Assembly: GCA_048938445.1 (NCBI GenBank)
Contig: JBHLME010000028.1
Span: 1-40,484 of the forward strand
Reading direction: 5' to 3'
DNA length: 40,484 bases
From: Promethearchaeota archaeon
GTDB taxonomy: Archaea > Asgardarchaeota > Lokiarchaeia > Sigyniarchaeales > SOKP01
Position numbers and translations under genes: made by a program. The notes beneath the pieces were generated by a model. The model was not told the DNA's origin. It saw only the letters and a program-made list of their open reading frames with translations, and did no database searches. Positions 1-40,484 of the stretch are shown one piece after another; position 1 is the first letter of the stretch, and each line of letters begins with the position of its first letter.

Positions 1-173
1 AATCCGAAATTATCAATCATGTTTATACAAATCCTCTCAATACCAGAATATTCATCAATTATTATTTGAATTGGATCGGGTATCGCTCTAGAAGGGGGAT
101 TAATACCTAATAATTTAAGTATTGTTGCTGGTAATTGAGACATGTAACATTTGATTGTCTGAAGCTCACTCAT
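1..173 (-). CDS. N-terminal part of a probable alkaline phosphatase-superfamily (nucleotide pyrophosphatase-like) protein, runs off window edge
   Basis: Not in ORF track. ATG at 173 reads MSELQTIKCYMSQLPATILKLLGINPP...IERICINMIDNFG, open to the edge; resembles the 'lpaTil.llG ... vvliliDglG' start of AlkP-superfamily proteins. Confidence 0.5.
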   Translation of the reverse strand, partial: MSELQTIKCYMSQLPATILKLLGINPPSRAIPDPIQIIIDEYSGIERICINMIDNFG

Positions 174-291
174 TTAAAGATTACACTTTAAAAATATTTT
201 TGAATTTAATAAAATATCTTATATTAATATTATTATAATCATACCAATTTATTTTTTTGTAGATAAACGCAAATAGTTTTAATTTTTATAA

Positions 292-1563
292 ATGATGAAA
301 GTACTTTACATTGATACCACAAATTCTGGATTTTCAGGGGACATGTTTTTAGCAGCTCTATTAAATTTAATAAATAATAAGGATGAGATCATTTCTGAAT
401 TATGTGAGTTAAAAAATTATCTTTCTGGTGTGAAAAAACTAAATATTTCTTTAAATGAATTAAAACGTTCTGGAATTCTAATAAATAAACTAGAAATAAA
501 AATAGAAGAATCTAAAACACATAGAAAAGCAGAAAGCTTAAAAATAGCTCTGAATAAATTTTTAAATGAAAAAAATTTTTCAGATTTAGCAAAAAGATAT
601 GCAAATTCTGTATTAGACTCCTTAATTCAAGCAGAAAGTGAGATTCATGGTGAATTGACAAATCAAATACATTTGCATGAACTTAGTTCAGTAGATACAC
701 TCATTGATGTTTTAGGTGTTTCTCGCGTTTTAGATCTTCTAGGCACTTTCAATAAAGAATTTACAGTTTTTTGCAGTAAGTTGCCATTAGGAAGTGGAAT
801 AATAAAAACGGCACATGGATTTTTACCAATTCCTGCCCCAGCAACCCTAAAAATATTAGAAAATTCAAATTTAGAAATTTTTGGAAGTCCGATTATAAGT
901 GAGCTGGTAACACCTACGGGTGCCGCCTTATTAACGAGTTTAAATCCAAAAACTTCCTCATATGAAATGAGATTAGAAAAGGTCGTCTATAGCACTGGTC
1001 AAAAAAAATTCGACAATTTTTCAAATATTTTACGATTATTTTATGGAACTAATGAACAAACCATATCTCAAGATGAAAATCATGTATTACAAAATTACAT
1101 TGAACCAGTTTGCATTTTAGAAACGGATGTTGATGATGTGTCTGGTGAAATACTAGGAAATTTTATCAAGAGCTTAGAAAGTGAAAATATCTTGGATGTT
1201 CAAGTAATTCCTAGCATTACAAAAAAAAATAGACCTAGTCATATTATTCAGGTTTTATGTCTTCCTAAATATAAGTTTCAGATAATTGAAATGATTATTG
1301 AAGAATTAGGAACTTTAGGTGTCCGTGTAAATACAATCGAACGGGTCTGTATCGATAGAAAGATTGAAAAGAGAACTATTGAGGTTAATAATAAAAAGTA
1401 TGAAATTAGGGTTAAAATTTCATTTATAAATCTTCCAAAAGAGCAGAAGATAATAAATATTAAGCCAGAATATGAAGATCTAAAAAAAATAAGCAAATTG
1501 TCTGGATTACCTGTTAAAAAAGTACTAACTATTGCTCATTCAGATATAAAAGACATTTTTTAA
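292..1563 (+). CDS. larC: Nickel-pincer cofactor nickel-insertion protein LarC
   Basis: SGFSGDMFLAAL, AESEIHG, IHLHEL..VDTLID, AHG.LPIPAPATL, ELVTPTGAAL, LETDVDD, TLGVR, KPEYED motifs; single uninterrupted ORF. Confidence 0.93.
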   Translation: MMKVLYIDTTNSGFSGDMFLAALLNLINNKDEIISELCELKNYLSGVKKLNISLNELKRSGILINKLEIKIEESKTHRKAESLKIALNKFLNEKNFSDLAKRYANSVLDSLIQAESEIHGELTNQIHLHELSSVDTLIDVLGVSRVLDLLGTFNKEFTVFCSKLPLGSGIIKTAHGFLPIPAPATLKILENSNLEIFGSPIISELVTPTGAALLTSLNPKTSSYEMRLEKVVYSTGQKKFDNFSNILRLFYGTNEQTISQDENHVLQNYIEPVCILETDVDDVSGEILGNFIKSLESENILDVQVIPSITKKNRPSHIIQVLCLPKYKFQIIEMIIEELGTLGVRVNTIERVCIDRKIEKRTIEVNNKKYEIRVKISFINLPKEQKIINIKPEYEDLKKISKLSGLPVKKVLTIAHSDIKDIF

Positions 1564-1617
1564 TCAAATACTCTCAAAAAAATTAAAAAAAAATAGGGTT
1601 AGGAATATAATTTCCAT

Positions 1618-2145
1618 TTAAAACTTGTCAATATGAAATTTATTTAGTATGTACTCGTCTTCTACCATTTCCTCTGAAAATTTCTCGAGTCTCTTGAGTT
1701 CTTTTCTTATTTCTTTTTCTTTCCGTAATTTTCCTAACTCATGATAAATTTTTGCTGCCTCAGAAAACATGTTTATGCATTCAGCATAGTCTCCTGATAC
1801 CTCAAGATCTTCTGCTAAATATACTAATCCTTCTGCTAATTCGTATTTATTACCTAATTTTCTCTGAATTTTTAAAGAACGTTTATGATATTCCAAACTT
1901 TTAACATGTTGCTTGAATATTGAATAAGTTCGTCCAATTGTCCTTAAAACTATTGCTCCTTGTTCCTTCATGTCTTTCTGCTTGCAATGCTCTAATAGTT
2001 TTTCTAAAAATGCAATATAATCCTTTAATGCTGATTTATCCTTTTGAGGATCAATATATAGCAACATTTTTTCGTATGATTCAAGAGTGTTATCAATATC
2101 TCCCGTATCAAAATATTGCTTTGACTTTTCAAAAAAGTTTTCCAT
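1618..2145 (-). CDS. Tetratricopeptide-repeat protein
   Basis: TPR helices (LRTIGRTYSIFKQHVKSLEYHKRSLKIQRKLGN; AECINMFSEAAKIYHELG); ATG at 2145 preferred over the TTG at 2166. Confidence 0.75.
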   Translation of the reverse strand: MENFFEKSKQYFDTGDIDNTLESYEKMLLYIDPQKDKSALKDYIAFLEKLLEHCKQKDMKEQGAIVLRTIGRTYSIFKQHVKSLEYHKRSLKIQRKLGNKYELAEGLVYLAEDLEVSGDYAECINMFSEAAKIYHELGKLRKEKEIRKELKRLEKFSEEMVEDEYILNKFHIDKF

Positions 2146-2407
2146 AATCGCGACCACTGGTCTCAACTACGCGCTTTTAAATTAGTTTAATTTAAATTTT
2201 CATGTTTTATTTAAAATAAGTTCAATAATTATTATAATCAATAACCTTTATATATTTATTGATCTTAATTTTTAGCCTTAGTCATACCAAAAAAGGGTCA
2301 ATTGACTAAGAATATTACTATTAAACATTTAGGAAGGATTTCATCAAAAGGGTATTAAACTAATAAAGTAAACATTTATATAAAATTTAAGAATTAATAA
2401 AATTCTT

Positions 2408-3490
2408 TTAGAGGAGATTTAATTTTGAGTTAATTTGTTGTGTTTTAGTGATAATCTTCTTAAACTCTTCTAAATCATCATTTAACATTGTTTTTAATAA
2501 ATAAATCTTCAATTTTTTAATTTTTTCTAAAGTTAAAGAAAATTTTAATTCACAATCTTTATAGAGATTAGATAACTCATTATAGAGAGATTTTGCATAT
2601 GCTTGATCATATTTTTTCAATGCATTTATTACGTTTTTAAATTCTACTAAATAAAGATACTTGTTTAATTCTTTGAGCATTTCCCTCCCAATTACATTTA
2701 AATGGGAAATGTTTTGAACAATTCCAGTTTTAAGGGTAAATTCAAATTCAGTCTTATATTTATCAAACAATACCTTAAAATAGGCTTTTATTTTATCTTC
2801 AACACTTTCTAAATTAACATTTGGATTAATAAAAAAGGTCACCGTGAATTTTTCATAACTAAAAGTTTGAATTTTTAAATTTATTCCTGTTAATCTTAAT
2901 TCTGAGAGTTTTTGCATGTTAATATTCCGAGAAAATTTTTCTAATGCACTCACAAACATCGGAATTAATTCGATATCAAAATCTGGGTTTAAATATTCAT
3001 TATTTTCCGAACCTTTTATAAAAGATTCAAGAGCTCCCTCAAAAATTTCAAAAATGAGTAAGGTTTTGCCAGATTTGTCAGCAATGAAACATCCAATGAA
3101 CGATGGTGCATTTTCTTCGACATTTCCACTGTTTATTGCATTTTCTTGTTCAATCGTCTCGATTAAATGCTGCAATTGGTGGGATATATTTAAATTATTT
3201 AAGATTTCATTAAAATCATCCTTAGTCTTATCGGAAAGACTAAAAATTTCAACATTGTTTATGGTATTTACCTCAATATAGCCCTTTTCTAATAAATATT
3301 GAAAAGCAAAATCAATATTCTCTTTTGAGAGCCTGAGCTTAATTGTTTGCCCTTTTTTTGAAACAACAATTTCTTGATTGATATAATAAAGGACTTTTAT
3401 CAATGTTTTTAATTGATTTTCAGTCAATTCTCCTGAAGAAATCTCTTTCAATAGATTATCTAAGTCTAAAGGAGATTGTGCGTTGCTCAT
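2408..3490 (-). CDS. Hypothetical protein: N-terminal winged-helix-like region, central longin-like domain, C-terminal coiled coil
   Basis: LTENQLKTL...FQYLLEKGYIE...FSLSDK (wHTH pattern); IGCFIADKSGKTL...LIPMFVSALEKFSRNI...FTVTFF (longin-like pattern typical of Asgard proteins). Confidence 0.55.
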   Translation of the reverse strand: MSNAQSPLDLDNLLKEISSGELTENQLKTLIKVLYYINQEIVVSKKGQTIKLRLSKENIDFAFQYLLEKGYIEVNTINNVEIFSLSDKTKDDFNEILNNLNISHQLQHLIETIEQENAINSGNVEENAPSFIGCFIADKSGKTLLIFEIFEGALESFIKGSENNEYLNPDFDIELIPMFVSALEKFSRNINMQKLSELRLTGINLKIQTFSYEKFTVTFFINPNVNLESVEDKIKAYFKVLFDKYKTEFEFTLKTGIVQNISHLNVIGREMLKELNKYLYLVEFKNVINALKKYDQAYAKSLYNELSNLYKDCELKFSLTLEKIKKLKIYLLKTMLNDDLEEFKKIITKTQQINSKLNLL

Positions 3491-3598
3491 GCTAAGAATA
3501 CCTCTTCATAAATATAAACTTGGAGATCTTATTTAAATAGCATTGAAAAATGGATTTATTTGTTCTATTGAAACAAAATTTTCTAAATGAGGATAAAA

Positions 3599-4393
3599 TT
3601 ATTTATTCATTTTATTTGCTATGATGGCAGCAGATGCTGCCGCTCCAAATCCATTATCAATATTCACTACTAATAAACCTGGAGAACAAGATTGCAGCAT
3701 TGTAATTAGAGCTCCTTCCCCACTTGCTCCAAGTCCATAACCACTTGAAATGGGAACGCCAATTACAGGGATATCAACAAGAGCAGCAACTACTCCAGGG
3801 AGAGTCCCTTCCATTCCTGCACAAACTATTAACACATTGACACCTTTTTGAATCATGAGACTTAGAGGTTTAAAAATTCTATGCATTCCTGCAATACCAA
3901 CATCGTAGCTGGAGATTACTTCGCATCCCATTATTTTTAAAATTTCTCTTGCTTCTTCAGCGACGGGAATATCAGAACTTCCTGCAGTTATAATTCCTAC
4001 GACACCATCTTTTTTTTCGAATTTGAATGATTTTTTTTTTACTAAAATTATTTTAGCTAATTCATTTTTTTCTATATCATATTTATTATTATTATCATAT
4101 ACTTTCAAGATAATATCTTCATGTTCTTCACGATATCGAGATATGATCGCATATTCATTGTTTTCCAAAAATGAGTTGATAATTTTAATTAATACGTCAG
4201 GTGTTTTATTTTGAGCATAAATCACCTCAGGAACTCCTGTTCTTGTTCGACGAAAAATATCCAATTTTGCTAATTCTCCTACTTCCTCTATCATATTAGC
4301 TTTTAATAATTTTTCCGCTTGTTCAATTGTTATTTCATTTTCTATTAATTTTTTTAAAATATCTTTTACATCATCCATTATTTTAGCACTCAT
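3599..4393 (-). CDS. larB: Nickel-pincer cofactor biosynthesis protein LarB (PurE/NCAIR-mutase-like)
   Basis: D..R..RTGVPEVIY, TAGSSDIPVAEEA, DVGIAGMHR, AGMEGTLP, PVIGVP.S.GYG, VVNIDNGFGAA; start may be ATG 4378. Confidence 0.93.
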   Translation of the reverse strand: MSAKIMDDVKDILKKLIENEITIEQAEKLLKANMIEEVGELAKLDIFRRTRTGVPEVIYAQNKTPDVLIKIINSFLENNEYAIISRYREEHEDIILKVYDNNNKYDIEKNELAKIILVKKKSFKFEKKDGVVGIITAGSSDIPVAEEAREILKIMGCEVISSYDVGIAGMHRIFKPLSLMIQKGVNVLIVCAGMEGTLPGVVAALVDIPVIGVPISSGYGLGASGEGALITMLQSCSPGLLVVNIDNGFGAAASAAIIANKMNK

Positions 4394-7026
4394 CCAAATG
4401 GTTTAATTAATTTAAAAGAAGATTGAAATATTTTTTTTTCTATAAAATTTTTAATCCAATTTTCAACACCGAAATAGTCTTGAGTATTAGATTTTTCTCC
4501 ATTAAGTAAATTTGGTTTATATATATCTCCATTCAAATTAGGTGGTCGCCCATACGATTTTACATGATCCCAATTAGAATCATCATAGTCTAATTTTCTC
4601 CACTCCTCTGTTTCTTGTATATGATTGGTGCACAACCACCAATGATCGCTAGTGATCTGTTGAATCCTATTATATTTTAGTCTATTTTGCCCATAAATAT
4701 TAAAAGCTCCTTTCCCCCCTTCATAATTGTGTGCTTCTATTGCTAAAATATTTTCTCCTTCCTTTAATTTTTTCGTAATATCAAAACTTTTAACTCGCAA
4801 GTAAATTGGAAGAGGTGATAATGAAAATCTACTATAAACTTCACCTAAATATTCATTATTCAAATAAATTTTCATGTAATTACCAGCAATGCACTGAATT
4901 ACTGCATCTGAAATTGGTTCTATTATCTCTATTATTTTTCTAAAATAGCATGGATTATCTGAATTGTCTTGTTCATTCATCCATATCCATTCAGATTCTA
5001 TGAAAGGATCTTGAAAAGTTATATTCAATTTTAATTGTTCTATTTTTTCTTCATAGCATTTTATTAGAAAATCGAATAAATTTAAAATTTGATCTAAGCA
5101 AGGACGTTTTGCTGCGTTTAACCAAAGCTTTTCATACCTTTCTTTTAAGTTATTTGTTTTAACAATAAATTTTTCTAAGGATATTATGATCTCTTTTAAT
5201 TCACCTTTGTTTATGTCTGATTTAAGTAAAGATACGGAAACGTCATAAGATAATTCAGTTTTTTCTGCTAAATACTTGGCTAATTCAGCACCAAATTGAA
5301 TATATAGAAAATTTTGTTTTTCAAAATTCACTTTTAACTTTATTACCTCATAAATCTCCAAACATTTATTTGCTGAGAGGGCCAATTCTTTTACATTTTT
5401 TAAACTTGATTTAAATTTTTTATTAGGAAAAGGATGTTTAAAGAGATAAGTATAAAATAGTGGGGGTAACAAAACTGAAACTCTATAATATAATGAAACT
5501 GAAGAACTTAAAACGGTAAACATTTCATTAAATTTTAAAAGATATTTCTTATTGATTCCATAAAAAAGATATCCATATTGATTTTTAAACTCATTATAAT
5601 TAAAATTTGGAGTTGTCCAGGTAATTGCTCCTGTTAAGATAGAACCGAAGATTTCATTTTCCCTAAATGTATAATATCTTTGATCCCCCCAAGTACTTGT
5701 TATAAGCCCCAAACAGCCATAATCTCTATAATTATATGCTTCATTTGCTAAATTGATAATATTTTCACTAGCATTTTTATTATCTGGAAAATGTCTTTGC
5801 CAATTAAGCATAGAAGGGCTAAGAATAATTCTAAAACCTGCATTTAAAAGCTTCTTAATTTCTGTATATTTTCCCTTTGGATCATAATTCCAATACATTA
5901 GAATGATATTTTTATTCAATTTTAAGATGATATCATCATTAATATTCAAGAGGTCATGATATATTATTACATTTTGATTGTTATTTCTTTTAGTGATATC
6001 AATAATTTTCTCACAAAATTCAATCATAATGTTATTTACTCCTTGTTTTTTACAATATTCTTTAGAGCGCCCTTTTCCCAGATCATATGGTTCATCACAT
6101 CCAATATGAAAATATTCTGTTGAGAAAGATTTACTCAACTCAGAGATGTAATCTTCAATAAAAGAATAAATTTCTGGATTAGAAAGATCAAAACAATGAG
6201 CACCTGGGAATTCTCCTAAATGCATGTATTCCTCATGCATTAGAATATTATCAGCATGGCCTAAACATTCAAAAATTGGAACTAATTCTACATAATGTTC
6301 TCTTGCAAACTTATCAATTTGCTTAATTTGATTAATTGTCAAGCGTCCCCGCTTTTTTCCTATCTTTGGATGCTTGGGATGACTAAATACATCTTCAATA
6401 TAAAAACAACAAAAATTCAATTTATAATGACTTAAGATTTTTAAAAATCTTTTAGCACTTTTAACCGTAAAAATCTGCCCACGTGAAATATCTAATGAAA
6501 CTCCTCTAATTTTTAAATCGGGAACATCTTTAATTTCTATTTCAGGGAGATATAATTCAGATCTTTCATTAATTGGGGCTTTGATTAATTTTTTATTAGA
6601 GAGCAAAGCGTTTTTCATTAATTGAATTATTGTTTGAACGCCATAAAATAATCCTTTTTCAAACTTACCATAGATGCATATTTTGTTATTTTTTATTTCT
6701 ATATTATATGCTTCTTCATTATTAATGTCTAGAATATCCCATTCTGATTTTTGCTCTAGATAATATCTATCAGAATCCTTTATTTCACCTTCCTTTAGTT
6801 TTATCGAGGTGTTACTTCGTAAAAACTTATTAATATCATTGATTAATAATTTTGGTTTTGAAATGTTAAAATGAGTTAGAATGCATTCAGAACTTAGTAT
6901 ATAAGCATTATTTTCTTCAAGTTTATTGATTTGTTTAGGGAAAGGTATAAGCATTAAGGGCTCGGTCAAAAAATCTGGTACCTTATGTAAATTTGTAATA
7001 AATAATGCCTTTAATGAAGACCTCAT
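4390..7026 (-). CDS. Glycoside hydrolase family 20 (beta-N-acetylhexosaminidase) with C-terminal beta-sandwich/carbohydrate-binding-like domain
   Basis: Domain 2 (EEAYNIEI...GLFYGVQT), IKD.P.LKIRGVSLDISR, catalytic HIGCDE, YWNY, TWGD; C-terminal WIW...YFRK...IYLNNEY...LKEGENILAIEAHN; stop overlaps larB start (ATGA). Confidence 0.88.
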   Translation of the reverse strand: MRSSLKALFITNLHKVPDFLTEPLMLIPFPKQINKLEENNAYILSSECILTHFNISKPKLLINDINKFLRSNTSIKLKEGEIKDSDRYYLEQKSEWDILDINNEEAYNIEIKNNKICIYGKFEKGLFYGVQTIIQLMKNALLSNKKLIKAPINERSELYLPEIEIKDVPDLKIRGVSLDISRGQIFTVKSAKRFLKILSHYKLNFCCFYIEDVFSHPKHPKIGKKRGRLTINQIKQIDKFAREHYVELVPIFECLGHADNILMHEEYMHLGEFPGAHCFDLSNPEIYSFIEDYISELSKSFSTEYFHIGCDEPYDLGKGRSKEYCKKQGVNNIMIEFCEKIIDITKRNNNQNVIIYHDLLNINDDIILKLNKNIILMYWNYDPKGKYTEIKKLLNAGFRIILSPSMLNWQRHFPDNKNASENIINLANEAYNYRDYGCLGLITSTWGDQRYYTFRENEIFGSILTGAITWTTPNFNYNEFKNQYGYLFYGINKKYLLKFNEMFTVLSSSVSLYYRVSVLLPPLFYTYLFKHPFPNKKFKSSLKNVKELALSANKCLEIYEVIKLKVNFEKQNFLYIQFGAELAKYLAEKTELSYDVSVSLLKSDINKGELKEIIISLEKFIVKTNNLKERYEKLWLNAAKRPCLDQILNLFDFLIKCYEEKIEQLKLNITFQDPFIESEWIWMNEQDNSDNPCYFRKIIEIIEPISDAVIQCIAGNYMKIYLNNEYLGEVYSRFSLSPLPIYLRVKSFDITKKLKEGENILAIEAHNYEGGKGAFNIYGQNRLKYNRIQQITSDHWWLCTNHIQETEEWRKLDYDDSNWDHVKSYGRPPNLNGDIYKPNLLNGEKSNTQDYFGVENWIKNFIEKKIFQSSFKLIKPFG

Positions 7027-7187
7027 TGGGAAATATAGATATTTTTAATATTATTTAACTTTAATTCCATACTTTTTTATAATAAATCTTTTAAAGTTTA
7101 TAAATTTAAAAAAAGATTATAAAAAATCAAAATAATAATAAGTTGTATAATAAATATTATCAAATCCATATTAGAAGTGATAATGAA

Positions 7188-8405
7188 ATGAAAATTGATT
7201 ATACGTCTTATAAAGATGTAGATTTAAAAGGAAAAAAAGTGTTAATGCGTGTTGATATCAACTCAAACATCGATCTAGAGAACAATAAGATTAGAGATTC
7301 ACCTCGAATTCGTGCACTAGTTCCAGCATTAGAAGAGTTAAAAGAGAGTGCAATTATTATATTAGCCCATCAATCTAGACCGGGAATGGATGATTTTACA
7401 AATTTAGATATCCATGCAAAAGAAATTGAAAGTCAATTGGGACGTCCTGTTAAATTTGTCGAGGATATTTTTGGAGCAAAAGCAGTAAATGCCATTAAAA
7501 ATTTAAATCCTGGGGAAATCCTTGTTTTAAACAATGTTAGAAAATATGAAGAGGAAATGAAAAATTATAAAGAATTTTCAGATGCAGAAAATACTGAAAT
7601 GATTAAAACTTTATACCCTTTAATAGATTACGCAATAGTGGATGCTTTTGGAGCAGCTCATAGAGCTCACGCATCAATTGTCGGATGGCCAAAAATGTTA
7701 GCGGGGCCTATTACAACCAAAGAATTATATGCCTTGAAAAAAATAATGGATGAACCCGACAAACCAATGGCAATGTTGATTGGAGGAGCAAAAGCAATAG
7801 ATAAATTTAAGGCAATGAATTATAATTTTGAAAATGACAAGCTAGATTATGCCTTATGTTCGGGATTGACAGCGATATTAATATTTGAAGCTTTAGGTAA
7901 AGATATGGGAAGTGTAAATCATAAAATCATAGCAGAAGATTTAGAAGCAAATAAGAGCATGATTGCTGAAACCTATAAGAAATTTAAAGATAAAATAATC
8001 CTCCCTCAAGATCTAATCATTGACGAAAATGGTAATAGAAAAACCATTACAATTGATGAAGCAGGTACCGCCAACACCACTACAGGTGATATTGGACCAA
8101 AAACTTCTGAAAACTTTAAGGAGATAATCATGAAAAGCAAGACCATTGTTGCAAATGGGCCACCAGGAATATTCGAGAAAGAGGTGTTTAAAAAGGCAAC
8201 CTATGACATGGTAGATGCGATGGTTGAAGCCACTAAAAAAGGTGCCTTAACAATAATTGGGGGCGGCGAAATGGGTGCAGCGGCAGAAATGTCTGGTAAA
8301 GGTGATGGTATTTCTTTCATATCTACGGCAGGTGGAGCAATGTTAGAAATACTCTCAGGGAAAGATCTTCCCATGATAAAAGCATTAAGGGAAAAGAAAC
8401 TATAA
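7188..8405 (+). CDS. pgk: Phosphoglycerate kinase
   Basis: DLKGKKVLMRVDINS, LAHQSRPG, DAFGAAHRAHAS, GGAK, NGPPGIFE, GGGE, ISTAGGAMLE; ATG 7188 follows SD-like GAAGTGA. Confidence 0.97.
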   Translation: MKIDYTSYKDVDLKGKKVLMRVDINSNIDLENNKIRDSPRIRALVPALEELKESAIIILAHQSRPGMDDFTNLDIHAKEIESQLGRPVKFVEDIFGAKAVNAIKNLNPGEILVLNNVRKYEEEMKNYKEFSDAENTEMIKTLYPLIDYAIVDAFGAAHRAHASIVGWPKMLAGPITTKELYALKKIMDEPDKPMAMLIGGAKAIDKFKAMNYNFENDKLDYALCSGLTAILIFEALGKDMGSVNHKIIAEDLEANKSMIAETYKKFKDKIILPQDLIIDENGNRKTITIDEAGTANTTTGDIGPKTSENFKEIIMKSKTIVANGPPGIFEKEVFKKATYDMVDAMVEATKKGALTIIGGGEMGAAAEMSGKGDGISFISTAGGAMLEILSGKDLPMIKALREKKL

Positions 8406-8406
8406 T

Positions 8407-8427
8407 TTTTTTTTATATTTTTTTTTA
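8407..8427 (+). terminator. Oligo-T archaeal terminator after pgk
   Basis: Two long T runs immediately after the stop codon. Confidence 0.45.
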
Positions 8428-8516
8428 TTAATCATTTAACCTTTAGAGAAAAATTCTTTAAGCTTATAGTTTTAGTTATATTATAAAGTCTTATAATATT
8501 AATTTATATTTAATAG

Positions 8517-8617
8517 GCGCCCGTGGTCTAGAAAATTAAGGATTTCGCTTAATTGGATAATGGTATGACGTCCGCTTGACGTGCGGAAGGTCGGGAGTTC
8601 AATCCTCCCCGGGCGCA
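8517..8617 (+). tRNA. tRNA-Val(GAC) with a ~27-29 nt intron in the D-loop (about 8532-8560); CCA not encoded
   Basis: Acceptor GCGCCCG/CGGGCGC-A; anticodon arm TCCGC-TTGACGT-GCGGA; T arm GGGAG-TTCAATC-CTCCC; insert with AATTAAG/CTTAATT hairpin between GTCTAG and TGGTATGAC; TTATAA about 26 nt upstream, T-run downstream. Confidence 0.93.
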
Positions 8618-8847
8618 TTTTTTTTAAAGAATCTATTGTAATCTGTCTAAATCAATATCTTTTCCTGAAAGAATGTCATTTTAGTCATCTAATTTCTATA
8701 AAAATTTTGTTGGATTTAAAATTATATTATCTAGCTTTATCAATATTGATCTTGCTAGATTTATTAAGATCATTAAATAAAATATTAAATATAGAAAAAA
8801 TCTATTAAAAAATTATTTCATAATTTATTTTAAGACGTTTTATCCAC

Positions 8848-10353
8848 ATGTCATTTTCAAAACCACTTAAAATTAGAAAGTTGCCATCTTTAAAGGAAGA
8901 AGTAAGAGTAAATATAAAAGATCTTAAGAAACTTTTATTTAACTCTGAATCCAATGAAAGTTGGAGTCTAAATAAATCAATTCTTGGATCTTATGCATAT
9001 AAAATTCTTAAAGAACTGATTAAAATTCGGATTAATTATGGAATTTTGAATAATATTAGAAAAACATTTGCCCAAATAGGAATTAAAAATATTTTAAATA
9101 TACTTTTACTACAAATACACTTACTTGATGAAATGTCAAAAATCAATAGAAAATTTATAAAGCAAGGGTGGAAACCACCTAATTTGATATATGAAAACAA
9201 AACTCCATTTTATACAATTAAAGAAGCTCAAAAAGAAGACGGAATGACGTCCTATGAGCGATTTAATACCGCAATTCAGCTAAAAGAGCCAGATAGGATT
9301 CCCATAACACCTTTAATGGACTACTACTATGCTGCAAATAATAACATGTCTGCAAAAGAATTTGTTCTCGCACCTTTTGAAAGAGTGTTTAATGCGGTAA
9401 GAAATACTTATAATCGTTTTAATGGAGTTCTGGATATGGTACATGTTCCCATGGGGCGCCTTTACGCTTTTTATAACATGCTACCATTAGCTCAGTCGGG
9501 ATATTATGGGGAGCTAATTTATCCTGATGAAGTACCTAGTTCTTTACAATTTATCGAAAAAGGATACATTGACGTAAAAGATTTTAATCAAATCAAGAAA
9601 AATGGTCTAAAATCCATATGGAAACCAGTTAATCTCGAAAAAATTACCGATACTCAAGCAGATATAATAAAAATCGGTAAATTTATTAATTACTGGGAAA
9701 AGGATAAGAAAGTTCCTGTTTATGCGTCTAGTGGTATTATAACACCCTTAGAAGGGTTATGTTATTTAATGGGAATTAAAAATTGGTCAAAAGCGATAAT
9801 TAAAAATAAAGAAGAAGTTAAAGAAATATGTGATTTATTTCTTAAAGGGATGATGGCAAATAATCTAATGATGTATCTATTTACTCAGGTAAAAAGAACG
9901 TATGTTTGTTTAGAGCGTGTCAGTTCTACCTTTCTTTCTCCGAAGAATTTTGAGGAATTAGTGCTTCCTAGCTTGCTTACTATAATTAAATCGAACGTGA
10001 GGAATGGATTAACGACAGTGTTTCATATGGATACGGATTGGACACCATTTTTTCATTATTTCCTAGAATTTCCTAAAAATGGGAAATACATTTTACATTT
10101 AGAAGATTCAGACATCTTTAAAGCTAAAGAAATGTTAGGTGATAGGTTTTGTTTGATGGGCAATATTCAAACTAAACTCCTTCGATTTGGAACAGAAAAA
10201 CAGATTGAGGATTATACAAGAAAATTAATAGAGATTTGCGGTGCAGGAGGCGGATATTTAATGGCAGAAGGATGTGAAGTCGCTCCAGATACCCCAATGA
10301 GAAATATGAAAGTATGGATTGAAACCACTTTAAAATATGGTAAATATTCATAA
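8848..10353 (+). CDS. Uroporphyrinogen decarboxylase / MtaA-CmuA methyltransferase-family protein with ~130-aa N-terminal extension
   Basis: MTSYERF...EPDRIP, FLSPKNFEELVLP, FHMDTDW, AKEMLGDRFCLMGNI, GGGYLMAEGCEVAPDTP. Confidence 0.82.
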   Translation: MSFSKPLKIRKLPSLKEEVRVNIKDLKKLLFNSESNESWSLNKSILGSYAYKILKELIKIRINYGILNNIRKTFAQIGIKNILNILLLQIHLLDEMSKINRKFIKQGWKPPNLIYENKTPFYTIKEAQKEDGMTSYERFNTAIQLKEPDRIPITPLMDYYYAANNNMSAKEFVLAPFERVFNAVRNTYNRFNGVLDMVHVPMGRLYAFYNMLPLAQSGYYGELIYPDEVPSSLQFIEKGYIDVKDFNQIKKNGLKSIWKPVNLEKITDTQADIIKIGKFINYWEKDKKVPVYASSGIITPLEGLCYLMGIKNWSKAIIKNKEEVKEICDLFLKGMMANNLMMYLFTQVKRTYVCLERVSSTFLSPKNFEELVLPSLLTIIKSNVRNGLTTVFHMDTDWTPFFHYFLEFPKNGKYILHLEDSDIFKAKEMLGDRFCLMGNIQTKLLRFGTEKQIEDYTRKLIEICGAGGGYLMAEGCEVAPDTPMRNMKVWIETTLKYGKYS

Positions 10354-10468
10354 TAATATTTTGTTTTGCTTTGATTAATAAAAAAATAATTTTATAATGA
10401 TCAAAAAGCTAATGGTACCAACCTAAAAAATTAAAAAAAAAAACAATATAATGTTAATAATTCCACAC

Positions 10469-10744
10469 TCATACCTCTGATATAGTAATTAAAGATTGAT
10501 TTTTAGTTAATTCATTTAACATGCTATCGATTATTGTTCCATAATCTGCTATTTCTAGCTTGATTAACCTGTTTTTAAAAGAATTATTGATAACTTTATA
10601 TAAATCACCATAATTTACTGATCTTAACTCAACAAAAGCCCCTAACTCTTCTTTTATAGATAATTTTAACAACCCCCTAGCTGCTGTAGGGCTAATACCA
10701 ATTTCTTTTGCTAAGAATTCTCCCAAATATCTAATAATTTCCAT
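10469..10744 (-). CDS. Small helical hypothetical protein
   Basis: 91-aa ORF with AGGAG SD upstream; plausible composition; resembles 16303..16668. Confidence 0.7.
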   Translation of the reverse strand: MEIIRYLGEFLAKEIGISPTAARGLLKLSIKEELGAFVELRSVNYGDLYKVINNSFKNRLIKLEIADYGTIIDSMLNELTKNQSLITISEV

Positions 10745-11064
10745 TAAAACTCCTAATTATCAATTAAATTCTTAATTATGTAATTAGTTTAATCATTACA
10801 TTCCAAATTATATTCTTGAATAGATTTGATTGGATTAATCTAAATATTGTATTTATCCAATTTAATATACAAATTTTGTTATATAATCTTATCTTTTATC
10901 AAACATGAATGGACATAAAAATGTATAAAAAAATCACTAGCAAGACAGTAATTTTAAGGTTTTTATGATAGCGTTTGAATATAACTAATTTTATGAATTT
11001 TTTATTTAACATTAAACACCATTGTTCAATAGAAAAGTATCTTTTTATAGGGGCTATATCTCAT

Positions 11065-12054
11065 CTATATAATTTTCAATCGTTCTAATAATCCAGTAAC
11101 TAAAATTGGTAACGCAATTGTAGCATCACACCATATGCTAACGTATTTCGAATCTAAGGAATATTTTCCCCATGATTTTGATTCAGAAATAGTGCATCCT
11201 GAAAGCCCACCATCATATTCCATCGCAGTGTGGATACGGACAGAATAATTATAACCCATTGTTTCAATATTATCAATCTGTTCTAACAAAGGAAATACTT
11301 GTTGAGCCCAATTTCTTGGTACACCCCCTCCAATTATTAGTGTTCCGCATTCTTTTGTTCTTCTAATGATGTCTGCAAATCGACTGACATCGCCAAGAAT
11401 ATCAAATTGAAAATCATAACCTTCTCTAACCATATATTTAATGAGATTGAGTGCAAATTCAGAATCTGAAAACGCAGGAACAAAAATAGGAATATCATTA
11501 TCAGCCGCAACTGAAAGAATACATCTACTTTGAATATTTTTCCCAATCACATTCAATAACTCTGAAGGTGTTGTAATTACTTCTTTTTTTGTATAGATTT
11601 GATGAATAATTTCTAAAAGTTTATTCTCCGCTAATTTATAGTTCTCTTCGGGAAGAAAAACATCATAAATACGATTTATTCTATTCTCAAATAAATCATC
11701 ATCCGAAACTTCCGAGCTTCCTACATAATGCCCGATACCAGAAACAACATCAACTAAGTCATGTATGATGTTTGCTCCAGTAGTAACCAAAACATCGATT
11801 AATTTATTTTCCATTAAGACGCAAATTAAATCTCCCATTCCTGCAGGCACCATTGCCCCACTTAATGTCAGTACAGTTAGAATTTCTCTATTTGTTACCA
11901 TTTTTTCCAGAATATCAAGACTCCTTCCTAGATTTCTTCCTTGAAAACCGCAGAATTTTAAATTTTCCAAGAGATCACTAATTTTTTTAACCGATTTTAC
12001 ATCAAAAGGTGCAATTTTTTTGATTAAATAATCTTTATGTTCATTAGGAGGCAT
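11065..12054 (-). CDS. dys: Deoxyhypusine synthase family protein
   Basis: GFQGRNLG, SGAMVPAG, VTTGAN, INRIYD, PAFSDS, GGGVP, DGGLSGC..SESKSWGK (catalytic Lys), DATIALP. Confidence 0.92.
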   Translation of the reverse strand: MPPNEHKDYLIKKIAPFDVKSVKKISDLLENLKFCGFQGRNLGRSLDILEKMVTNREILTVLTLSGAMVPAGMGDLICVLMENKLIDVLVTTGANIIHDLVDVVSGIGHYVGSSEVSDDDLFENRINRIYDVFLPEENYKLAENKLLEIIHQIYTKKEVITTPSELLNVIGKNIQSRCILSVAADNDIPIFVPAFSDSEFALNLIKYMVREGYDFQFDILGDVSRFADIIRRTKECGTLIIGGGVPRNWAQQVFPLLEQIDNIETMGYNYSVRIHTAMEYDGGLSGCTISESKSWGKYSLDSKYVSIWCDATIALPILVTGLLERLKII

Positions 12055-12406
12055 GTTATTTTCTAATTTTTTTTATTTATTATAATAATTAATCAAAAAG
12101 CTAATTAAAATTTTGCTTGCATATTCATCCTTAAAAGCTAATGAATATATTTTTTTAAACAAGTGAGATATTTTTTAATCATTTAAATACATCTTAAATT
12201 TTTACTTTTTATAAAATAAAGTCTATACAATCCATCAATTCTTTAAAAAAAAAAATATTAGAATTTAATCTTCTAAATTGGTTTATAAAATAAACTTTAG
12301 AATCAAGTGATTTAATAATATACTTTCGTTTTCAGAAAATTTAAAAATTAATGATACATGTTAGAAATATAACAAATAAAATATTTTGTAATAGGGTTTT
12401 TTTAAA

Positions 12407-12955
12407 ATGTCGCTAGTTCCAAAAGCAGTATTTTTTGTAAAGGGTATTGGATACCATAAATCTAAATTAGGTTCATTTGAACAAGCTTTGCGAGATGCTG
12501 GTATCGCACAATTTAATTTAGTTAAGGTTAGTTCGATATTACCTCCATATTGTCTTGAAATTCCGCAAGAAGATGGTTTAGCACAATTAAGAGACGGTCA
12601 AATTGTGTTTAATGTCATGAGTAGGGCTAGCAGTAATGAATTTAACCGACTTATATCAGCGTCTATAGGGGTTGCGAAACCAGCGGATCAAAGAACTTAT
12701 GGTTATTTGAGTGAACACCATGCTTTTGGGGTCACACCTGAAAGAGCTGGAGAATTTGCCGAAGATTTAGCAGCAGAATTATTGGCAACGACTTTAGGAG
12801 TTCAATTTGATCCTGAAGCTGATTATGATGAGAAAAAAGAAATTTTCAAGGTGGATGGTAAAATTATAGAAACAAAGAACATTACAGTATCCGCTACAGT
12901 TAAAAGTGAGGGAGAATGGTTAACTGTGCTTTCAGCAGCTGTTTTCATTCTATGA
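12407..12955 (+). CDS. pdaD: Pyruvoyl-dependent arginine decarboxylase
   Basis: VPK..FFVKG.G, SFEQALRDAGIAQFNLVKVSSILPP (Ser-Ser autocleavage site), YGYLSEHH, AEDLAAELLATTLG. Confidence 0.93.
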   Translation: MSLVPKAVFFVKGIGYHKSKLGSFEQALRDAGIAQFNLVKVSSILPPYCLEIPQEDGLAQLRDGQIVFNVMSRASSNEFNRLISASIGVAKPADQRTYGYLSEHHAFGVTPERAGEFAEDLAAELLATTLGVQFDPEADYDEKKEIFKVDGKIIETKNITVSATVKSEGEWLTVLSAAVFIL

Positions 12956-13146
12956 TTATAAAATGTTATACTTTCTATAAATATTACTTTAAAGATTTAT
13001 TCTTTTAAGGCAATTTAAATTTCATTTTTCATTGATGCCAATTTCTTTTTATCACGATTCCGTGATTTAGGACGCTTTCATTAACTTTAATTTCTTAAAA
13101 AAATATTAAAAGTTAATGAGATAGTTATTTATTAAGAGAATAAAAA

Positions 13147-13626
13147 ATGCCTTTAAGAATTCGTTGGAAATCGGGAGAATATCTCCCTTTTGCATTAATG
13201 ATGTTCGGAATGTGTGGTTTATTCCAATTGATTTTTATATTTATAGCTCAATATTTTTTAGATATTGGTAATTATTTTATCATTATCATCATTCCTATTG
13301 CGGTTACCGCAGCATTATATTATTCTTCAAAAATCATTTTTGAAAGTTATGCACAGATTGAAAGAAGAAATAAATTGAAAAGCCAATTTCGAAAAGCAAA
13401 AATAAGCGAAACAAGAATTAAAAAGATACTCGAATTCCCAATTTCTAAACCTATCTTGGTTACTTTTGGAATTTTTACATTTCTGTTTATTATTGGATAT
13501 ATAATATGTATATTGTTTTCAGATAGCATGGTTTCCTTTTTAATAGCGGAAAATGCAGGTGCAATAGCATGTTTAGTATTTGCGGACTATTTTGAGAAAA
13601 ATTATGGAAAAATTAGGAGATTCTAA
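13147..13626 (+). CDS. Four-TM membrane protein, unknown function
   Basis: Two hydrophobic hairpins separated by a basic loop. Confidence 0.75.
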   Translation: MPLRIRWKSGEYLPFALMMFGMCGLFQLIFIFIAQYFLDIGNYFIIIIIPIAVTAALYYSSKIIFESYAQIERRNKLKSQFRKAKISETRIKKILEFPISKPILVTFGIFTFLFIIGYIICILFSDSMVSFLIAENAGAIACLVFADYFEKNYGKIRRF

Positions 13627-14013
13627 AATATTCGAATTAAAAGTGTGATAAAGCTATAGTTCGATTAATAGCTCTTTTTGGACTTTTCAACAATATTAAT
13701 TCATTTTAATACTAGGTCTTTTCTTATTGTGAAATATATTTTTTATCAAATTTACTTTAAAGTTAAATTTTTAAGGTCAAATAAAAGCTCTGCTAAAATG
13801 ATTTTCATGTATTTAATATAGATTTATATTTACGATAATTGAATATTATTATGTATCGAAAAAAAACAAATAACTTTGAATATTAAATCATCATTAAAAA
13901 ATTATATAACAATATCCACATAGATATCTAAGTATAAGTTTGAAAACAGAGCAGGTGTGTTAGATTAGGAAATGGAATATTTTTTCCGAGAAATAGGGGG
14001 TTAAATATATCAT

Positions 14014-14553
14014 ATGAAGGATCTTCATTACCGATTTAAAATAATTGTAGCAGGAGATGGTGGGGTGGGAAAGACTACTCTAATATATCGTTATGTAGAT
14101 GGTACATTTAAATCCAATACTAGCATGACAATTGGTATCCAGTTTCATCAAAAATTTATAGATCTTAATGATAATACTACATGTGAATTATTGCTGTGGG
14201 ATCTTGGAGGACAAGACCATTTTCGTGCTATTTTAAAGAGATTCGTTAAAGGTTCCCATGGAGCATTGTTAATGTTTGATTTATCAAGGATTATAACGTT
14301 GTTTAACCTTGATGAATGGATGGAACTTCTTAGCGACTCCGAACCAGATATTCCAATTGTCCTCATAGGCGGGAAAGCAGATTTACTAGAAAAGGGTGTT
14401 TTCCCTTATCAAGATAAACTACTAGAATTTAAAGAAAAATATAATTTTGAAAATGTTATATTTGTATCTTCAAAGACAGGAGAGAATGTTAATGAAGTAT
14501 TTGAATTTATAACTAAAGAAATTATTAAAAGTCATGATTCTAATGATAAATAG
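14014..14553 (+). CDS. Rab/Ras-superfamily small GTPase
   Basis: FKIIVAGDGGVGKTT (G1), TIG (G2), LWDLGGQ (G3), GKAD (G4 variant), SSKTGENV (G5); no C-terminal Cys prenylation motif. Confidence 0.93.
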   Translation: MKDLHYRFKIIVAGDGGVGKTTLIYRYVDGTFKSNTSMTIGIQFHQKFIDLNDNTTCELLLWDLGGQDHFRAILKRFVKGSHGALLMFDLSRIITLFNLDEWMELLSDSEPDIPIVLIGGKADLLEKGVFPYQDKLLEFKEKYNFENVIFVSSKTGENVNEVFEFITKEIIKSHDSNDK

Positions 14554-14778
14554 AAATTTAATTTTTTTGCCTTAACAAATTTAATGAAATTAAAGTTGGA
14601 ATCCGATACGGCACAATGGTTTTAGAACTATAATCCTTTTTCTTTCTTTTTTTATATAAAATATGAAAACTTTTAATAAAATAAGCAAAAAATTTAATTT
14701 AAATGAAAAAGAAGTTTTCATTATTTTATCACTGAATATATATCTAATTTAATTATATTATTTATAGGGTGATGAAAA

Positions 14779-15201
14779 ATAAGATTTTTATCATTTCATG
14801 TAGAATATTTTAATTACAAAGTCACAAAAAAAGGACGTTCTAAGGTTTTTGAGGAAATTACAGAAGAAAATAAAAAAAATCAAGTTGAGAATGCAATAAT
14901 TCTTTTTATTAGTATGGAAAAGCAGGATGAAAAAAGTTCAGGATTATTAGATAGAGCTGTAATTGAAATAGAAAATATTTGCGAACAATTAAAAAACTCT
15001 AATATAGTACTTTTACCATTTGCTCATCTTTTTGGTCAGCTAAGTTCTTTAAATTATGCTTTTGAATCTTTTAAAAAAATTGAATCAATGCTAAAATTAA
15101 AAGATTATAACGTAATACGTCTTCCATTTGGATGGTTTAATGAATTAGAAATGAAAGCTAAAGGACATCCACTATCACGAATTTCCCGGATAATAGAATA
15201 A
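14779..15201 (+). CDS. Free-standing archaeal threonyl-tRNA synthetase editing-domain protein; true start upstream of the ORF-track ATG
   Basis: In-frame upstream read IRFLSFHVEYFNYKVTKK...ENAIILFISMEKQDE plus LPFAHL and R.PFGWF..LEMKAKGHPLSRISR match the archaeal ThrRS editing domain. Confidence 0.8.
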   Translation: MRFLSFHVEYFNYKVTKKGRSKVFEEITEENKKNQVENAIILFISMEKQDEKSSGLLDRAVIEIENICEQLKNSNIVLLPFAHLFGQLSSLNYAFESFKKIESMLKLKDYNVIRLPFGWFNELEMKAKGHPLSRISRIIE

Positions 15202-15350
15202 ATCATTTAATATGGTAAATTTACTTAGTAGCAATTCTATTTCGCTAAAAAAATAAGTAAACAATTATATATTAAAATTTTTAGTTTTTATCTTTTTTTG
15301 TTCTATTACATCACTCTCAATTAAAATTAGCGACATTAAAAAATAAGATA

Positions 15351-15426
15351 TTTTATTACGTTAATGTTAGAAACAATTTTATTCGTTAATAACAAATTAG
15401 AAACACGTATTTTTATTCTTAACACG
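15351..15426. repeat. Imperfect direct repeats TTTTATT(A)CGTTAAT..TTAGAAACA
   Basis: Two clear and one degenerate copy upstream of the 15500 ORF. Confidence 0.4.
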
Positions 15427-15499
15427 CATTAAATATTTACTTTAAAAGAATTAAAATAACGCCCTAAATAATTTTCAAACAAAATAAAGGTAAAATGAA

Positions 15500-15769
15500 A
15501 TGAGGATTAAAATATTATTCCATATTTTAGCAATATTTTTATTTCTTTTTGGATGTGTTGTTTTACATGTTGTTGTAAATTCTGAGGAAATATTTGTAAT
15601 TTTTTTTGGAATTTTCTTACCAAGAGCATTTTTCTTTGATCTTGCCATTGTGGTTATTGGTATTGCATTTTTTATAGAATTCTTCATGACATTCAAACCA
15701 ATAAAAATTATTAATTTTTCCCTTCTTGATAAAGATTTGAATAATATGAACGAGAACAGTAATGTCTAA
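15500..15769 (+). CDS. Small two-TM membrane protein
   Basis: Two Phe/Ile-rich hydrophobic segments and a polar tail. Confidence 0.55.
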   Translation: MRIKILFHILAIFLFLFGCVVLHVVVNSEEIFVIFFGIFLPRAFFFDLAIVVIGIAFFIEFFMTFKPIKIINFSLLDKDLNNMNENSNV

Positions 15770-15802
15770 TCACGTCATATAATCTAAAAAAAATGCATTA
15801 AT

Positions 15803-15826
15803 TTCGTGAAATCCACCTTTCACGAA
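15803..15826. other. Perfect 9-bp inverted repeat (terminator or operator candidate)
   Basis: TTCGTGAAA-TCCACC-TTTCACGAA between convergent small ORFs. Confidence 0.5.
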
Positions 15827-15926
15827 TTTATGTTGGTTAGGTAAAATAAAAGTTATACTAATATATCTTTTTTAACAAATAACATTCCGAATGTCCTTTT
15901 CAAAAAATCAGACCAAGATTGATATC

Positions 15927-16121
15927 TTATAAATATTTATCGTAAGAGTCATCATAATCTAGTGATTCATCATATTCACCATATTCATACCATTCATCAT
16001 CATCGAATTTTAAATCGAAATACTCATCATCTTCATAATCGTCCCAATCTTTAGCCAGAGAGAGCCAAATAGAACACTTATATATGGTACAAAGAGGAAA
16101 TGCTAATTGTTTAAATTTCAT
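15927..16121 (-). CDS. Small protein with Cys pair and Asp/Glu/Tyr-rich tail
   Basis: FPLCTIYKCSIW then DWDDYEDDEYFDLKFDDDEWYEYGEYDESLDYDDSY; strong compositional bias in one frame. Confidence 0.45.
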   Translation of the reverse strand: MKFKQLAFPLCTIYKCSIWLSLAKDWDDYEDDEYFDLKFDDDEWYEYGEYDESLDYDDSYDKYL

Positions 16122-16170
16122 ACAGAAAAGTAATAATAAATTACTTTATCCTTAGTTTTATATAATAAAT

Positions 16171-16242
16171 ATAAGAATTCTTTTAATAATATAAGAATTC
16201 TTTTAATAATATAAGAACTCTTTTAATAATATTGAAATTCTT
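16171..16242. repeat. 20-bp tandem repeat ATAAGAATTCTTTTAATAAT, 3 copies plus a degenerate partial
   Basis: 16171-16190 and 16191-16210 identical, 16211-16230 has one mismatch; core palindrome AAGAATTCTT. Confidence 0.9.
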
Positions 16243-16302
16243 GATATTAAAAATCTAAATTTTTCAAAAAATTTAAAAATAAATTATTTTACTTTTTGTT
16301 TT

Positions 16303-16668
16303 ATGAGTGAATTAATATTTAATAAAAAGATAATTAAAGAAGCGGAAAATGACTTCAAAAAAATTAATTTAACAAAAATAGCAAGAGAAAACTTAGATCA
16401 AACTGCTCAAATATTTGCACAGTACTTACCCATTTCAGAGATGGCGCTGAAGGGATTCATTTTGTATTGTATGCAGGAATATCAAGTAAAAAATAAAATA
16501 GACCTATCTTCCTTTTATGATTCAACTCCAGAGGAAAAAAAGAAAATAATAGGCAGTATGGCGGAGTTATTACAAGCGCGTTTAACTAAATTACTCATTA
16601 AACCAGAACAAAAACCTATATTAGATAATGCTTTCAATGAAGTAATAAAATTTTTAAAAACTCTCTAA
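16303..16668 (+). CDS. Helical hypothetical protein
   Basis: 121-aa ORF with typical composition; shares motifs with 10469..10744. Confidence 0.75.
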   Translation: MSELIFNKKIIKEAENDFKKINLTKIARENLDQTAQIFAQYLPISEMALKGFILYCMQEYQVKNKIDLSSFYDSTPEEKKKIIGSMAELLQARLTKLLIKPEQKPILDNAFNEVIKFLKTL

Positions 16669-16795
16669 ATATTTGCTTTTTTAAAATATTATTAAAGAAT
16701 AGGATGATTAATTTTTTTTTTCAAAATTTCGAATACAATCAACTTAGTTATTTATAAAAAAATAGAAAACATTTTATATATGATAATATAAATAG

Positions 16796-16927
16796 TGCGC
16801 CCTCCGGGGATCGAACCCGGGTCACCTTCAACAATCAAGACGATTTGTCTCGTTTTAGGTTGGCAACCTGTTTTACCCTTTCAATGCTGATTTGAAAAGG
16901 GTATACTGGCCACTATACTAAGAGCGC
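16796..16927 (-). tRNA. tRNA-Gly(GCC) with two non-canonical introns (16871-16900 at position 27/28; 16827-16856 at 41/42); CCA not encoded
   Basis: Removing both 30-nt inserts gives a 72-nt cloverleaf GCGCTCT TA GTAT AGTGGCCA GTAT A CCAGG TTGCCAA CCTGG TGAC CCGGG TTCGATC CCCGG AGGGCGC A; both junction pairs form bulge-helix-bulge-like motifs. Confidence 0.92.
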
Positions 16928-17055
16928 AGTTTTGTGATATTTAAAATACATTAAAGAATTAAAATTTATTGTTTCTAATAACCTAGTTGGATCTTAAGTC
17001 GAGTAAACTTACATTTTATTAAGATTAAAAAAAGATAATATTAAAAGAGTAAATT

Positions 17056-18078
17056 TCATATAATTTGACTTATTACTTGTTTTATGGTATTATCTTCAAC
17101 GAATTTCTCGAGTTCTTGAAGACTTTCAGGCATTCCCTCTCTTACACCAACTTCTTTGCATTCTAGAAAAGACATTGCTGTTGCCATCTTACTAATTTTC
17201 TCAAGAGGATATTTGTTTAAGTATGAAACGAGGATTCCACTTAAAAATGCATCCCCTGCTCCTGTAGTATCTTGAACGTCACCTTTATAGACCGCACTGT
17301 TGACAATAGTTTTTCCATCAGAAATAATTGAACCGTTAGTGCCATCTGTAATTGAAATTAATTTAACACCTAAGTTTAAAAATTTATGTATAATTTGTGA
17401 CGTATCTACTTTACCGGTAAATTCTTGAGCTTCTTCTTTATTTAGTGACACTACGTCTGAATTGCCAATCAAGATTTTTGCCCATTTATAATTATTTTTT
17501 ATTATGGACATGCTAGGAGCAGCAAATACTATTCCGTTATTGTTTTTTGTGAGTGTAATAGCTTTTTCTATAGCTTTACAACCATTTTCACTAGTTAATG
17601 AAGTCCACGCAAAGGCTTTTATTCCTTCAAAAATATGTTCTTTTACATCAGAAGGTTGTAATAAGTTATTAGCTCCTTTATATGCTAGTATACTCCTATC
17701 TTTCCCCCATTCTGTTCGTAAAATTACTGAAAATGCTGTATTATCTTGACCTGTTTGAATGACATTAGATAAATCCACACCTCGCTTTTTTAAATCTTCT
17801 ATACATATATTTGCGGAGAAATCTTGTCCTAAAATACCAATATAAGCAGATTTTAATCCAACCATTGAACAATTTGCTGCGATATTTGCAGCTGAACCTC
17901 CTGGAACGAATGTTACGCCTTGAATATTTAATTTTCGACTATATTCTATGGCAGTATACTTTTTAATGATTTGTTCTCCATTTTTATCTCTATCAAACAA
18001 TTCGAATCGTAAGATATCATTTATATTTATCATGCAATCAAGAGTGCATGAACCAATAGTAATTAGATCTAAACTCAT
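17056..18078 (-). CDS. PfkB-family carbohydrate kinase
   Basis: PGGSAANIA, G.LGQD, LNKEEA, ITDGTNGS, DTTGAGDAFLSG; ATG 18078 follows GAGTGA. Confidence 0.92.
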   Translation of the reverse strand: MSLDLITIGSCTLDCMININDILRFELFDRDKNGEQIIKKYTAIEYSRKLNIQGVTFVPGGSAANIAANCSMVGLKSAYIGILGQDFSANICIEDLKKRGVDLSNVIQTGQDNTAFSVILRTEWGKDRSILAYKGANNLLQPSDVKEHIFEGIKAFAWTSLTSENGCKAIEKAITLTKNNNGIVFAAPSMSIIKNNYKWAKILIGNSDVVSLNKEEAQEFTGKVDTSQIIHKFLNLGVKLISITDGTNGSIISDGKTIVNSAVYKGDVQDTTGAGDAFLSGILVSYLNKYPLEKISKMATAMSFLECKEVGVREGMPESLQELEKFVEDNTIKQVISQII

Positions 18079-18307
18079 ATTCCTCACTCTATTATAAAAG
18101 TGTGATTAATCATCTGAATAAATTAAAAATAGAACCTACCATTAAAATAACTTTGCTAAAGTTTTTAATCTACTTAGCTCAAATATTTTTTAAATCTAGT
18201 AAGGTCAAAAAAGTAAAATAACACTTTCATAGAGAAAGGATTGTTTTAAATACAAAAAATCTCTATTTCTAAGAAGTGAAAAGTGAAAAATGAAAAATTT
18301 AAAGTCT

Positions 18308-18934
18308 TTAATCTTGTTTGAGCCTGTCTAATTCTTTCTCGAGTTCGCTTATTCTTCCTTCAGGGACGACACTAGGCAATGCGCCCCCCATTTCTACTTG
18401 AAGTTCAGCATCAATTTCGCCTAAAAAGCTTTTGACATCAGAATCAGTCACAGCTGTTTCCATAGCTACGTTTCCTACGCCCTCTGAAGCGATTTCTTGT
18501 CCAACATCGAAGTCAGAAACATCCATTTCAAGATTTTTCATTACTTCGGTTAATTCAGGAAGTGATAACTCATTTTTTAATTGAGCCAAGGATCCTTGAA
18601 TATCCCCCATAATTCCTGCTACATCTTTTATAGCTGATGCTTGTTCTAATTTAAATTGTAATCCCTCTAGATTAGATCTAAAAGTATCGATGGCTGTTGC
18701 TTGTTTTTTGACTTGTAGGTAATTTCTTGCTTGATTTTCCGATCCTTGCTTGTCACCTTCTTGCCTCATTTTTACGGCTTTATCTCGAGCTTGTTGTGCG
18801 GTTATTTCTAATTTTCTTGATTGCCTTAACAGTCTTTTATTGAAGACTTTTAATTTAATAGCAGCAGCACGAACAGTATCAGGTTTTTTCTTTCCGCCAC
18901 TTAACCATTTTGATAAATCCTTAAGAAAACCCAT
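18308..18934 (-). CDS. ESCRT-III Snf7-family protein (Vps2/24/46-like)
   Basis: Amphipathic N-terminal helix MGFLKDLSKWLSGG, basic helical hairpin (LLRQSRKLE...GDKQGS...AR), acidic C-half, MIM1-like C-terminus ISELEKELDRLK; divergent from vps4. Confidence 0.88.
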   Translation of the reverse strand: MGFLKDLSKWLSGGKKKPDTVRAAAIKLKVFNKRLLRQSRKLEITAQQARDKAVKMRQEGDKQGSENQARNYLQVKKQATAIDTFRSNLEGLQFKLEQASAIKDVAGIMGDIQGSLAQLKNELSLPELTEVMKNLEMDVSDFDVGQEIASEGVGNVAMETAVTDSDVKSFLGEIDAELQVEMGGALPSVVPEGRISELEKELDRLKQD

Positions 18935-19149
18935 AAATATTCATCTAATAATGTTTGTTTTATAGTATATATATAAACACATAGTTATAAAATTAATTGG
19001 AGTCCATTAATTATAACATGATAATGAAGAACTTTCAACTTTAAATAAATTTGGATTAGATTAATTTTTTATAGTAAAAATATGATTTATTTAATAACAT
19101 TATTTTACTTTATAATAAATATCAAGTTTACTCATAGGTAATATAAAAC

Positions 19150-20376
19150 ATGTCATCATTTGATAGTAAATTATACAAATTCGCCGTTGAGACTGCTAGG
19201 GAGGCGGTTGTTTTGGATAGACAAGGTAAATATCAGCAAGCGTATAATAAATATATGAGAGCTGCTGAAATTTTGATTAAATTCATGAAGTTTAGTAATA
19301 ATAAAGAGATGAACGAATTATGCCGAAAAAATAGTCAGGATTATATTGATCGAGCTAAAATTTTAAAATCCAAGATAGGTGGATCCCGTTCGAGACCAGT
19401 AAAAGCCGCACCTTCAGAAGAATCTAGTCACCCAATGGACGATAAATTAAAATCTGAAGGAGGGCAATATTCAGAAGAAGAACAAGAATTAATAGATTCT
19501 ATCTCCGGAACAATCGTAACTGAATCTCCTGATATACAATGGAGTGATATAGCTGGTTTAGAAAATTGTAAGCAAATATTAAGAGAAGCAATCGTCTTAC
19601 CATTAATAAAACCAGAATTATTCACCGGTAAAAGAAAACCATGGTCGGGGATTTTATTATTTGGACCTCCAGGTTGTGGAAAAACATTATTAGCGAAAGC
19701 TGCTGCAACAGAATGCAAAGCTACATTTTTTAGTGCATCTTCGGCAGATCTATTAAGTAAATGGTTAGGAGAAAGCGAAAAATTAATCAGCTCTTTATTC
19801 AAAGTTGCAAGAATAAGAGCACCAAGTTTAATTTTCATTGATGAAATTGATTCTGTTGCCACTTCAAGAGGAGGTGGTACTGAGAGTAGTGGTGAACGAC
19901 GTGTAAAAACACAGCTTCTAAGTGAAATACAAGGCTTAAAGACGAGTGAAAGGCAGCGAATTTTAACATTAGGTGCAACAAATCGACCATGGGATATTGA
20001 TGATGCCATGTTAAGTAGATTTCAAAAAAAAGTGCATGTTCCTCTTCCGGATTTAGAGGCGCGATCAGCTATCTTCATAATTGAAACAAAAGGCGTTGAG
20101 ATGGATTTAGAAGAAGATGATTTTATTGAATTAGGTGTAAGATCAGAAGGATATTCCGGACGAGATATTTCAAATGTATGCCAAGAAGTAATTATGCTTC
20201 CAATTAGAGAATTAGATATGAGTGGATTATTGGAAAATTCCAATCAGGAAATTTCTCTAAGATCAATTAATATTGATGATTTTAAAAAAACCATTAAAAA
20301 AATAAAACCAATGACAACTGGTAGCTCTTTAAAGAAGTATGTGGAATGGGCTGACGAGTACGGAGAGACCACATAA
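19150..20376 (+). CDS. vps4: Vps4-like AAA+ ATPase with N-terminal MIT domain
   Basis: MIT (A...AREAVVLDRQGKYQQAY..Y), I.WSDIAGL, GPPGCGKT, SKWLGESEK, FIDEIDS, GATNRPWDID, Vps4_C-like KKYVEWADEYG. Confidence 0.93.
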   Translation: MSSFDSKLYKFAVETAREAVVLDRQGKYQQAYNKYMRAAEILIKFMKFSNNKEMNELCRKNSQDYIDRAKILKSKIGGSRSRPVKAAPSEESSHPMDDKLKSEGGQYSEEEQELIDSISGTIVTESPDIQWSDIAGLENCKQILREAIVLPLIKPELFTGKRKPWSGILLFGPPGCGKTLLAKAAATECKATFFSASSADLLSKWLGESEKLISSLFKVARIRAPSLIFIDEIDSVATSRGGGTESSGERRVKTQLLSEIQGLKTSERQRILTLGATNRPWDIDDAMLSRFQKKVHVPLPDLEARSAIFIIETKGVEMDLEEDDFIELGVRSEGYSGRDISNVCQEVIMLPIRELDMSGLLENSNQEISLRSINIDDFKKTIKKIKPMTTGSSLKKYVEWADEYGETT

Positions 20377-20398
20377 AAAAAAAAAGGAAAATGGTAAA

Positions 20399-21307
20399 AT
20401 GGAAAAACAAAGAGAAAAACCAAAAGAAAAGGACAAGGAATTAATTGAGTTACAAAAAGAACTCCAAAGATTAAGAGAATTAAAGAGACAAAAAGAATTA
20501 AAAGCTTTAGAGGAGAGAAAAGCTCTAGAAGCCCAAGAAAAAGAGCAAATTCAAAAGAGTGAAGAATATCATCCTCAAGAACCGAGTACTGAAGCTGAAA
20601 CCGAAGATGATGTTGAAAATAGATTGAATAAAATTAGTGATTTCATAACACATAGTTTGGGTGATATAGATGATCAAACATATGCAGAACATTCTGGGGC
20701 TATAGAATCTGAGCTACAAAGATTAGAAAAAGAGATAATTGGAGAAGCGGGATTAATCGAAAAAGAATTATCTCCTTATGAAAAAATTGTAGAAGCTTAC
20801 CCATGGCTGGAAGAAAAACGATATGAATTCATGTATACGATTCCACATCATAAAAAAAATCTAAATGATTATCAATCATGGCGAAAGGAATGGTCAAAAG
20901 TATTTTTTGATTATGCGAGATATGCAATTCTTCATATTATTTATATAAAGCAAATAGCTGCAGAAAAACCATTCTCAAAATTTGAAGACCGCCAGAAAGC
21001 AATAAAGGAAATTGCAGATGAATTGGTCACGCAAGGAATTGCGAAATTTTTAACTAAAAAACAAGAGATATTAAGAGTATATTGGAAGTCTCTTGATAGC
21101 TGGGCAGATGAGATATATAATTGGGCATATGATTTGGGTAAATTAGATCCGATAATGCTATTTGAGATAAGAGATGCTAAGTTGGAATTCAGCACGCTTC
21201 CTAAGGAAGATTTAGAAGAAATTTTTAATATATTAGCACGAAATCAAAAAGCTAAAGTATTAAAACTTGAAGAAGGTCAAATAGCATTAAAAATAAAATT
21301 AGAATGA
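20399..21307 (+). CDS. ESCRT-II Vps25-like protein with long charged N-terminal extension
   Basis: FMYTIP...WRKEWSKVFFDY, VYWKSLDSWADEIYNWA, F..LPKE.LEEIFNIL resemble Vps25 tandem winged helices; ATG 20399 preferred. Confidence 0.8.
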   Translation: MEKQREKPKEKDKELIELQKELQRLRELKRQKELKALEERKALEAQEKEQIQKSEEYHPQEPSTEAETEDDVENRLNKISDFITHSLGDIDDQTYAEHSGAIESELQRLEKEIIGEAGLIEKELSPYEKIVEAYPWLEEKRYEFMYTIPHHKKNLNDYQSWRKEWSKVFFDYARYAILHIIYIKQIAAEKPFSKFEDRQKAIKEIADELVTQGIAKFLTKKQEILRVYWKSLDSWADEIYNWAYDLGKLDPIMLFEIRDAKLEFSTLPKEDLEEIFNILARNQKAKVLKLEEGQIALKIKLE

Positions 21308-21323
21308 ATATTTTCTGCTTTTT

Positions 21324-22037
21324 TTATATTGAAGGAAATGACCATTGTTTTCCTTTTAATAGTGATTCAGTATATTTAGCAGCTCCAGATTCCTCAAGAG
21401 AGTTTAATGCTCTTAATGCTCGATCTTGGGACCAATCTAGTGTAGTACAAACCTCTTCTAATGAAACATATCCTTTTTCTTTGGCTAAATCCATTATTTT
21501 TACCTGATCACTTGTATATTGAATTGGAAAAAAGTGTATGAATAGTGCACCTGATTCTAATTGCTTAATATCCTCAATAACATTGGTTTTTTTCAAGATT
21601 CTCATTGATTTAGTTAAATCCCTGATATCAAAGTTATTCTTCAGACTTCCAGTATTTACTAAGTCAAAAACTTCTGAAATTGGCACTATTCCCCCAGTTT
21701 CTTCTTTATGCATTAAAACTCTCTGATATGCTAACATGCCTAGTTTCTCAAGATCAATTTTATTTTTTGCATCAAATACATCGTTTTCTTTAATCTGCTC
21801 TGTTATGATTCGTGATGTAGGAATGTTATATTTTTCCCTTAATGTTTTAACCTCTTGTTTCAATTCAGGAGTTAGTGCTAAAATAACGCCGTGCTTTTTT
21901 GCTAAATCAATAAGTCTCTCTTTAGTGAAATTTTCTGCAGATGCTTTAGCTTTAATCTCTTTTATTCTTAATTCTGCTGCTCTTTTGCGCATTGCTTCTT
22001 TTAGATCAATATCATCTTCAATTTTTCGAATACCCAT
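21324..22037 (-). CDS. ESCRT-II Vps22/Vps36-like (EAP30 domain) protein
   Basis: MGIRKI start, TGGIVPISEV, DLTKSMRIL, DQVKIMDLA...GYVS...LDWSQDRALRALNSLEESG. Confidence 0.82.
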   Translation of the reverse strand: MGIRKIEDDIDLKEAMRKRAAELRIKEIKAKASAENFTKERLIDLAKKHGVILALTPELKQEVKTLREKYNIPTSRIITEQIKENDVFDAKNKIDLEKLGMLAYQRVLMHKEETGGIVPISEVFDLVNTGSLKNNFDIRDLTKSMRILKKTNVIEDIKQLESGALFIHFFPIQYTSDQVKIMDLAKEKGYVSLEEVCTTLDWSQDRALRALNSLEESGAAKYTESLLKGKQWSFPSI

Positions 22038-22116
22038 ACTATTGATAAAATCTATTAATTTATTTTCTTACTGATTATATAATAATTATCCCTTTTTTAG
22101 TTTATTTTTATCGATA

Positions 22117-22698
22117 ATGAATAAAATAAGAAATTTTAGAAAAATAAATCAAATTGAAAGGAAGATTGTCCATTCTTCACTTTTGAAGATGTCCCCAAAA
22201 ATAATTTCATTTTTAAATGAAATTCGGTTTGAATTATTTATTGAATTAATTAATTCGAGCTCTAATGGTAAATTTCCCTTGATTTATTTAGTCCCAAGTG
22301 AAATTATTGAGATTATCAATAAAATTCAGTTTGAGAATAATATTAAATCTTCAGGTTTATATTTTGGAATGATAAAAAAAGGGGATTTTTACATAAGCTT
22401 AGAAGCTGTAGAATTTTTGGATTCATTTGACTGTTTCCCCGATAAAAGTAAAGTACAAGTTAATAATGAAGGGGAAAAATCAATACTTTATGGAAATCAA
22501 ATTTTAAAAAAAGATATTTTAAAAATTTCACCCAAATTAACGAAAGATGAGTTTTTATTAATTTTCAATGAGTCTAACGAAATAATTGCTATTGCAAAAT
22601 CTAAAGTGAATTATTTGGAAAGCAAGCAACTTGAACCCAATGGAATTATCGCTCTTAATTTAGTAGATAAAGGATATTATTTGAGAAGACAATCCTAA
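22117..22698 (+). CDS. Nip7-like PUA-domain ribosome biogenesis protein
   Basis: FR.IN..E start, GLYFG, ISLEA, GEKSILYGNQI, D.GYYLR C-terminus. Confidence 0.82.
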   Translation: MNKIRNFRKINQIERKIVHSSLLKMSPKIISFLNEIRFELFIELINSSSNGKFPLIYLVPSEIIEIINKIQFENNIKSSGLYFGMIKKGDFYISLEAVEFLDSFDCFPDKSKVQVNNEGEKSILYGNQILKKDILKISPKLTKDEFLLIFNESNEIIAIAKSKVNYLESKQLEPNGIIALNLVDKGYYLRRQS

Positions 22699-22739
22699 TA
22701 TTTGTTAATTATATTAGATTAAATCTAAAGTGCTAAATT

Positions 22740-23702
22740 TTAGCTTTTTTCTAATAAACATAGAAAAAATCCGATAGTTTCATGAATATGAGGATATATT
22801 CTTTGAGTAAGATTTAAAGATTTGTTTAACTTCTTTCCATACACTTTTGTTAATCCTTCGATTCCATATTGATTTGATAGTTTTTTAATTGAAATGTCCG
22901 AATTTTCTTGTAAAATTTTATTGATTACTAATTCATTTTCTTCTGGAGCTATAGAACAGGTGCAATATAGCATAAGCCCTCCAGAGTGCATTGCATCTAA
23001 TCCTGCGTTTAATAATTTTGTTTGTAATGAAGCCATTTTTTCTATATCTTTCATGGTTTTACTTTTTTTCCTATTTGGATCGGTTTTAATTAATCCTTCG
23101 CCAGTACAGGGTGCATCTAAAAGTATTTTATCAGGTTTGATTTTAAAATGGGAAATGTTTACTGCATCACTATGAAGAACAACAGAATTAAAGATACCCA
23201 TTCTTCTCAAGTTCATCTTTAATGCAGAAATTCTTTCTTTTTTTTTTTCTATCAGAATTAATTTTCCTTGGTTGTTCATTATTTGTGCTAGATGTGTTGA
23301 TTTACTCCCTGGTGCCGCACACATATCGATTACAACTTCATTAGATTGTGGATTCAGAATCAATGGAGGGAGCATTGATGCTTTATTCTGAAGATAGTAA
23401 TATCCTTGCAAAAATTCATGAAGTGATCCTAAATTACTGGTTTTTTTAATTACTTTAAATCCACATGGAATTTCTATAATTGGTTCTAATTTAAAACCTT
23501 TTTTTTCCAATCTAGTTCTTAATTTATCTTGTGAAATTTTCAAGGTATTTACTCGTATAGTTGGTATCAAAGGTTCCTCGTTAGCTTCTAATAATTTGAT
23601 AGTTTCATCTAATCCTAAAAAATCAAGATATCTCTCAATCATATATGGCAAATATCCATATTTTTCTGAAAGTTCCTTAACTTCATAGTCATCTTGAGAG
23701 AT
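22740..23702 (-). CDS. RsmB/NOL1/NOP2/Sun RNA m5C methyltransferase; homologous N-terminus extends 17 codons upstream of the TTG at 23651
   Basis: IRVNTLK, DMCAAPGSKST, LLDAPCTGEG, YCTCS..PEENE, GFF; upstream in-frame ISQDDYEVKELSEKYGYLPYMIERY; function confident, start uncertain. Confidence 0.9.
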   Translation of the reverse strand: MSQDDYEVKELSEKYGYLPYMIERYLDFLGLDETIKLLEANEEPLIPTIRVNTLKISQDKLRTRLEKKGFKLEPIIEIPCGFKVIKKTSNLGSLHEFLQGYYYLQNKASMLPPLILNPQSNEVVIDMCAAPGSKSTHLAQIMNNQGKLILIEKKKERISALKMNLRRMGIFNSVVLHSDAVNISHFKIKPDKILLDAPCTGEGLIKTDPNRKKSKTMKDIEKMASLQTKLLNAGLDAMHSGGLMLYCTCSIAPEENELVINKILQENSDISIKKLSNQYGIEGLTKVYGKKLNKSLNLTQRIYPHIHETIGFFLCLLEKS

Positions 23703-23797
23703 TAGCTTTCAACTCCATTTAAATCCGCTAGTAATTAATATAAATAAATAGAAACTTAATAATAATTATTATCTTTAATTTTAAATAACAATTTAGT

Positions 23798-24403
23798 ATG
23801 ATTGAAGTCGAAATAAAAGTCTTGATTAACAATCCAGATGAAATTAGAAAACAATTTGAACTTAAACAAGGACTTTATAAGTGTTCCTTAATTCACGAAG
23901 ATACTTATTATAACATGCCTCGCGGATTAAGAGACTTCAGAAAATCAGATGAAGCATTAAGAATTCGTAAATCAGTTGAGTTTAATAAACATGAGGAAAT
24001 TCCTAATAAAAAAACTAAGTATTATTTAACTTATAAGGGTGCAAAATTTAATAAAGAAACAAAAACAAGAAAAGAATTAGAATCTTTGATACAAGATGGA
24101 GAAAAGATTAAAGAAATATTAAATTTATTAGGATTTAGAAAAATATTTACCGTAAAAAAGGAAAGGGAATTATTCTTTCTAACATTTAAAAATCATCAAA
24201 TCGAAGCTTTAATAGATTTCATTCCCATTTTAAAGCAATATTTTATTGAAGTTGAGTATCAAGCAGAAACTAAAGAGAGAATTAGTGAAGTTCAAGAAAT
24301 TCTCTTTAATTTCTTAGAATCTCTTGGTATAAAACGTGAGAGATCGATAATAAAGTCATATTTAGAGTTAATTGCAGAAAAAATAGGATTAAGAGAAAAA
24401 TAG
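23798..24403 (+). CDS. cyaB: CYTH-domain protein (class IV adenylate cyclase-like / triphosphate tunnel enzyme)
   Basis: MIEVEIK, EDTYY, DEALRIR, LTYKG, KTRKELE, VKKERE, FIEVE, SYLEL. Confidence 0.9.
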   Translation: MIEVEIKVLINNPDEIRKQFELKQGLYKCSLIHEDTYYNMPRGLRDFRKSDEALRIRKSVEFNKHEEIPNKKTKYYLTYKGAKFNKETKTRKELESLIQDGEKIKEILNLLGFRKIFTVKKERELFFLTFKNHQIEALIDFIPILKQYFIEVEYQAETKERISEVQEILFNFLESLGIKRERSIIKSYLELIAEKIGLREK

Positions 24404-24410
24404 AAATTAT

Positions 24411-25547
24411 CTATTTAATACTATTCTTTACTGTTTCATGATGGCAAAAAGTGATATTTCTGTTATCAGGAGTTATTAATTTTATTCCTTTTAATACCTC
24501 TACGGTGGATGCCAAAATCACCAAAGCTTCCTCATTTCCTATCAGTTCTACGTTATCTTCAACCCTGCAATTATCACCGATAATAGCCTTTTCAATTTTC
24601 ACGTTTTTTCCAATATAAGTCTTATCATATATCACAGAATCTCTGATTTTTGCACTACTTTCAATAAAGACATTATCTCCTATTATTGCATTTGGTCCTA
24701 TTTCACACCCATACCTTATCATTGCATGATCTCCAATTGTCACGGGAGGATTTATTGTAATATTTCCCTCATACTGAACATTATTAGAGATCAGATTCTC
24801 TTTTTTACCGTTCGCGTCTTTGATTAAAGAATTCATTAAAAGAATATTTCCTTCGAGTAAATCTTTTGGTTTACCTATATCACGCCAAATACCTTTAATA
24901 GAATAATTATATAGCTTGCCATCTCGTGCTAATTTTGGAAATACATCCTTTTCTATAGATACTTTTGTATTTGCATCTATAAATGAAAAGATTTCTGGTT
25001 CTAAGATATATATACCAGCATTTACAGGCATGGGAACTTGTTTTCCTTCAGGATGATTATATTTTTCTTTTTCTAGGAATTTCAAAATCTTCTCATTAGC
25101 ATTATCTACAATCAAAACACCATACCTCGAAGGATCCTGGACTACTTGACTGCCAATAGTAACGATCCCGCCAGTTTTTTTATGAAAGGTTAGCATTTCA
25201 TTGAATTCGAAATTTAATACCTCATCACCATTTATCATGAAAAAATTATCATCTCGTAGGTAATATTCTGCTAATTTTAAAGCACCGCCTGTCCCCATGG
25301 GTTTTTCTTCGTCAGTGTAATGAATTTTTATGCCTAATTCTGTACCATCTTTAAAATAATTTTTTAAAGCATCTGCCATGACACTTACTGCTAGTACTAT
25401 TTCTTTAACTCCCGCAGATTTTAAAAGTATCATTAATCTCTCAATTACTGGTTTGTTCACTACAGGAATTAACGTCTTGGGTAATGCACAGGTAAGAGGG
25501 CGTAATCTAGTGCCCCAACCACCAGATAGAATAATCGCTTTTGTCAT
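24411..25547 (-). CDS. NDP-sugar synthase (mannose-1-phosphate guanylyltransferase-like) with left-handed beta-helix
   Basis: KAIILSGGWGTRLRPLT..PK, GTGGAL, NGD, RYGV, FLEK, VNAGIY, WRDIGKP, hexapeptide repeats. Confidence 0.9.
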   Translation of the reverse strand: MTKAIILSGGWGTRLRPLTCALPKTLIPVVNKPVIERLMILLKSAGVKEIVLAVSVMADALKNYFKDGTELGIKIHYTDEEKPMGTGGALKLAEYYLRDDNFFMINGDEVLNFEFNEMLTFHKKTGGIVTIGSQVVQDPSRYGVLIVDNANEKILKFLEKEKYNHPEGKQVPMPVNAGIYILEPEIFSFIDANTKVSIEKDVFPKLARDGKLYNYSIKGIWRDIGKPKDLLEGNILLMNSLIKDANGKKENLISNNVQYEGNITINPPVTIGDHAMIRYGCEIGPNAIIGDNVFIESSAKIRDSVIYDKTYIGKNVKIEKAIIGDNCRVEDNVELIGNEEALVILASTVEVLKGIKLITPDNRNITFCHHETVKNSIK

Positions 25548-25801
25548 GAAAATCTTAAGTTATATATTTTTAATATTCAATGAAGGTAAAACATAAAAAA
25601 ATATTAATTATATATCATTTAAGACCCTTTATTAATTTAAACACTCATTTTGTCATTTTATAAATTATCATCAGAATTTTTAATAGACATGAAACCTATT
25701 AAGATAATATTACTATTAGAAGATTCTATATCTTTTCAAAAAAGAATTTATAATGTAATAAATTAAAATTATTCAAAAAAGAAAAAAATTAATGATCATT
25801 A

Positions 25802-26173
25802 ATGATATGTATTCACGGTTTAGATGATAACAATTGTCCAATTTGCCGAATTAATGCTTCAACAATTCCTAAAGATTCAATCAAGATCTATGAACTTCAT
25901 GTTAACGAATTAAAACCTTATTATCATGAATCAACATTAAAAGCAGATACAGTTGACAAGATTAACTCAAAAACAAATCGTCATAAATCATTATTAAAAA
26001 TGACGTCAATAAATCCCGTTCCCGAAGCTAAAACATTGAATGAACTACCAAATTTTGAAAATAAGATGTTTCAAGAGAGATTAAATGAATTAAGTTTTGA
26101 TAAATCAGACAAGATTAAACTTTTGAAAAAAATATCTCTTGAAAGCCCAGAATGGAAATTTGAAGAGAAATAA
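25802..26173 (+). CDS. Hypothetical protein with N-terminal CxH-x6-CxxC zinc-binding motif
   Basis: MICIHGLDDNNCPICR followed by a polar, likely disordered region. Confidence 0.7.
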   Translation: MICIHGLDDNNCPICRINASTIPKDSIKIYELHVNELKPYYHESTLKADTVDKINSKTNRHKSLLKMTSINPVPEAKTLNELPNFENKMFQERLNELSFDKSDKIKLLKKISLESPEWKFEEK

Positions 26174-26280
26174 AATTTTTTTTTGATATAGAAATACATT
26201 CTATTTATAATAGCTATAATTATAAATCTTTAAATCTTAATATAAAGATAAGTTTTTAATATATATTATGAGGTGGTTCC

Positions 26281-26916
26281 TTGCAGATTACGTGGTTAGG
26301 ACATGCTGCGTTCAAAATTAAAACAAATAATGGAAAAATAATCTTTTTAGATCCTTTTCAACTTTCTGAAGATGAAGAAAAAGCAGATATAATAATATCA
26401 ACTCATATCCATGGAGATCATTTTTCGAGATTAGATATTAAAAAGATTTTGAAAGAGGATACTTTCTTATTAGGTCCTAAAAGTGAAGAGGATAAACTGT
26501 CAAAATTAAATGGAAGAGGATTGAATTTAAACGAGCCGATGGAAATAGATGAAATAAAAATTGAATTAGTTCCTTCATATACAATAATAAGGGGCACCCA
26601 TCCTAAATCAAATGAATGGGCGGGTATTATAATTGAAGTTGAAGGTAAAAGAATATATCACGCAGGAGATACCGAACGCATTCCTGAAATGAAAGATCTC
26701 GCTCAAAAAAATATAACTGTAGCACTCCTACCTTGTGGAGGTCAATTTACCATGGATTTTGAAATGTCTACTGATTGTGCTCTTGATATTAAACCAGAAA
26801 TAGTAGTCCCAATGCATTCTTGGGGAGCAAATCTATCAGAATATAAAGAATTAATGGAGAGTAAAGATTCTAGCATTAAAGTTGAAATTTTAGAAAATAA
26901 ATTATTAGAAATTTAA
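26281..26916 (+). CDS. Metallo-beta-lactamase-fold hydrolase
   Basis: ITWLGHA.F, DPF, THIHGDH, IYHAGDT, VPMH; TTG start after GAGGTGG. Confidence 0.92.
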   Translation: MQITWLGHAAFKIKTNNGKIIFLDPFQLSEDEEKADIIISTHIHGDHFSRLDIKKILKEDTFLLGPKSEEDKLSKLNGRGLNLNEPMEIDEIKIELVPSYTIIRGTHPKSNEWAGIIIEVEGKRIYHAGDTERIPEMKDLAQKNITVALLPCGGQFTMDFEMSTDCALDIKPEIVVPMHSWGANLSEYKELMESKDSSIKVEILENKLLEI

Positions 26917-27063
26917 TGAAAATCCTTTATTTAATTACCTATCGCTTTTTAATTTATTTTATCCAAAATTTAACTTATAAATAATAATGAAACTGTTAAA
27001 TTCATATAAAGATATAAAAATATTATAATAAAAAATAATTAAACATCAAAAGTTTGAGGTATC

Positions 27064-28776
27064 ATGGAATTAGATGACAATCTTATGGAAAATACCATGG
27101 TCGCATATATTTCAATGGAGATTGCGTTGGATAGTAATATTCCCACCTATAGCGGAGGTTTGGGTGTTCTTTCTGGTGATACAGTGAGATCGGCAGCAGA
27201 TTTAGAAATCCCCATGGTAGCACTATGCTTATGTTATAGTTCAGGTTATTTTTATCAACTATTTAATGAAAGTGGGGAACAAAAAGAGAAGGAGATTGAA
27301 TGGAACTTTTTTTTTGAATTTGAGAAAGTTGCGGAACCCATTTCTATGAAAATCGAAGATAAAGATGTTTTGGTTTCCGCTTGGCTTTATAAAGTTATTG
27401 GTCAATCAGGTCACATCATTCCCGTTTATTTACTTACAACCGACGTTGAAGGAAACGAGGAATGGATGAAAAAAATGACAGGTTCATTATACGATTCGAC
27501 ATCACGATGGAATAGAATAGTTCAGGAAATGATATTAGGAATAGGCGGAGTAAAATTATTAAAATCACTTGGTTATACAAATATTAAAACTATTCATCTT
27601 AATGAAGGACATGGTTCTTTCGCAGCCCTTGAATTATTACAAGAATGTGGAGGAGATATTGAAAAAGTTAAGGAAAAAGTTGTATTTACCACCCACACAC
27701 CTGTACCCGCAGGACATGATAAATTTTCATATGACTTAGTAGATAAAGTATTTCGAGACCGTATTCCTAAAAATATAAAGGATATAGCAGGTAAAGATGA
27801 ATTAAACATGACCGTATTGGCTTTAAATCTAAGTCGTTATTGTAATGGTGTTGCAAAGAAACATGGAGAAATTTCGAGAGAAATGTTTCCTAATTATGAG
27901 ATAGATCATATTACAAATGGTATTCATCTTCCATTTTGGATTTCAAAACCAATGCGTAAGATATTCAGCAGAAAATGGCCTAATTGGAGAGTAAATCCTT
28001 CCCTCCTTCAAAATGCTCTTGAATTAGATGATTTAGATGTGTTTGATGCTCATATTGCAAATAAATTTAACTTAATTAGTTATCAAAAAGGACATTCATG
28101 GAATTTACTTGATGAAGAACTCATTACAATAGGCTTTGCGCGAAGATTCGCAACTTATAAACGTGCAACTCTTCTTTTTCATGATATTGACAGATTAGGT
28201 AAAATCTGTCATGGAAGGATACAATTTATCTTTGCAGGAAAGGCCCACCCTAAAGACCAAATGGGAAAAGATTATATAAAAAAAATATTTGAATCAGGTG
28301 AATATTTGTATGACAATTATGGTGTGAAGGTCGTCCTCATGGAAAATTATAACATGGACTTGGCACACATGCTCGTGTCTGGTGTGGATATATGGCTCAA
28401 CACGCCTAACCGTTATCGTGAAGCAAGTGGAACTAGTGGGATGAAAGCAGCGTTGAATGGTGTTTTAAATCTAAGCGTATTAGATGGTTGGTGGCTTGAA
28501 GCATATAAAATGAATCCTTTAGCCGGATGGGCAATAGGATCAGATGATTCCGATCCTAAAGCTTTAGAGAACAATTGGGAAACGGATTCTAATTATATTT
28601 ATGATCTTTTAGAAAAAAAAGTAATTCCTTCTTACATGGATCATGATGATTGGATTTTCAGGCAAAAAAATGCAATATCTTTGGCCGCATTTTTTAATAC
28701 TCATAGAATGGTTGAGGAATATGCAGACAAAGCCTATGGCTTAAAAAGACAAAGACCTTGGAAATACTTGAGATAA
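27064..28776 (+). CDS. glgP: Alpha-glucan (glycogen/maltodextrin) phosphorylase
   Basis: AYISMEI, YSGGLGVLSGD, HLNEGH, FTTHTPVPAGHD, ARRFATYKRA, AGKAHPKD, EASGTSGMK (PLP Lys). Confidence 0.96.
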   Translation: MELDDNLMENTMVAYISMEIALDSNIPTYSGGLGVLSGDTVRSAADLEIPMVALCLCYSSGYFYQLFNESGEQKEKEIEWNFFFEFEKVAEPISMKIEDKDVLVSAWLYKVIGQSGHIIPVYLLTTDVEGNEEWMKKMTGSLYDSTSRWNRIVQEMILGIGGVKLLKSLGYTNIKTIHLNEGHGSFAALELLQECGGDIEKVKEKVVFTTHTPVPAGHDKFSYDLVDKVFRDRIPKNIKDIAGKDELNMTVLALNLSRYCNGVAKKHGEISREMFPNYEIDHITNGIHLPFWISKPMRKIFSRKWPNWRVNPSLLQNALELDDLDVFDAHIANKFNLISYQKGHSWNLLDEELITIGFARRFATYKRATLLFHDIDRLGKICHGRIQFIFAGKAHPKDQMGKDYIKKIFESGEYLYDNYGVKVVLMENYNMDLAHMLVSGVDIWLNTPNRYREASGTSGMKAALNGVLNLSVLDGWWLEAYKMNPLAGWAIGSDDSDPKALENNWETDSNYIYDLLEKKVIPSYMDHDDWIFRQKNAISLAAFFNTHRMVEEYADKAYGLKRQRPWKYLR

Positions 28777-28836
28777 AATCTTTTTTTCCCTTATTCCTAT
28801 ATTTTATATTTTAGTGATTTTGGTATTTTTTATTTA

Positions 28837-29334
28837 TTAAGAACCATATAATGTAAATGATCGTATCTGAATGAATTTATTAAGGTTATTTCGTTTGAAG
28901 TAATCTTCAAAAGTCTGAATGAAAATTTCTTCCATTATATTTATTCCAGAAATTAAACCTTTCATGTCTTTGGATAAAAGTAACATGTATTCTGAGGTAA
29001 TTATGATATAATAACACCCGGGTTCAATCGTTTTTCCAACACGTTGCTTTATTATATCATTTGTCTTTTCTACAAGATCTCCTTTCGTAAAGAGAATTAT
29101 TAAATAATTTTCAAAATATTCTTCTTCTAAATACGAATCTCTAATTCCAGAAGCTATTAAGGGATTCTTAGTATAAGATTTAAATATATTTTGTAGTTTC
29201 GTTAATTCTTTTCTAAATGTATTCTTATTATGATAAAAAATTAATTCTTGACTTAATTTAAATGGATCATCATCTAAATATTCAATTTTGCTTGGTGGAT
29301 TTTTAAAATCATATTTACTCAAATATTCAGCCAT
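28837..29334 (-). CDS. Stand-alone GH20 domain-2 (zincin-like fold) protein
   Basis: PPSKIEY..., GCYYIIITSEYMLLLSKDMKGLISGINIMEEIF, IQIRSFTL parallel the N-terminal domain of the GH20 at 4390..7026; no catalytic barrel. Confidence 0.6.
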   Translation of the reverse strand: MAEYLSKYDFKNPPSKIEYLDDDPFKLSQELIFYHNKNTFRKELTKLQNIFKSYTKNPLIASGIRDSYLEEEYFENYLIILFTKGDLVEKTNDIIKQRVGKTIEPGCYYIIITSEYMLLLSKDMKGLISGINIMEEIFIQTFEDYFKRNNLNKFIQIRSFTLYGS

Positions 29335-29515
29335 TTTTTGCGCCTAAAAATATTTATTTAATTAATTGTTTAATATAAGACACAATTTCTAAAAAATTTC
29401 TTGAAAATAATTTAAAATTATGGAAATGGAAAGATCATTATATTCAAGATTTTAATATTCTTTATAGAAAGTGTCATATTTTATTGATTAAAGAATATAA
29501 TGAGTGTTTTTATTG

Positions 29516-30508
29516 ATGTTTAACCTGCACAAAGACCCAAGAAGAAATATTTTTTTAGCGCCTCTACAGAACGTAACCACGGCGCCTTATCGTAATTTTT
29601 GTAGGTTATTCCATGATATTGGATTAGTAAGTGTACCAATGTTGTACATGAAAAGGATTACCAGTAATCCAAATTTTTTACAAGAGGATTTATATAAGAT
29701 AAAAGAAGAGCGTCCAATTAGCATTCAATTAATTGGAAATGATAAAGAAGCTTTAGAAAATTCAATTGAGTATCTCGAAAGTTATGAGTTTGACGTGTTA
29801 GATATAAATGCTGGTTGTCCCTCAAGAAGAGCAATCAATTCTCAATCTGGTGGATATCTGATAAAAGATTTAGAAAACCTTCAAAAACTGCTCCAAGTTG
29901 CTCTTAAAAAATCTTCAAGACCTATCTCTTTAAAAACAAGAATAGGATTTAAAAATTCGGATAATATTAAGGAAATTGCGAGTGTAATCAATGAGTCGGG
30001 AATTAATTTTATAACCGTTCATGCAAGAACTGTGAAGAATAGGTTTAATGATAATCATCTCAATCTGGAAGCCCTTAAACATTTTAAAGAAGAATTGAAT
30101 ATACCCATTATTGGTAATGGAGACATTGTTGATCCTATTACTGCAAAATATTTCTTAGATTACACTAAAGTAGATGGTTTAATGATTGGTAGAGGGTCAA
30201 TTGGAAATCCCGAGATTTTTTCTCAGATTTATGAATATATAATACATGATAAAATCAAACCAATAAATAATGATAAAATTAAAATGCAGAGTTATTTTAG
30301 ATTATATGAGAAAATGGTTGATAAATTTTTAACAGGTATTAATTTAGGATATCCTCTTGATGAATATAAATTTATTGAATTGAAGAGAAACGCAATCTGG
30401 CTAACAAGAGATATTGAGAATTCGACGCTTATTAGAAGTAAGTTAAGCAAAACGAAATCATTAAGTCAATTAAAAAATATTTTAGATAATTATTTTAAAA
30501 GTGAATAA
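29516..30508 (+). CDS. tRNA-dihydrouridine synthase family flavoprotein
   Basis: LAPLQNVT..PYR, IQLIG, DINAGCP (catalytic Cys), SLKTRIG, TVHART, IGNGDI, MIGRG..GNP. Confidence 0.92.
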   Translation: MFNLHKDPRRNIFLAPLQNVTTAPYRNFCRLFHDIGLVSVPMLYMKRITSNPNFLQEDLYKIKEERPISIQLIGNDKEALENSIEYLESYEFDVLDINAGCPSRRAINSQSGGYLIKDLENLQKLLQVALKKSSRPISLKTRIGFKNSDNIKEIASVINESGINFITVHARTVKNRFNDNHLNLEALKHFKEELNIPIIGNGDIVDPITAKYFLDYTKVDGLMIGRGSIGNPEIFSQIYEYIIHDKIKPINNDKIKMQSYFRLYEKMVDKFLTGINLGYPLDEYKFIELKRNAIWLTRDIENSTLIRSKLSKTKSLSQLKNILDNYFKSE

Positions 30509-30716
30509 AACATTTCACCTAGATTAAAAACTTAATTTCCCTTTTCAAATTATCGTCATAATTGTTTTCATTATTAAAACTAATAGTCCTTAATTGATCA
30601 CTCTTAAGATATATGACTTATTTCTCTTTTTCTCTTTAAAGTTGAAATATGTAAAAATGAAAAATATTTACAAAATAAAAGTATTAAAAAAAAAAGGAAT
30701 ATATTTTAGATCAGTC

Positions 30717-32804
30717 TCATTTAAGTTTTATACGTCTTTTTTTAGTCATTGAAATAACAAGTCCAGTAGTACTAATGGCAGCAATGCTCCCAACCACGAT
30801 TAAGGATGGAGTCAAAATATCAATACCATTGGAAATAGGATTTGGATTAGTAGCAGTATATACTCTCACCCATACTCCTCCGAGGACCGTTCTACCATAT
30901 CCATCATTGATTTCAATCGAAAAACCATGCAACCCTACTTCAAGCCCATCAACAGAAACACTGATGACCTCGCCAGAGTTGCATGATTCTCCTACAATGA
31001 TAGGCACGCCATCTTGGGTGATGGTATACGTGGGATTATTCGTGCTCTCATCTATAAATGTCCAAGAGAGCGTGTTCCCCATCTCTCCAACCACGTAAGA
31101 AATATCACTTGGGATTAAAGTAAATACAGGTGCGATGTTTGTTACAGTAACCCATATTCCTCCGAGGAGAGTTCCACCATATCCATCATTGACTTCAATC
31201 GAAAAGCCATGCACACCTAATTCAAGCTCATCAACAGAAACACTGATGACCTCGCCGGAGTTACATGGTTCTCCTACAATGATGGGCACGCTATCTCGAG
31301 TGATGGTATACGTGGGATTATTCGTGCTCTCATCTGTAAATGTCCACGAGAGCGTGTTCCCCATCTCTCCAACCACGTAAGAAATACCACTTGGGATCAT
31401 GGTAAATACAGGTGCGATGTTTGTAACAGTAATCCATACACCATCTGTAAAACGCCTACCATATTCATTATAAACCTCTAATGTTAATCCATGTGTGCCC
31501 ACGTCGAGATGGTCAATATTGACATTTATCCTATTAATAGTGGGTAATAGGTTTCCTGTTCTGATCGAGGTCCCATCTTGAAAAATGTTAAAAAGTAATG
31601 AACGAAATGCTGTATTTATAACGGTCCAATTAATAAAATGTCCCTTTTTTCCGATTTCATAAGTTAAATCATCAGGTGTGTTAAGAAAATAAATTATATT
31701 TTTCATTAAAGGTTTATTATCTTTTATATTCACTTGTGGAGGAATCGAATATGGTGTATCTCCAATTCCATCATTATTTGCATCTGTACCACTGTAATCA
31801 TCCCAAGCATTGCCAATAACACCATTGTCCCAATCATTGGGATAAAATTGAGTGTTGTATGCATTAGAACCTGAATTATTAAAACAGAAGTTTAAAAAAA
31901 TGAGATTATATCTACAACTTTGAAGCTCTATCCCCACAGAATTGGAAGATACAAGATTTTCCATTATAGTATTATTATTACAATCTTCAAGTAAAGATAA
32001 TCCATCTTGACTATTACCACTTAAGGTGTTTCCCGAGAGGGTGTTATTATCGCAATCCCTTAATAAATATATCCCGTTCTGAAGATTATCACTTGCGGTA
32101 TTTCCTAAGATGGTATTCTCATCACAATTAATATACACATATATTCCATAATCATTATTTTCGTTTGCTATATTTTTCGAGATTATATTTCTTTCACAAC
32201 CGTTTAATAACCGAATACCTCTATCTTGGGAAGGACCACACGCTATATTTTCTGAAATCGTGTTATTATTACAGTTGTTTTCTAGAATTATTCCTACCCC
32301 ACCATTACCATTAGCCGTATTTTCACTAATAGTGTTATTATGACAATTAGAGAATAACCAAATTCCCCTACCATTGGATGTGCAAGTATTCCCAGATAAA
32401 GTTCCATTACACGTACTTTCTAATCTAATTCCCGCTCCACCTCCTGCATTATAGACCGTGCAATTTCTGATGATAAAATAATCAATTTTAGAATTAACTA
32501 TATAAATTCCATACCCCGTAGGCGAACTACTTGCATCAATAGTAACATTTTCGATAACATAGGGATTACTCCACGAACCATTACCATTGCACCATTCGAA
32601 GTTTGTCGTAGCTGACCAATTACCATCAACATGTATAAAATCTAAATTCCAACTTATCGCAATTTTTACATTATAAGATTCATCATCTATTCTATAATTT
32701 TCCTCATTTGATGGATTCAATATTAGATTAGAGCAAGATAGAAGAATAATTCCTGTTAAAACTATACTAAGAAGTACAATTATAAAATTTACTTTAGATT
32801 TCAT
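30717..32804 (-). CDS. Secreted/membrane-anchored NosD-like parallel beta-helix protein with Ig-like repeats
   Basis: N-terminal signal/TM, G.GSWSNPYVIEN, multiple 'NNTISENTA..N..GI' PbH1 repeats, GNAWDDY.G.DANNDGIGDTPY, three ~94-aa repeats, C-terminal TM plus KKRR. Confidence 0.88.
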   Translation of the reverse strand: MKSKVNFIIVLLSIVLTGIILLSCSNLILNPSNEENYRIDDESYNVKIAISWNLDFIHVDGNWSATTNFEWCNGNGSWSNPYVIENVTIDASSSPTGYGIYIVNSKIDYFIIRNCTVYNAGGGAGIRLESTCNGTLSGNTCTSNGRGIWLFSNCHNNTISENTANGNGGVGIILENNCNNNTISENIACGPSQDRGIRLLNGCERNIISKNIANENNDYGIYVYINCDENTILGNTASDNLQNGIYLLRDCDNNTLSGNTLSGNSQDGLSLLEDCNNNTIMENLVSSNSVGIELQSCRYNLIFLNFCFNNSGSNAYNTQFYPNDWDNGVIGNAWDDYSGTDANNDGIGDTPYSIPPQVNIKDNKPLMKNIIYFLNTPDDLTYEIGKKGHFINWTVINTAFRSLLFNIFQDGTSIRTGNLLPTINRINVNIDHLDVGTHGLTLEVYNEYGRRFTDGVWITVTNIAPVFTMIPSGISYVVGEMGNTLSWTFTDESTNNPTYTITRDSVPIIVGEPCNSGEVISVSVDELELGVHGFSIEVNDGYGGTLLGGIWVTVTNIAPVFTLIPSDISYVVGEMGNTLSWTFIDESTNNPTYTITQDGVPIIVGESCNSGEVISVSVDGLEVGLHGFSIEINDGYGRTVLGGVWVRVYTATNPNPISNGIDILTPSLIVVGSIAAISTTGLVISMTKKRRIKLK
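30867..31430. repeat. Intragenic 282-bp tandem duplication (two near-identical Ig-like domains)
   Basis: Anchors at 30868/31150 and 31129/31411 are both offset by 282 bp; a third diverged copy precedes them in the protein. Confidence 0.93.
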
Positions 32805-33297
32805 TTTTATCCTCTTTTTGATATTTTCTTCCTTATATTTCGAATTTAATTTTATTTTAAATTTTAATACAACCCAATAAAAAACTATATTTAAAATACG
32901 AGGATCTAAATATTTACTTTTGAATTGCCCATAATCTCGTGGTTAGAATAAATTAGGTATATATTTATAACTAGTTTTAAGAGAGAATAAAAATATTACT
33001 CGATTTGTTGCTTAATGGTAATATTTATAAATATAAACGTCAATAAACGATTTAAAAAAGAACTTTAAACGTGTTCCTAATAAAATGCCCGCGAATTACT
33101 TGTCGAAAAAACCTAATCTCAAATAAGCTTATTCTATATTAAAATTTTAAAAAAACGTATTTTCAGTCATTTAAATAAAATATAGAATGAATGTCCACAA
33201 GAGGAGAGATATAAAATTACTTTCTCTTTCATGTTTTATGGTATGGAAAAATTGGTGGACCTTTAATAAAAGAAAAAAAACTTTGGATGATTTTAAT
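32802..33297. repeat. ~500-bp diverged duplicate of 34489-34987 (divergent promoter plus 5' end of regulator gene)
   Basis: Collinear shared blocks TCTTTTTGAT, GAGGATCTAAA, AATCTCGTG, ACGTCAATA, TTTAAACGTGTTCCTAATAAAATGCCCGCGAATTACTT, CTTTGGATGATTTTAAT; offset about 1690 bp. Confidence 0.92.
33085..33297 (+). pseudogene. Truncated, decayed copy of the first ~70 codons of 34775..35836
   Basis: ATG CCC GCG AAT TAC TTG TCG AAA AAA CCT AAT CTC AAA TAA (CAA>TAA at codon 14), then indels; homology ends at KTLDDFN. Confidence 0.88.
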
Positions 33298-33323
33298 CAG
33301 TATTCAACAATGTATATAAAAAA

Positions 33324-34058
33324 TCAGTAGCTCTTTTTTACCTTTAAATGATATTTATAAATGATCATTATTGAAATTACCACTAACACTGATATTAGGA
33401 GAATGGGTTCAAATCCGGGAACTTCAATATTATCTAAACTTTGATTTATTGATTCAATAGCAGGACTAAACATGGCTTTTAAAGTCTCCCAAATATTCCC
33501 AAGAATATTCGACATGGCTTGTAGTATAGCGTTACTTATCTGATCAAATATCGCTTGAAGCCCTGGTGGTATATCTATTGTAAAAGAAATCGTTCCTAAG
33601 AACAATTGAAAAAAAGTAATTAGATAGAGAGGTATCACAATTATCACAATGAACAATACAACAAAAATCATTATGGCAATTCCTTTAGCTAAATGATCTT
33701 TAATCTCTGAATCAACAATAGCTCCCTTAATAATAGTACCAATAATTAAGATTAATAAGTAGAGTCCAAAAAATAAGATCCAATAAATATCTAATGGCAG
33801 ACCTGCACTTACCATGACTATTAATGATGTTATTAAATCTGCTACTGTAACAATAATATAAAATGTTAATTTTTTGTAGCCTGGTTTCAGACTTTTCCAC
33901 TTCTCTAATTTTGATGAAAGTAAAGAGCTAGTTTCAGTTTTGTTATCGGCAACACCTGTAGAAATTGGCTTTAATGGGGCACCACAACCTTTACAATGGA
34001 TATCTTCTTTCGATACTACCACACCACAGTCTTTACATCTAATTTCTTCATAAGACAT
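33324..34058 (-). CDS. Zinc-ribbon membrane protein with C-terminal VPGF sorting-like anchor
   Basis: CKDCG...CKGCGAPL, three TM segments, C-terminal VPGFEPILLISVLVVISIMIIYKYHLKVKK; ATG 34058. Confidence 0.75.
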   Translation of the reverse strand: MSYEEIRCKDCGVVVSKEDIHCKGCGAPLKPISTGVADNKTETSSLLSSKLEKWKSLKPGYKKLTFYIIVTVADLITSLIVMVSAGLPLDIYWILFFGLYLLILIIGTIIKGAIVDSEIKDHLAKGIAIMIFVVLFIVIIVIPLYLITFFQLFLGTISFTIDIPPGLQAIFDQISNAILQAMSNILGNIWETLKAMFSPAIESINQSLDNIEVPGFEPILLISVLVVISIMIIYKYHLKVKKSY

Positions 34059-34128
34059 GGGACACACTCAATAATTTGTAAATACCTAAAGAAAAAAATT
34101 GATTAGATTTTTAAAATTAAATATTTCT

Positions 34129-34491
34129 CTATCGATGTTTGATTTTAATTTTTCGCTTCCTAATTAACATGAGAATAATCATGATTATTCCGAAAGGTAT
34201 GAAAAGTAGAAAGAAATCACCAAATGGGATTGTACTGGTCACCGCCATATATATATCCGTTGGATAATTGCTGATTGAGACTATTTGATTGATTTGGTTA
34301 ATACTATCTATATTGATCATTAAATTCTTCACGATTCCAAGTTGATTAGGAGAAACTTCCATGCTTCCTGGTATTATAGAACAGCATGTTAAGGAAATAT
34401 TCCAAATTATCATGATTAAGAAAAGCGAAATTATTACTACTTGAAAATTATTGATTTTCTTCATCATGAGTTTTATTTTAAACTCTTTCAT
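34129..34491 (-). CDS. Small exported protein with IPFG-TM-basic C-terminal anchor
   Basis: N-terminal hydrophobic segment; C-terminal TIPFGDFFLLFIPFGIIMIILMLIRKRK. Confidence 0.7.
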   Translation of the reverse strand: MKEFKIKLMMKKINNFQVVIISLFLIMIIWNISLTCCSIIPGSMEVSPNQLGIVKNLMINIDSINQINQIVSISNYPTDIYMAVTSTIPFGDFFLLFIPFGIIMIILMLIRKRKIKIKHR

Positions 34492-34774
34492 ATTATATCA
34501 TCTTTTTGATCTATTTTTCCTTTTATTTTAAATTTGATTTAATTTTAAAATTTATCACATTTTAATTCGAGAAATTTTATTTAAAACAAGAGGATCTAAA
34601 AAATTATTTTTACATAGTCCAAAATCTCGTGATGTGAATTAATCATAAATGGATTCATTACGCATTTGAAGAGACTAAAAAAATGTTATCCAAGTTTTTG
34701 GTTAAGGGTAATATATATAAATACATACGTCAATACATAATTAAAAAAAGACATTTAAACGTGTTCCTAATAAA

Positions 34775-35836
34775 ATGCCCGCGAATTACTTTTCGAAAAA
34801 ACGAAATCTCAAACAAACTTTTTCCATATCTGATAATTTAAAAAAACGTATCGACAGTTATGTTAAAAAAATGCATAATGATAATCCAGAGGATGAGAGA
34901 TATAGAAGCGTTTCCTCTTTTATATTTCATAGCATGGAAAAATTGATGGATCTTTATGAAAAGAAAAAAACTTTGGATGATTTTAATAAAGTTGTAGATT
35001 CTGAATTGGACAATATATATGATAACATAACATTTAGAGCAATAATTCCCTTATTTGAATCTATATCGGAATATAGTAAATATTATATTTCTAATTTGTT
35101 ATTAAAACCAGAATTTTTTTATAAATATACAGAGCTTTTTGTAGGTCAAGGAGTTAACGGTTTTGAAAGAATTAAAGCTTTTGGTTTACAAAATAATTTA
35201 ACTAAAGGACTAAGGTTTGATCTTTTAGGAAAAAAAATTATTTTTGAATATAGTGGGTATTATCCCAATTTACATTATAACCTATCTAAAGAGTTTGTCG
35301 CAATCATGGGTGCAATCGGTATAAGAATTACTGATATAATTTATTCGAGAGAGGATATTTATGCTCGATTTGAAGCGGAACTAACAAAATCAGCAGGAAG
35401 TAAAGATTTTAATATCGATGAGCGCTTCAAATTAATAGAACACAACCAAAAGTTTTTATGCAACTATAAACGAATTTTATCAGATGAACGACATCATTTT
35501 TGGTTAACATTATCTAAAGAGGACAATTGTTTTATAATGTTTCAAAATATGGACGAATTCAAAAGATTAATTGATGAAATATTAACCGACATAAAAGAAT
35601 ATTCAGTCCAAGAAGAAATCCCACAATATATATTGAAAGTCTTCAAAAATTTAAATTGGATACACCTTATTGAAAATCAGGATACATATTCTTTTAGATT
35701 TACCATAGATGTTGATAAATATAAGAATGAAATCACCTATTTTTTAAATTTACTACAAAATTATGCACGTGTAGAAGAATCTGGTGGCATGTATCATATC
35801 CAAAAGTATGAAGATAAAATTTATATCAATATGTAA
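34775..35836 (+). CDS. Putative transcriptional regulator with N-terminal ribbon-helix-helix-like domain
   Basis: KQTFSISDNLKKRIDSYV...YRSVSSFIFHSMEKL fits the strand-helix-helix RHH pattern; remaining ~280 aa unassigned. Confidence 0.6.
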   Translation: MPANYFSKKRNLKQTFSISDNLKKRIDSYVKKMHNDNPEDERYRSVSSFIFHSMEKLMDLYEKKKTLDDFNKVVDSELDNIYDNITFRAIIPLFESISEYSKYYISNLLLKPEFFYKYTELFVGQGVNGFERIKAFGLQNNLTKGLRFDLLGKKIIFEYSGYYPNLHYNLSKEFVAIMGAIGIRITDIIYSREDIYARFEAELTKSAGSKDFNIDERFKLIEHNQKFLCNYKRILSDERHHFWLTLSKEDNCFIMFQNMDEFKRLIDEILTDIKEYSVQEEIPQYILKVFKNLNWIHLIENQDTYSFRFTIDVDKYKNEITYFLNLLQNYARVEESGGMYHIQKYEDKIYINM

Positions 35837-36287
35837 ATAAGCATGAAATTTTAAAAGCTATAATTCCAGCAAATAATCTATTCTAATGCGATATTTTTAA
35901 TGGTTATTGTGATTGTAATATTCTCATGAACGTAGCGACATTCTGATTAAGAGAGCAAAAATTTAATAGTTAAAGAGTTAGAATTAATCGATTATAAAAA
36001 TAATCCAAATTTATTGATATAATTTTACTGAATTATTTTAAAATATTTATTCTTTATAATGTAGAATCTTGAGTTTATTATCTAATATTGCTTTTAGGTC
36101 CTATTAAACATTTTTCTAACGAAAAAGAGTTATAATTTTCCATTCAATCCTTTATATTTCTCAGATTTTTTTTTAATTTATAATATATAAAGAAATGTTC
36201 ATTAATATAATTCGAAACATTTATATATTTGATTATATATTTTTAAATTAAAGAAATATTTACATATATATAAAAAAATATAAAAAA

Positions 36288-36959
36288 ATGTCTACACTAA
36301 TCCTTTTATCTGAGGAAGAAGAAAAAGTATTCGACGCCATACAACATTATATAGAGCATAATCGTGTATTTAACTATGAAAAAATAGTTCCTTACATTAG
36401 TAATACATTTTCTCGAACAGACATTAATATCAATGAAAAGGGAATCAAATCAATCTTGGAAAGTCTGATCCAAAAAAAAATCATCATTCCAGGATCAAAA
36501 CTTACAAAAAAAATAGTCTTACATAATCCAAATAGAAAACTCATTTATGATTTCATAAAAAGAAATCCAGGTTATTATTTTCACAGATTAATTAAGACAT
36601 TAAAACTTCCAAATCACGTGATTACTTGGCATTTGGATGTGTTATTAAAGTTCGGATATATAATAAAAGCTTTTATAGACCATCATGAAGTGTATTTTCA
36701 TCCAAATGTAGATCAATCTGATTATCATGCTTTGTATGCATTATCAAAGACAAAAACACAAAAGATCTTGTCTTTCATGTATAGAAATCGTAAACCAGTA
36801 ACTAAAACAGCAATAGCTAAAAAACTTGGCATCCATTATAATACAGTTTTAAAATATATTAAAATGTTGGAAGAATTAGACTTGGTCCGAGAGGAAAAAT
36901 TAGCTCATAAAACAATATATCATTTAAGTCAGAGATTTTTTGATTTTCTTATAAAATAG
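36288..36959 (+). CDS. Tandem winged helix-turn-helix transcriptional regulator
   Basis: NPNRKLIYDFIKRNPG..FHRL...ITWHLDVLLKFGYI and VTKTAIAKKLGIHYNTVLKYIKMLEELDLV. Confidence 0.85.
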   Translation: MSTLILLSEEEEKVFDAIQHYIEHNRVFNYEKIVPYISNTFSRTDININEKGIKSILESLIQKKIIIPGSKLTKKIVLHNPNRKLIYDFIKRNPGYYFHRLIKTLKLPNHVITWHLDVLLKFGYIIKAFIDHHEVYFHPNVDQSDYHALYALSKTKTQKILSFMYRNRKPVTKTAIAKKLGIHYNTVLKYIKMLEELDLVREEKLAHKTIYHLSQRFFDFLIK

Positions 36960-37009
36960 CTTGTTTTTTTTATAAAAAAAAAAAATTTTAATAGATTTTC
37001 AATTTATTT

Positions 37010-37051
37010 TTATTTCTTCAAGAGTTCTTTATGTGTAAATATTCCATCCTA
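37010..37051 (-). pseudogene. Possible remnant of the 3' end of an mtnA copy
   Basis: Reads *DGIFTHKELLKK* versus MtnA C-terminus EDGVFTPDELLEKY, same strand, ~670 bp downstream. Confidence 0.4.
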
Positions 37052-37233
37052 CATTAAAAATTACTGACTTTCATTAAAAAATACCAAATTGAAGTCATAG
37101 AACCATATCGGTTTTTTTTAAAAAACAAAATAAAGGAGGTTCCTACCGCCAAAGCAAATATAATTAAATGATGATATGGGATTATCTTTCCTAATTAGAT
37201 ACTTTTTTTTTTTACCACATCTTAAGAAAGCAT

Positions 37234-37368
37234 ATGACAGATTTAGAAGATAGGGTGGATCAATTAGAAAAAAAGGTTAAGAGACTATGGCAATATGTTT
37301 TCCTTTTAACAATTGTTTTTATCACAGTGGGATTCCTAACAGGTATAAGAGCTTTTGAACTTATATAG
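37234..37368 (+). CDS. 44-aa coiled-coil plus C-terminal TM microprotein
   Basis: Below ORF-track cutoff; MTDLEDRVDQLEKKVKRLWQYVFLLTIVFITVGFLTGIRAFELI with clean L/V heptads then one TM. Confidence 0.7.
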   Translation: MTDLEDRVDQLEKKVKRLWQYVFLLTIVFITVGFLTGIRAFELI

Positions 37369-37655
37369 AAACCCTAATTTTTCATTCTTAAATGGAAGTG
37401 CAGGTCCTGAAGGGTACCAATATAACTGACAGGGATAGCGCTGCGGAGGGAAAGAATTCATATATGCGCACAAGGCCTTGGATTCTATGATTTTTCCATA
37501 AGATATACAAGAGGATTTTCTTTAGATTTGACGGACATTCGGGACTTTAGTGATTGCGAAATTTTGATGAAAGCAGCATCGCATTTCATATTGAATGATT
37601 GAGTTATATTGATATTGTGTTATACTTATTAAGCTTCTTGATTTTTCTTGCTACC

Positions 37656-38693
37656 TCACTCTTTCTTTGATGTTTTATATTTCTCTAAAAGCTCATCTGG
37701 AGTAAACACTCCATCCTCCGTAATGATGGCCTTTACGAGCCGGAAAGGAGTTATATCAAACGCGTAATTCAAGCACTCAACACCATCAGGAACTATTTGC
37801 ACTTTCCCTAAAACATGCGAGACCTCTTGTTCATCTCTCTGTTCTATCGTGACAGCATCAATGGTTTCATTTAGCGATAAAGTAGATGTTGGAGCAGCTA
37901 CATAAAATGGAATATTATTATCTTTTGCAGCTAGTGCCACTAAATATGTTCCAATTTTATTAAAAACTGCATCTGATGTTACCCTATCAGTTCCAACAAT
38001 CACTTTATTTACTCTACCTAACATCATCAGTAAACCTGATGAAGTATCTGATATAACATTTACTGGTATTTTATCATAATGACATTCATATGCCGTTAGT
38101 CGAGCACCCTGTAATCTTGGTCTCGTTTCATCTGCAATCACATTAATTCTTTTTCCTTGCTCAATGGCTGCTCTTACAGGCGCTAAGGCCGTTCCATATT
38201 GAACAGTTGCCAAAGAACCAGCATTACAATGTGTTAGGACAGTATCACCATCTTCCAAGAGAACAGCACCATTTTTACCAATATCTTTATTCACGTTTAT
38301 ATCTTCTTGTGCCATTATCTTTGCTTCTTCGATAACTAAATCTGAAATTATTGAAGGCGTGTCATATGTCGAAGAAATTATGTTCCAAATACGATCCACC
38401 GCCCAAAATAAATTTGAAGCGGTTGGTCTAGTGCTTTTAATTAAATTAGCTGCTTCTTCCATAGATTCTAAAAATTTCTCTTTGGGGAGAGATTTATACT
38501 CAATTGTGGCTAGTGCCATTCCCATAGCTGCAGCAACGCCAATTGCAGGAGCACCACGAATATTCATGACTTTAATTGACGTTGCAACATCTCTATAATT
38601 ATCAAATATTAAAAATTTCAGTTCATGCGGTAAAATTGTTTGGTCTATCATCTTAACCTTATTATCATTTGTCCATTCGATAGAAGGAATCAT
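37656..38693 (-). CDS. mtnA: S-methyl-5-thioribose-1-phosphate isomerase (eIF2B-alpha-like family)
   Basis: IDQTILP, IRGAPAIG, TRPTASNL, LTHCNAGSLAT..YGTAL, DETRPRLQGARLTAYE, NKIGTY, AFDITP. Confidence 0.93.
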   Translation of the reverse strand: MIPSIEWTNDNKVKMIDQTILPHELKFLIFDNYRDVATSIKVMNIRGAPAIGVAAAMGMALATIEYKSLPKEKFLESMEEAANLIKSTRPTASNLFWAVDRIWNIISSTYDTPSIISDLVIEEAKIMAQEDINVNKDIGKNGAVLLEDGDTVLTHCNAGSLATVQYGTALAPVRAAIEQGKRINVIADETRPRLQGARLTAYECHYDKIPVNVISDTSSGLLMMLGRVNKVIVGTDRVTSDAVFNKIGTYLVALAAKDNNIPFYVAAPTSTLSLNETIDAVTIEQRDEQEVSHVLGKVQIVPDGVECLNYAFDITPFRLVKAIITEDGVFTPDELLEKYKTSKKE

Positions 38694-38846
38694 AATGATA
38701 AAAAAAATACTCCAAGATTAAAAAATGAATACTTAATATTGTAGCAAATTCTATTTTCATAAAAATGTAAAAATGCAATTTTACCTACATTTAGTTTTTA
38801 TTATTGATTTAATGAAACTTAAAAATTAACATTCCTAGATAAAATT

Positions 38847-39782
38847 ATGATTCCGGAGATTTTAGGGGTCGGAGAAGTATGTATTGATTATACATCTGTT
38901 GTCGATTATTTTCCAGAAGCAGATGAAAAATTGGATGCATGTTCACAGGCTTGTTTTAGTGGAGGGGTGACAGCAAATTATTGCGTTGCTACCGCAAGAT
39001 TAGGAGCAAAAACGAGCTTTTTTGGTGCCGTGGGAGATGATGATTTTGGTGAGTATTTGATTAAAGAATTTCAAAAAGAAAATGTAGATACCTCTTATTT
39101 GGTAAAAAAAAAAGGAAAAGATACCGCCGTGAATTTCATTGTCGTGAATAAGCAAAATGGGGAAAAATTTATCATTCAAAGTCCTTGCATGCGTTCAACC
39201 GCTCCAGAGCAAGTTGATTTTAATGATACAATTTTAGAAGGTGTTAAATTAGTCCATTCTACAGCAATTTACCCTGAATTAACAAGGCATATTTTTCAAC
39301 AGGCTCAAAATTTAGGGATTCTTACATCGCTCGATCTTGAAAAACAAATTGCCATTTGGGGTATCAATAAGCTCAAGCCAATATTGGATCACGTGGATAT
39401 TCTATTACCAAATAAAGCAGGAGCTATGCAATTGACAAATACAAAAACACCCTTGGAGGCGGCTCAGGTATTTTTAGATTGGGGAATAGAATTAGTCGTG
39501 ATAACATTAGGTGAAAAAGGAGCTGTTGCTTTTACTCCAAAAGAGTCTATCAAAGTTCCAGCATTTAAGGTTCCCGTGATTGATACAACAGGAGCAGGAG
39601 ATACATTTTGTGGGGCATTTACATATACATATGGAATTAAGAAATGGAGTATAAAGCGAGCATTGCAGTTTAGTATAGCTGCTGCTTCACTAAAAATTCA
39701 ACATTTAGGGGCAAGATCAGGAATGCCTACCTTTCAACAAGTTGAGGCGTTCTTGAATGGAAACAATGCATGCTTAGATTAA
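38847..39782 (+). CDS. PfkB-family (ribokinase-like) sugar kinase
   Basis: GGVTANY..A.ARLG, GAVGDDDFG, VITLGEKGA, DTTGAGDTFCG. Confidence 0.92.
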   Translation: MIPEILGVGEVCIDYTSVVDYFPEADEKLDACSQACFSGGVTANYCVATARLGAKTSFFGAVGDDDFGEYLIKEFQKENVDTSYLVKKKGKDTAVNFIVVNKQNGEKFIIQSPCMRSTAPEQVDFNDTILEGVKLVHSTAIYPELTRHIFQQAQNLGILTSLDLEKQIAIWGINKLKPILDHVDILLPNKAGAMQLTNTKTPLEAAQVFLDWGIELVVITLGEKGAVAFTPKESIKVPAFKVPVIDTTGAGDTFCGAFTYTYGIKKWSIKRALQFSIAAASLKIQHLGARSGMPTFQQVEAFLNGNNACLD

Positions 39783-39800
39783 TCTTTTCTTTATGTTTTG

Positions 39801-40394
39801 TTATTTCTTATATTTTTCACCAATTGCACCACCAGGATGTCTCAAGCGAAATATTTTCTCTTCTAATCCACTTTTTTCTGCCGCGGTTATTGCAATTACA
39901 TCTGCAATAATGAGCATGAGAGTGGTTGATGTTGAAGGGACTTCTGGTACTATACATGATTCTTGTATCATTTTGTAAGTGACTACAATATTCGTGCGAA
40001 ATTGAGGTTTTGGATTATTAGTTATACACACGATCTTATTAGATTGACTATTTAATAGGTCTAATGCTTCAATAAATAGAATAATCTCTCTCGTGCTTCC
40101 AGAATTAGAAAAGACAATGATTAGATCTCCTGAATTAATTCTCCCAATATCTCCATGTAGTGCTTCAGCAGGATGAATAAAAAAAGAGTTTAGACCAATA
40201 CTACAGAGAGTTGCGCTCATTTTTTGTGCAATAATTCCAGCTTTTCCCATTCCTGAAGTAATGATGTTCATACCTTTATTTCCTGTTTGAATACACGATT
40301 CAATTGCCAATTCCATTTCAGAAGTAATTTTCAAGTTGAGTACTGCTTTTTGTTGAATTTGTAATATTTCTTCAGCTCTTTTTTCTGTGTCCAT
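39801..40394 (-). CDS. SIS-domain sugar-phosphate isomerase (KpsF/GutQ-like, no CBS domains)
   Basis: SGMGKAG.IAQK..AT..S.G, HPAEALHGDIG, SNSGSTRE, PSTSTT, F..RHPGGAIG. Confidence 0.9.
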   Translation of the reverse strand: MDTEKRAEEILQIQQKAVLNLKITSEMELAIESCIQTGNKGMNIITSGMGKAGIIAQKMSATLCSIGLNSFFIHPAEALHGDIGRINSGDLIIVFSNSGSTREIILFIEALDLLNSQSNKIVCITNNPKPQFRTNIVVTYKMIQESCIVPEVPSTSTTLMLIIADVIAITAAEKSGLEEKIFRLRHPGGAIGEKYKK

Positions 40395-40484
40395 TTTTTA
40401 TCACGATTTATCTTAAATTGGAATATTTTATTATTTTTCATTGTATTTATGAATTAAATATTAGAATATCAAATTTGGAATTTA

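Follow-up and report, generated by a model that had tools for sequence, protein, structure and literature searches.

A tRNA-Gly(GCC) gene in three pieces, interrupted by two short introns, in a Loki-type Asgard archaeon

The minus strand of the window, which is the whole stretch of 40,484 nucleotides that was analysed, carries a genuine glycine tRNA gene that is divided into three pieces by two short introns; its host is a Loki-type Asgard archaeon. The exons at 16927-16901, 16870-16857 and 16826-16796 join to give a 72-nt tRNA-Gly(GCC), and the five segments between 16927 and 16796 are 27, 30, 14, 30 and 31 nt long. The reading we favour, to which we assign a probability of about 0.9, is that this is a functional and apparently the only tRNA-Gly(GCC) gene of this Promethearchaeota genome, the transcript of which would be spliced by EndA and ligated by RtcB. 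Multi-intron, BHB-spliced tRNA genes of Asgard archaea are already known and the gene described here is a clean new example of them. The most interesting residue of the analysis is comparative, as one locus has interchangeable intron configurations even between near-identical genomes.

Exon 1 (16901-16927, minus strand) encodes tRNA positions 1-27, which include the 5' strand of the acceptor stem, the D arm, position 26 and the first base of the anticodon stem, and its acceptor strand pairs with the end of exon 3 over 7 bp. It is followed by intron 1 (16871-16900, minus strand; 30 nt), located at 27/28 and delimited by its motif anatomy, by shuffles and by comparison with a relative designated G021. 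Exon 2 (16857-16870, minus strand) is a 14-nt micro-exon for positions 28-41, read from the sequence and from the joined cloverleaf, that holds most of the 5' strand of the anticodon stem, the entire GCC-bearing loop and three bases of the 3' strand. Intron 2 (16827-16856, minus strand; 30 nt) lies at 41/42 and is delimited by motif anatomy, shuffles and homologs in G021 and a further relative, G098. Exon 3 (16796-16826, minus strand), which is defined by the sequence, the joined cloverleaf and the span of the Rfam match described below, covers positions 42-73 and comprises the final two bases of the anticodon stem, a 4-nt variable loop, the T arm, the 3' strand of the acceptor stem and the discriminator A. 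The CCA end is not encoded in the gene.

Several lines of evidence identify the joined product. When the exons are joined by coordinates, ARAGORN reports a tRNA-Gly(gcc) of 72 nt with a regular cloverleaf and all four stems. The acceptor stem has 7 bp (one of them G-U), the D stem 4 bp and the T stem 5 bp, and the anticodon stem is the 5-bp CCAGG/CCTGG that cutting after the second bulge base had been expected to rebuild, closing a 7-nt loop with GCC at 34-36. The product has the features of an archaeal tRNA, namely stems of 7, 4, 5 and 5 bp, T8, A14, the GG of the D loop and the TTC of the T loop. Excision of both introns leaves 21/21 stem pairs and every conserved base undisturbed, for a score of 27/27, while the maximum among 150 random 132-mers of the genome is 21/27. 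The identity elements for glycine are the discriminator A73, C2-G71, G3-C70, C35 and C36, and all of these are present, both as read directly in the joined sequence and in the ARAGORN drawing. The Rfam tRNA model RF00005 (gathering score 29), when used with relaxed filters, matches the unspliced locus from exactly 16796 to 16927 with 36.5 bits (E 2.7e-6) and a 68-nt insert in the anticodon arm, and so confirms the ends of the gene independently. The gene's identity as tRNA-Gly(GCC) and the 14-nt anticodon micro-exon, both proposed in an earlier note on this DNA, are borne out by these results.

The same note had warned that standard scanners may miss the gene, which proves to be the case for ARAGORN and Rfam. 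ARAGORN in its default mode finds no gene in the unspliced precursor or in either singly spliced form, and Rfam at the gathering threshold finds nothing for the gene. With introns allowed, ARAGORN makes spurious Phe(aaa) and Met(cat) calls from the unspliced locus and the singly spliced forms; the tRNA-Phe(aaa) with a 35-nt intron was rejected as it ignores the GCC loop and lacks proper stems. Over the whole window the sole ARAGORN call is a 'Val' gene elsewhere. This tRNA-Val gene has an intron in the D arm and is truncated by ARAGORN.

Sequences flanking the gene include two candidate signals. An AT-rich box 14-44 nt 5' of the mature end (16941-16971, minus strand) is conserved in G021 and in two other relatives, G034 and G002; identical columns number 27/31 with G021 and 30/36 with G034, and the remaining intergenic DNA is unalignable with either. 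This box is probably the TATA/BRE promoter region. A T-rich stretch about 25-40 nt 3' of the gene (16756-16770, minus strand), read directly in the sequence, is a possible archaeal oligo-T terminator.

A strict bulge-helix-bulge (BHB) motif, hBHBh', has two 3-nt bulges on opposite strands with a 4-bp central helix between them, an outer and an inner helix on either side, and cuts placed symmetrically in the bulges; in the relaxed HBh' form one proper bulge between central and inner helix suffices and the outer helix is dispensable. In the geometry that was used, all four cuts follow the second of three bulge bases, which at the 5' site of an intron is the last base of the exon. The four bases 5' of the first bulge pair with the four bases 5' of the 3' bulge, the inner helix (h') begins past the 5' bulge and the outer helix (h) begins past the 3' bulge. 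The geometry is validated by the canonical 37/38 introns of relatives, at which the anticodon stem becomes the outer helix (H 4/4, h 7). An exhaustive search of all one- and two-intron solutions, which had no position prior and took both cloverleaf pairs and motif quality into its score, puts 27/28 with 41/42 first, in agreement with the intron positions given in the earlier note. The motifs quoted there are present at both introns (GTAT-AC^C ... GTAA-AA^C for intron 1 and CAAC-CT^A ... GTTG-AA^G for intron 2) and the cut sites agree with the geometry of the relatives' 37/38 introns, but the two motifs are of different classes. Intron 2 has the strict hBHBh' form, with a central helix CAAC/GTTG in which 4/4 pairs form, bulges CT^A and AA^G, a 6-bp outer helix in which 30-35 pair with 43-49, and an inner hairpin whose 2 + 6 pairs flank an A-A mismatch. 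Intron 1, on the other hand, does not have the strict form (H 3/4, h 0). Its central helix GTAT/GTAA has 3/4 pairs with a G-A mismatch, and there is a clean 5' bulge (AC^C), a 3' bulge (AA^C) that is flanked by mismatches, and an inner helix of 8 bp. Since the central helix has 3/4 pairs and the outer helix is absent, intron 1 is classed as a relaxed HBh' rather than a full BHB, with a proper 5' bulge between a 3-bp central helix and the 8-bp inner helix.

Among dinucleotide shuffles of the introns, 13/5000 attain the observed BHB score for intron 1, 18/5000 for intron 2 and 0/5000 for both together. A preprint (Goswami et al. 2026, 10.64898/2026.10.13.758758) warns that relaxed classes occur by chance at many boundaries, and the ortholog in G021 is therefore the stronger support for intron 1. 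G021 belongs to another genus, comes from an independent assembly and has introns at the same two positions, 27/28 and 41/42. Its intron 1 has 4/4 central pairs and a 10-bp inner helix that is unrelated in sequence to the 8-bp helix of this genome. Position and frame of intron 1 are thus kept between the two genomes while the helix is re-paired.

In the proposed mechanism, transcription would yield the 132 nt or so of the gene with a leader and a trailer, and EndA would cut this precursor at four sites, each time after the second of three bulge bases. Intron 2 would be presented in the strict motif, the outer helix of which is formed by 30-35 with 43-49, and intron 1 would be presented in a relaxed HBh' formed by the 3' strand of the D stem together with the hairpin of the intron itself. 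Relaxed motifs would be accepted by virtue of the loop lysine in alpha, as in crenarchaeal-type enzymes. RtcB would then join the 27-, 14- and 31-nt exons into the 72-nt tRNA, to which CCA would be added later.

Genes for the enzymes are present in the genome. Two proteins of 202 and 204 aa, encoded on contigs C26 and C80, contain both PF01974 and PF02778. The best match of the 202-aa protein is EndA alpha of Aeropyrum pernix (E 1.8e-35), the catalytic Tyr, His and Lys are aligned, and in the HMMER alignment its Lys-Pro-Arg falls on the EKPR of 3p1z_B that belongs to the Crenarchaea-specific loop, the lysine of which is K44 in A. pernix (PMC5829648). The best match of the 204-aa paralog is the M. 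jannaschii enzyme, and it has Ser at the position of the catalytic His. The sequence features of an (alpha-beta)2 enzyme are therefore all found, namely a catalytic and a structural paralog and an alpha loop insert with the conserved lysine, and the check on the class of EndA that the earlier note had called for gives this answer. Asgard archaea are described as having an (alpha-beta)2 EndA with an L1 loop (PMC5829648). From this description and from the two paralogs, one of which lacks the catalytic His, we infer that EndA is heterotetrameric, with a catalytic alpha and a catalytically inactive beta subunit, and would have broad specificity. Relaxed HBh' introns are cut by the (alpha-beta)2 EndA of A. 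pernix by way of the Crenarchaea-specific loop (PMC5829648), and the likeness to the system described here is that intron 1 has one good bulge with a central and an inner helix and no outer helix, and that alpha keeps Lys-Pro-Arg. The difference is that the Loki-type heterotetramer is a prediction from sequence. An RtcB ligase gene is also present (564 bits). Among GTDB representative genomes, the closest relatives of EndA are nearly all from Promethearchaeota/Promethearchaeia, the best having 87% identity. NCBI taxonomy resolves Candidatus Lokiarchaeota to Promethearchaeota, and the Asgard/Loki lineage assumed for the DNA fits these nearest relatives, which are Promethearchaeota MAGs.

Two details of this scheme could differ in a gene that is nonetheless functional. 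Intron 1 could be cut at 28/29, or the introns could be removed in a fixed order as a result of competition of outer helices for positions 30-35, and we regard either variant as unlikely. The 28/29 register gives an identical mature product at a slightly lower score (H 3/4 in both registers, h' 4 vs h' 8) and is preferred by the solver in several relatives, but in G021 4/4 central pairs and the 10-bp inner helix are reached at 27/28 only. As for a fixed order, in the MFE structure of the precursor in a nearest-neighbour model (-46.2 kcal/mol, z -3.8) the acceptor and T arms are preserved, the partner of G30-C35 is the D loop and not exon 3, and the 5' bulge of intron 1 is absorbed into a continuous helix. 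Once intron 1 is removed in silico, the MFE structure gains the outer and inner helices of intron 2 around an open internal loop, the site at which the central helix of intron 2 can form. The conformer with both splicing motifs has -33.3 kcal/mol, or -35.0 kcal/mol when the motif helices alone are forced. Against a fixed order, the relaxed motif of intron 1 needs no base of positions 30-35, and the two motifs can therefore coexist; they can be drawn on one molecule with no base in common. The predicted fold is a caveat and possibly a hint of the order in which the introns would be removed, and it speaks neither for nor against splicing.

A more radical alternative is that the locus is a decaying pseudogene in which insertions are retained, the GGY codons being read by a different isoacceptor or by a Gly-GCC gene that the assembly lacks. 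The assembly is indeed a draft (4.63 Mb, 96.5% complete, 8.2% contamination, 256 contigs), so a second, unassembled Gly-GCC gene is conceivable, and the MFE structure of the precursor does not contain the splicing motifs. We nevertheless consider decay very improbable, given that the stem pairs and conserved bases are all intact after excision, that both insertions lie in motifs which shuffles rarely reach, and that G021 keeps the architecture with the central helix of intron 1 repaired and the inner helix re-paired. Moreover, no other Gly-gcc gene was found in the draft genome with ARAGORN or acceptor-anchored patterns. ARAGORN reports one Gly-ccc and two Gly-tcc genes, and in a crude count over long open frames about 40% of the glycine codons are GGT or GGC. 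A rough census, which excludes contig C215 and requires a perfect acceptor stem as well as an intact T arm, yields 31 tRNA candidates, 21 of which exceed 100 nt and six of which are 132-139 nt long, so that interrupted tRNA genes are the rule in this genome rather than a sign of decay. Contig C215 carries a tRNA array. That the interrupted gene is an artefact of assembly or sits on a contaminant contig can hardly be credited. The estimated contamination is 8.2% and, among contigs of the sequencing runs, the full span of the gene occurs solely in the probable source run (with 0 differences), the runs of a second study having fragments and a relative's gene with different letters between the exons. 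The G+C of the contig (0.29) nevertheless matches that of the genome (0.296), and G021 has the same gene structure in its independent assembly. The six neighbouring ORFs encode PGK, a URO-D-like protein, deoxyhypusine synthase, arginine decarboxylase, one unassigned protein and a Ras-family GTPase; the GTPase, deoxyhypusine synthase and PGK, a set of Asgard-typical and housekeeping genes, all speak against a foreign contig, as does the grouping of the adjacent PfkB gene with that of the same-genus genome G002 (support 100/99).

Two further ideas about the locus were rejected. The tRNA gene as an integration site finds no support, as there is no second copy of the 3' part of the tRNA in the window and no integrase or nuclease among the six neighbouring ORFs. 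Spread of the introns within the genome is likewise not indicated, there being no further copy of either intron in it (best non-self match E 0.25).

Retaining a functional, spliced gene as the preferred reading, the intron positions can be placed in the context of the family. Acceptor-anchored patterns for glycine tRNA genes were searched in 135 genomes of the same family, and 85 genes with a GCC anticodon from 84 genomes were kept, TCC and CCC genes being dropped by eye; the remaining 51/135 genomes gave no match to the acceptor anchors. All 85 genes were solved with the same exhaustive search. Fourteen of the 85 have no intron, 50 have one and 21 have two, at about 13-15 positions (9, 15, 17, 20, 22, 27, 28, 30, 36, 37, 38, 39, 41, 52 and 58). 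These calls hold to within one or two bases and a few differ between solver runs; in G002, for example, an intron placed by the solver at 9/10 is at 15/16 by eye. The 27/28 or 28/29 site is occupied in 12/85 genes from four genera, the 41/42 site in 3/85 genes from three genera (this genome, G021 and G098), and the pair 27/28 with 41/42 in 2/85, from this genome and G021. With a strict 41/42 pattern, 2/135 genomes were matched and G098, the exon 3 of which differs by one base, was missed. A 41/42 intron suggested by alignment in another relative, G003, was rejected, as the solver and stem pairing put it at 37/38. The 41/42 junction pattern matched 0 metagenome contigs, and a pattern allowing a gap of 0-30 nt matched 23, of which 19 are uninterrupted at the 41/42 junction and four are chance matches in GC-rich coding DNA. 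Position 41/42 is thus as unusual as had been supposed, with 3/85 family genes and 0/19 metagenome contigs having an intron at this junction. The equal length of the two introns had also been remarked upon; both are indeed 30 nt, but this is no peculiarity since in the first 43 Gly-GCC genes to be solved 59/60 introns have lengths of 28-33 nt, and equal length is therefore the norm of the family.

The two introns of this gene differ in what their sequences reveal of their history. At 41/42, the introns of this genome, G021 and G098 share a length of 30 nt and are mutually similar, the observed similarity being reached in 0 of 1000-2000 shuffles per pair and 1/1000 in one test, tests of the hairpin core alone included, and they differ by pair-preserving changes such as A-T to G-C. 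Judged by these similarities, the 41/42 intron is homologous in the three genera. No significant similarity of the 27/28 intron of this genome to any other intron was found: its best match over 59 comparisons is a 15/16 intron (10/1000 shuffles), and against the 27/28 intron of G021 the figures are 140/2000 shuffles for the full intron and 691/2000 for the core.

A PfkB-family kinase gene lies upstream of tRNA-Gly(GCC) (17056-18087 of the window). PfkB is also upstream of Gly-GCC genes of relatives that are intronless or have introns at 38/39, 39/40, 15/16+37/38, 37/38+52/53 or 27/28+41/42, and these intron configurations are therefore states of one orthologous locus. In a maximum-likelihood tree built from 35 PfkB rows (a further ten rows were partial and left out, and seven flanks lacked an ortholog), every 41/42 carrier is beside a genome without that intron. 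This genome groups with G002, as noted above, G098 groups with the intronless G015 (support 100/99), and G021 groups with G034 (support 100/100) with branch lengths of 0.009 and 0.008. G021 and G034 share 96.5% identity over 1272 nt upstream and 92% over 1685 nt that include the gene, and their exons are identical, yet G021 has introns at 27/28+41/42 and G034 at 15/16+37/38. The mature tRNA of this genome is separated by 3-5 differences from GCGCTCT-type genes in other genera vs 10-18 from the GCGCTGC-type genes of its congeners, and its upstream flank aligns end to end with that of the congener G002. Comparisons of the mature tRNA, the flanks and the PfkB tree thus indicate that intron-bearing alleles are discordant with their flanks, which fits recombinational exchange as well as an ancient polymorphism followed by repeated losses, with no preference between the two.

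One tentative and rather doubtful extension of these observations is that the intron-bearing alleles are old or exchangeable haplotypes at one locus and that introns may relocate between register-equivalent sites. The anticodon-side introns of G021 and G034 align as if ACCT had moved across the intron, which amounts to a 4-nt slide, and both strands of the D stem read GTAT-A such that one type of intron end fits 15/16 as well as 27/28. For the sister pair, the slide between 37/38 and 41/42 is reached by 7/2000 shuffles with the full intron and by 34/2000 with the hairpin core. Over 126 comparisons of this kind the mean z is -0.19 with 2 values above 2.5, and over 138 controls the mean is -0.28 with 0 such values, so that these alignments hint faintly at a 4-nt slide. 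Relocation from 15/16 to 27/28 was set aside, as intron 1 has no significant match among the other introns and sequence support does not extend past the shared GTAT-A frame. A literature search on sliding of archaeal tRNA introns gave a single fungal paper, which is unrelated.

Heavily interrupted tRNA genes have been described in other Asgard archaea. Introns, which are often non-canonical and multiple, occur in 92-95% of the tRNA genes of three Atabeyarchaeia and Freyarchaeia genomes (2024, PMC11291895). Goswami et al. report 2.2 intervening sequences per tRNA gene for three focal families, against 0.91 for the other Asgard families, as well as anticodon-stem insertions and many gains on terminal branches with no route of intron arrival identified, and they find that tRNAscan-SE misses 30% of the intervening sequences in the focal families (10.64898/2026.10.13.758758). 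The gene described here resembles those published in having several short non-canonical introns, in the anticodon stem among other places, with BHB-type boundaries, in being missed by standard finders, and in that positions turn over rapidly between close relatives. It differs in lineage, as the accounts in PMC11291895 and 10.64898/2026.10.13.758758 centre on Atabeyarchaeia, Freyarchaeia and Jordiarchaeia, whereas this gene is Loki-type. The main text of the preprint has no mention of Gly, Lokiarch-, Prometh- or sliding, and its per-gene data are in supplementary tables outside the main text.

The earlier note had described multi-intron tRNAs as best known from Thermoproteales. They are present there, as exemplified by tRNA-Pro(UGG) of Pyrobaculum islandicum with introns at 25/26, 37/38 and 56/57 (PMC4090602), but the Asgard reports cited above show that they are documented in this group as well. 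[quoted passage not shown] They are of another phylum, and in the gene described here neither intron is at the canonical site; moreover, spread of similar introns within a genome is reported for Thermoproteales, and this genome has no sign of it. The passage of PMC4090602 that deals with non-canonical positions in crenarchaea names 3/4, 20/21, 22/23, 25/26, 29/30, 30/31, 45/46, 53/54, 56/57, 59/60, 'etc.'; neither 27/28 nor 41/42 is among the positions named in that passage, the list of which is open-ended. A glycine tRNA is also assembled from three pieces at BHB-type junctions in Caldivirga maquilingensis, in which the tri-split tRNA-Gly is joined in trans from separate genes with splits at or near 37/38 and 25/26 (PMC4090602). 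The three exons described here differ in that they lie in cis within 132 nt.

With this gene, the heavily interrupted tRNA genes published for Asgard archaea gain a Loki-type example, one in which the anticodon loop is carried on a 14-nt exon. The gene is the only decoder of GGY glycine codons found in the genome, and as ordinary finders miss or misname it, the genome would appear to be without an essential tRNA. The comparative data may outweigh the gene itself, with one locus that has about 13-15 intron positions in 85 genes and a homologous intron that is scattered among them. Near-identical genomes with wholly different intron pairs are material for testing intron gain, loss and movement. 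The arrival and movement of BHB introns are left open by the preprint of Goswami et al. (10.64898/2026.10.13.758758), and if intron-bearing alleles are indeed exchangeable haplotypes between which introns may relocate, G021 and G034 would be a natural experiment on how these introns arrive and move.

A second interrupted tRNA gene lies on the forward strand of the window, where a perfect 7-bp acceptor stem closes over 101 nt to give a tRNA-Val(gac) gene at 8517-8617. The D arm of this gene holds an insert of about 29 nt that follows G15, and when the insert is taken out, ARAGORN reports a tRNA-Val(gac) starting at base 1. The bulge-helix-bulge register of the intron was assigned by eye only. 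On the raw window, ARAGORN reports instead a 71-nt intronless tRNA-Val at 8546-8616, whose 5' end comes from the intron of the 8517-8617 gene. The window also encodes a Ras/Roc-family small GTPase (14014-14553, forward strand); genes of this family are typical of Asgard genomes, which supports assignment of the contig to the host chromosome. Just upstream of an unassigned open reading frame for 121 amino acids (16303-16668), in which no Pfam family was found, is a tandem repeat of approximately 4-5 copies of a 20-nt AT-rich unit (16148-16247).

The tRNA-Gly(GCC) acceptor stems of the family occur as two variants, GCGCTCT... and GCGCTGC..., each of which is distributed across several genera, and one genome (G065) carries one Gly-GCC gene of each variant. 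In the common form of the tRNA, the anticodon arm is a perfect palindrome centred on C35. The Gly-GCC loci of two genomes of the family, L004 in G021 and L009 in G034, are near-identical but carry different intron pairs. A further difference lies upstream of the tRNA gene, where the intergenic region that separates it from the PfkB kinase gene has an indel of 104 nt.

Another contig of the genome under study (C215, locus L228; 21.5 kb) carries, at approximately 6.4-15.1 kb, 26 tRNA genes without introns in an array that covers nearly all amino acids, with no Gly-GCC gene among them. This array may belong to the host, a contaminant or a mobile element. The G+C content of the contig (0.30) equals that of the genome, and the array is flanked by genes for two CheR methyltransferases, a B12-binding protein with a URO-D-like protein, and radical SAM, ADH and MFS proteins. 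CCA is encoded by only three of the 26 tRNA genes, many of which have AT-rich acceptor ends, and similarity of the array to the tRNA clusters of Bacillus phages is weak.

Outside C215, ARAGORN identified only 12 tRNA genes without introns in this genome. A rough census of the same contigs, based on the acceptor stem and T-arm, gave 31 tRNA candidates, 21 of which exceed 100 nt, including six of 132-139 nt. The interrupted state appears to be that of the majority of tRNA genes in this organism.
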